DNA of 64,000 nt from Eledone cirrhosa (Eukaryota). This document shows, in pieces, positions 1-64,000 of this stretch. Below the pieces are notes generated by a model. The model saw nothing but the letters and a program-made list of their open reading frames with translations. It made no database searches and was not told where the DNA came from. The DNA lies in assembly GCA_964016885.1 (NCBI GenBank), contig OZ024740.1, positions 99,820,001 through 99,884,000 of the forward strand. The letters are read 5' to 3'. The position numbers and the translations under genes are program-made. The first letter of the stretch is position 1. Each line of letters opens with the position of its first letter.

Positions 1-369
1 ATTATTGTCGTTGTATTTGTAAACCCTAACAAAATGTTTAGTTTAAACGATGTCAAATAATAATAATAATTGTTTCTATAAGCAACAAGTCGAAAAATTA
101 CAGAACAGAACACAGACAAAACATCAAAAGAAAAACAAATTTCAAAAGTTTTGAACGCAACACCCCTACCTCCCTCGTTGCTATGACTACCAGCTTAGCG
201 TAGCTAACATCAAAAACAGCAGCAGCAGCAACAACAACACTAGTAACCGATGTTACTGGCCTTGAAAAACAAATAAAAAAATAAAAACTAAGTCAGACAT
301 TCAAACATTACAATGAAACTTGTTTATTTGTTCATGTTTTTATTTATTTATTTGTTTATTTATTTTTGT

Positions 370-3300
370 TCGTCTACAGCGTGATGGTGCCACACTAAAA
401 TCACACTAAAATCACACTGAAATCACCGGTGGTTATGTAACCATACATTCACCAATCCTCGATATGAGTATTTAAATGTCGAACCTAAACAGTTCGAATA
501 ACGGTGAAAAGGAGACTGAAACGTTATGTGAAAGACTCTCACCCAGCAAGTGCTCCCTGGCCCAGCAGCAGGGACCTGGCTGTCATCCAAATACTGCTGG
601 TGTTGGAAGAAGAAAAAGGAAAGGGACAAGAACCAACTGGACGAAAGAATTGAATGGGGCTGTCATGAAATGTTACCTGAGAAGTAAACCCATGGAAAAG
701 GGCTATAGGAAACGGATGCATAGCATCTGGAACGAGATTGGTCTATTTAAATTAGATGAACAAAAATTTGCCGGGCAGGCTCGGGTAATAAGAACTAATG
801 GATCGATAAGTGAGCTGGAACTGGAGGAACTGAGCAGAGAGATTAGGTTGGAAATGGAGAGTGGAATATGTCAGGCAAACGAGCCAGTGGGAAATGAAGG
901 TGAAGAGGTTGCGAGAACGGAGGAAGCATCCAAAGCAGACAATGATCTGAATGCTGAAATAAATAACATCTGGAACAGATACGGCCATTGAGGAAATGAA
1001 TACTGACGGGCTAGGACAAGATTTGGTTGATATCCTGAACTTAGTGGTAGATGAAATGAACAATGATAGTGGAAAACCTATGAATCTAACATTTGTAGAC
1101 AGGAAAACGTTAAGAGAAACAACAGCTAAGGTAAACAAAGTCATCCCATATTTTGAGGCGAGGAACCTTCACCAATGCAACAATATCCTCAAAGCAACCG
1201 CAAATGCGGTGAGGAAATTACTTGGAATAAAAACGAGAGAAAACAACAAACAAGAAAGATCAGAACCTTGGTGGAAGAAACGATTGAATGGTCAAATCAA
1301 GGAAATGAGAAAAGATATTGGAAAGCTTGCGTTCTTACTGAATAGGACATTACAAAACATAGACACTAAAGACAGATTGAAAATAAAACACAAAACTAGG
1401 GGGGAAAAGCTAAATATTATCATAAAGGAACTGAAGCAACGCATTGTAGCAAAAAGTGCAAAGATTAGGCGGTATGAGAACAGAGTCAGTCAGTATAGAC
1501 AGAACAGCATGTTTGACAACAACCAGAAGATGTTGTTTGGACAGCTTGAAGGGAAAGAAAGAGGCAACGATGTGATCATTGAGGCGGAACAGTCTAAGAC
1601 ACTCTGGTGAGGAATATGAGAGCAGGATGTTGAACATAATAGGCAGGCAGTGTGGATTGAGACAGTTCAAAAAGAGATTAGTGAACAAGCACACCAACAA
1701 CCTGATTTGAGTATCATAGTTGAAACTCTTAAAGGGCAGGCCAAAAAACTAACCAACTGGAAATCACCAGGCCCAGATGGTGTGCAAGGGTATTGGATTA
1801 AAAATATAACATCCCTCCACCCGAAACTGACATCCATGTTCAATGACTGCTTGATGTCGGGTGAAGTACCAGAGTGGTTGACAAAAGGTACCACAATCTG
1901 GTAATAAAAGACCGAATCAAGGGTAATGATGTTACCAACTATAGGCCTATCACATGTCTGTCCGTAATGTGGAAACTGTTAACAAGCATTGTGTCTGAGG
2001 AAATCTACCATCGCCTCCACATAAACAACTTGTTACCAGACGAACAGAAAGGATGCCGAAAGAAGTCCCGTGGTACACAAGACCAGTTACTTATTGATAA
2101 GATGGTAATGAGGAATTGCAAGAGGAGGCACACTGGTCTAGCCATGGGATGGATAGATTACAAAAAGGCATTCGACATGGTACCTCATTCTTGGATAACC
2201 AAAATCCTAGAGATCTTCAAGGTGGCAGATAACATCAGACAGTTGTTGAGCAAAAGTATGAGGTCCTGGGAAACAGAGTTAACATCGGGTGGAGAATCCT
2301 TTGGAGGCGTGAAGATCAAGAGAGGTATCTTCCAGAGAGATAGTTTGTCCCCTCTGCTGTTTGTCCTTGCCCTGATACCCCGATATATACCTATATATAT
2401 TATGAAAAGTGAGAGCAGGATACAAGTTGGGAAAAGGAGAGCTTACCATCAACCACCTCCACTTCATGAACGATCTTAAACTCTTTGGGAAGAGTGAGAA
2501 GGAGTTGGATGTACTTGTTGACACTGTCCGTATTTTCAGCAATAATATGTGTATGGAATTTGGTATTAATAAGTGTGAAGTCCTAGTGATGAAGAGGGGT
2601 AAATTGAGCAGAAGCAACGGAATCCAGGTACCGACAGGTGAGATGATAAAGGAAATTGACACTGAAGAGGGATTTAGGTGTTCTGGAGGCAGATGACATC
2701 AAGAACAAAAAAATGAAGGAATTGACAAGATCTGAGTACATAAGGAGAGTAAGGATCGTATTAAAATCACATCTAAATAGTAAGAATATAATAGGTCAGT
2801 AAATTCCCGAGCTATGTCTATTATTAGGTACAGTGCGGGAATTCTGAAATGGAATGTTGCTGAACAAAATGAAATGGATAGGAAGACTAGGAAGCTATTG
2901 ACTATCTACAGCATGCTCCACAAGAGGAGTGATGTCGATAGACTCTACTTAAGGAGATCTGAAGGTGGAAGAGGTCTTATCAGTATAGAGGACCGTGTTT
3001 AGATGGAGAAAAACAACCTACACAAATATGTGACTGGCAGTAGGGAGCCAATGCTCAAAATTATACTGAAGGAGAAGACAGAAGACCAGGGGACGTCCAA
3101 GAAGGAAATAACATGGAGGAAGAGCAACCTTCATGAAAAATCCCTTCATAGTACCTTCTTTAAGAAAACTGAATTTAGAGATTCACAGACATGGAACTGG
3201 TTAAAAAGAGGAGACCTTAAAAAAGCTACAGAAGGAATGCTAATGGCTGCGCAAGAGCAAGCCCTCAGAACGAAGTGGGTGAAACACCATATTGACAAGG

Positions 3301-3873
3301 AGGTGGCTAGCTCACTGTGTAGGATCTGTGGAGAGAGAGAGGAGACTCTAGATCACATTGTATCCGAATGTAAACACCTAGCGCAGACTCACTCTAAAGG
3401 CTGGAGACATGATGTGCTGGGCAGGGTGATCCACTTGCATCTATGCAAAGTAAACAATTTACCACATTCTGACCTGGTGGTTTTGGACAATGAAGAAAGA
3501 TTGTGCCTGATTGAAGCTGTAGCCTGCCCCTGTGACACGAGAATGCAAGAAAAGGAGAGACAGAAAATTAACCGATACCAGGATTTAAAGTGGGAGTTAA
3601 AAAGGATTTAGAACTGCCATGAAATCAAGGTCGTCTCGATTGTCATAGGCGCACTAGGTACTATCTCAAAGAATTTCCAAGGATTGTTAAAGAATATTAG
3701 TTCAGCCCCGCTTTTTGGAACACTTCAAAAGGCATGCTTGCTGGGAACAGCAAGAACCCTCCGATACGTCCTGAATGCCCGAGGCTGCAGGTAGCGGCTT
3801 GATATTCATTTCAACAAACTTTCCAATTAAATAAACATCAATGACTGAGACTCAGATGACAATAATAATAATG
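370..3873 (+). mobile_element. Dong/R4-clade non-LTR retrotransposon, near full length, decayed
   Basis: Collinear ORF fragments: [53 protein letters not shown] (decayed YMDD), CCHC knuckle CRICGEREETLDHIVSEC..RHD, RLE-like DLVVLD..LIEAVACP, IVIGALG. (AAT)n tail at 3861-3873. The 5' boundary is approximate. Confidence 0.9.
476..3794 (+). pseudogene. Disrupted single ORF (RT + zinc knuckle + restriction-like endonuclease) of the R4/Dong element
   Basis: ORF-track pieces 476-991, 996-1610, 1650-1904, 1874-2479, 2409-2696, 2814-3002 and 3003-3611 join through frameshifts and stops. Confidence 0.88.
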
Positions 3874-4011
3874 AAATCGATCGTCAAGTTCTCAGTCCTC
3901 ATTCACTTACCAAGTGAGATGAAACTCGTCAAATCGAACCAATGAAATAATGTATCAATTGGTCTCTCCATTGCTGAATTTCTACTGTTCCAACCCCTGT
4001 CCTGGCAGATT

Positions 4012-4045
<34 letters not shown>

Positions 4046-4054
4046 AAGAGAGAC

Positions 4055-4055
<1 letters not shown>

Positions 4056-4108
<53 letters not shown>
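4056..4108. repeat. (GATA)n microsatellite
   Basis: Directly visible. Confidence 0.95.
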
Positions 4109-4110
<2 letters not shown>

Positions 4111-4120
4111 ATAAATATAT

Positions 4121-4306
4121 AATTGTTTCTACTTTTGGCACAAGGTCAGCAATTACCCAGTACATTACTGGTACTTTATTTTATCGACCCCCGTAAGGAT
4201 GAAAGGCAAAGTTAACCTCGGCGGGATTTCAACTCAGACCGTAAAGGGACGTAACTATGCTAGAAAGCATGGCATCCGACCCTCTACCGATACTGCCAAT
4301 CCACCG
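4121..4306 (-). mobile_element. tRNA-derived SINE (family A)
   Basis: Minus strand has A-box-like TGGCAGTATCGG, B-box-like GAGTTGAAATCC, central GCCTTTCATCCTTACGGGGGTCGATAAAATAAAGTACCAG (resembles a Meta-type SINE domain) and tail GTAGAAACAATT. At least 6 related copies lie in the window. Confidence 0.85.
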
Positions 4307-5399
4307 ATAATGTCCATTTATTAGAATTTATTAACGTTGATCCAGCCTTCATAGTAACATTTCCCATTATAAAAACATTTGTAGTGTCGCAAACTAGCGC
4401 TATAATACCCCTTAGGAGTGAAAATGTCAAACAGAAATTCAAATATTACCGGTATGACAAGGGTGTTAACCAAAGGTGATGGTGTCTGAACTCAGCAGGT
4501 GTCCCACTGTGCAACAGGTTGGGCCATGTCATAATTCGACTACTGCTAGCCGTTAAAATATGCAAAAAATTAAACGAAACATTCATACAAGCGTCATGCA
4601 GTGTTATTACTGAAACAATCCAGTTGAAGACAATTCTAGGCTAGTAAAACGTTACCAATAGAGAATGTTAAATTAATGAAAAGTCAGAGGAATGTTTGAT
4701 AACACAGAAGAGAAAATGTGTGAGCAGACAAAAGCGAGTAGAAAAAAAATGAAGTTGTGAGATGTAGAACTTGAAGGAATCAAACGATTAATTATTGCTG
4801 AAAATGTACAAGATGTTGTTAAAGAGGTTGAATTGCAAGACGGGAAACAGAGTTTGATGTATTAGGGTAATGAAGCCTGATGAAGCTGAAGAGAAATGGA
4901 TTGTATATATGAATACGAGTGGAATCATTTTTTATCGTCAAAATCAATTTGATAACTGCGGATGAATAAAATAACTTAGATTGTTGGAATTGATAAATAC
5001 TCACTAGAAATATTTTGTTTCATTTCAAGAAAGCTAACCAGTGGAAGTGGAACGAGAAAAAAAAAACAAAAAAACAAAGAAAGTAAATATATTGATGAAA
5101 TGTGAGAGGAGAGACAGCATAACACAAACCAACAAGCTTATTAATGAAGTAAGTAGCATTGTTGCAGAAAACAGATGCATTCCAAGAGCACTGGTTAAAG
5201 AATTTAAGAAGGGGGTCATAAAATTATTGCAGAAAAACTTGATGCATGTATTAATAGAATGTTTTCATATTTCAAAGATGTTTACAAACTGAGTGCTGTA
5301 GACAATTATCGACCTATATAATGTTTACCACGTCGAGGACATATTAACTGATTCTTAAGTGAGAATGAAATCTTCCAAGTTTAGTCAAAAAGCTATAGA

Positions 5400-6152
5400 C
5401 GAAAAGGACACAGAACCAAGGATCACATGCTTACTGGCAATATAGTGATAACAAATTGTAGGCGAAGAATGATTAGTTTAGGTTTGACTGTAGAAAGGCA
5501 TACAATATGATAACCCATTCGTGGATCATTTAGTGCCGGAAATTCTTTGAATTACTGAAGAACGATATGATAATGCCTCTGTGCGGGAGTTTATGTAACA
5601 AGTAAGGATTTCCATGCACAGAAGACAACTGTGAATATGGTGCCGTAAATGAGATGTGATTCTTTGAAAATGACGAGATAAAGCTTTTATGGGATTTTTC
5701 AAGTCAGACTGAGGTGAAGATTGAACACAACAAATCATACATAATTCTAAAATGTCCTTTTGGCACCAGAATTAAACGAACAGAGAAGAAGGAAATAGGA
5801 GCTTATACAAACTTCAAATATGAGATCTTGAAATGCTGAAGTAATGATGTGAAGAGAGTCACCATTGTCCCAGTTGTTATTGGTGCTCTTGGCATGGTGA
5901 CAAAATAGCTTGAGAACTAACTTTCGAAGATACAATTTGCTCCAGGGATTGAACTACTTCAGAAGACATGCCTACTCGTAACCGCCCTAATATTGTGAAA
6001 GGCTTTGAACTACCAGCAGTAGTGAAATAGCAAGGAATGATAAGAAAAGTTTGGAGTTACCTTAGGCTACTAATTGTAACCCGCTATTTTCCTAAAATAA
6101 CCGGCACAAAGCAACATAAAAGTTAGTGGCGATAAACACCCAAATAATAATA
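5400..6152 (+). mobile_element. Old 3' fragment of a second R4/Dong-type LINE
   Basis: Translates to KLLWDFSSQTEVKIEHN and TIVPVVIGALGMVT, typical of the RLE C-terminus. Ends in AATAATAATAAA. Confidence 0.7.
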
Positions 6153-6544
6153 AAAATATTTCGCTATATAATATCCAGATGGTGTTGCAACAAATTCGGA
6201 TAAAGAAACGTTGAGGTAAGGTTGGGTCTCCGTTTCTTATAGCGGGTATGTTGACTGAATCTCATCTGCATTATTGCGGCCTCCTAAACACAACCGGTAT
6301 ATATATATATATATATATATATTTGTATTGAATTTTAAGTTTGTATATATGTTCCAACTCCACAAAGCTTTTATATTTTATTCTAGTTGTATTTCTGTAA
6401 TTAGCAATTCAAATAATGGTAGACTATCTAATATTGTATCTGTCTTTATTATTGTTGAGATTTATCACCATTTTTCTTCATTTCTTCTCTTTTGTTTTCT
6501 CACACACCCATAATGATCTTCTTGTTTAGAAATTATTCGGGGGT

Positions 6545-6735
6545 TGAAATGGACCTCCCACGGGTTCGAAGTTGAATATTGCACTATTTCGATGATCAGA
6601 GTGGCCTGCTTGTGAAATTAACGTGTACGTGCCTTATTATTTCCACAGACATGTGTACCATTAATATCAGTTTTTTGGAGATTCAGCGTAATAGACTGTG
6701 TGACATAGTTGGCCCTTCGAATTACATACACAGTC
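6545..6735 (+). repeat. Dispersed SINE-like repeat (family B)
   Basis: Shares CACAGACA(C/T)GTGTA..GATTC..TGACA.GG.TGGCCCTT.GAATTAC with 10290-10470 and with the minus strand of 12800-12925. Confidence 0.55.
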
Positions 6736-9700
6736 CATTCAACAGGATTCCACAGAGGTTCCGTCTTAGATACACATTAGATAAATGACATATGTCTAAG
6801 ATGCTACACAGTAGGATCAAACCCAGGACCTAATGATTGCAAAGCAACCTTCTTAACCATTTGGCCATGCTTCGTACAATTTGTTTCGTTCAAATATGCT
6901 GAAGATATAATTTGACAATTTACACTGGTATCTCTCTTCCAAACTGAGTAGATACTTTGAGAATTAGGAAATAGCAAATATTAGGGACTTGAAAAAGATT
7001 GATGCATACTTCAAATATTTAACGTTTGGACCGAGAAGACAGGGGAGAGCTGTGATTTGAACATATTTAACAATCCCACTAAAGAAAATATCTTAGCCTT
7101 TTTTATATTGAGAGGAAACCCATATTCACACATAGAACAGGTTTAAAGTGGGCAGACACTCTTGGAGTGTACGTTGATTGCGTTCTATCCACGTTAATTC
7201 GTTTTGTGATTTTGGCTAAAAGCCGGATCCCCTAAATTGAAATCAATGGTACTACTCAATAGTAGTTGTAGCCTGACCCGAGGACCGTCGGTTCTATGAT
7301 TTATGTAAGGACGGGGAGACTGAATATTCAGGGTTTTTTGCATGCGGAAATGAAGTAGCTTTCACGTGGTGATGATCTCAATAGATTCTTGGCCATCATA
7401 GCTAAACTTCACATTATTCTAGTGGATAAAAATCAGGTCCGTGCATATAGTCAATAACTCCATTTGGTTAGCACAATCATAATGTTTAGTTGTTTTATAA
7501 GATGTTAAATTGTTGATGAAGAAATAATAAAAGAAAATATTAACATCTAATTACTAAGAAAAATCTACATTTGAGTAGAAGTTTCTGTCCTCGAACAAGA
7601 AAGTTGATCCCAACTAGATAACTGCCTTTCCAAAACTAATCGTGGTTTAAACATATTGTGAAAATATTACACTTTGTTACATCAAGGACTCAGTTAAAAG
7701 GCATCATATTAAACTAAAAAAGTGAATTCCTCAATATACTAGACCTTCAGTTACACAGTCTCATTAGCGAAAAAAATGTTGATGTGCCTGGAGAGCCTCA
7801 ACGATTTATAGATGCACGTTTGAACTTCGATTTGACAGTGAAGAACTAACGGAATTTCAAACCAAGGCAGATCCTTTATCTTTCTGGATGTCAAACAATA
7901 TAAAGTCTTTCGAAATTGTACATGTGGATGGGATAAAAATACTACTGCCTTTTTCAACGATTTTTTTCTTTTTTTACACTTGTGAACTTGAAAACAAAGT
8001 ATAGAAATATTGTGGACCCTGCAGACAACATCCAAGTTGCTTTGACATTCAAATGCCCCTAATTCGGATGTTATTAAATCAAAAATGAAACATCATTTTT
8101 CCAGAACCTAAAGGGAATAGTTTTGGATTAAATTCACCAGTTCTTTATTACTTTTTTAAAAATTTGTTTCTGTGCTATGTTTATGGAAACATTTTTTATG
8201 TTTATTTGAAGGCTAATGTTTGTGAACTTTGATCCATAATAGTCTTTGTCAAGATTTTATTTTTCTAGAATAATACTTGTTTTAAAATCAAAGTACAGAA
8301 ATCATTTGATCTGACGTTAAAAGTTCTGATTTTGCTATTGTTATATAAAAAAGAAGGCGGCGAATTGGCAGAGTCGGATAGAATGCTTTGCGGTTTTTGT
8401 TCTGGCTCTCTTCTATCTGTGTTCACATCCCACATTGCATTTCATCCTTTCGAGGTCAGTAAAAAAAAGGCACCAGTTCAATACTGTGTTTCATTCTTCC
8501 TTTGTGTCTCTTTCTCACTTTCTCTCTCTTACTCTCAATCCTTCTTTCGAAGAAAGCTGCTGTGATCAGACCTGGAGGGGGATGGGCTCCGCCAGGCTCT
8601 AAAAGGCGAAAGAAATGTCGTATGCCACAACGGCACCTCTACAATGTTATCATAGGACATAAGATTATATCATATAACAAATGAAGCAACATTATCTTTC
8701 GAAAGCAGGAAGTGGGTTTGTTTTCGATGAACTTTTCTCAAAGGCACACATATATATATACATATATATTTCTTTAAAAATATACCCATCTTTCTACCTT
8801 ATTTCAATGTTATTTATTATACATTATATAATACTAGTTACTCATTCTATATAACTCCTATTTATCACTTCCCTTTCTTTCTTTTTTCCTTTTTTCTTTT
8901 CTTTTTTTATTTACTAACCTCTAATCTGTACCTTTTCTTCCTAGATACTTCTCAATTATCATTATTACTCAGCACAATATATTCTTACTTCATATCACCT
9001 TGAAAAAATCCTTCGTAAACATAAACATTTTTTTGACGTTAGATTATTCATCCTCAATTCATAATTTTTTCTCCCTTTCATGCTCATCTAACTTATACAT
9101 ATTACACTTATTCATCCACTCTTCTACTTCTTTCACAATATATCCTTAATTACATTACTATTGCTATATTTTTATATTTTTTAATAATACATATCAACAA
9201 TTTCTTTCCATCGCACATATTATTAAACCCTTAAATATTATTCTTAATACATATTAACAATTTCTTTTCATCGCACATATTATTAAACCCTTAAATATAC
9301 AAACCTTAATTTAACATTATTCTAAAAATTTTCTCTTCGTTAATATTCAAATTCTTTTAATTTATATATTATCTTCCAACGGTTTTTCAACCTCTCTATG
9401 TAAAACAATATATTTTTCTCAGTTATAAAAGCTATCTCTCTCTATCACACATCTCTCCTCTTATCTCATCCTTCCTCATTATACTCCTCCACTCCACTTT
9501 TTACTCTCATCTCCTCCTCTTTTTCACCCCCCCCCCTCAATTTTTTTCCCAATATCACACATCAATCTAAAACTACTTTTCTTATGTTGATTTAAAACTG
9601 CACTATTCACAAGTGTGTTTTAAATTCCATATCATGTCTCCCTATTTTATCTGACGAAAACGCAAATGTTATTGCATGAAGATATTTGTTTTTGAAATTC

Positions 9701-9741
9701 GCATAATAAAATACATGGAACTCTTTTAACCATCTTTTGAT

Positions 9742-9827
<86 letters not shown>

Positions 9828-9841
9828 AGCACATATATACA

Positions 9842-10275
9842 TCTTCTTCTTATCGTGTCCACAAGAGTGTCAGCTACAAAGCTTGGCTAGATGTAGTTCC
9901 ACCACAGCTGTACACATTGCTGTCCTTTCTCATTAAACTCTGCCAAGTCCAATGCTGTGCAGGGGTGTTCCAGCAGGGAGCATATCAGGAGGTGCTGCGT
10001 AGTCTGTCGTTCAATGCCGCTGTCACACACAATGTCCCCATCCTTTAAATGTCCTCATTTTTCCAGATTGACTTTTGCACGAACAACATCAGATCTTAAT
10101 CTGTTGTGGCATTTTCACACTGCATAATTTGTATCTACTCCGGGGGGAAGTACCTCGCTTGCCTTTAACTCCATTTTTGTTACAGATGGGAGGTTGTTAA
10201 GTTTTTCTTCCCAGCGAGTGACTCTTTCACTACTTATGCTTGATGTTCCAAGGAGCGTGACGCACTTTAGGAAAC
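9842..10275 (-). mobile_element. 3' fragment of an Ingi/Vingi-like LINE
   Basis: Minus strand translates to KCHNRLRSDVVRAKVNLEK*GH..VCDSGIERQTTQHLLICSLL (decayed C-terminal zinc knuckle), followed by an (AAG)n tail. Clade assignment is from motif memory only. Confidence 0.6.
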
Positions 10276-10289
10276 TTTCCCTTGATATA

Positions 10290-10470
10290 TACATGTATGG
10301 TTGTTGAACCTGAGGATGATTGTTCCAGTGGTTTGATCACCAGTACAGGTTACTCAAGTGGTTAAAGTACAAGTGGCTGAGAATTTCATATACACGTGTA
10401 GCATTAGCATAGTACTCAGAAAGATTCCGTATGACAAGGCTGGCCCTTTGAATTACCGGTACAACTGTTT
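10290..10470 (+). repeat. Dispersed SINE-like repeat (family B)
   Basis: Similar to 6545-6735. Confidence 0.5.
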
Positions 10471-11053
10471 TTAACCGTGTTAATTGAAATAAGGTAGAGA
10501 GAAAACGATGCAAAGTAGGACAAATTGTATATTTTAATGCAGTCTACAGAGAAACAGTTGTTGCTCCGAGTTTCTCCAATTGATTACGATAATAAGACTT
10601 AACGTTATTATGTTCGAACAGAATCTTCTGTGCCAATTCTATTGAACCTTCTTTGATTTCATGGCTAGCCTACTAGGCTAGAAGGCACGTGATCTAACGT
10701 GATCTAGTGAATATGGTATTAAGATGACGGTCATAAGCAAGTAGTGTGCCATCTTCTTGAACCAGACATTCCAAGTCACTCAGCTGAAAACATGAGTTCC
10801 AACAGTAGCAGCAGCTGGTATCCAGTCCAAAGAAAGTACCGTACTCTCAGTCGTAACACAAATGAAATCGAAATAAACCCCGTGTTAATGAGTTACTTAT
10901 AAAATGGTATCCTTGCAAGATAGGTGTGAATAAACTCAAATAAAATATAAACTCGAAAGATCATTATAGGCGTACTAGTTAAACAAAAGGGTTGGATATT
11001 TAAAACAATATATAAAAATCTAAAAATTGATAAAAACGCAAGTAAACAAAAAT

Positions 11054-11241
11054 AATTGTCTCTACTTTTGGCACAAGGCCAGCAATTATACCAGTGCATT
11101 ACTGGTACTTTATTTCATTGACCCCGTAAGGATGAAAGGCAAAGTTAACCTCAGCTGGATTTGAACTCAGATTACAAAGGGCCTTAACTCTATGCTGCAA
11201 AGCATGGCGTCCGACCCTCTACCGATACTGCCAATCCACCG
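11054..11241 (-). mobile_element. tRNA-derived SINE (family A)
   Basis: Near-collinear with 4121-4306. Confidence 0.85.
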
Positions 11242-12163
11242 CAAGTAAATAAAAATAATAAAATATATTTTCTTCCTGAGATTATAGAAGTATATTGGAT
11301 TTCAATGGACCACGAGACATTAGAATCTGAACAAAGTGTTGCTGGAGCTCGAAGGCATAGTGATGAAATCAAATTGCATCTGCAGTATTAAAGATGATAT
11401 TTATAGAATTCTAAATTATGTTGATAAAATGAAGGAGGCGGGTAGGTCATGTTAAAAGAGAAATGGCTACTCTTCTAGATGGAACCAAAGAAACTGTTTC
11501 CATTTGTATATTTTCATGGCTGACACTATCTGTCGATTGCAACTCCTAACTGAGGATCACTGCTTTGGAAGGATTTGAAGTGGAAGGATTTGAGCTCAGC
11601 ATGGCCCCAGCCTGTCGGCTGAAACACGTAATAGTTCAATAGAGTAATAAAGAGTTGGGACAGATGTCACATGATATCTCGCCCAATGCGTTAACAATTC
11701 AGTTCTGAATCGGCTGACTAAATGTCTAAAACGAAATAAGAAAATAAGTAAAAATGAAAAAAAAAAAGTGAAAATGTAACAAAGAAATTGGATGGTAAAT
11801 ATAAAGAATGAGTTAAAATGAACGACGCTGTAAGTAAATACATATAACTAAGAATTCTCAAAACTTTATGGACGTAGCATTAAATGTAAAGGATTAGTTA
11901 CGTTTGAACATATAGCAAAATAACACAGAAAGTGTACAATTAATGTCCTGAACTAAGTATCTACTATAGAGATAGGAGTAAATTTGTAACCAATAAATTA
12001 TGTGTGTTGTAAATATCAGAGAGGCTTTGGAAAGGGTAATGGAATACAAAACAATATTTTAATAATTTGAAAAGAGCATTCATTACCTGAAAATTGTCAG
12101 TGAACTTGCTGTATTGTTACTCAGTTTCACAGAGTCTTTCACACAAAGTATATACCTCACAAC

Positions 12164-12446
12164 CAAGGGCCTTGATTCAGAGGGGTACCAGGGGACAAGC
12201 CCCCCCCCCATACACACACTTTTTCAAACGTCTATGTTTTATTTCTTGTTTATTTGATATAATAAATTATTTTAAAGCTTATTTTTTCATATCTGAACTT
12301 CATTTGAATATATAAAATTTAATTAGCGTAACATTTTGTTTATGCGATAGGGTCAGGAAAAGGCACTATAAGCAATTTCTGCTCCTTTAAGAATCAACAA
12401 ATGTTGGTTTGTCCCCCTCACATTTTTAAGGCAAACGAGGCCACTG
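12164..12446. mobile_element. hAT-type MITE
   Basis: Imperfect TIRs CAAGGGCCTTGATT / AAACGAGGCCACTG. The 8-bp flanks CTCACAAC and CTAACAAC match at 7/8, as expected for a hAT TSD. Confidence 0.7.
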
Positions 12447-12799
12447 CTAACAACCTTCACCCAATAGGATATATTTCGCATTATCAGTTGAAAGATTGCA
12501 GACATCAAGGGTGTGACTATCTGAAACCGATTATGGATGGAACGAATTCACTGATAGTTTTCCAGCGAATGTGAGTGCGTGTGTGTGTGTGTGTGTGGTG
12601 TGTGTGTGTGTGGGGGGGGGGGGTGTATTTGTGCGTATTGTGTATTTGTGCGTATATATATATATATACACACACACAAACACATCGCTCTGCAATTATA
12701 AGATTCCAGGTATAATCCCACGGCATAGCGTCTTACGCAAGTGTATTTATCATAGCCTGGTTAGACGCAAAATTTGAGACCGAATTGGGGAGACACAGA

Positions 12800-12925
12800 A
12801 ACTGTGGAACCGCTTCGGGTGCAGCCTCGTCACGTGTGACGGTGATTCGGCTTAGAAATTACGTTGAAGGTACACGCTTTTGTGGAATACTTGACCTCTT
12901 TCAAGTTAATTCGCGGGATTAACAT
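12800..12925 (-). repeat. Dispersed SINE-like repeat (family B), decayed
   Basis: Reverse-complement similarity to 6610-6720. Confidence 0.4.
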
Positions 12926-13102
12926 ACAGTGGGTCGTAAATATTAACGCGCATTGTTGAAACCAATGGAGTATCCATTATTATTATACATACACAGATTC
13001 ACACACACGCATATATACACACATACTCATGCACACACACACAGGTACACACGCACACACACCTACACACACACAAAAATATATATATATATGTATATAT
13101 AT

Positions 13103-13813
13103 CAGTGGCGAAGGGTAACCTGGAAAGCAGAGCATGCAGTCCAATCGCCATGGCGAAAAGTGGGGCTGTGCAGCCTTACCCCCCCCCCCCCCCAATTCCC
13201 TCTAAATGACCCTCCCGGTCAAAGCCGCATGTAGTTTAATCTAGTGTGTGTGTGTGTGTGTGTTATCTTTTTATGTGTCTACGATTTAGTACGCAGTCAA
13301 AATTCTGCTTGCCCCAAAGCTGTCATGTGTTTGTGTGTATGTGTAGGTGTGTGTGTGTGTGTGTGTTATCTTTTTATGTGTCTACGATTTAGTACGCAGT
13401 CAAAATTCTGCTTGCCCCAAAGCTGTCGTTTGTTTGTGTGTATGTGTAGGTGTGTGTGTGTGTGTGTGTTATTTTTTTATGTGTCTACGATTTAGTAAGC
13501 AATCAAAATTCTGATTGCTCCAAAGCTGTCGTTTGTTTGTGTGTATGTGTAGGTGTGTGTGTGTGTTATCTTTTTATGTGTCTACGATTTAGTAAGCAGT
13601 CAAAATTCTGCTTGTCCCAAAGCTGTCGTGTGTTTGTGTGCATGAGTGTGTGTGTTATCTTTTTATATGTCTACCATTTAATAAGCAGTCAAAATTCTGA
13701 TTGCTCCAAAGCTGTCGTTTGTTTATGTGTATGTGTAGGTGTGTGTGTGTGTTATCTTTTTATGTGTCTACGATTTAGTAAGTAGTCAAAATTCTGCTTG
13801 CCCCAAAGCTCTC

Positions 13814-13854
<41 letters not shown>

Positions 13855-13960
13855 TTTTATGTGTCTACAATTTAGTAAGCAGTCAAAATTCCGCTTGCTT
13901 CAACCGACACAATTGATCAACTCAAGATTCTATAACGCATGCACGGACCCTTCACCCTTG
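13103..13960. mobile_element. TIR-bounded MITE (hAT-like) carrying an internal tandem array
   Basis: TIRs CAGTGGCGAAGGGT / ACCCTTCACCCTTG match at 11/14. ATATATAT lies on both sides. Confidence 0.6.
13244..13897 (+). repeat. Minisatellite, 7 units of about 90-105 bp each with a variable (GT)n
   Basis: Core TTATCTTTTTATGTGTCTACGATTTAGTA(A/C)GCAGTCAAAATTCTG is repeated 7 times. Confidence 0.95.
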
Positions 13961-14136
13961 ATATATATATATTTATATATATATGTATGCGGTAGATATC
14001 TTGTTTTTAAAGCGTAGAAATATCAGAGACGCCCAGTAGACAACTGATGAGGACCCCCCCTCCGTTCTTGATTTATTCTTATTCACACTGCATTTTAAGT
14101 TAACTTAAATAGCAACTACACAGCCATTTCTATTCT

Positions 14137-14176
<40 letters not shown>

Positions 14177-14433
14177 TTTGAGTATGTGTTGGTTGTTTAC
14201 AGACACCTCAGTATGCAGGTAGGAGCACTTGTATCTTATAACGCACTGTATATTGTATTCCAAACTAAGAAACCAATGATTAATCCACGATTTCAATAAA
14301 GTTAAACACACACACAGACACGCACACACACAAACACACACATACACACACACATCCCACACACACACATATTTCATATAGATTATATATATCTCTTTCT
14401 ATATATATATATTTATGTATATATATATATATT

Positions 14434-14470
<37 letters not shown>

Positions 14471-14544
14471 ATACATATATAACATGTATATATGTATGTA
14501 TGTACATATATACATGTATATAAATGTATATATATATATGTGTG

Positions 14545-14622
<78 letters not shown>

Positions 14623-17349
14623 GTGTTTGTTTGCGTATCTGTGTGTAATTCTAAAATAAGTTTAAAGTGCTATTGCAAAAGTGATAAATAATATTTTGCT
14701 TTCTTCTTTTTAAATGATAATAAATAATGTAATATAAATTTTAAAGAATGAACCTATATATAACAATTATATGGAAAAAGAGTTAACAGAAATAACTTGA
14801 TAAATTAAAAGAAATGTTGGAGCAGGGGTATATTTTAAGTTATTTTTCTAACACATTTTTCTTCACTAACCATAAAAAGATCCAAGCCCACACGAGAAAA
14901 TGGCTATATCCTTTCAATTGTTTTTCTTGTCACAATTTATCACTCATCGTTTTCCTTCTTTCAACCTATCTTTGTTGTTGCTCTGAAGATGACGTAGATA
15001 AAAGAACAGATCTTTTCATGCACACATAAGAAAGAATTACGAAAATGCTACAGAGAGGAATGCGAAATTGGGTTTGTTTGAAGACGAAAAGTAATCTTAC
15101 TTACTCCAGAGATAATTTACATTATATATCATATTCTAATAATATTCTTGCAAAATTTAGAACAATATATGAAAACTATTTTCAGTTTAGTTTATTATAT
15201 AAATATGTTTATCATCATCATAATCGTTCAACTGCAATAGTACGCCACTATCACCTTCCTCCAACTATTGCAGGTTTCTGAATCTGTTGTGCTCACATGG
15301 CCGGATGATTAGCCCTGACCATCTGTGGGATTTGTTTTCCTATATGGAGTTTGGACTGAAAGAGCAAAACTTCAGACCAAATACATTGAGATTCTGCGCC
15401 TTTGATTTCAATTTCAGTTTGAGAAATATGGTGAAGTAACAGGAGAATTCATATTAATACGTAGGTTTTGGAACAACGATGCGATCATTTTGTTGATTGT
15501 CAACACAGGACACTTTCAAATTTTCCGTGGTAATCTCCCGACAGACTACATAATTGATTCTAGACATGTAAAATCTGATGGGTTGTTCGTTGATGGTTCC
15601 CATGGAAGTTTTCGCGAATTGTTTCCACATTTTCTGGTATCATTTGTCACCATGAATGTTCATTAGAGTGTTTAATATTTATAGGAAGACATTATTTTAG
15701 TTGAAATCATCTCATGTCGATTGCACACTGAATTCATTTCATATTAAAAGTAAACAGAGTAAAATACAAGAAGCGGATATATTTAAAGGTTACACAGTTT
15801 GGTGCTTTTTGAATTCTATGCCACAAATATGAAAATAATTTTACTTTAACTCTTGATGATTGTCGCCCGGTTTCATTTTATGTTCATTTTAGTTTGTGTA
15901 TATGCATGAGATGTTTTTACCGTTTATAGGATCCTTAATGAAAAGGAAATGAACCATATACTTAAAATACGGATGTAGAAATAATTTTACAACGGTGATA
16001 TGTTTTCATTGTTCATACAAAGACGTGTTTTGTATCATGTTGATGAGATGAAATTTTTGATATTTGTTTTGATAATTCAACAAGATAATGAGTTAACAAT
16101 AGGGTTCTAATGCGTTTCATTGCATTGTTGGTTCAGTGCTGGTTTTGTTGGCAAGTAGTAAACAGGCTGGTTTTCGTCAAGTTCCACCTGTTGTTATAAG
16201 GTTATTAAATAATTGACTTGTCATTTGATTTTCATTACCTGAATGGATTCCAGAAAGGTAAGAACTCAAGAGCTCGTTAAAATAAAATTGATTGATTGAT
16301 TTTGCTTTTATCCTTTCACAGTGAATAAAACAAAAGAAGGCCAGAAATGTCATTTAGCAGCTTGAGAAGAAGCCTGATGGGGAGTTTCGCCAGACTCGAC
16401 TCGCCTCCAAACAATAGGTGTTTTCTCTATCATCAAGTCGAACCCGGGGAGACAATTTCTGTTAGCGTTAAAAACACCAACCAGAAAGTGTGAAGAAAAT
16501 TAAATATCCCTACCAAAACAGAAAAAAATCATCCGCACTTCAATCGAGAAATCGTATAAGGAATATCAAGGACTGAAAAAATAAAAAATAAATGATACCT
16601 GACAATGCAAATGCAAAGTGTGAAATTTGAAAAGGTGATCTCGGGGAAATGTTTGACATTGCAAGCCAGGATGTTATCGAGCGAAAGGATGTCCCATCTG
16701 AAAACAAAGCTTTACTTGAGACGGCGAAAAGATCGGATGCCTGCATTTATGGTTGGTTTGATGCAGAACACGTGAGATACATTCAGAACAAGGAAAAGAA
16801 GATTCATGATATATAAGTAAGAAGGAGAAAGCAAGCTAAGGTCATATATGTAATTAAGATAGCACTTTTCATAGAACAACTTAAGCCTAAAGCATGTAAG
16901 TCAAGAGATCGACATAAAATAATCTCATTCATAAATCTGTTTCTCTTTTTAACTCCAATAGTATTGTGTAGTTAGAAGGTAGTCCTCCTGATTATTTTTA
17001 TTTCATTTTATTCTGTAGCGTGGTTTTCACATTAGATTCAGTAAAGAGAACAGAAAGGACAATAAACTATAGGCCAGATACAAAACATCGTCATAAATAA
17101 AACGATGTGAAAGGGTGCAACCTCTAGATATTGTTCTAGTGATCTATAATTCGGCATCCTTCGTTACTTTATCAAGAGCGTAACCGACATGAGATGATTG
17201 GCGAAGAGTTTACAAATTGGAACAGTCTAATGTACATCCCATGAACCAACATTCAACCGATCATGAAACACGCAGTTACCCTTCGTAAGTGACATATATC
17301 ACATATTAAATTCAGGTTGGCTAGATTTAGCAGGAAAATGCTGTATTTG

Positions 17350-17803
17350 TGTAACGAAGGGTATTAGTAATGGTTGTTAGATGAAATAACAAGAATAGCT
17401 TATTTACTTTATATATAAAAAGTTTTACTTCACTTCAGTCAAAAAGAACAACAAATAAGTTACCACGAGTTGCAAAGGTTGACGATGTTATTTTGTTGTT
17501 GGTTCATGAGGCTGGTGTAGTCTGAGACCAGGAAAGTGAGAGGGTATTGGTATGTGGTTGTCTGTAGACCTCGGTGGCCTGTAAGTAGCGGTGAATCTTT
17601 CACATAGCTATTCTATAGCGTAATGCTCCGATCTCTCTGTGTGTTAGACGTGGGATGATACATGCTTTATATACCGGTCGCTTTCTGTCTCCCACCTCGA
17701 GGATTGCCCACGCATGAACCTGTCCACGCCGAAAAGGATGGTGACCTATAATTTGACTTTTAGGTGTCACCCAGGTTTCAAGGCGTGGACAGATTTCGCT
17801 ACA
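17350..17803 (-). repeat. 3' LTR
   Basis: TG..CA ends; preceded on the minus strand by GGGCAGGGAACTAA (PPT-like). Confidence 0.9.
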
Positions 17804-18797
17804 TTAGTTCCCTGCCCAGATCGATGCAGGAGCAGCGATCGATTACAAAAGGGATAGCGAAATCTGATTCCAGAAGCGTGTCCCAAAGCACACACAATGT
17901 GGGTACTGCGCCCGCATTTCGAGTGCAGAGAAATTTAGAGAGAGAAAAATAAAAAGAATATTGTATAACTGTGTATGCATGTGTGCGTGTAACATTTAGA
18001 AGAAACTGTAAGTATACAGAGTTGTGATCATGTAATTCGAACTGTTGTGTACGGATGGCTGAACGTTTGGGGTTGCGGTATCGGATTACGATATGACAAT
18101 ACAGAGGACTATTTCTCTCGATGTATTATCATACGTAAGATGCCTTTCCAGTGAGTCGAGGTTTACGCTATGACGTGAGTGTGTGCAATTTTGAGTTGCG
18201 TGCCTGAGTGAGTCCAGGCGTGTAGTCCCCGTGGGTGTTTCTCATGTGTTTAATAGCTGTTGCCGTACCTCGACTAGTTGAAAAGTGATCTCGCAGAATC
18301 CGCACCGAATCAAGAACATACCATAGACAACATGTTAGTTTGTGATAATGAAATGTGTGTGAGTATGCAGGCATGTAATACGGTTTTTAAAAATGTTCGT
18401 ATGCAGACATATATACAATGATAAAAAAAAACGAATGTTCATATATACAGTTTAACATAAATAAATGTTCGAACATTGTTTGTAAAAAAAAAAAAAATTA
18501 TAATTGTTCTCTACAAAAAGTTCCAATTTTCTTTTCCTTGAAATTTCTTTGGCGTTAGGGACGATAGAATAGTTGAAGCATAGAACAAAACAGTATGAGG
18601 CGTGGTGGATTGCGTCGGTGAGACTATAAAGATGCCACATCGCTATTCCCTGTTTATGGTTAGTGGTTAACCATGAGTTGCTGCTGCTGATGATGATTTT
18701 GTTGATAGTTGATGGTAACCATGTTGAAAAAAAAAGGTTGCGTGTTGTTTTTTTTTTTTAAATATCACTTCGTATTTATTTTTTTAGAAGGAACCTG

Positions 18798-18821
18798 TTC
18801 GTTCCCGCCTCTGGGTCACCA
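18798..18821 (-). promoter_or_regulatory. Primer-binding site TGGTGACCCAGAGGCGGGAACGAA
   Basis: Starts with TGG 1 nt from the LTR. The plus strand reads like a tRNA 3' end (GTTCG..GGGTCACCA). Confidence 0.8.
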
Positions 18822-18822
18822 A

Positions 18823-19281
18823 TGTAACGAAGGGTATTAGTAGTGGTTGTTAGACGAATTAACAAGAATAGCTTATTTAATTTATATATAAAAAGGGTTA
18901 TTTCACTTCAGTCAAAAAGAACAACAAACAAGTTACCACGAGTTGCAAAGGTTGACGATGTTATTTTGTTGTTAATTCAATGAGGCTGGTGTAGTCTGAG
19001 ACCAGGAGGGAGAGAGAGAGAGTATTGGTCTGTGGTTGTCTGTAGACCTCGGCGGCCTGTAAGTAGCGGTGAATCTTTCACATAGCTATTCTATAGCGTA
19101 CTGCTCCGATCTCTCTGTGTATTAGACATGGGATGATAAGGCTTTATATACTTGTCGCTTTCTGTATCCCACCTCGAGGGATCGCCCACGCATGAACCTG
19201 TCCACGCCGAAAAGGATGGTGATCTAGAATTTGACTTTTAGGTGTCACCCAGGGTTCAAGGCGTGGACAGATTTCGCTACA
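18823..19281 (-). repeat. 5' LTR
   Basis: Direct repeat of 17350-17803 with scattered substitutions and small indels. Confidence 0.9.
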
Positions 19282-20355
19282 TTTGTACGTATATTTTAAA
19301 TTACAAAAATAAAAATCCACTAAAACAGAGGTTCAGCGTATAAGACTTCTTATATAGTATATGTGTAGATGAAGTTAGAATGGTTTATACAGTTATAGTT
19401 TTACCATGGGTTCTTTAGATATATTAATAGAAAAGCACTTTCCTAGCCAGAACTGTTAAGTGAGTATTTTCAGTAGAAATTGGTTATTTATTGTGATTTA
19501 TTGTGATACTCAAAATATGAAGTAATAGGAGCACAGAAACCAATAGCACCTGTGGATGATGGATGTATGTATGTGTAGAGATAAGGATATATGTCACTTA
19601 AATAAGCTTGTAACATCAAATTAATGATATATGTTGGTGGGGTTAAGATTCAACAACAAGAATGGTATAACGATTTCTACTATAGGCACAATGAACACAA
19701 AACAAATTACAAATGACTGACTGATAATCTCACAGATACATAAACCACATTTCCTAGATAAAGCCAATAGGTCATCAACAATATAACCCAACTATTTACG
19801 GCGACTAAAGTGAAACTAATACCGAGTATAGCATAAAACGGATACATAGAACAAGCGATAACATATATGAATGGCACAGAAATATGTTACTTACGCTAGC
19901 CAGAGAAAGACAATATCAGGCCTGCCAGCCTCTAAAAAGCCGAACGGGGAGTACCGTGAAAAAGGTGCCCAAAAACGGAGAGAAATGGGAAGATTTTACA
20001 TAATGTAAGCTATACCCATTTTCACAAGAGAAGACATCACTCACCCACCCCAAAGTGGGTAGATCTCCCCATCGGACGGGGAAAGTTGATAGGTCTGCAG
20101 TATATGGAACAGTATAAAGATACAACGAATGACATTTATATTCATTTAGAATATTTTGGAGTCTTTAATAATTTCCAAAAGTATCAGCTAACGTTATGTT
20201 ACCCATCAATACCAGCCGAATAAATACATGAGGCCAGGAATAAAAGATCTTTTAAAAGACGCTTTACACAAATCATTTATTTAGTTCTATTACACTTAAT
20301 AACAATTACTCAGTGGAAAACAAAAAAACATTATATTACATCCAACATATCTATA

Positions 20356-20463
20356 GATCTGAATATTTATTTCCAACCAAGTAAACTTCCTAACTCTATT
20401 ACTCATTAGAGATCTGAATATTTATTTCCAACCAGGTAAACTTCGAACTCTATTACTCACTAG
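20356..20463. repeat. Tandem duplication of about 55 bp
   Basis: AGATCTGAATATTTATTTCCAACCA.GTAAACTTC..ACTCTATTACTCA.TAG occurs twice. Confidence 0.85.
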
Positions 20464-21019
20464 AATAAATACTTGCACCGACGGTGAAACTATGATTGTG
20501 TAAACTAATCAAGCCTAAAATACTCTAGTAGAATATGACAACTTATATTTTCTCAAAATGCGAATATCTTTATTATTATTAAATACGTTTTAAAATATAC
20601 TATTTTCATTCAAAATACTTTTTTGGTACATTGTTTTGTATCTGAGAGATACATGTTATTTATGGGAGTTAATAGCATTTTATTTAACAAGATTATATCG
20701 CTTCTATTGTACTGTAAAGATGTGATTAATCACTTTAGCATAATATGAAATTTCACTAATGCGAAATAATCGCAGTTTACTTCGCATATGCTGCATACGT
20801 ATGATGAACAATGATATCATACGAGGCGTTATGGTAAAACAATCTGAATATCATCGAACTTTAAGTCGCAATTCATATGGTAAAACTTTTAAGTAGCGTT
20901 TATATTTATCAAGTTTGTACTGTAGCAATACGTACATAAACACACCTACATATATGTATATTTATATATATATATGTGTGTGTATGCATATATAAATAAA
21001 TATATATATGCATATATAC

Positions 21020-21055
<36 letters not shown>

Positions 21056-21718
21056 ATTCATAAATATACATATTCATATATATATATATATATATGCGTA
21101 TATATGTGTAAGTCAGTATGTGTGTGTGTGTGTGTGTGTAACCTTTTGGAACGTGAGTAGATTTGTTGATGTAATGCCAGCGATAAGGTCATTAATTGCA
21201 CCTCTCACAAAACAAAGCAAAGCAAAATAAACAGGTGTGTGTGTGATGGGGGGGGGGGGGGATAAGATAAAAAACCATAGCACAGAGAACTGAGCTAAAT
21301 AATTTAAAAGACAAAAGAGCGCAACAAGATAAAGTAATATATTTTTTTGAAAAATACTCTGTGTAGAAAGAAACCATTTACAGAAAATCATTTCTTCCTT
21401 CCGCACTCATTTCACAATGTCACGTTTTGTGTGATTATGTATAAAAAGAAGGCTGATAGTATATAGTTCAGACTATCACATTTGGCAACTAGATACACAC
21501 ACACACACACACACACGCATATATATATATATGCGTGTGTGTGTGTGTATTATTCAAAGAAGTCAGTTTATTTGTGTGTGTGCGTGCGTGTTATTCAAAA
21601 AAGCGTAAATAAAATGGCTTTCAGGTGAGTTAGTGATGTAGATATAATATTAAATATGAAAGTAGAATGATCCTCTCTGTTTACACACTCACACACATAC
21701 TTGCACACAAACACACAC

Positions 21719-21783
<65 letters not shown>

Positions 21784-22791
21784 CACACACACACATCCAA
21801 CTATATATATATATATATATATATATATTAGCACAATATTCTAAACAAGAAAGGAAGGGAACCACAGTTGAATATAGTAAAGAAGATATATATTTATCTT
21901 CAAATTAATTTACTTTAACAAATTAAGTTCTTATATTTTGCGATTTATTTAAAATATGGTTATTTTCTATCTGAAGTGCTTCCTCATATATTTAGCGGGT
22001 GGTAATGCATTTGTCAATAATGTGTTTATTTTTTGATGAAGTGGTATGTTGAAATGAAGTGATTGGTGGTTGAGTAAATGAAGTGTGTATATTCCTGTGA
22101 ATCGGGAGTTATAGCTGTGATACATTCCATGGTTGGTGGAACCAGTAGTTCAAGATGCTTGTTGAAGTTGATTCAACGGCCTGATATGACAATTGGTTTG
22201 AATACAGACAACTGTTATCCTGCGCTTGTAGTCACTTTTTATTTCCGTAAACGTGTCTCTCTATAACAATTACCTGTCAGTAAAGGTGTAGTGAAACAAT
22301 AGCTGTGCTGGAGCCGTGTCATATAGTAGTAATTGCGCCTGTCGTAGTTAAGCAATCACTTGGAAGAAAATTACAAATGAAAAAAATAAACCACTAAATT
22401 AATTTCTTTTTATTTGAAGGCATGATTTACGACGAAATCATTTGGTGAATAGGAAAACAATGGAAACAAAGTTTGAAGGAATTCAAAGTATGCTTTTGAT
22501 AAAATGGTAATGTGTGATGTTAGTTCGTTGTTAATTGTGTGAGAAATTAATTGAAATTGTCAGTGAAATAAATTTCATTGATGTGGGTAAAGCTGGCTGT
22601 GGAAGTAAGTGATTGTGTCTGTGGATGTGTCAGTGTTTGAGTGAGTGTAGCCCCAGATTTCGACATTATATAAGTTGAAGTTACCTATGAGATAAATAAT
22701 CTAGAGCTTAGCGCCACACACCCTAATTCTTTAGATTATATATTTATTCTATCATTAGTTTTTATTCGATAACACTAAATCATATACATTC

Positions 22792-22853
<62 letters not shown>

Positions 22854-22949
22854 ACCCCGACGGCTGAGCTCAAGCCGTTTCGACGGCTAATTCTGGACTA
22901 AATGAACATTTTTATCCTGGTATATGAATAGCCGAGCTTCTCAGGGGGT
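22854..22949 (-). ncRNA. Type I hammerhead-like motif (inverted-arm copy)
   Basis: ACCCC-CTGAGAA-stem II (CGGCTA/TAGCCG)-GAAA-stem III CGGCT..AGCCG-TC-GGGGT. Stem I is perfect; the core has a C3/A8 mismatch. Confidence 0.7.
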
Positions 22950-24120
22950 AATTCCATATATGGTAAAAGTGATTGTCACAAGGATTGGTCAAAAGTTTGT
23001 TGTTGAGACACATAATTCTATCATGGCAATTTGTGGGAGGAAGGGGTAGCTGAACCTGCCAGTAGAAGAAAGAGGGAGAGGTAGTGGAGGAAACCCAGTC
23101 GTGCGTTGATAGTGCCAACTACAGCAGGGCAGGAGATCAAGCAAGTATACTAGGGAGGGGGAGGGGAAGAAGTCGAAACAATAAGTAAATCAATATGGAG
23201 TAAATATATAGAAGAATACCAAGAATGTTAAAAATATTTAAAAAAGAAAAAAACAATAGCTGGTTACTATTCCCTAATGACAGTCATCAAGTCTCTCACT
23301 GGTACTGCTAAACTATAGAAAAGTTTACTAGGTGGGACGGAATTGTAATGAGACCATTTTAAGAGTTAGTAGTAATCAACCGTGTATATCTTACGGTGAC
23401 AGGTCAACAAGTGGGGGGCCAAAATACTTAAAGAAACTACCACGAAATAATAATTCAGAGTCCTGAAACTAATACAAAATAATTGGTTCTACCCTAGGCA
23501 CAACGCCAGCAACCACCCAGTGCAAAAAATAAACTAATACGGAATAATAATTCAGAATCCCGAAAATGAATACTAATACTATCTCTAAGTGTGCCGCTAC
23601 GATACAAAAATTCTAGTGCAAACTACATAAATGCTCGTACGAAGTATATGAACAATTTGATACGGAAAATTAATTCAGAATCCCCTCCCCCAAATAAAAA
23701 AATATATATACTGATATACGAGAAATTAAAGCAGAGATACCACTAAGAAATGTAGAAAGCACGGAAATGGGGCAGCCATCGGATAAGAAAGCAAGTATCT
23801 GGGGTCTATCAAATCTGCTATAAAAAGCGGAGTCGGCCAATTCTATCATAGAATAGGGGATAGGGGTGGAGGTACTGAGGCGACAAAGGACCGAGGGGCT
23901 GCCTCGTGTGGGCGAGAAAGTGAAAAGGACGACGACAAAGAAGGAGGACTGGGGTGGAAGGACTAGGAAGGAATAGGGGGAAGAAGGAAATTTAGAGGAA
24001 ACGATAAAAAGATAAAAAAGAAGATCTTACGTCTACCTTTGCAAGCAGTGTTTACCTATTACAAAGTCGACAAGTGGGGTGTTACAGCCCTTGTCATAGG
24101 TGTCATTATGGGGTTTGAGG

Positions 24121-24543
24121 ACGGACACCTCCAACAAAGCTTATATAGGATTAACCGCATGTGACTTCAAGACCCGGCTATACCAACACAGATATACTTT
24201 CCGAAACCCGGCCCGGCGTCACGCCAACACACTTTCGGGCCACATCTGTGACCTCAAAGATAACAATATTACCAATGATCTCACTTGGAGCTTACTGTCC
24301 AGAGCCAACTCTTACACGAGAGGACGGCGTCCGTGCAATTTATGCTCGGAGGAAACTTTACAAATACTGTTTTCGACGGACCAACTCCTAAACAAGAAAG
24401 ACGAACTGGTAACTGCATGCAAACACAGATTGCATAGGACTTACCTCGCCCTCAAACCCCATAATGACCCGGAGGGGGTAGACAAGGGCTGTAACACTCC
24501 ACTTGCCGACTTTGTAATGGGTAACCCCTGCTTGCAAAGGTAG
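24121..24543 (+). pseudogene. Truncated PLE GIY-YIG endonuclease C-terminus
   Basis: AYIGLTACDFKTRLYQHRYTF..LSGHI..WSLL..CNLCSEE..LLNKKDELVTACKH. The N-terminal GIY half is missing. Confidence 0.88.
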
Positions 24544-25630
24544 ACGTAAGATCTTTTATATCTTTTTATCGTTTCCTCTATATTTCCTTCTTCCCCCATC
24601 ACTTCCTAGTCCTTACACCACAGTCCTCCTTCTTTGTCGTCGTCCTTTTCGCTTTCTCGCCCACCCTAGGCAGCCCCTCGGTCCTTTGTAGCCTCAGTAC
24701 CCCCACCCCCATCCCCTATTCTATGATAGAATTGGCCGACTCCACTTTTTATAGCAGATGTGATAGACCCCAGATAATTGCTTTCTTATCCGATGGCTGC
24801 CCCATTTCCGTGCTTTCTACATTTCTTAGTGGTATCTCTGCTTTAATTTCTCGTATATCAGTATATATATTTTTTTCTTTGTGGGGAGAGGATTCTGAAT
24901 TAATTTTCCGTATCAAATTGTTCATATACTTCGTACGAGCATTTATGTAGTTTGCACTAGAATTTTTGCATCGTAGCGGCACACTTAGAGATAGTATTAG
25001 TATTCATTTTCGGGATTCTGAATTATTATTTCGTATTAGTTTATTTTTTGCACTGGGTGGTTGCTGACCTTGTGCCTAGGGTAGAAACAATTAATTTGTA
25101 TTAGTTTCGGGGCTCTGAATTATTATTTCGTGGTAGTTTCTTTAGTATGTTGGTCACCCACTTGTTGACCTGTCACCGTAAGATATACTCGGTTGATTAC
25201 TACTAACTCTTAAAATGGTCTCATTACAATTCCATCCCACCTAGTAAACTTTTCTATAGTTTAGCAGTACCAGTGAGAGACTTGATGACTGTCGTTAGGG
25301 AATAGTAACCAGCTATTGTTTTTTTTTGTTTTTTTAATATTTTTAACATTCTTGGTATTCTTCTATATATTTACTCCATATTGATTTACTTATTGTTTCA
25401 ACTTCCTCCCCCTCCCCCTCCCCCTCCCTAGTATACTTGACCTCCTGCCCTGCTGTAGTTGGCAAATATCAACGCACGACTGGGTTTCCTCCACTCCCCT
25501 TCTCCCTCTTTCTTCTACTGGCAGGTTCAGCTACCCCTTCCTCCCACAAATTGCCATGATAGAATTATGTGTGTTAACAACAAACTTTTGACCAATCATT
25601 GTGACAATCACTTTTACCATATATGGAATT

Positions 25631-25726
25631 ACCCCCTGAGAAGCTCGGCTATTCATATACCAGGATAAAAATATTCATTTAGTCCAGAATTAGCCGTCGA
25701 AACGGCTTGAGCTCAGCCGTCGGTGT
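25631..25726 (+). ncRNA. Type I hammerhead-like motif (sense pLTR copy)
   Basis: Same motif as 22854-22949, with one stem I mismatch (GGTGT). Confidence 0.65.
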
Positions 25727-25817
25727 CCTACTCGTTCCTATTACCCACTCTACTACCCTGAGTATTGAGTACTTTGGTGCGTTATGGTACACCTGGTTCC
25801 TTACCACATTTCCTTCG

Positions 25818-25851
<34 letters not shown>

Positions 25852-27004
25852 GCGTGTGTGTGTGTGTATTTCCTAAAGGGGGAGGGGGACAAATGTTGGT
25901 CAATTTAATTGTAATAATTAGTTTAGGTTTTGCACTCTAAAATGGTCAGAAAACTTCGATATGCGATAAATATAACATGTAGATAGATTGTAACGCATAT
26001 CCAAATAGTTTCACCGGCCCTGTACATATATATAAGAAGGAACATTACAGGAAACCCCATATTTCCGAACGAACACTATACAATTACCGATTTCCCAAGC
26101 CCCCACAACCTCCTTATTATTTGGGACCCGAAAGTACTACCAAACTCTCCTCCTCTATCACACAAAACTCTATTTTAATCCCCCTTTCTATCCAAACTTT
26201 TCCCTTGATACTTTATATTAATGTGTTTTAAATTCTTCTAGACATGTGCCTCAGCAGATGTATAAATGGTGTTTTATGACGGGGTTATCCCTAATAATCA
26301 ACTCCTATTCATTGTTTAATTCGCCAAGGCGTTAGGCCAGTATGTTATTGGTCAGAATGAACCAGCGTATCAGCCTTTCCATCACCAGAGGTAACACTGC
26401 AAGAGTGTTGGCTTGCCTCAAAAATAATTGGAGAGGTTTTCCAGTGCTCCTCGCGATATCATTACCTTTTTTCTGGCATTGGTTCGTTTGTCCACCCCTT
26501 TCACCTACCTTGAAAAACAATGGACAGTTTTCATCTGGTGCCGAAAGTCGCTACATATATACTTTCATGTAATGAAATACAAATGCGGATTACAGTAATT
26601 TGTCCTGTGGTTTGTTTGTGTGAGAGAGAGAGAGAAAGTGTGTGTGTGTGTGTGTGTGGGGGGGGGGGGTAAGTCTAGAAGTGGATTATTTAATCGAGTC
26701 AAATTTTAATATCCCATTACATACCCAAGAAAGGTATACTGGAAACAAACGAGATGAATGTAATGTCGTAGCTATATGGAAATGCAGCAACTATCGAAAC
26801 AATCGAGAAATGTTATATTAAGAACTTATGCCATCACTATCGAATGACACAAGGCTGGACAGTGTTGGCGGACGCTCTCTGTCATGCAGAACCCCGGCCA
26901 CAAGCCGCCTTTTGGCGTCAATTTTGTATATTTTTTGAAAATATGATAATTTCCTTTTTTCATCCTCTGTCTGTGTCTCAGCGTGATACATACATATATA
27001 AATA

Positions 27005-27334
27005 CAATGTAACCCCGGCATTCGCGGTCCTGGTTATTCGCGGAATTTCCTCACACCCTAACTAATACATGTTCATGGAAACCACCGCATATTCGTAGAT
27101 TCGTAAATATCTTACGACATTTTTTAATGGTTTTTTTCCTGGGAATATATATTTTTTTCACGCATTTTAACGCTAAATTAATAATAACAATATACCGTAT
27201 TTGCTGTTCTATATTTTACGTTATGTTTTGTCGTTTATAGGCATTTTTATGGACCATGTCCAATATTCGCGGTTTTTCAACTCTTCGCAGGTGCTCTAGG
27301 AACATAACCCACCGCGAATACAGGGGAACAACTG
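27005..27334. mobile_element. pogo/Tigger-type (Tc1/mariner) MITE
   Basis: Imperfect TIRs CAATGTAACCCCGGCATTCGCGG / CCGCGAATACAGGGGAACAACTG with TA on both sides and internal ATTCGCGG repeats. Confidence 0.75.
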
Positions 27335-28611
27335 TACATATATATATATATATACACACACACAGATTGAACACATATAGATATGCTTACCTTATATTTA
27401 GAGTTAATGTTATTGTTCATATCTCTAGTTTATTATGTAATATCTAATGAATTGCAATTATATGTTTAATCGTGGCTAATTGTTAAGAAATTGATTTTGT
27501 TTGTTGATTACCTGTTGTTCTGTAATTGAATCTGAGCATTTGTAATAGTGTATCATTTTACAATTAGCCAACTTCATTTCCGCACATGATATAATGTGGC
27601 TACTTAAGTAAATATTTCTGGTCTTTCCATCACGGATTTTTTGACAGTGTATGGTTATTATTTTGTGTAATAGCTATCCAGCTTGTCTTATGTAATTTTC
27701 TAGATAGCGACATGTCTCTCTCCGCGTCTCTATCCCTGTTTCTCTCTTTATCTTCTCACAGCTTCGCACACATTTTCTCACAGCTTCGTACTTATAAACA
27801 CGGACACACACTGTTTTATTTATATATACACACACAAAGTGACGGATAGGGTCTAAAAATATTGGTTGCCAGGAGATGAAGGGTACCCACCTACATATAA
27901 AATACTATCATTTAATTTTTATAATGAATAAATAACATTTTCAAAAAATACGTAAGTGGAAACAAAACAGTGCAATCAAATGTTTGCGGAAAAATATCTT
28001 ACCTTCTCCTATGAAAAATATTATATATTTTGCGAAATCCAGAGACTTTTAATAATGACCAGAAGTCGACCCTATATATTATTAATAGCTCTAGGAAAGC
28101 CATAAACAGGACCAGGTATCTTTTAATCGGCAGGTTCGTTTTGAAAGAGTCATGGTGGACTTCATCTTAGTATGTCTAAAGGACGCAATATGTGAATTGT
28201 AGAATCCTTGTTTTTCACTGCTTTCTGCTTGGTTGTGATAACAGGTCCAATTTCGGATGATGTATTTAATGTTGCAATTCTGTTGCAGAGTACAATCTTC
28301 CTTCATCGTGTTAGGACATTTTGAATCTTCTTTGGATTTATTTCTACCAAGACTTTTTCAGTGGACTCTGTATATGAAGCTCAGTCACCAGTGGTCACCT
28401 TTCAACGGGCAGAAAAGTACTATCGAAAAACATTACCTTGAGCGGAGACCTTAGTGCACATTCAGATGTATAGATTGCCTTGGCTACCTGACTGCATCCT
28501 TAGCACAACTCTAGACATATTGCCTTGCCCTGATTCTCTTTAAGTGTCATTCATTGTCTAAGTATCTGTGACACATAAGAAAACGAAGAGCAAGGAAGGA
28601 AAAATAATGTA

Positions 28612-28633
28612 CGCACACACACACACACACACA

Positions 28634-28723
<90 letters not shown>

Positions 28724-28887
28724 GTTATCTTCTATTTCCTCCTAAACGTCTTACTAATGAGACTTGGCTTTTGCATCATTGTGCTTGTCTTGTCAATTCT
28801 TGAAATACATATGTATGTATGTAGCGTGAACCTAATACCAACACTGTTCGTACTACACTCTTTGTTATTGTTTTTGTTTTTTACTTT

Positions 28888-28934
<47 letters not shown>

Positions 28935-28953
28935 ATATATATATATATTTATA

Positions 28954-29027
<74 letters not shown>

Positions 29028-29125
29028 TATATATATACATATATATATACATATACATATACATATATATATACATATATATATATACATATATATATAC
29101 ATATATATATATATACATATATATA

Positions 29126-29171
<46 letters not shown>

Positions 29172-29240
29172 TATATACATATATACACACGCACGCACAC
29201 ACACCATATATATATATTTATTTATATGATATATATATAT
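28612..29240. repeat. Compound (CA)/(TA)/(TG) microsatellites
   Basis: Directly visible; they are the source of spurious YI/CV ORFs. Confidence 0.95.
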
Positions 29241-29493
29241 TCAAATATATATTTACACATTCGTTTAGTAAACTTTTGTATTTTCAATTCTTTCATTTCA
29301 CATTTCCTTTTTTATCAGACAGAAATTAAAACCAATTCGTTCAGTTTTTGTTTCCTACCTTGTTGATAATATTGCTACTTTTGATTTGTCAGTATTGTTG
29401 TTATTTTTGCTCCTGAGTTTGCTCTTTCTATTGTTTGTATTCTCATTTATTGTTATAATTTAGAACACCATTATCATCATTATCATCATCACT

Positions 29494-29506
29494 ATTGTTA
29501 TTGTTA

Positions 29507-29577
<71 letters not shown>
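29494..29577. repeat. (TTA)n microsatellite
   Basis: Directly visible. Confidence 0.95.
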
Positions 29578-29578
<1 letters not shown>

Positions 29579-29905
29579 TGTTTTGATTCTGTTTTGTTTG
29601 TTGTCTGCTATATTTTGTTTTTAAACTTTATGTTTTTGAAATTGAGACATCAATTTCTTTCTCTTTTTCATACTTAATGTGTTTTTTTTCTTTCTGTCTC
29701 ATGTCTGGTAAAGAGTCATATATATAAGTTGCCTTTATGTGTATATAGTTATATGGCTATGTTAGATTCGGTGTCTCTAGGAGTGCGTTGTGTATGTCTG
29801 TCTGTAGTGTCTCACGACGCATTGTATATACGCATACGTCAGTGTATTAGATTTTGGCGAGGTGTGCTGCGTGAATACGTGAGCGTGAAAGGTTTTGAAA
29901 GTGTG

Positions 29906-30185
<280 letters not shown>

Positions 30186-30867
30186 CATGAAGAGACAGAG
30201 ATGGAGGTCGAAGTGAAAGCATGGCAGATAAACAAAAAAAAGATAGACAAAGAAAAAATGTAAAAGAGAAAAGGAAAGCGTGGACAACGGAGATAAAGAG
30301 CGAGGGAAAGATGGGAGAGCTCGAGGGTGGTGGTAATGGGTGTGCTTATGAGTATGAGAGTGTAAGATTGACAGACAAATAACAATTGTTTTGATATAAA
30401 AACATGACAATGTTGCACAATTTCTAAATATATAATTTTAACAATGACTAAATTGTCATATTTCGAGCACAAGAATATTATAAGAAGTCAAAAACGAAGC
30501 ACCTAACAAAAACCAAAGAAAAGATAAATATAAATAAATGACATATAATACTAAGACTGAAAAAAATAGACGCAACAACGAGATGTGTGAAAGTCATATA
30601 TAATACACACACACACACACATATATATGCAACTTTTTGCATGATTTACACATACATTTTCCATGTGCTTTTACGGAGCACTATGTCATCCACAATACTG
30701 GCGCAGAACAAAATACCTGTTAATAACGTGATATTCCTTGTTCGATCATTATATCAAACGCTTAATGTTTTAAGCAGAAAGTAATATTGATTTAGGTGTC
30801 GCAGAAACCCTGTACTGGATTTTACCATCAATTCCAAGGGTCCAGGTTTGTTATATATATATGTATA

Positions 30868-30949
30868 TGAGAAGGCAGTCAAGAAGCTATAGACCACCTA
30901 AGCCAGAAAACAAGTCAAGCTAAATAGGTCAGACAAAATAAATGACATA

Positions 30950-31025
<76 letters not shown>

Positions 31026-31107
31026 TATGTCATTTATTTTGTCTGACCTATTTAGCTTGACTTGTTTTCTGGCTTAGGTGGTCTATAGCTTCTTGACTGC
31101 CTTCTCA
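30868..31107. repeat. Perfect 240-bp palindrome: 85-bp arms around (AT)35
   Basis: 30868-30952 is the exact reverse complement of 31023-31107 as read by eye. The spacer is itself self-complementary. Confidence 0.95.
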
Positions 31108-32179
31108 GTTTCTATAGCCTTTATATCCTATGTTTATTGGTCTAGTCTTTTAAACTATGGAGCGCTTGCCAGCATGCCTCGGAATTTGCGTTACGTTTCG
31201 CTTTTTCTACCCGCCGAGATGCGATTCTCGCTGAATTTATATTTATATATATATATGTCTGTGTGTGTGTGTGTATTATATATGACTTTCACACTTCTCG
31301 TTGTTGCGTTGTTGCATATATATATAGGTAGACGCGCTCCATCATCCACTTTTCTAAAAAAAATATATCATACACAAAACGCCAGCATCAACAGTTTTCC
31401 AGATGTTACCATAAATGGACCTTTTATTTTTCTCTAAAAACATTTTTTCCAAATCACACGCGCCCGTTCCTTCAATCTTTCTAATTTCTCATTCTTTCTT
31501 CTGATGACGGTCTATATATTTTTTTACGCACACACATAAATACACACACATGTACATACACTCACACACACATTCAAACACGTATACATATATATATAGA
31601 TATGCTTGGTCACCAAAAGCAGCTCAAACACATCTCTTGAAGACGAGATTGTCCATCGACAGTACAAATGCTCCAGTGTATTTAGTAAACTCCGTTATCT
31701 TTTCTGGAATGAAATATACAAGTCCAAAATAAAAGTCTATAAGCCATTGTTCTCACCACAGTTTTTTTATGGATTTGAGTCCTGAGTTCTGCATCGCGCA
31801 CGCATATATCAGTTAGATGTGCTCCACAAGGGTTGCCTTCGTACAATTTATGATCCTACAGTCGAAACCAAGATATCAAATGCTGATCTTTTCATGGGGT
31901 CCAAAATTGAAGTCATTGAGTCTTTCCTTATATAATCCAATAACGATGAGCTAGTCATGTAATTAGAATGAGAGACAAGTGGATACACGTGGTACTCAGT
32001 CAGCTTCACCGTGGTAAAAGAAATGGGGAAGGCCATGACTTAGGTATTAGAAGAAGCTGGTGAGTAATTCTGAAGCTGTTAGCATACATTTCAAGGTCTT
32101 TGAGTATGCGGCCCTGGACCAAACATACAGAGTTACAGTTCTATGCAATAGATGAGGGAAGCAACAGAGGACTACATCA

Positions 32180-32420
32180 CTTGCATACGGCCCTTAACAT
32201 AGAGTTAAGGCCCTTTACATTATGAGTTCAAATCCCGCCAAGGTTCGCTTTGCCTTACGGGGTTGATAAAATAAAGCTCCAGTAATTCACTGGTGTCGAT
32301 TTACTCGACTTTCCCTTTTCTCCAAAATTGTTGGCCTTGTTCCTACATCAGAAATCATTATTACTCAGTAATGCACTGGGTAATTGCTGGGCATGTGCCT
32401 AAAGTAGAAACAATTATTAC
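32180..32420 (+). mobile_element. Composite or partial family A SINE with two 3' tails
   Basis: GAGTTCAAATCCCGCC..GATAAAATAAAG.., followed by two GGCC(T/A)TGT.CCTA..AGAAA tails. Confidence 0.65.
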
Positions 32421-32509
32421 TTGTTACCTTGTCCAAAATACTTACACCCAATGTGGCCGTGTTTGATAAGACACAAGTGTCACGTCCGGGATGGAAATCC
32501 ACCGTCAGA

Positions 32510-32760
32510 GTAAAACCCTTGGACAATGGTTAATCTAAAACAAATTTGGAATTAGTCTAAGACCATTGAACATCGGTCAGTGTGAAACAGTTTGGATATC
32601 ACGCTTAATACGACCCCTGGTTGATGGTCAATATAAAACAGTTAGGAATTATTCTTAATAAGAGCCTTAAACCATGGTCAGTATAAAACAAGTTAGATAT
32701 AACTCTGAATAAGACCACTGGATAATGGTCAGTTTAAAACAGTTTAGCTTTTACTCTGAA
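32510..32760 (+). repeat. Degenerate tandem repeat, period about 50 bp, 5 units
   Basis: GGT(C/T)A.T.T.AAACA.TT.G recurs near 32528, 32576, 32626, 32676 and 32727. Confidence 0.7.
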
Positions 32761-32979
32761 TCAGTCCACACGCACCATCCATACACCTATATACATATAT
32801 GCACATTCCAAAAACAAAAACACAAACATACTAGCACATATAGAGAGGCATACTTATACGCAAAATATATATACATGTACAATCTATCTATATCTATCTA
32901 TCTCTATTTCTTTCCCGCTATCTCTCACTCTCTCCCTCCCAGTTCTCTCTATCTCTGTATATATATATATATATATATA

Positions 32980-33091
<112 letters not shown>

Positions 33092-34082
33092 CACATGTGT
33101 GTGTGTGTATGTACATACACATATATATATATATACATACAAACACACCTATACATATACATCAATGTGCATACTGAGACCATTATATACCAATCTCAGT
33201 ACGCATATATAGTTACACTTGTATATTATTTTATGCATTCAATTATTCCCAATCTATGATCATATAACCTTAAGTCAGCTATTAGTTCGTATAAGTTAGA
33301 TGAAATAGGTGTCATTTGCATCAATTCAGATGTAGAAAAATGGTTCCTTTAGTAACCTGTCTAGGGATTGGTTATTATCAGCATACTGCTATTATGTAGT
33401 AAGTTTGTAGAAGCGAAATGTTTTGTTGACCTTATAGGTTCAACTTATTCATGATTTTTTGTTCAATAAAGAGTCCTTTCAGATCATAATTTTATGGTTT
33501 CATGCGAGCATAGAGAACATTCCCTGTACTAACATTGATAGGAGCACTTATTATATGCAAATTAGCATATATATTTCAGAATAATATTAAGAGTGAATGG
33601 GTATATATACCCATCAAATATTGTGTTTGTGATTGATTGGATGATACACACGCATTCTGATGAGCATCCAATAAGATACGATAATCGATTAAAAATGTTT
33701 ACCGTTTTCTTAATTTACAGGGAAATCCTTATTTTCTGGCATGTTTACATGCTCTCAAATTAGATTTCTGTATATATTTATAAACGTTGGTGTAGTTACA
33801 CACTCTGTATTTATAGTGATATAACTTTACCATATATCACGCACGCACACATACACACACCAACACAGGCACGCATATTCACATGCCCAGCCCCTATACA
33901 TTGATTATCTCCCCTCCTAAATCTATCTAATAAGGAAGGTATCCCTGACCAGGCTTTCGCCAAGATATCCAACAGAATACGCAAATGTGTTTTTTTTTTC
34001 TCCACCTGTTTTACCTCATTCTTCACCGCTTGTTCCTCTTATCATTCTTTACTTTCTATTTATCTTCTATTTCTAACTCTAC

Positions 34083-34117
34083 CTTCTGATGGAGGACTAG
34101 TGTCCGAAACATTAGAG
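34083..34117 (+). ncRNA. Decayed minimal hammerhead-like motif
   Basis: CTT-CTGATGG-A-GGAC tagt GTCC-GAAA-CAT-TA-GAG; one core substitution. Confidence 0.5.
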
Positions 34118-34217
34118 CTATTTTCCTGCTATTTCAATCGTCAAACTAATATATTTATTCCATATAGTGTGCCCTTTCTTTTCTTATTCCTGTTTACCTT
34201 TTACACACACACACACA

Positions 34218-34303
<86 letters not shown>

Positions 34304-34706
34304 TTACATAACCTATATACATACATATACGTGTTTCCGCACGCACACACATACAGTTAGTCAGAAGTAATATGAATTACTTATATAATTTTAGATTTGT
34401 ATAACTATATTTCTATGTATATTAGAATCAATCTCTGAAAAGGATGGAAAAGAGTTCATTACAATTCATTTAAAAATTGTATATATCCTTGATATTGGTA
34501 AGTCTCAGAATGTCTACTGTCATTAGGCTTACAAACAATGATGTAATTCTAAAGTTCTAGAAATACAATGTCTGGCTGATTTTCATTTATACTTTCAGTC
34601 ACATTAATTATTTATCTCTGCCCACAACTCATCTATAGAACACGCTTTAGTTGAAATAAAAGTGGTAACATTTAATTTGTTTTTAAATTAACAATTATAA
34701 TACATG

Positions 34707-36832
34707 TGTATTGGAACTAGTTCGCACCTCGCAATAGCAACATTTTCATACGCAAAATGTCAAACTGACCAATGGGAAGATGCGTATGAATACATGGTCA
34801 ATCTCACTCTCGCTCTCTGGTAGAAAAAACCTCAGACAGCACACGAGAGACCTGACAGACCGAGCTGACCAGGAGATGATACAGACGCGCGAAGATTTAT
34901 TGTAAAATGACTCCTACATTCCTTTTCGACAAATAAAATTATATGTATATATTTATAGAGGATTGAGCATTAAAGAGCTATTTATTTATATCCTGGAAGT
35001 CAGAAGCATTTATTACCGATGAGAAGCTACCAACACTTCGATTAAGGTATTTCAATTAATTCGCTTATAAATAAGATCCTTCGAAGACTGATAACATGCA
35101 ATTGTAAAGGATATAGATAGAATTTAACCCCTTATGCTATCTATAAAATGGTGACCCGACTGTAAAGAATACATCCTTCACACACAAAAAAAAAAAAAAA
35201 TGTCGAGCTATCAATAACACTATATTTCCTTCGCACATGGCATTTGTGTCCAATATGGCGAATCACCTCCTCCCTCTTCATCACTAATTCCCGCGCTTTT
35301 ACTTTGGGCGACATAAGCGCACTCTCTACTGTTGCAAGGATACTACGGAACTTAAAAAATTATTTTTACATGTTTTGTTCACAACTATTTTGTTAAAGTT
35401 TACTACACCTTGGCGACTATACATCTACACAGCTCTTACGGAGGATGAGAGAACTGGCGGAAGACGCACCGGCCGACAGCGCCATGATCAAGCAGCTTTT
35501 CTTATCTAGGCTGCCGCATAATGTCCAGGCCATTTTAGCAGCGATGACCGAAACCAGTTTGGTGGATCAGTTGGCGTCATCCGCTGATAAAATATTGGAG
35601 TACTCAGGCCATTCGACCACTACTACCCCCTATCACGACTTCCATCAAATGCTTCACCTTTTCCTGTCGCATCAGTTTCAACCAGCGCCACTTCGATCAA
35701 CGAAGCAACACTAAAGACCATCCGTGACCTTACGAAGGGGGTACAAATTCTTCGTTTATCCAGATCGAGATCTCCCCGACAACGGTCGCGGGATCGCTCG
35801 AATTCTTCACGTCGTCGTTTCCAACCATCACCATCGCGAGCATGCTTTTACCATAACCGTTTCAGAGCCTCTGCTCATAAATGTATCCAACCTTGTTCCC
35901 TTTCACTCCGAGGAAACGAAGTAACCGAGAATTAAGCACGACGTCTTCTCCGCAATTCAGTACTGAAAGTCGTGCATTTTTCATTACGGATTCCTTCTCG
36001 CACGCACGCTGCCTCATCGACACGGGTGCGTGTTGCAGCATTTGGCCGTTAAAACTCTTGACAGAGAAACCTCCTCTTTCACACATATCACTACAAGCTA
36101 TAAACCATTCAGCTATCCCTACGTATGGAAAAATCCCTCGCTCTTTGGACCTGGATTTACGTAGAAATTTCTCATGGATTTTCACCATAGCTAATTTGCC
36201 ATATCCTATTATGGGTGCTGATTGTTTGCATCATTTCAATCTCATGGTTGATATGCGGACACGTCGTTTATTGGACGCAACTACGAATCTTTCTGCGCTT
36301 GGACGTACTTCAGTAATCCAGTCTATCAGTCCAGTCTTCTACATCGCTGTTTCGGATGACCCGCTTTTGCATTCCTTTCGGAATGAACGAACCTGAACAT
36401 TGTTGCAGATACCCCTACTCAATCTACCAAACATTCTATTGAGACTAAGGGTGCTCCAGTTTTTTCACGCCCACATCGCCTTGCTCCGGAAAAATTGAAA
36501 GCGGCTAAGGCAGAGTTTAACCATATGCTGCAGTTGGGTATCATTGGCCCTTCTTCCAGTCAGTGGGCCTCACATGGTGCTGAAACGTTCGGGAGACTGG
36601 CGTCCCACTGGCGATTTTCGGCGATTAAATTCGATCACCATGCCGGACCGTTACCCAATTCCTCACATCCAGGATTTCACTTCTTCGCTTCATGGATGTA
36701 ATATATTTTCAAAATTGGACCTGATCAAAGCATACCATCAAATTCCTGTGAATCCTGAGGACATTCCTCAAACTGCTGTTACTACACCTTTCGGTGCATT
36801 CGAGTTTTTAACAATGCCTTTTGGACTACGTG
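34707..36832 (+). mobile_element. Truncated, decayed Gypsy LTR retrotransposon (probable 5' LTR, PBS, gag, protease, RT N-terminus)
   Basis: PBS TGGTGACCCGAC at 35149. gag-like MIKQLFLSRLPHNVQAIL; protease CLIDTGA; [39 protein letters not shown], then broken. The LTR start is uncertain. Confidence 0.85.
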
Positions 36833-36964
36833 TTCATAATAGAGAGTCCATTGCTAGAACGGAAGTCTAGTAAAGCCTCTCCATTCGTATTTAGATCGAG
36901 ATCGCCATTCCTTCAAATCATTCTTTTCCATGTCTGGTCATCAGTGCTTACGACCTGACTACTT

Positions 36965-37370
36965 CACATGGAATGTCGATCTAAATACGAATGGAGAAGC
37001 TTTACTAGATTTCCGTTCTAGCAATGGACTCTCTATTATGAACACCTTTTTCAAATGCCTAGATCTATGGTATAAGGAGAATCTGGGACAGAGATCAATA
37101 ATTACTTGTTATTGTCTCTAATCTCTTTGGTTCTGTGCTGGATATTCATATTAAGATAGGGTCTGAGCTGTCAACTGATCACCACTTAGTTATCTGCAAC
37201 ATAAAGACATAGAAGCCTACAAAACTGGGAGGTCCAAGGTGGCCTACAGGATAAAGTGAGAAGCATTGATGGATAAATAAGTCAGGACCAGGTATACAGA
37301 TACTTTTGCATCCAGATTCAGAGAACACCCTGGACAAACTGAGAACGTTGGGACATAAGGGAGATGTTCA
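36965..37370 (+). mobile_element. LINE apurinic-endonuclease fragment (RTE-like)
   Basis: [22 protein letters not shown] and LSTDHHLVIC motifs. Confidence 0.65.
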
Positions 37371-37480
37371 GTTGTAAACTCTATTTTTTTTAAGTTTCAA
37401 ACTGGACCGTCATTTATAAGACCCTGTATATGTATGCACACACACACATACAATATATGTTTATACACACATACATACAC

Positions 37481-37544
<64 letters not shown>

Positions 37545-37550
<6 letters not shown>

Positions 37551-38265
37551 CAATGCACCTACGTACGTTTCGCCCAGAACGGGCTTCTTAAGGGCATAGA
37601 AAACAAAAAATGATCAGTACGCGACCCCAAAAGCTAAGGGAATCCACGTCACTTGCCAAATACGTCACTACATTAAAAGACGCTAACATCAGCTTCTCCA
37701 CACACTGGGATATTGCCGGTAGGGCTGCACACTACAATTTCAAGAGGATGTGCGAGCTTTGCCTCATGGAGCTTTACTACATCATAAGAAGACCCCACGA
37801 GCTCATAAACAGCAGAGCCGAATCAGTCAGAAACTGTAAGTACCGGCCAGAGTTGCCCCGGCTAGAGTTGCTCCCCCTGCTCTGCGAAAATAACAACACA
37901 TGTACTCAAGCGAAGAATGAACTCTGATGTGAATTTAACCTTAACATTCCTCCTGGGTCGCGTACTGATCATTTTTTTGTTTTCTATGCCCTTGAGAAGC
38001 CCGTTCTGGGCGAAGCGCACGTAGGTGCATTGTTATATAAACATGTTTTAATGGTGTTTACTCCTTTGTATTCATTTCTTTTGTAACCGCTCTGCTTATT
38101 TTCTCGCCCACTAAATATTAACGCTTCTAATATTTAAACCTCTAGGCACAAGTATTGAACACATTTGCACAAACTATTGACAACTAAATGTATGTATCGC
38201 TTATCTTTCCTTTTTTCTCTCTCTCAATACTTAAACATTCTCTCTCTCCCCCCTCTCTCTCTCTA
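37545..38265 (+). mobile_element. Short Penelope-like insertion with 83-bp inverted arms
   Basis: 37545-37627 is inverted relative to 37955-38038. The spacer encodes TSLAKYV..WDI..CELCLMELYYI..LINSRAE..CKY (GIY-YIG tail). (TA)n flanks. Confidence 0.88.
37986..38030 (+). ncRNA. Minimal type I hammerhead (U3-A8 core); second copy on the minus strand at 37553-37597
   Basis: Two-arm consensus ATGCCC-TTGAGAA-GCCC gttct GGGC-GAAA-CGTACG-TA-GGTGCAT. Each copy has a different core mutation. Confidence 0.8.
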
Positions 38266-38281
38266 TATATATATATATATA

Positions 38282-38345
<64 letters not shown>

Positions 38346-38347
<2 letters not shown>

Positions 38348-38908
38348 AAATGAAGAGGCGGATTTTCAGGTCTCTACGAAGGTCCGACTTCCACACCGAT
38401 CTCAAGCTGTGGCACGCCGCCCAGGCCTTGCTCTACCTCTCAACCACATCATCTTCCGTATTCCCAATCTTTCCTCCCAAATACAGGAAGCCCTCAACCA
38501 ATTCTAGCGGCTTCCCGCTTACATTAGTGATCCACTCTGGCTTCTCAACATTCTCTACCAGATATTTTGTTTTAGTCTCATTCATTCTCAGCCTCACCCT
38601 CATCGACACAGTCTCAACGTCCCGCATCAAATCCTCTGCCTCCTTCACTGTATTTGTCATCAGAGGAGACTGAGGTTAGCTGGACATGCTCACCGATATC
38701 CAGAGTTGACATTGCACTCAGTGCTCCTTTGAGAGCCCCTACATGGACACACGAGAAGAGGAAGACCAAGGTTAACGTATGTTGATGCCCTAAGGACAGA
38801 CACTGGTCTATTGGAGACGCAGGACATGGCAGCGATAATGAGGGACAGAGACCGCTGGAGAGAACTCGTCCATGGATCTCGGGAATTTTACCCGCCTTAG
38901 AATAGAAT
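38346..38908 (+). mobile_element. RTE-like LINE 3' fragment with 5' inversion
   Basis: Minus 38346-38665: LRMNETKTK..LELVEGFLYLG..KIRLF. Plus from about 38663: RRLRLAGH..RRGRPRLTYVD..RDRWR. TAGAA tail. Confidence 0.8.
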
Positions 38909-39085
38909 ATAGGAAAATGTTTAAACCCGATGGCAGAGCTCAAGCTAGAAAGACTCGAGTCCAGAAATAGCTGTCGAAACGGCTTGAGCTCTGCCATCGG
39001 GGTTAAACATTTTCCTATTACCCAAAGTATTGAGTAATCTGGTGCGTTATGGTCCATCTGGTACCTTACCACACTTCCTTCGTCA
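38909..39085 (+). mobile_element. Miniature PLE 3' end with 37-bp inverted arms, same family as 22850-25820
   Basis: 38909-38945 is inverted relative to 38982-39018. 38958-39085 aligns with 25681-25820. Confidence 0.85.
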
Positions 39086-39091
39086 TATATA

Positions 39092-39125
39092 CTAGCAGAA
39101 AAACCACCCTGCGGGTGGTTTTCTG
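39092..39125 (-). mobile_element. Helitron-like 3' terminus
   Basis: Hairpin AAAACCACCC-GCA-GGGTGGTTTT followed by CTGCTAG|T on the minus strand. The 5' end was not located. Confidence 0.55.
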
Positions 39126-39504
39126 TTACCATGGGTAGTGTGTATATTGATATTATACGCAAATATATATGCATGTAAATATGATACATCAAATAAAATC
39201 GTAATTGACAATATACACAGAAATTGAACAAAGCCTATGTTACACTGTCTTCTGTAATCAGTATTGCATGATAATAAAAAAAAGACGACATTATACATAA
39301 ACTGCATTAGGAGAAAATTAGCGACGGAAATATATGCGATTATAAGTGTTATAATATATCGGCCGCTAACCGGAAGTGTTGACGTTTGATAATTTTAAAG
39401 AAGTGAATTTTGAAGATTAAGCTATGAAATATATTTAATCAACAGCCACGAAATTTAGCACATAAATTATGTAATATTCATTCATTATTTATTCAAAGTA
39501 GTAA

Positions 39505-39652
39505 GGGCGGTGAATTGGCAGTATCGGTAGAGGGTCGGACGCCATGCTTTCCAGCATAGTTACGTCCCTTTCATCCTTATGGGGTCGATAAAATAAAGTA
39601 CCAGTAATGCACTGGGTATTTGCTGGCCTTGTGCCTAAAGTAGAAACAATTA
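39505..39652 (+). mobile_element. Family A SINE with internal deletion (B box lost)
   Basis: Jumps from TACGTCCCTT to TCATCCTTA at a CCTTT microhomology. Confidence 0.8.
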
Positions 39653-39744
39653 TTTATTCAAAGTAGTAATCCAACTTATTTTACAAATGGGGTAGAAAAA
39701 TATATTCTGGACGCAATCTCGCAGATCGTCCTTTATTATAGTTA

Positions 39745-39802
<58 letters not shown>

Positions 39803-39891
39803 CTGTGAGTGTGTTTTATGAAACATTATGTACGTATATACATAAACACACATACACACAGACAGACAGACAGACAGACAGACACACACAC

Positions 39892-39927
<36 letters not shown>

Positions 39928-40357
39928 CTATATATATATGAAGCCTGTCTCGACCCCGAAGACTCATCATTCTGGTCCTTAACCTAGTTTCCATGATGTT
40001 ATGCAACTGAAAGTACACGACTCACAACCAATACATCTCATGTTTAAACTTCCAGTTAGTTCTAGTGCTCATTTTCTATTGAGTCTACTGAAGCAACGTA
40101 AAATTATGTTTTGCTCAAGAACGCAACACGCAATACAGTCCAGGATTTGAACCCATGACATTAAGATCGTAAGTCCCAAACTCTTCCAGATCTTGTGTTT
40201 CCACAAACACGTGCACATATATATAGAGAGATTATAATGAATCGGTGCCCGACAGCTGGTAAAGAGCTTAACTGTTGGGGCTCGATACTTAATAATATAG
40301 CCATATATCAAGTACTCTGTTGAGCAATGGACTAACTGATCTGAAGCTGGTTCCATC

Positions 40358-40394
<37 letters not shown>

Positions 40395-40645
40395 TTATTA
40401 AAATAATAGATTAAAGTTTAAGCAAAGAATCGCTGCTTTCACCCTTAACGGGATCTTCTGAAACTAAAAAAATCAATTTGTGAAGGCAGAAGTACATATT
40501 TCGAAAAACGTTGCAACCGAAGGAAAACAGGAAGACGATACTTTGGTTCGTAAAGACGTTCCCTGGCAATGAACGGAAAAAAGCGAAGATAATTCGTCAT
40601 TATGTGGATCGATGAGAACAATTACACGCAAAGACAAAACCATGT

Positions 40646-42260
40646 GGAGGTTACTGATCTTATCGGCCTTTTCCTTCTTTTCTCCATCAAGGAAGAATCC
40701 CCAATGTGGGTGGTGGTTTGTACCGTGATGACGGTCTTTTGACCATGACAAAGTGTGGTCCACGCGCTTGCAACCGGTTCAGAAAAGAACTCCTAGCCTT
40801 CTTTAAAAGCTTCAACCTATCTATACAGGTTGAGGCACCTCTTGCACTGTGGAACAATTCTTTCGCGGTGATTGATTGGTTCAATGGCATATGCTACAAG
40901 GAACATTGCCGTTTTATCCAATTCGACATCGATAACTACTACTCCTCCATTACTTTACCACTTCTTCTTAGAGCTCTATCAATTTCGCTAAAACGCTCAC
41001 GGTGGTTAAGGATTTCGAAGTTGATATCATCCTCAATGCCCGTAAGTCTGTGATTAATTTCGACGACTCTATTTGGATTAAAAATCTAATAGTACCCCAT
41101 TCGACGTGAGTATGGGCACCACCGATTCGGCGGAGGTTACTGATCTTATCGGCATTTTCATTCTTTTCTCTATCAAGGAAGAATTCCCCAATGTGGGCGG
41201 TGGTTTGTACCCTGATGACGGTCTTTTGACCATGGCAAAGTGCGATCCACGCGCTTGCGACCGGTTCAGAAAAGAACTCAGTCTTCTTTAAAGGCTTCAC
41301 CCTCTCCATACAGGTTGAGGTCAACCTTTCGGTCGTTAATTACCTCGACGTTACCCTCAATTTGTCGAATGGCTTGCACTACCCGTATAGAAAGCCGAAT
41401 GATACCATCCTGCAAGCATAACCAACAACCTGGTTAGAAATGTTTCTTTGAGGCTTTCCCGTCTATCTAGAAACGAGCATATTTTCACCGACCATTCCAC
41501 ATATTACAATGAAGCTCTTGCTCGAAGTGGATTTGTCGATAAGGTAGCATATACTAAGTATGAGTAAAAACCAAGGAAAAATAGATCCCGATGAATTATA
41601 TGGTATAACACTCCATATAATATGGAGCTGGCCACACCATTAGCTAAGATCTTTTCTCCCTTATTAAGAAGCATTTCCCCTCAGCACATAAATATTATAA
41701 CAATTTTAATAGAAATGCCATTAAAATATCTTACTCTACGACTCCTAACCTTGCACCTAACATCACTGCTTCAAATTTAGCTAAATTACCTAGCCGTAGG
41801 AACACGTAGTTAGTAATAACTGTAATTGTAGGAATCGGGTTGAATGCCCTCTATCCAGGAAATGCCTCTCCAGTAACATTGTCTACAAATGTAAGGTCGA
41901 AACACCCACGTCCCGTAGGGCCTACATAGGGTTAGCTGCCAATAGATTCAAGCAGGGTCTTTACATGCACACCCATTCTTTTCTTAACCCTTTAAGAAGG
42001 AATATGACGTCACTTTCAGCTTATGTCTAGAGTCTAAAAGACAACCACCCCCAATATGGATTATACTGGGAGATCCTTGCTAGGGCTAGATCGTATAACG
42101 GAAATAAAAGACCATGCAATATTTTCGCCGCTGAAGCCCTGGTACTACTCTCAGCCAATGACCACATCTTAAACAAAAAATCTGAGGCAATTTCGGCATG
42201 TAAACATAAATTGCATAAAACTGTCATGTATGACAGCCCCACATTATACGCTAACGGATA
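40646..42260 (+). pseudogene. Disrupted PLE RT + GIY-YIG ORF
   Basis: Motifs as above with several frameshifts and stops. The RT catalytic segment is duplicated at the 5' junction. Confidence 0.85.
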
Positions 42261-42809
42261 GTACGAACAGTACGCGGATAATTTACGTCTTGACGTGGTA
42301 GCTAAGTATATTTTATGTTTATACCATTACTTATTTGTATAGGTAAGTATACCTTACCCGTATGTTTTGTGAAGGTACGTATATTTGGTTGTATTTGTTA
42401 TAAGTGTATATATTATATTATATATACTGGTACATGTGTATATGGTTATGTGTATATGTGTATTTTGTGTTTGTGAGTGTATACGTGGTTGCACGTATGT
42501 AAGGTGTGTATATGTGTACTTTGTGTTTTGGTTGACGTACGTTTAGTGAACATATGTGTATTTACCTGTAGGTATGTGTGTGCGTGCGTTATATACGTAT
42601 TTATGTGTGTATATTTATATACGTTTATATAATTATATGTATATACACAAACATATATCTTTTGTTATGTGTATTTGGCGTATACGTTCGTATGTGTGCG
42701 GGTACAGGTGTCACGCGGGTTTATGTGTACGTGCTTGTATATGCATACCATGGCGCGTGTTTTCGCGTATGCATGTGTATGTACGTTGGATACGTGTATG
42801 TATATATAT

Positions 42810-42906
42810 AATTGTTTCTACTTTAGGCACAAGGCCAGCAATTACTCAGTACATTACTGGTACTTTATTTTATCGATCCCTTAAGGATGAAAGGCAAAGT
42901 TAACCT
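42810..42906 (-). mobile_element. Family A SINE 3' half, nested in the PLE 3' region
   Basis: Matches 4121-4219. Confidence 0.8.
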
Positions 42907-43369
42907 GTATATATATAATGATTGTTGATTTCAAAACCTCTGTCTTTTACGTCTACTAATTTATTTACATTATTCTTAACTCTGAAGCCGAGAATCATTC
43001 GGTTTCCTAAATAGAATATTAGTCTACGACTTCATTTATACCATATACGTGTTTTTGTCTTTGCGTGTAATTGTCCTCCCCGTTCCACATAATGACGTAT
43101 TATCTTCGCATTTTTCCGTTCATTGCCAGGGAACGTCTTCACGAACCAAAGTATCGTCTTCCTGTTTTCCTTCGGTTGCAACGTTTTTCGAAACATGTAC
43201 TTCTGCTTTCACAGATACATTTTTTTTAGTTTCAGAAGATCCCGTTAAGGGTGAAAGCAGCAATTGTTTGCTTAAACTTTAATCTCTTATTTTAATAGAT
43301 ATATATATATATATATATATATTTGTGAAAAAGAACAAAGGAACAATTATGACATTACAACAAGTTTAT

Positions 43370-43416
43370 TGCCGACAGCCGTTTCGTCCGACCACATGGT
43401 GGGACTTTTCAAGGCA
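43370..43416 (-). ncRNA. Intact minimal type I hammerhead ribozyme (U3-A8 core)
   Basis: TGCC-TTGAAAA-GTCC c ACCA tg TGGT c GGAC-GAAA-CGGCTG-TC-GGCA; GUC cleavage triplet. Confidence 0.85.
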
Positions 43417-44392
43417 TACAACATGTGACTGTAAGATCATTATCTACATCAACGTATCACTCAAGGCTAGCAGTTTGAAATTGTGGTATACATCAGCAGT
43501 TCGGCTTCTATAGTTGGGGTCTATATTCTAAGGGGGCTCTTTTATATTAGTTGTCGGGGTCAGGGATTGAAGGTTAAAAATTAGATAATATATAATTTAC
43601 GCCTTAACAGTAAACTAAAAGACTTGAGGTCCCGTAGAAGCACCTTAAAAAATCCCTCAATAAGTGCATAAAGCTTACAGTCTCCAATAAACCTACTAAA
43701 CTGGAAGAAATTAAGAGGCTAATAAAAAAAAAAATAAAAAAAAAAATATAAAGTTTCCCTAAAAAAATATATAAAGTTTCCTATGAAAATTCCTTCGAGA
43801 GAAAAAAGTTTTTTTCCGAAAGAAAAAAACTTTCTTCCCCCGAGATCACGTTTAAAAATTTCAGAAAACTTACGACGTTTTGATATTCCCTACTAAGTTG
43901 AAAGAAACTAATCAATTAAAGGTTAATTCTAAGAGCCTTCTATAGTTCTCTCAGAAAAGGCCCCTTTAATATTTTTAATAGGAACCTCCTCCGAGAGACC
44001 CTTCGAAGAATTAAAATTTTAGAGAGCCTTTAAGGATATATATAAAAACGAATTGAGGAAAACTATACATTAAAAGTTAAAAATTACGGTATTTGGGATA
44101 TCCGAGGAATTTTCAAAGGGTTGCTTCAGCAGATACAACTTAGGCATAAAAGATACAATAATTTAAGTAATTTAAGTAATTTAATTAATTTAATTAGGGA
44201 GCAATTCAAAGAGTTTATCAAGTTGGGCAAGATTAAAGAGAGTGGTAAATAAGAAAATACATAAGCAAAAAGACAATAATTGTAAAATGTATTTTTAAGA
44301 AGGCATAAGCTAACTTCAGTAGTCTAACAATGTATTATCACAAAAAATTATTATAAAATTATTGATACAGGATTAACAAAGACATAATAATA

Positions 44393-44612
44393 TATATTCC
44401 TGCCTAATTAACAAGTAATCAAAACACTAATAACAGTCAGGCAAAATTAGCTCAGGGATATCCCGCGCTCGGATACTTTACACACATACAGCAACTCATA
44501 GGATAAGCACAGACACAATGGTATATTCCTGCCTAATTAACAGACAATCGATTAACAATTGATGGTCAAGAAAATGTACTCAGGGATATCCCGCGCACGG
44601 ATATTTACATAC
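44393..44612. repeat. Diverged tandem duplication of about 130 bp
   Basis: TATATTCCTGCCTAATTAACA..CTCAGGGATATCCCGCGC.CGGATA occurs twice. Confidence 0.8.
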
Positions 44613-44901
44613 ATACAAGAGGATGAACAGTACTGGTGACCGTGTGGGCGCGATATCAATTATGCGTATGCAGTCACCTGCATAGCTCCAGGCACAGCTG
44701 GTGTTGTTTAAAAGTTCATAGTTCACGGATCAACTGGGATTCACTATCAGCTGCGTGGACTCTCTGGGAGATGTACCTGTGGTTCCAATAGCTAGTGGTT
44801 GCTGGGTGTGGTATACGCATAGAGCTTAACTAGCTACCGTCACATATTTGGTAGGGCAGACGTGATCATCGCGATTCACATACGACCTACCATACATCTT
44901 A

Positions 44902-44964
<63 letters not shown>

Positions 44965-45144
44965 TAATAAAAATAATGAATAAAAACAAAGAAACAGTTC
45001 CTTATATTAAAAAAATTCATCATTTTACGATCGTTTCTAGGATATATATGTTTGTGGTGGTATGTATATCATATAGATCTATGTAAAATTTGTACAAACT
45101 ATCAGAGGGAATATACATACCTATACATATATATGCTGTCTTCA

Positions 45145-45259
<115 letters not shown>

Positions 45260-45363
45260 GAATGTATATATAGTGTATTTTGCAATAGACTGTATGCTTA
45301 ATTAAAAGCATTTCGAAGACCATACGCTATTGTTTAAGAGTAGTGACAGTCTCACGTATTTTA

Positions 45364-45458
45364 ATTTTCAGCAAACAGGGGAGATAAAGCTGACAGAACT
45401 CTGTTTCGCAATTGTTGGTGCTTATCAAGGCTAAGTACTCCGCCTGTTTGCTGAAAAT
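45364..45458 (-). ncRNA. Type I hammerhead ribozyme (U3-A8 core) with long extended stem I
   Basis: AGCC-TTGATAA-GCA ccaacaat TGC-GAAA-CAGA gt TCTG-TC-AGCT, enclosed by GGAG/CTCC and the 16-bp perfect stem ATTTTCAGCAAACAGG/CCTGTTTGCTGAAAAT. Confidence 0.82.
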
Positions 45459-45499
45459 CATGAATGTTTGATTCTTAGAGAATTCTAGTAGTAATCAGG

Positions 45500-45581
<82 letters not shown>

Positions 45582-45582
<1 letters not shown>

Positions 45583-46758
45583 TAGCAGTGTATCCTGGCG
45601 TTGCACGGGTAAGAACATTGGTAATAGCACCTCCAATGAGAAACGTTTATCTGTGAGTGCCTGTTAAAAACTCACGAAAATACACCGACAGGAAACTTGT
45701 TTTATTTGGAGAAAATTAAGAAGTTCAAAGTACAGTTTAGCTCTCTACGTGCATTGTTCATAGAAATAATGTTGAGCCCCTTCTTTTCATACTCCTCTGT
45801 TTTGGCCTATTAGAGTAAATGTGAAAGCGAAAGTCACAGGTTAAGTTGGCAGAAGGTTCCCGTGCAATAGCAGTAAGGCGTAGGCTACTTACCTCAAAAG
45901 TTCATTCGCACTCTTGTCACTAATTTACACTTTCTCTCTATCCGTCTCGGTGCAGCCCCTTGCGAATATCTCGCTTAGGCTTGGTGTAGATTTGCCCCCG
46001 ATCCATCTGCCCGATGCACATGTCCGCTTTATACGGCCTTTGGAGGAAGGAGTGACCAGCAGTACGTTGTTCGGTATTACTACGAAAAGGTGCAGCAGAG
46101 AATCCCACGTGAACTAACAGCTGGGGAGGAAACTGCTTACCTCGACGATTCATTCGCAATCGTTCTTGTCAACGCTCCGTTTAGTTGGTATATGTTGGTC
46201 TACAGTTAGATGAATGGCGCACAAAGGGTTAATGTTTATTGGCAAGAAGTGGCAATTGGGTTGGCTTGCCTCGCTTATATTATATATTAAAATAACAGAT
46301 TAAAGTTTAAGCAAAGAATCGCTGCTTTCACCCTTAACGGGATCTTCTGAAACTAAAAAAATTCAATCTGTGAACGCAGAAGTAAATATTTCGAAAAACG
46401 TTGCAACCGAAGGAAAGCAGTAAGACGATACTTTCGTTCGTGAAGACGTTCCCAGGCAATGAACGGAAAATATCGAACATAATACGTCATCAATGTTTGT
46501 CATAATGTCTTAATGGAGACAGCCAGATATATAGTCACATATTATAAGGGCGCGACGGAGATCGATAACCGGCGCCTAACACCCCTTTAACAACAGAAAA
46601 TTGAAAAATAAAAGCTGCAGTTAATAACTTTAGATCGCAAGGAATATTTAAATGCAAGTGTGAAGTCAATCGTAGTAGAAATATGGATTTGTATAGTCTT
46701 TGCAAAAATGAGGACACACACAAACACAGACAACTACAGTATTATATATATGTATAGA
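45582..46758 (-). mobile_element. Non-autonomous Helitron
   Basis: Minus strand begins TCTATACATATAT.. and ends CCCGTGCAACGCCAGG..CTAG, inserted between A and T. The two ends could belong to different copies. Confidence 0.6.
46285..46492 (-). mobile_element. Solo 3'-terminal fragment of the Naiad pLTR
   Basis: Direct match to 40397-40601. Confidence 0.88.
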
Positions 46759-47295
46759 TATATATATAAGAGAGAGAGAAAGAGGGGAGAGAGAGGGACA
46801 TTGCAAATTGTAAAATTGTAGGAACTATTTGCAAGAAGTTTGTTCTTGCTGAATAGTAATGAAACATGGGCATTAAAGGTGAAATATATATGCATTGGCT
46901 AAAGAGAAATGAGCTGGATATGTTTCATATGTTATGTTAACCTGTATGAAAGATGGAGCACAAGTCACAAGTGAAATGAGAAAGCAGTTGAGCATTAACA
47001 GCTTCAACTGATTTATGCAAGACAGATCTTTGCATTGAAATTGATATTGAAATGTGAATAGTGACGAGTTGCTAGTTAAAAAGTGCTGTATGCTTGCAGT
47101 AGGAGGATACTAAGGAAAATTATGGAAGGAAGTAGAGATTTCAGATCTCACCTCGCTGTAGTTCATGAAATGGAAGTGACAAAGAATTGTTATGAATGGC
47201 CATAGATATTGCATATTACACACTTACTGAATTCATTACACCATGAAAATACTAATAATAAGACGTGTCTTTACAATATGACCATTATTATTATT

Positions 47296-47487
47296 GGTGA
47301 ATTGGCAGTATCGGTAGAGGGTTGGACGCCTTGCTTTCTAGCATAGTTACGTTCCTTTACGGTCTGAGTTCAAATCCCGTCGAGGTTAACTTTGCCTTTC
47401 ATCCTTACGGGGATCTATAAAATAAAGTACCAGTAATGTACTGGATAATTGCTGGCCTTGTGCCAAAAAGCAGAAACAATTATTATT
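47296..47487 (+). mobile_element. Full-length family A SINE
   Basis: TGGCAGTATCGG A box, GAGTTCAAATCC B box, TTA tail; ATTATTA on both sides. Confidence 0.88.
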
Positions 47488-47669
47488 AAGTGCATTCATC
47501 TATTATAATAAAACACAAGAGTCACATGACGGCCACTTTGTTAGATTTGTTTGGGAGATGGCAATTTCATATAATTTCTCTACCCCTCTTTCTCACAAGA
47601 GTGTTGACAAAATGATCAGAATTCAAATGGGGAGCTGCCTATATCCACCTTCCATATATCTCTATATCT

Positions 47670-47855
<186 letters not shown>

Positions 47856-47864
47856 TCTATTTAT

Positions 47865-49785
47865 CTGAATCAGTCTAAAGCTTTCGATAGGGTTGACCAT
47901 CGTTACCTGCGGTGCTCGAGGCGACAGGCTTCGGACCTGTGTTCAGGGGTTGGATTGCTGCAATGCACAACAGCAACATCTGCTCAAGAGTCAAGGTGAA
48001 CGGTTACCCCTCGAAGCAGTTCCATATCACGCGATCCATTCGACAGGGATGCCCTCTCTCCTCCCTTCTGTACGTACTGGCTCTCGAACCACTACTGCGG
48101 AAGTTGGAGCTATTGCAGGGCATCACTCTGGAACCGGGACTGCGGAAAGCGGCGTCGACCTACGCCGACGACGTGGCAGTAATTGTATCGAGCGCCTCGC
48201 AAATCGAGGAAGTCGGCACCTTACTGAAGGAATACGAAAGTTTCACAGGAGCCAAGCTGAACCGGGACAAGTCCATCGGTTTGCAACTCGGATCGTGGAG
48301 AAGCAAACCGATGCCTTCCGATGGCGTCGTCGGACGCTGGACGGAAGGACCGGTAAAGCTGCTCGGGGTCTGGTTTCATCCGGACCTCCAGGTGGAGAAG
48401 AACTGGAACGAAGTGACGGCCAAGGTGTTTGCACTCATCCAGAAGTGGGCCGAGTGCAAACTATCCTTGAAAGGTCGAGCGGATGTGGCGAACACTTTTA
48501 GAGCGTCCGCCATCTACTCACGCTTGACCGTCGTGTCTTGTCCAGCCAAAACGCTCACCAAAATGGAGCGCGCGCTCTTCCAATTCCTTTGGAAGAGGCG
48601 GGCTCCTTTGGTGAGAAGATCCATCTGCTGCCAACACCCTTCTAACGGAGGGCTGGGGATGCCGTGACTGACGATGCGCAAACACTCGCTGAGGCTGCGG
48701 CATCTCTACGTATTCATCACCGGACAACCGGTGTGGGCCCCGTTCGTGAGGCGAGCCTTCCCACGACTCGTCTCGCTGACCGAGCTGCAGTCCTGGGTCA
48801 AGTAAAGACCGAGGAAAATGGGTGACTGGCACATCGAATGTGCTCCGTCGCTCACAGCCCTCTGGCAGGCGGACACGGCGATCAGTGAAGACTCCACTTC
48901 GTCATTCTATAGAGGGTTGATCCGCAGCAAGTGCGACGACGTGCTCGGTGAAACTCTAGGCGTAGAGGAAGATGAACTGGTCAGTATGTTCGGTAAGACC
49001 TTCCGCCCGGGACTGATGGACAATTTCCAAAAGTCTCTGGCCTGTCAGTGCTACCGAGGAGCTCTACCTGTTCGAGACAAGCTCTACAGACATGGGCGCC
49101 CGGGCAGGGACCCTGCAAAAAAGATCTGTGCGAATGTGCGTAGGAGACGAAGAAACCGTCCCGCACGCATTAAATACACTGCACGGGCGTCACCGACCTG
49201 TAGGGCTATGTAGAACGACTATTGTCGCGGGTGGGATCAATCCGTTTGACCACCGAATCCATTGTCATGATCAAACCACCACCCTCCTTCAAAAACGAAG
49301 GAGAGGCGGTTTTCCTTTGTGTGATAGCTATGGCGAAAGAGGTTGTATGGTCGACAAGGTTGAAAGGGCTGAGGTCAGACACCTTTCTCTCCGGCCAACA
49401 ACTGATTCTTTTTTTCAAATACCACTTTGGAAGAAGAATCAGGATGGAGAGAGAGAGGTGCTGTACCCCAGCAAGTTTTATGAAAGGTGGGTGAAAGTGG
49501 CGAGAATGGTCCGAGGGAATGGGCCTTCTCTCTATATCAGCCTGTAGGTTGAGGAAAAGGAGGAGGAAAGGAAGGGAGTACAAACTCTTCGTACTCCTCG
49601 AGATGAGGGTTGCACATTATTTCGGGGGAATGTGTTACACATATGAAATGTCTCCCCCTATTGGGGAAAATCGACTAATCTATAAATTGCATTTGTGATA
49701 ATATTTTACACGTTTTTAATGTATGTAAACCTCCCCCTTTGTATTTGTTCCCTTCTTTTGTGCCCATGTGGATAATAAAGAAACA

Positions 49786-49787
<2 letters not shown>
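47865..49787 (+). mobile_element. Tx1-clade LINE copy A, 5'-truncated
   Basis: Starts at LNQSKAFDRVD; IRQGCPLS, YADDV, GGLGMP, decayed C-terminal knuckle; AATAAA then (TCTA)n at 49788-49869. Confidence 0.92.
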
Positions 49788-49869
<82 letters not shown>

Positions 49870-50312
49870 AATCTAGCTGTCGTCTGTTCTACAGTGTAGA
49901 TGTAATTCACTTCACGCAGAAGTTTTGTTCAAATTTATTGCGGCAATTTTGTAAGTTCAATTTTAATTTTGATACTATTGTGTAGCTTGACCCCCCGTCT
50001 GAACTGTCAGGCGGTGGGTCAGCTCATCTTTGCCCCTCCCAGGGGTGAAAAACCTGTTTTTAAAAATGTTGTGGCATAAAAAATTTCAATCGTCTGACAG
50101 AAATGTTAAACGAAGCTAACGAAAATAGTGGTGGGGGGACAGCGGTAAGAGTTGTAATCTCGCACACTTTAGTCCCCCCCCCCCTCCTTCCCAACTAACG
50201 TCATAGAGAAATAAATAAAAAATAAAATAAAAACAGACGAATCTGCGGAGAAAAATGACGGAAACACAAACCTGGACATTGATTCCAACAACGAAAAAAA
50301 AAATTTGAAAAA

Positions 50313-52010
50313 TTGCATGACAATATTAATACCACAAACAAAGACACGACAAACACAAAAATAACATTTGAAAACAACATCATAACAGAAAGCAAAGCAG
50401 ACGACAAAGTCAACACCAATAATATTTCATTTGCACAAACAACAAAGAAATCTTTGAGATATATACCTGAAAATATTTCAGATGTGGCACAAAGAATTAC
50501 AGACGCCAAACAATACATAACTGAAGGAGAAAATGGTATTTTATCGGTAAAAATGCCTCAAGAACTCACCAAAGACATTGAAAGTCGGACGGTCGTCTTC
50601 CGCACCATCAACAACATTTCTAAAAAACCTCAACAGCCAACACAAACATAAAGCAGTACTTGCAGAAGTACTTAATGAAACCACTTTCATAAGAAGAGAC
50701 TGACTGTATGGAAGCCTAGCGATTATTATGAAGAAAGAATCGGCGGCAAAAAATTGTGCTTTGTCACCGATTCGTTCGACAAATTTTTCCTTTTATCCAT
50801 CTTATATGGGTAAAAGAACTCAGCGCATATGGCTGGATGCAATGATGCCAGATGTGGACTACTGCTGGCTCATAGCTGGCTTCATCGACCCAGCGAATGA
50901 CAACGTGATTTCCATTGGGAAAACCACAGGCAATGCGTTCAGTGGAACAGGTATAGAACTTGTAGTGCAAATGAAGCCTGAACGCATCGCCCAAATACCC
51001 GACAGAATCCTATTAGAGGGCCACGGGTATATAAACATTAGCGTGGAGGGGAGAAGGCCGTCCTGTCATATCTGTGCAGGCAGAGGGCACTTGAAGGCGG
51101 CTTGTCCCCAACTCAACAAAAAGAAAACTCTGCTACCAACACCAGCTCCACCACCACCACAACAGATAAACAAACAACAAAACTCAGTCCCACCCAACCC
51201 GTCCCTCAGTAAACTACACCACCACCACCACAACACAAACAGTCACAACACATTACCCAAATACAAAATACAGTCCCACCCAACCCCTCACTCAATAAAA
51301 CAACACAACCACCGCAGCCACAACACACAACACAGTCTAACATAGTGACATCCATCTCCCCCACAATGAAAACCAACACGGAAACATTACCAGCAAACAT
51401 ACCACTTCCCTCCAACACTGAAGATAACCCAACTAATTCAGAGGAAGAAACGGAGTCCTTCAGACAGATTAAAAGGAAAAAAAGAAAACATGTGCAAAAC
51501 ACACAAGGCTAAACAACCCCTACCCAAATGTCAACACAATCCAACAAAACACAAAACACCCCTCCAGCAACAAACAAAACCAAACCTGCCCCTCCCCTCT
51601 TCGAAACACTCACACCATCCGAAAAAAAGACATTACACTATACTTACATCAACAGAAACAATAATAAATTAAATGAACTCATAAACAATAATCCTTCGGT
51701 ACAAACCGAAGGTGTAAACTTTGTTTCTTCAGAAAACTACCCACATTTTAAATTAATAAAGATCCCAATGAACCTCTACCAAAAACTAAAAAAGGATTTT
51801 AAGGAGGACGTAGGACCACCCTCTGTCAAACCCATAAACCGCCTCCTACTAAAAAGCTTTCCCCCTCCCCTTCCCCTCCCCAACACAACTCCAAACACCC
51901 CAACCCCACCACACACTGATGACCCCACACCACCACAGGACACCCCTTCACCCAACAACCCCGACCCCATGGAAGTCGTGCGACCCGAACCCCAGGAAGC
52001 AGAAAGGTAG
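50313..52010 (+). pseudogene. Tx1 ORF1 (gag-like, CCHC knuckle, Pro/Thr/Asn-rich tail), frameshifted
   Basis: CHICAGRGHLKAAC. The segments FYPSYMGKRT and ELVVQMKPERI..IP are shared with ORF1 of copy C. The true start is uncertain. Confidence 0.8.
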
Positions 52011-52043
52011 GTCTCTACACTCTCCTTTGGCTTTGCCGCCCAC

Positions 52044-55000
52044 ATGGATGTGTTAAGAGTAGGATGTTTGAATGCACGTGGTCTGGGCTCAACTTGGAAG
52101 CAAGCAAAGCTTCTAAATGACCTCAGGTCACGTGGTATAAATGTAATGGTTATCTGTGAGACTCGGATCAGCGTCGTGCGGCAGCTGGCCCCTACCTTCG
52201 ATGACTTTGAGGTGCATGCATCTCTCTGTCAACCTGGAGATGGGGGTGGGGTTGTCGTACTGCTGGAAAATCACCTGGGTCTCACCGTACAGGTTGTTCA
52301 CTCGGACCTAAAGGGTCGTTTATTGGTGCTAGACGTTGGCAGTAGTGTAGGTGCGGCCTTGAGACTGGTCGCAATCTACTCCCCTTTCGGAGCTGAACAG
52401 CTCGACTACTTCCAGCGTTTGGAGACTTTTTTGGGAACGTCGCGTTCCCTGCTTCTAGCGGGGGATTGGAATGACATCCTAGATGCACGTTGGGACTATC
52501 CAGGAGCATGTCCTAATAGAGGGGGGTGTAACAGCCTCAAGGGGTTACTCGACCGTTTTAACTTGGTCGATAGATTTCGACTAGATTTTCCAACTGTGCC
52601 AACCTGGACTTGGACGAACCACAGTGGTCAATCTAGATCGTACTTAGATAGATTCTTAGTTAGAAGTAAGGATAGGGACATATTAAGCTGTCCAGAAATG
52701 CTCACGGTTGGTTATACGGATCACAAATTAGTGACCTGCGTAGTCAATCTCGAGAAAACACATAAACAGGGTCCCGGTTACTGGAAACTTAATTTGTCTT
52801 TACCGGCAAAAGAGACTTACAGAAACCGGATTAGCAGATTAGTTAAGGAGAGGTTGACGGGTGCAATCGTCAACAACCGATGGTGGGCATCTCTCAAAAG
52901 AGAGATTAGAACAGAATCAATAATTTATAGCAAGATGTTAGCTGCCGATAGGAATAGAAACGAGAAAGAATTAACAGGTAAATTAGGAGAAGCAATCAAG
53001 AGCGAAGATGTGGCCAGAGTGCTGGCATCGAGGACGGCCTTGAACCAGTTTTTCGATGCAAAGCACGAAGGCTGCGTCATTCGAAGTAAAATACGTGCTC
53101 TAGGTAATGAGGGGGCCAAAGCCGTTGGCTGGGCCCGCGTGACAGAAGCTAAGAGTGGAAATCGAACCACCATCCGGTCTTTGCAAGACGAGGATGGACG
53201 GGTGATCCGGGAGCCTAAGCAGATGTGCGAGGCCTTTCAAAGGCACTTTGCCCGATTATTCGGGGGAGGCGAGGGTCCGGGCGGTGACGTGGATCTCGGT
53301 CCATACCTCGACGGCCTGCCGCGTCTCTCGAGCGAAGAGGCAGAGTCCTGCGAGGGACCAATCTCGGCTGATGAGATCGGGGATGCGCTGAGCCAATGCA
53401 GCAGACACAAATCTCCAGGTCTCGATGGTATACCTTACGAACTTTATTTAGCAATGCCGGTCTTCTTCTCCGAACTCCTCGAAGCGGTCTGCTGCAATTG
53501 GCAGCAGAACGGGAGAATTCCTTGTTCTGTAACCAAGGGCGTAGTCTCGCTGGTGAGGAAGGACGAGAACAAGGGGGATAGTATAAATAATTTTCGGCCC
53601 ATAACCTTGCTAAACACAGGGTTAAAGATTTTGGCCAAGGTGATAGCAAAGAGGTTGGCGCTTGTCGTGGGTGGCCTGGTGGGAGATGCGCAGACATGTG
53701 CTATCCCATCCAGGTCCATTCACGATAACCTCCACCTCATGCAATACATCATAGAGAGGGTTGGCAACAAACCCGGCTTCGGTGGGGCCCTGATCAACTT
53801 GGATCAGTCTAAGGCATTCGATAGGGTCGACCATGGTTACCTGGATGCGGTGCTAGCGGCGGCTGGGTTCGGTCCTGTTTTCAGAGGCTGGATCACTGCC
53901 TTACATAACAACCACATCTGTTCTATGATCAAGGTGAACGGCTACCTCTCGAAGCCGTTCGAAATCACAAGATACATTCGACAGGGGTGCCCTCTCTCCT
54001 CCCTTCTGTACGTATTGACTCTCGAGCCTTTACTGAGGAAGTTGGAGTTGTTGCAGGGTATCCCCCTGGAACCAGGATTGAGCAAAGCGGTGTCGGCCTA
54101 CGCCGATGAAGTAACAGTCATGGTATCGACCGACTCGGAGATCGAGGCGATCGGTACCTTACTGGAGTATTACGAAAGGTTCTCAGGAGCGAAACTGAAC
54201 CGGGAAAAATCCATCGGGCTGCAACTCGGAACGTGGAGAGGCAGACCGATGCCTCCCGACGGTGTCGTCCGACACTGGACGGATGGCCCGGTGAAGTTGC
54301 TTGGGGTCTGGTTTGGACCGGACCTCCAGGTGGAAAAAAACTGGGACGAGTTACGAACAAGGTGTTTGCACTAACCCAGAAATGGGCCAAGTGTAAGCTG
54401 TCCCTAAAAGGTCGGGCGGAGGTGGCGAACATTTACATAGCGTCCGTCACTTACTACCACTTGACTGTCGTGCCTTGCCCTAAGGAAACACTCACCACCA
54501 TGGAACGCATGCTCTTCCAATTTCTTTGGAAGAAGCGGCCTCCTATGGTGAAAAGATCCATCTGCTGCCAACAACCTTCGAAAGGAGGGCTGGGGATGCC
54601 GTGGTTGATGATGCGTAGGCACGCATTAAGGCTACGGCACCTACAGGTATTCCTCACTGGTCAACCGGTGTGGGCTCCGTTCGTGAAACGAGCCTTTCCG
54701 AGACTCGTCTCGCTCACCGAGCTGCAGTCCTGGGTCAAGCAAAGATCCGGAAAACTGGGAGACTGGCACACTGAGTGTGCCCAGGCGCTCAGGGCTCTCT
54801 GGTAAGCGGGACAGGCCATCGGTGGAGAATCCACCTCATCATTCTATAGAGGGCTGGTGGCTAGCAGGGGCGATGACACCCTTGGAGAGTCGCTGTACAT
54901 GGAAGAGGACGAACTGGCCAGCCTGTTCGGTAGGACTTTCGGCCCGGGACCAATGGACAACTTCCAGAAGTCACTAGCCTGGCAGTGCTACCGGGGGGCT

Positions 55001-55492
55001 CTACCCGTTCGAGAGAGGCTCTACAGACACGGGCGCCCGGGCAGGGATCCCTCGAAAAAGATTTGCCCTAGATGCGTGCGTCACGAAGAAACCGTTGCGC
55101 ACGCATTGGTGCAATGTCCGGGCGTGGCTGATCTGTGGGGCTACGCCGAACGACTGCTGTCGCGGATGGCGCCGATTCGATTGACCGCCGAGTCCGTGAT
55201 GACAATCAAGCCGCCTCCCCTCTTCACAAAGGAAGCAAAGGCGGTTTTTCTGTGCGTAATAGCCATGTTGAAAGAGGTTGTTTGGTGGACACGATTGAAA
55301 GGTCTGAGGTCAGGCAACTTCCTCTCTGGCCATAGTCTGGTCTACTTATTCCGATATCACTTCGGAAGAAGGATAAGAATAGAGAGAGAGGTGCTTGGCC
55401 ACAGGCAGTTTTATGAAAGGTGGGTGATAGTGGCGAGAATGGCTCGTGTAAATGGGCCTTCACTGTATACTATCCTGTGGGTAAAGAAGTGA
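52044..55492 (+). pseudogene. Tx1 ORF2 (APE endonuclease + RT + zinc knuckle), with a frameshift near 54350 and a stop at 54803-54805
   Basis: LNARGL, ICETR, AGDWN, SYLDRF, TDHK, GYWKLN, KSPGLDG, FRPITLLN, LDQSKAFDRVDH, QGCPLS, YADEV, CPRC..ETVAHALVQC. Confidence 0.92.
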
Positions 55493-55700
55493 AGGAGAGG
55501 GGAGCACCTTCTCCATGTGCTCCCCGGGAAAAGGATTGCACACTTTTTCGTCACGTCCCCTCCGTTTTGAGGTTGTTTTCGATTATTTTCATTTTACACC
55601 CTTTTTACTCGATTTTATGTAAACTCCCCCTTTGTATTTATCCCTTCTTTTTATGCCTTTATGGTAAATAAAGAAATATATCTATCTATCTATCTATCTA

Positions 55701-58700
55701 ATGGGATGGAAACACGTATGAAAGTTCTGCTTAAATTTCTATAGAAATTTTTGACTGTGAGCCTTCACTTTTATACCAATTTGTAGAGGGACTGCCAGGT
55801 CAAATTTTAATCTGGCCAGTCTCTCAAAATATTCTACGCCCTTAGGCGAAATAGTTCATGAAAAAGATTTTTGGGTAAACTAACGTTTTAAAAAAATATG
55901 CCTGAAGCAACAACTTCTTCGCCATCATTCGAAGGCGGAAAAGTGAAGATATGCTAGCAGCTTCCCCCTTCCACTCTCATAGTAGCAGATGTCTCAGACA
56001 AAGGTCACAGAGAGGAAGGGTTTTCTCCACCTGCTGACCGACTACTTGACGTTGCCATAGCAACAAACCAAAACCAAAAGTGTGAAACAATGAACAAAAA
56101 CAACACAACCGGCACCAACAGCAACAATAACAAGAACAACAAAAACAACTCCAGCACAAACGAAAACAACCAAACACAAAAAAAAAAAACGTTTTCCGAA
56201 AGCCTTGCCAAAGAGACAGTTTATAGAAATAAATCTGTCAAACCAAGCGCAGCACCTAATGGACACTGCGCAACATATAACTTTCGAAGTTAACGGCTTT
56301 CGAATAAGTACCCCACCGGAAATTAGGGCCGCGACGTTAAGCAAAACAATTTTCTTCCGGACGATCTGCTCACAAACCAAGAAACCTATGGCTTTAAGCA
56401 ATAGTACGATGGAAACCGCACTAAAGGAGACAATGCCAGACATTGCTTACCTACAGAGGGCCAAGCAGTACGGAGGCATCTCGGTGCTCTCTAAAAGCGA
56501 GGCTCTCGCCCGGAAATATTCGGTGGCTCCAATTAGAACGAACCAACACATCTTCTTCCCAACTTACATGGGAAGAAGAACTCATAAAATAAGGATCTCC
56601 CAGATCCAACCGAACACCAACATTTGGTGGATCCTGGGTGGTTTTTGTAAGAGGGTGAAGACAACGACCTCTCTGTAAAAAATTCAATCCGACAGAACTG
56701 GAACGGGACCTCAATGGAGCTTTTGGTTCAAATGAAACAGGAGAGGATTGAAAAAATACCGGAAAGGGTGCCGGTGGATGATAACAATGTTGTCCACATC
56801 GCAGTGGAGGGCAAATTACCACAATGTTTCAAATATGGAAAAAAACATACATTTAAAAGCATTTTGCCCAATGCTGGATGTGGAAAAAAGAAAGCGTTGT
56901 TGCCAACGACAAAACTACAACAGACTCACCCGAAAACAAAAAACACAACCCCCCCAAACCATCAACATTCACCCAACCATCACAAACCACAAAAGACACC
57001 ACACCAAAAATTCCCCTGAAGGACTCTGTCCCACCCCTTCCCTCTCTGTCCAACACTCCCACAAACACACACACAAACATTCCACCACCTCACAATATAC
57101 CCCTCCCACCTACACACAATGATAACACCTCAGACACGGGAACCTCAACATCTCCAAGTGAGGATGAAGAAGAACTCCAAAAATCCGAGAAGCAAAAGAC
57201 GCACTAAAAATACAACAAAAACATCAACTGAAAACACGCACACACCCAACACTGACATAAACATACCGCCACAAACGACAACCACACCAACAACACAACC
57301 AGACACTACACCAACAAAACAAACACCCACACCACCATAATCACAAACCCCAATCACAAAAAGAAAACTACAAATAGAAGCAGTACACAAAAAACAAAAC
57401 ACATTGCACATACATAAAAACAAGAAACAAAGAACTGGTGGAAACTGTCCGAAAGGACCCCACAATACAAACGGAAGGGAAAACATTCCCCACCAACGAC
57501 TCAACCAAACCTCAAACTTATCAGGGTAACAACCCTACAGTACGAAACTTTAAAAGGGAGCTTCCCACATGATGCGGGTCCCCCTTGCCAAAAACCCCTT
57601 AACCGTGTCCTGCTAAAAGGAATCCCTCCCTCTCTAAACGCCCCCAATCTGGACATGAAGATCGAACAACCCGACCTTCAGGAAACGAAAAAGTAAGTGT
57701 TTCTGCCTTTTCTCTCCTTAACTCTTCTTCACTAACATGGCGACTATATAAGTTGGATATTTGAATGTACGTGGCCTGGGCATGCCCTGGAAACTGGGCC
57801 AGCTTTTAAATGATCTCAGGTCAAATTGTATAGCCATCACCGAGTCCAGGATTCACGACAACCAACAGCTAACCCCCATGTTCGATGATTTTGAGATCTA
57901 CGCATCTCTCTGTCAGCCTGGTGGTGGAGGAGGAGTTGCTGTTCTGTTTCGAAAAAACTTGGAACTCAAAGTACAGACGATTAACTTGGACCCGTAGGGC
58001 AGCCTTTTGGTCCTGGACGTAAATGGGGGTGAAGGTGGGGCTTTCAGACTAGTGGCCGTATATGCCACGACTGGGACATCGCGACCAGAGTTCTTCAAGC
58101 GTCTGGAGCCATTCCTGGGAATTTCAATCCCCTTAGTGTTAGCGGGGAACTGGAATGGCATCTTAGACGCACGTTGGATTTATGTAGGAGCTTGTGATAA
58201 TAGAGGTGGGTGTAATAACCTCAAAAATCTCATCAGCCAATTCAAACTGGCTGATAGATATAGACTAGACTTCCCAAGCGCACCACTGTGGGCGTGGAGC
58301 AACCGCACTGGGTCTTCTAGTTCGTATTTAGATATATTTTTAATTAGACATTAGGAAACATTAAGCTGTCCCCAAATGCAGATGGTTGCCTATTCAGACC
58401 ACAAATTAGTCACCTGTATAGTCAACCTTGATAGAACACATAGACAGGGACCTGGATATTTGAAGCTAAACATGTCGCTCCCGACGAGCAAGGCCTACGG
58501 TAAGCGGATTAGCAACTTAGTTAAGTGCCAGTTGACGGGTGGTGGAGCTCTCTCAAGAGAGCAATTATAATAGAATCGATAGCATTTAGCAAGGCAGTAG
58601 CTTTAGAAAAAAACAAAACTGAAAAGGAACCGGTAGCTAAAGTAGAAGAGGCACTTAGGAATGGCAGTATAGCTGACGTGCTAGCGGCAAGAACGGCACT

Positions 58701-61360
58701 AGACGAGTTCTTCAACGTGAAACACGAAGGTTGTATTGTCAGAAGTAGAACACGTGCTCCAAGAAACGAGGGAGCCAAAGCTGTTAGCTGGGCCCGAGTG
58801 GCAGAGGCGAAAAGTGGCAACAAATCCACAATTCGGTCTTTGCAAGACAAAGATGGACGCATTCTGTTTGAATCCAAGCAGATATGCACGACCTTCCAGC
58901 AGCATTTTGCACAACTGTTTCGGAAAAGCGGTACGTCAAGCGAGGTGATGGACTTCAGTTCCTACCTCGATGGTGTACCACGGCTCTCGAGCACGGATGT
59001 AGAGAGCTGCGAAAGGCCGATCACAGCGGGCGAAATAGAAGATGCCCTAGGCCGCTGCGGGAAACGCAAATCACCTAGTTTAGATGGTCTACCCTAAGAG
59101 TTTTACATAGGCATGCCAGACTTGTTCTCTGGTGTCCTCGAAGCGGTCTACTGCAACTGGCAGCAGAACGGGAGGATTCCCAGTTCTGTAGGCAGGGGTG
59201 TAGTAACGCTGATCAGAAAATATGAGAACAAGGGGGATAAGATAAGCAATTTCAAGCCCATAACTCTGCTCAACACAGAGTTAAAGATTGTGGCCAAGGT
59301 GATAGCAACAAGGCTGGCGCTTGTCGTCGAGAACCTAGTAGGGGAAGCGCAAACGTGTGCAATCCCGACCAGGTCCATACACAACAACCTCCACCTCATG
59401 CAATACACCATAGAGAGCGTAGGTTGTAAATCTGGCTTCGGTGGGGTTCTGATCAATTTATATCAGTCTAAGGCATTTGGTAGGGTCGACCACCAATACT
59501 TGGAAGCGGTTCTCAAGTGGCCGGCTTTGGGCCCGTCTTCAGAGGCTGGATCGCTGCCATGCACACCAGAATCTGCTCAGCAGTCAAGGCGAATGGCTAC
59601 CTATCGGAGCCATTCCAAATCATGCTTCCATCCGTCATGGATGCCCTCTCTCCTCCATTCTGTATGTACTGAGTCTCGGGCCATTAATGCGGAAGTTGGA
59701 GCTGTTGCAGGGCATCCTGATCGAACCAGGACTGCGGAAAGCAGCGTCAGCCTATGCCGATGAATTAACCGGAATGGTGTCGAAAACCTCGGAAATCGGG
59801 GTAGTCGGCAACCTATTACAGGAATACGAAACGCTGACAGGAGCAAGACTAAACACAAACAAATCTGTCGGTTTGCAACTCGGCACAGGGAGAGGCAAAC
59901 TCATGCCTTCCGACATTGTCGTTGGACGTTGGACGGAAAGTCTGGTGAAATTGCTCAGGGTCTGGTTTGGTCCAGACCTCCAGGTGGACAAGAACTGGAA
60001 CGAGGTCATGGCGAAGGTGTTTGCACTCACCTAGAAGTTGGCTGAGTGCAAACTCCCCTTGAAAGGTCGAGCAGAGGATGAAAACACTTACATAGCGTCC
60101 ATCATCTACTACCACTTGACAGTCGTGCCTTGTCCCCGCGAATACCTCACCAAAATGGATTGCCTACTTTTCAAGTTCCTCTGGAAGAAACAGGCTCCAT
60201 TGGTGAGGAGATCCATCTGTTGTCAACACCCTTCTAACGAAGGGCTAGGCATGCCTCGGCTGATGATGCGCAAACAAGCACTGAGGCTACGCCATCTCCA
60301 GGTATTCCTGACCGGTGAACTCGTGTGGCTGTTGTTTGTGAGACAAGCTCTTCCACAACTCGTCTCACTAACAGAGCTGCAGTCATGGATCAAGCGAAGA
60401 CCGAAAATGAGTGCCTTCAGGCGCTCACAGCTCTCTTCCAAGAAGAAACGACAATCAGCGGGGACTCTACTTCGAGATTCTATAGGGGGTTAGTGGAGGA
60501 TAAGTGCGACAACATTCTCGGGGAAACTCTAGGCATCGAGGAGGACGATCTGACTAGTCTGTTCTAGAGGACTTTCCGTCCAGAGCCTATGGATAACTTC
60601 CAGTGGTCTCTGGCCAGGCAGTGCTACCGAGGAGCTCTACCAGTTCGAGACAAAATCTACAGGCACGGACGCCCTGGCAGAGATCCTGCCAAAGGACCTG
60701 TCTAAGACCCAAGCAGGACATCGAAACCGTTCTGCACGCAATTGTTCAGTGACCAGGGGTAAGTGACCTGTAGAATTATGTTGAAAAGCTACTGTCACGT
60801 GTGGGACGCATCCAGTTGCCAGCCGACTCCATCGTGAGTATCAACCCGCCGCCTTCATTTAAGAATGAAGGAGAGGCGATTTTCCTCTGTCTGGTGGCTA
60901 TGGCGAAAGAGGTAATATGGTGGACTGAGGGCAAACACCTTTCTCTCCGGACAACAACTTATCCCCTTCTTTAAGTACCACTTCAGAAGGAAGGTGAGTG
61001 GGGAGAGAGAGGTGCTACACCCCAGTAAATTCCCTGAAAGGTGGGTGAATGTGGCGAAAATGGGCCGAGTGAATGGGCCTTCTCTGTATATAAACCTGTA
61101 GTTTGAGGAAGATAAACAGAGGGAAGACAGGAACACCTACAAAACCTGTTCCTGGTGTTGAGAGTTATTCTATCCACGGGGTGTAAAACAACCCTGCAGT
61201 AACATTTCCCCCTATTGGGTATTTCAATTGTTATTTTATTATATATAGTTTAATGTTATTTATTAATTTTAAAGTTATATGATTTTTATGTAAAACCTCC
61301 GCCGTCATGTCTCGTAATGTGCCTTTTTTCGTACGGCCCTGTGTCAAATAAAGAAAGATA
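55701..61360 (+). mobile_element. Tx1-clade LINE copy C, full length, heavily decayed
   Basis: ORF1 remnants at about 55900-57696; ORF2 remnants at 57737-61101 collinear with copy B; AATAAA at 61347, then a degenerate (TCTA)n. Confidence 0.9.
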
Positions 61361-62139
61361 TCTATCTATCTGTCTATCCATCTATCTGTTTGTTTACCTA
61401 TCTATCTACCTACCCTCCACTATCTCTCTCTCTCTCGATAAAAATCTTATAAATAAGATATTTACATACTCAGCTATAAATAACAACGTAAACCCAACCG
61501 CTCTATATTCACCATTAAATCCCGAAACTAATTCTGACTCACCTTCCACAAAATCAAAAGGAGCAAAATGAGTTTCAGTAATAGTCGAAACTACTCATAT
61601 AAATATTTAAAAAATAATTTTTTTTAAAACCCAACAAAACAACTGATATTTTAATAAACTTAATACATTTAATCTTCCTACCATTAATAAACAACTTATT
61701 ATAATTAAAGATATTCTTACTTCATAAGATATATTCTGAGTAACCAGACAAACAGAACCTAATAAAGCATATTTAGAATTAGAAAGCCAACCTGCTCCTA
61801 TAACCCAATATACACCAATTCTTGAAACACATAAAAGCAAAATTATTCTTAATCCTCCTATAAGTACTAAAAAATAACTATTATATGATATTCATAAAAA
61901 AAAAGAGCAAAAAAAAAGACTTAAAAAGGGTGAATTAAAAAAGGAACATAATTTACAACCGGTTTGACATACTTTTTTGGAAATAACTTTAAAGCATCTT
62001 CTAATGTCTGAGGCAACCCTATAAATCCAACTTTATTGGGATCTTTTCAATTCTGAAAATATCTTAATCCTTTTCGCACTAATAAAGTAAAAAGACCAGC
62101 CCCGAGAGGGGGATTAGAAGAAAAATTCATCCAGTAAAT

Positions 62140-62645
62140 AGAGAAAGGGGAGAATTTGGTGTTATTGATATAAAGAAGAAGATTGGAAAAGAGTTTTGTG
62201 TAGTACATATAGAGAAGGGAATTGGTAAGAGAGTTCCGTGTAATAGATATAGATAGGGGAAGAGTTTGGTGCTAATTGATAGAGAGAAGATGATTGGAAG
62301 TAAGCACCAAGTAGTATTTATAGAGAGAGGGAGACTTTTCTGTTAATTGATATTGAGAGGGGGATAATTGTGTAGTGACAGTTAGAGTGAGATGGAATGA
62401 GAGAGAGTTTTTATGGTAGGTATAGAGAGGGGGGGGGGATAGTTTGGTGGTAATTGATATAGTGAGGAGTTTGGGAGAGTGTGTTGTATATTGGATATAT
62501 AGAGAGGGAGAGATTGATGTTTATTGATATAGAGAGTGGGATTGGAAGAGAGTTCCATGTAGTAGATATACAGAGGGGAAGAGTTTGGTGTTAATTGATA
62601 CGGAGAGGTAGATTGGAAGAGGTTTCTGTGTAATAGATATAGGGC
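62140..62645 (+). repeat. Degenerate purine-rich tandem repeat (unit about 65-75 bp)
   Basis: Recurrent GAGTTTGGTG.TAATTGATATAGAGAG..ATTGGAAGAGAGTTCC.TGTA.TAGATATAGAG. Confidence 0.8.
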
Positions 62646-62708
62646 TGATATATCGAGCTCCTTCATATTTGGTAATAAAATGGTATTATACCCAATTTAT
62701 TCATATCC

Positions 62709-62781
<73 letters not shown>

Positions 62782-62850
62782 ATTGATTTATTATGGATAT
62801 TGTTGAGCTGTGTTACTCTAAAGTTTCATCTGTGCATTCACAGGATCACC

Positions 62851-62905
62851 AGTCTTGTCTGATGATCCTGTAAGTACCCAGGTGAAACTCCAGAATAATA
62901 AGGCT
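62851..62905 (+). ncRNA. Type I hammerhead-like motif with canonical core
   Basis: AGTCTTGT-CTGATGA-T CCTG taagtacc CAGG T-GAAA-CTCCAGAA-TA-ATAAGGCT. Stem I has 8 bp (2 wobbles); stem III is imperfect. Confidence 0.7.
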
Positions 62906-63109
62906 CATCACTTAGCCATAATAAATGAATATTTAAACTCTATTTCAGTATTGAGTTTGCATTCTTACACCCGTTAATAATTCACGTACTCCCAGGTCTA
63001 ATTATTTATTTTACATTAAAAAACATTATATACGACAAAAAAAGAACATTACAAGAAATCCCATATTTATGAACGTAAACTATACAATTGCCTATTTCCA
63101 AAGACGCCC

Positions 63110-64000
63110 CTATTCCCACCCCTCCAATTATTTGGCACAGTCTCTCTGTCTACTACACGGAATTCTTCCATTATCCTTTCTCTATATCTGCAACCACCAA
63201 ATTCTCCCCCTCTCTATATCTAACATACAAAATGCTCTCCCAATCCTCATCTTTATATCAATCATCTCCAAACTCTGCCATCGCCATCTCTACCACGCTC
63301 TCTCGTAATCGTTCTCTCTATATCCATCAAAAACTGCCCCACTATATATTTTACGATAATGTCTCTGCCAATTACCCTCTCCATATTTAGCAATATTTAT
63401 CCCTCTCAACACTCGATTTGGCAGTATCGGTAGAGGGTCGGACGCCATGCTTTGGAGTATAGAGTTACGGCCCTTTATGGTCTGAGTTCAAATCCCGCCG
63501 AGGTCATTGCTGGCCTTGTGCCAAATGTAGAAACAATTATATCTACAAGTATTGGAATCTACACCTCTTTATATCTACTACACGACACACTCTCTCTCTC
63601 AATCCCCCTCAATATATCAATTACCTCCAAACTCTACCCCTCTCTATATCTACTACACGGAACTCTTTTTCCATCCTCTTCTCTATATCAATTTACACCA
63701 AAGTCTCTCTCCTCTCTATATATATTATAGGTACTCTTTTCCAATCACCCGCTCTATATCAATTAGCACCAAACTCTCCCCCTCTGTATCTGCTACACGA
63801 AACACTCTTCCAGTACTCCTCTCTATATAAATTAACACCAAACACTCCCCTTCTGTATATCTACTACATGGAACTCTTCCAATCCCACTCTCTATATAAA
63901 TAAATATCAATATTTCCCCCACTCTATATCTAATATACAACACTCTCCCAACACCCCTAACTATATCAATTACCACCAAACTATCTCCCATCTCTGTATC
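63110..64000 (-). repeat. Same tandem repeat as 62140-62645, in the opposite orientation
   Basis: CTCTATATCAATTA.CACCAAACTCTCCCC.CTCT.TATCTACTACACGGAACTCTT recurs; it runs off the window end. Confidence 0.8.
63416..63540 (+). mobile_element. Family A SINE lacking the central domain, inserted in the satellite
   Basis: A and B boxes are present; GAGGTC joins directly to ATTGCTGGCCTTGTGCC. Confidence 0.8.

What the first reader, a model, noticed from the sequence alone, without database searches (positions are those of the whole stretch)
45364..45458. Stand-alone hammerhead with a 16-bp clamp helix in a 240-bp island between microsatellites
Seen: a UUGAUAA core, 3-bp stem II with an 8-nt loop, 4-bp stem III and a GUC site. 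Stem I continues through an internal loop (TACTT/TTAT), GGAG/CTCC and a perfect 16-bp helix. There is one C.A mismatch at the first stem I pair. Known: internal loops in stem I contact loop 2 in fast natural type I hammerheads. Inference: unlike the minimal PLE motifs, this one could fold as a monomer and may define a tiny ribozyme-bearing mobile unit.
Basis: partly seen in the sequence, partly recalled or inferred. Interest (0 to 1): 0.72.

Follow-up and report, generated by a model that had tools for sequence, protein, structure and literature searches.

The report
Hammerhead retrozyme copy in TA microsatellite
This is one worn, shortened copy of an abundant 319-base non-coding jumping repeat whose RNA is predicted to cut itself with a hammerhead ribozyme that carries an already described U-A core swap, so it is a solid example of a known kind of element and not a new one.

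Summary
The motif is in the sequence as described, on the minus strand at 45458..45364. It is not stand-alone. It lies in a 254-base, 5'-truncated copy (45250-45503) of a ~319-base non-coding repeat with at least 1746 first-look candidates in this 3.0-Gb animal genome.

In the family majority, stem I is perfect and stem II has 4 bp with a CAAAAA loop. The window's C.A mismatch and 3-bp stem II are decay of this copy. The UUGAUAA core is the family state.

Structure is under selection:
- Two subfamilies differ at three diagnostic sites, and two of those are the two sides of one stem II pair.
- A sister family is 77% identical over the whole unit and has the canonical CUGAUGA core.
- Across both families the core pair is 27 C-G and 22 U-A with 0 unpaired.
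- Six of the 16 pairs of the "clamp" helix change on both sides.

The insertions carry the published marks of Penelope-like elements: variable 5' ends, two fixed 3' ends, head-to-head arms, a short tail at one end and (TA)n targets.

Verdict: an animal non-LTR retrozyme with the published U3-A8 hammerhead variant, so a new member of a known kind. Cleavage and RNA circles are untested because no RNA run was listed. This scan has noted such retrozymes before on other DNA of this genome.

The parts
45250..45503 (-). 5'-truncated single-arm copy (254 nt) of the ~319-nt retrozyme unit. In unit numbering from the cleavage site it runs 208 -> 319|1 -> 142, so it spans the cleavage junction uncut and ends in the unit's own (TA)5 run.
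   Evidence: locus L001 is this window stretch; 93.7% identity over 254 nt to a reference unit, and the only copy in the window.
45364..45458 (-). Type I hammerhead motif with extended helix I (95 nt).
   Evidence: Family alignments A1 and A2. Pair counts.
45443..45458 (-). 5' strand of the 16-bp outer helix (the 'clamp'). It pairs with 45364-45379.
   Evidence: Six of 16 pairs change on both sides between the two sister families.
45364..45379 (-). 3' strand of the 16-bp outer helix.
45422..45428 (-). Core strand UUGAUAA, that is U3 and A8 in place of C3 and G8.
   Evidence: Present in 38 of 38 family copies. Columns 31 and 36 of A2 read 27 C-G plus 22 U-A with 0 unpaired.
45408..45421 (-). 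Stem II and loop 2. It is GCA/UGC with an 8-nt loop here, and GCAC or GUAC / GUGC or GUAC with loop CAAAAA in the family majority.
45392..45407 (-). GAA, then stem III (ACAG-AGUU-CUGU), then C17. The predicted cleavage is between 45392 and 45391.
   Evidence: The position follows from standard hammerhead numbering. Cleavage itself is not tested.
45380..45391 (-). 3' strand of stem I (AGCU), 3' side of the internal loop (UUAU) and distal stem strand CUCC.
45429..45442 (-). Bulged C, distal stem strand GGAG, 5' side of the internal loop (UACUU) and 5' strand of stem I (AGCC, where the family majority has AGCU).
45504..45583 (.). (TA)n tract on the 5' side of the insert, taken to be the target microsatellite.
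45147..45249 (.). (TA)n(GT)n(TA)n tract on the 3' side of the insert.
   Evidence: In the sampled loci 50 of 74 arms are followed by (TA)n.

Best explanation
The motif is a real type I hammerhead with the U3-A8 core variant. It sits in a 254-nt, 5'-truncated copy of a ~319-nt non-coding repeat that was likely inserted into a (TA)n microsatellite by the enzymes of a Penelope-like retrotransposon. In other words it is an animal non-LTR retrozyme.

Shown here:
- The family is abundant and young, with about 3.7% mean divergence per site from the majority.
- All 12 core positions scored (with U3 and A8 taken as the family state) plus a permitted base at position 17 are kept in 75 of 85 copies.
- Helices are kept through compensatory changes within the family and against a sister family that has the canonical C3-G8 core.
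- The copies have variable 5' ends and two fixed 3' ends (unit positions ~142 and ~168).
- Arms often pair head to head, with the ~26-nt tail at one end only.
- More than half of the sampled arms are longer than one unit.
- Most arms abut (TA)n.

Inferred life cycle:
1. Multi-unit or read-through transcripts would self-cleave after GUC, which is C45392 on the minus strand in this copy. This would give 319-nt RNAs with 5'-OH and 2',3'-cyclic phosphate ends.
2. The long helix I (4 bp, internal loop, 4 bp and 16 bp) would hold the two ends side by side for a tRNA-type ligase to close the circle.
3. A Penelope-like RT/GIY-YIG enzyme would then copy the circle or a multimer into a nicked (TA)n tract, starting at the unit's (UA)5 run.

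The window copy itself keeps the core. It has one broken pair in stem I and one in stem II, and it is most likely a dead copy.
For: Family and copy number:
- 59 scored matches at 92-95% identity, from 1746 first-look candidates of which 40 were scored.
- Exact family patterns match 225 and 364 times against 0 for the reversed controls.

Core:
- UUGAUAA is present in 38 of 38 copies.
- Of the first 100 of 225 listed matches, 97 read UUGAUAA, 2 CUGAUAA, 1 UUGAUGA and 0 CUGAUGA (my hand count).

Covariation:
- Among 57 full units the only three diagnostic sites between the subfamilies are a bulge base and both sides of stem II pair 10.2-11.2. That pair is C-G in 22 units, U-A in 33, and other in 2.
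- The sister family is 77% identical over the whole unit and has 3037 first-look candidates. It carries CUGAUGA in 33 of 42 copies (my hand count) and UUGAUAA in none.
- On alignment A2 (22 copies of this family plus 27 of the sister), 94.6% of cells pair, against 38-52% when partners are slid. The C3-G8 column pair reads 27 CG plus 22 UA with 0 unpaired. Six of 16 outer-helix pairs and 3 of 4 stem II pairs change on both sides.

Insertion anatomy:
- Of 74 arms, 36 end at ~142, 32 at 160-176 and 6 elsewhere. Their 5' ends spread from 1 to 285. 42 of 74 are longer than 319 nt, and 50 of 74 are followed by (TA)n.
- There are 25 head-to-head pairs in 48 loci. Of the 20 pairs with both ends classified, 16 join one ~142 end with one ~168 end (one-sided binomial p 0.006).
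- An array of about 25 units was found.
- These are the features published for Penelope-like elements: 5' truncation, partial tandems, an adjacent inverted 5'-truncated copy, a 30-40-bp tail at one end and (TA)n targets (PMC8557442, passages).

Other:
- The genome holds at least 10597 GIY-YIG first-look candidates. The top-scoring Penelope-like loci carry a minimal hammerhead with the same UUGAUAA core and end in (TA)n.
- The unit has no open frame above 60 codons and is 34% G+C.
- U3-A8 is a published natural covariation, stated there to be active in vitro (PMC3088659, section 8 read; PMC4209133, passages).
- Animal retrozymes of 170-400 nt are published (PMC7229834, abstract and part 1 of the Results).
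Against: - No cleavage assay and no RNA evidence exists for this family.
- Rfam hammerhead models score it below their gathering threshold: 15.6 bits for the window copy and 26.5 bits for a majority copy, against 52.
- The three sister-family loci scanned gave no hammerhead match at E <= 0.01.
- Stem I next to the core and stem III do not covary. They are simply conserved.
- The minimum-energy fold of majority copies is an alternative pairing 2.9 kcal/mol below the hammerhead fold.
- Minimal hammerheads of Penelope-like elements cleave poorly in vitro (PMC4209133).
- The one Penelope-like family I compared has no sequence similarity to the unit (local score 61, against a shuffled mean of 78). 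The mobilising element is therefore not identified.
- The covariation rests on few independent events: two families and a few subfamilies.
- The sampled loci were chosen because they contain the hammerhead region, which inflates the share of long arms.
Confidence: 0.8

Rival explanations
1. The fold is conserved but no longer catalytic. The three-way junction with its long hairpin would serve as a recognition or stability element for the retrotransposition machinery, and the U3-A8 hammerhead would be a disabled relic that does not cut in vivo.
For: - No cleavage or RNA data exist (one search listed no RNA holder).
- Rfam scores are below gathering.
- Every insertion spans the 319|1 junction uncut, which uncleaved transcripts would also give.
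- Minimal hammerheads of Penelope-like elements are poorly active in vitro (PMC4209133).
Against: - A helix-only role does not explain why the unpaired core bases are kept: 75 of 85 copies keep all scored core positions.
- It also does not explain why the tertiary 3-8 pair switches as a pair between the sister families, 27 CG plus 22 UA with 0 unpaired.
- U3-A8 hammerheads are reported as active in vitro (PMC3088659 section 8, citing PMC1986816, which I did not read).
Confidence: 0.12
2. It is a MITE-like or foldback DNA element, or a plain satellite. The 16-bp inverted repeat would be what matters, at the DNA level, and the hammerhead likeness would be chance.
For: - The perfect 16-bp inverted repeat folds equally well on both strands.
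- The window copy alone scores E 0.33 against Rfam.
- Tandem arrays exist.
Against: - The inverted repeat is internal to the 319-nt unit, 63 nt apart, and not at the ends of the element.
- Copies have fixed 3' ends and variable 5' ends, as retroelements do.
- The core and all three stems are kept in a sister family only 77% identical.
Confidence: 0.03
3. This particular copy is a domesticated, stand-alone ribozyme that acts on a host transcript at this locus.
For: The full 95-nt motif is intact enough to draw and keeps its core.
Against: - It differs from the family majority by changes that break one pair in stem I and one in stem II.
- It lies between microsatellites, next to another young repeat and among LINE fragments.
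- No conservation beyond that of the repeat family can be shown.
Confidence: 0.03

Closest known systems
Animal non-LTR retrozymes (Cervera and de la Pena 2020, PMC7229834; Li, Clavereau and Pollet 2026, bioRxiv 10.64898/2026.07.22.740005)
   Same: - One type I hammerhead per short non-coding unit. The published range is 170-400 nt or 150-450 bp, and this unit is 319 nt.
- Multi-copy tandem and dispersed arrangement.
- G+C below 50% (34% here).
- A predicted highly self-paired monomer.
- A proposed link to Penelope-like elements.
   Different: - The core is U3-A8 rather than canonical.
- Expression and circularity are not shown here.
- The insertion anatomy (two fixed 3' ends, head-to-head arms, (TA)n target) is documented here from genomic copies. 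I did not see it described in the parts of those papers that I read.
U3-A8 natural hammerhead variants (Perreault et al. 2011, PMC3088659; minimal hammerheads of Schistosoma mansoni Cercyon Penelope-like elements, Cervera and de la Pena 2014, PMC4209133)
   Same: The same compensated swap of the C3-G8 tertiary pair to U3-A8. It occurs in a retroelement context, and in this genome it is also found in the minimal hammerheads of Penelope-like loci.
   Different: This is a full-size hammerhead with a helix III and a canonical-type helix I internal loop, not a minimal motif. The canonical and swapped cores are found here in two sister retrozyme families that are homologous over their whole length.
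Canonical animal type I hammerheads (Schistosoma / HH9 type, Rfam RF02275)
   Same: - Best Rfam match.
- Helix II of 4 bp with an A-rich 6-nt loop.
- A 'UAC' on the 5' side of a helix I internal loop, about six positions from the core if the U.U oppositions are counted.
- A short helix III with a palindromic loop.
   Different: - The score is below gathering (26.5 at best, against 52).
- The core is U3-A8.
- Only 4 Watson-Crick pairs lie next to the core.
- Helix I continues into a further 4 + 16 bp.
Insertion architecture of Penelope-like elements (Craig et al. 2021, PMC8557442)
   Same: 5' truncation, partial tandems, an adjacent inverted 5'-truncated copy, a short tail at one end only, and (TA)n microsatellite targets.
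   Different: - This element encodes no RT or endonuclease.
- The tail here is about 26-29 nt, against 30-40 bp in the paper.
- No sequence similarity was found to the one Penelope-like family examined.

Membership tests
Hammerhead ribozyme, type I | Conserved core: C3 U4 G5 A6 N7 G8 A9, G12 A13 A14, A15.1-U16.1, and H at position 17. | tested here: met
   The window copy and 75 of 85 family copies keep every scored position, with U3 and A8 in place of C3 and G8. That swap is a published compensated variant (PMC3088659). The sister family has C3 and G8.
Hammerhead ribozyme, type I | Three helices around the core with helix I open-ended, supported by covariation. | tested here: met
   94.6% of cells pair, against 38-52% when partners are slid. 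Both-side changes occur in stem II (3 of 4 pairs), in the outer part of helix I (6 of 16) and in the 3-8 pair. Stem III and the four pairs of stem I next to the core are conserved without covariation.
Hammerhead ribozyme, type I | A score at or above the gathering threshold of an Rfam hammerhead model. | tested here: not met
   There is no gathering-level match in the window. HH9 scores 15.6 bits for the window copy and 26.5 bits for a majority copy, against 52.
Hammerhead ribozyme, type I | Site-specific self-cleavage 3' of position 17. | not testable with these tools
   This needs in vitro transcription or RNA end mapping. No RNA run was listed.
Animal non-LTR retrozyme | A short (150-450 bp) non-coding unit in multiple tandem or dispersed copies, with one type I hammerhead each. 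| tested here: met
   The unit is 319 nt. Arrays reach about 25 units. At least 1746 first-look candidates exist. No open frame exceeds 60 codons.
Animal non-LTR retrozyme | Low G+C (below 50%) and a self-paired monomer. | tested here: met
   G+C is 34%. The circular fold is -78.1 kcal/mol, z -5.6 against mononucleotide shuffles, with 60% of bases paired.
Animal non-LTR retrozyme | Expression as unit-length linear and circular RNA. | not testable with these tools
   No RNA holder was listed. The four runs laid are of unknown kind and are held as contigs only.
Non-autonomous passenger of Penelope-like elements | Insertion marks: 5' truncation, partial tandem, an adjacent inverted 5'-truncated copy, a tail at one end, and a microsatellite target. 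| tested here: met
   compared with passages of PMC8557442.
Non-autonomous passenger of Penelope-like elements | Sequence similarity to the terminal (pLTR) region of an autonomous Penelope-like element in the same genome. | tested here: not met
   Among the 30 best GIY-YIG loci, the only matches to either retrozyme unit were in L084, a sister-family copy inserted next to the element. A local alignment to one Penelope-like 3' region scored below shuffled controls. This covers only 30 of at least 10597 candidates.
MITE / foldback DNA transposon | Terminal inverted repeats at the element's ends, with target-site duplication. | tested here: not met
   The 16-bp inverted repeat is internal to the unit. 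The ends behave like retroelement ends.

The most novel reading that the evidence does not exclude
The hammerhead makes a 319-nt RNA circle, and that circle, not a linear transcript, is the template for a Penelope-like enzyme. The enzyme copies it from two fixed start sites (the (UA)5 run and a site about 26 nt downstream) into both strands of a cut (TA)n tract. This would explain the head-to-head arms, the arms longer than one unit and the one-sided tail, and it would give a simple non-coding reporter for the still unsolved Penelope transposition mechanism.
Probability: 0.35. Interest if true: 0.6.

Novelty: new member of a known kind. Interest (0 to 1): 0.3.

Why it matters
The copy in the window is of little importance by itself. 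The family is useful in three ways:
- It is a clean natural experiment on the hammerhead core. Two retrozyme families homologous over their whole length carry C3-G8 and U3-A8, with no mixed state in the 49 aligned copies.
- It shows that standard covariance-model scans miss abundant animal hammerheads.
- Its many young insertions record, in a 319-nt non-coding unit, the odd end structure left by Penelope-like retrotransposition. That could help to work out the mechanism.

Tried and rejected
- Rfam at gathering thresholds over the whole window gave nothing.
- A covariance model (R1) was built to look for diverged relatives in the genome.
- Within-family covariation alone (A1) is too shallow to be informative.
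- RNA evidence: no RNA holder was listed. Four runs of unknown kind from one study were laid, but they are contigs only, fragmentary and repeat-collapsed. They show 320-nt 'goes back' joints and opposite-strand joints that genomic arrays would also give, so they say nothing about expression, ends or circles.
- Search for the autonomous partner: the 30 best GIY-YIG loci had no similarity to either retrozyme unit, apart from one sister-family copy inserted next to a Penelope-like element in L084. A local alignment to a Penelope-like 3' region scored below shuffled controls.
- The block at 44960-45146 was tested as a possible part of the element. It is not, and belongs to another repeat family.
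- The apparent high coverage of that block was low-complexity noise.
- The sigma-70 promoter and terminator scan is not meaningful for an animal genome and was ignored.
- Target-site duplications cannot be read because the insertions lie inside (TA)n.
- Look-ups of earlier findings by place (near) and by the window's sequence gave nothing. A look-up with a full unit gave only an unrelated bacterial hit.
- Four literature calls failed on term format and were re-sent corrected.

Full report
**Observation**

- a perfect 16-bp outer helix (45458-45443 with 45379-45364);
- GGAG/CUCC;
- an internal loop, UACUU opposite UUAU;
- stem I, AGCC/AGCU, with a C.A opposition next to the core;
- UUGAUAA;
- a 3-bp stem II with an 8-nt loop;
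- GAA;
- stem III, ACAG-AGUU-CUGU;
- C17 at 45392.

A cut would leave a new 5' end at 45391.

Taken alone, this copy is not significant as a hammerhead. Rfam finds nothing at gathering level in the 64-kb window. The local scan gives Hammerhead_HH9 at 15.6 bits, E 0.33, against a gathering score of 52. The very low folding energy is due to the inverted repeat and is matched on the plus strand.

**It is a copy of a large family**

The 243-bp 'island' has 59 scored matches at 92-95% identity in the window's own genome (3.0 Gb, 1796 contigs). These come from 1746 first-look candidates, of which only 40 were scored.

All 38 full-length motif copies in the first 30 loci carry UUGAUAA. In the majority of copies:
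- stem I is the perfect AGCU/AGCU;
- stem II is 4 bp with loop CAAAAA;
- the stem III loop is the palindromic AGCU.

So the window's C.A mismatch and its 3-bp stem II are changes of this copy or of a small subgroup. Of 85 copies examined, 75 keep every scored core position and 16 also keep all 32 pairs. The window copy keeps the core but has one broken pair in stem I and one in stem II.

Exact family patterns occur 225 and 364 times in the genome, against 0 for the reversed controls.

**The unit**

Tandem copies define a 319-nt unit. Its properties:
- It has no open frame above 60 codons.
- It is 34% G+C.
- As a circle it folds into a branched, 60%-paired structure closed by the long helix I.
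- Mean divergence per site from the majority is 3.7%, so the family is young.
- One array holds about 25 units.

The window holds a single copy, at 45250-45503.

**Evidence that the fold is selected**

Within the family, the first 100 of the 364 listed matches split at stem II pair 10.2-11.2 into 62 U-A, 31 C-G, 2 U.G, 1 C.A and 4 other (my hand count).

In 57 full units the two subfamilies differ at only three diagnostic sites in 319 nt. These are the bulged base and the two sides of that stem II pair.

A pattern with the canonical core found two places. They led to a sister family:
- It is 77% identical over the whole unit.
- It has 3037 first-look candidates.
- Its hammerhead has CUGAUGA in 33 of 42 copies, and UUGAUAA in none (my count).
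- It has a GUU cleavage site, a 3-bp stem III with a triloop, and U.U at 10.1-11.1.

On an alignment of 22 copies of the window's family and 27 of the sister family:
- 94.6% of cells pair, against 38-52% when partners are slid by 1-3 columns.
- The tertiary 3-8 pair is 27 C-G plus 22 U-A with none unpaired.
- Six of the 16 pairs of the outer helix and 3 of the 4 pairs of stem II change on both sides.
- The four pairs of stem I next to the core, and stem III, are conserved but do not covary.

Within the sister family, further subfamilies switch C-G to G-C in distal helix I and U-A to C-G in stem II.

Primary-sequence identity between the two majorities is no higher in the hammerhead region (75%) than elsewhere (74%). 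What is kept there is pairing and the core.

These are few independent events, from two families and some subfamilies, but they point the same way.

**How the copies were made**

I number the unit from the cleavage site, so that 1 is the A after GUC and 319 is C17. Among 74 arms in the sampled loci:
- the 3' ends fall at ~142, the unit's (TA)5 run, in 36 arms;
- at 160-176 in 32 arms;
- elsewhere in 6 arms;
- the 5' ends are spread from 1 to 285;
- 42 arms are longer than one unit;
- 50 arms are followed by (TA)n.

A caution applies: the loci were chosen because they contain the hammerhead region, which favours long arms.

Twenty-five of 48 loci hold two arms head to head, with the 5' ends facing each other. 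Of the 20 pairs with both ends classified, 16 join one ~142 end with one ~168 end (p 0.006).

These are the published hallmarks of Penelope-like elements: strong 5' truncation, partial tandems, an adjacent inverted 5'-truncated copy, a 30-40-bp tail at one end only, and (TA)n targets (PMC8557442, passages).

The window copy is a single arm, 208 -> 319|1 -> 142, set between (TA)n tracts. Every copy that carries the motif spans the 319|1 junction. The template was therefore either uncleaved or re-ligated (circular) RNA. This is an inference.

**The likely helper**

The genome is full of Penelope-like elements, with 10597 GIY-YIG first-look candidates. In the 30 best loci, 14 motif hits in 13 loci show a minimal hammerhead of the same recurring sequence, with the same UUGAUAA core, downstream of the endonuclease domain. 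In the nine of these loci that I displayed, the element runs into (TA)n, in several after an extra ~34-nt segment.

I found no sequence similarity between this element and the retrozyme unit. The partner is therefore not identified.

**Monomer or dimer**

The stem III hairpin alone is worth only -1.8 kcal/mol. Two copies can form a palindromic stem III duplex of -20.1 kcal/mol in the majority and -12.4 in the window copy. The hammerhead fold of majority copies lies 2.9 kcal/mol above an alternative minimum.

Both monomeric and dimeric action remain possible. The literature reports both modes for animal type I hammerheads (PMC4209133; PMC7229834 abstract).

**Comparison with what is known**

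- U3-A8 is a published natural covariation of the C3-G8 pair, stated to be active in vitro (PMC3088659, section 8 read). That statement cites PMC1986816, which I saw only in the reference list.
- About 1300 U3-A8 minimal hammerheads were reported in Schistosoma mansoni in connection with Cercyon Penelope-like elements (PMC4209133, passages).
- A 2026 preprint argues that these retrozymes derive from Penelope-like elements (10.64898/2026.07.22.740005; abstract and section 14 read).

The present family fits that class feature by feature, except that expression cannot be tested here.

Earlier notes of this scan on other DNA of the same genome describe a 320-bp U3-A8 retrozyme array and 591-bp families with two fixed ends. 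I reached the same reading from my own calls.

**Verdict**

It is a new member of a known kind, and self-cleavage and circular RNA remain untested.

Noticed in passing
window 44960-45146, between (TA)n tracts at about 44904-44959 and 45147-45230: A second, unrelated young repeat sits in the same microsatellite. It is 97-98% identical to 44 other scored places, from 765 first-look candidates. Elsewhere it often occurs as close inverted pairs or as inverted pairs 2-6 kb apart, which suggests the end of another (TA)n-targeting retroelement.
   Followed up: partly
loci L083-L112 (own genome), about 450-700 nt downstream of the GIY-YIG matches: The top-scoring Penelope-like loci carry a minimal hammerhead with a UUGAUAA core (…CAUUUGAUAAUGCAUAAAAAUGCUGAAACCGG…). 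They end in …TTTTCA(TA)n. Several have an extra ~34-nt segment followed by (TA)n again, which resembles the retrozyme's two kinds of 3' end.
   Followed up: partly
L084:2441-2871 (own genome, C1 near 267.12 Mb): A two-armed copy of the sister retrozyme family lies directly after the (TA)n end of a Penelope-like element. Either both use the same target, or this is a nested insertion.
   Followed up: no
L031 (own genome C1:268922500-268932000): This array of about 25 retrozyme units has a higher-order pattern. Composite units (1-261 joined to 64-319) recur every three to four units, and inverted blocks lie at both ends.
   Followed up: no
unit positions about 183-242 and 64-83 of the retrozyme (in the window roughly 45469-45503 and 45309-45328): These blocks are 90-95% identical between the two sister families, more than the hammerhead region (75%). 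They are candidates for promoter or enzyme-recognition elements.
   Followed up: no
window 52044-54374 (+), and also 1874-2479, 47912-48667 and 59113-59763: These are LINE-type open frames. The 776-aa frame matches the endonuclease/exonuclease/phosphatase family and RVT_1, and the others match RVT_1. The window is largely retroelement debris.
   Followed up: no
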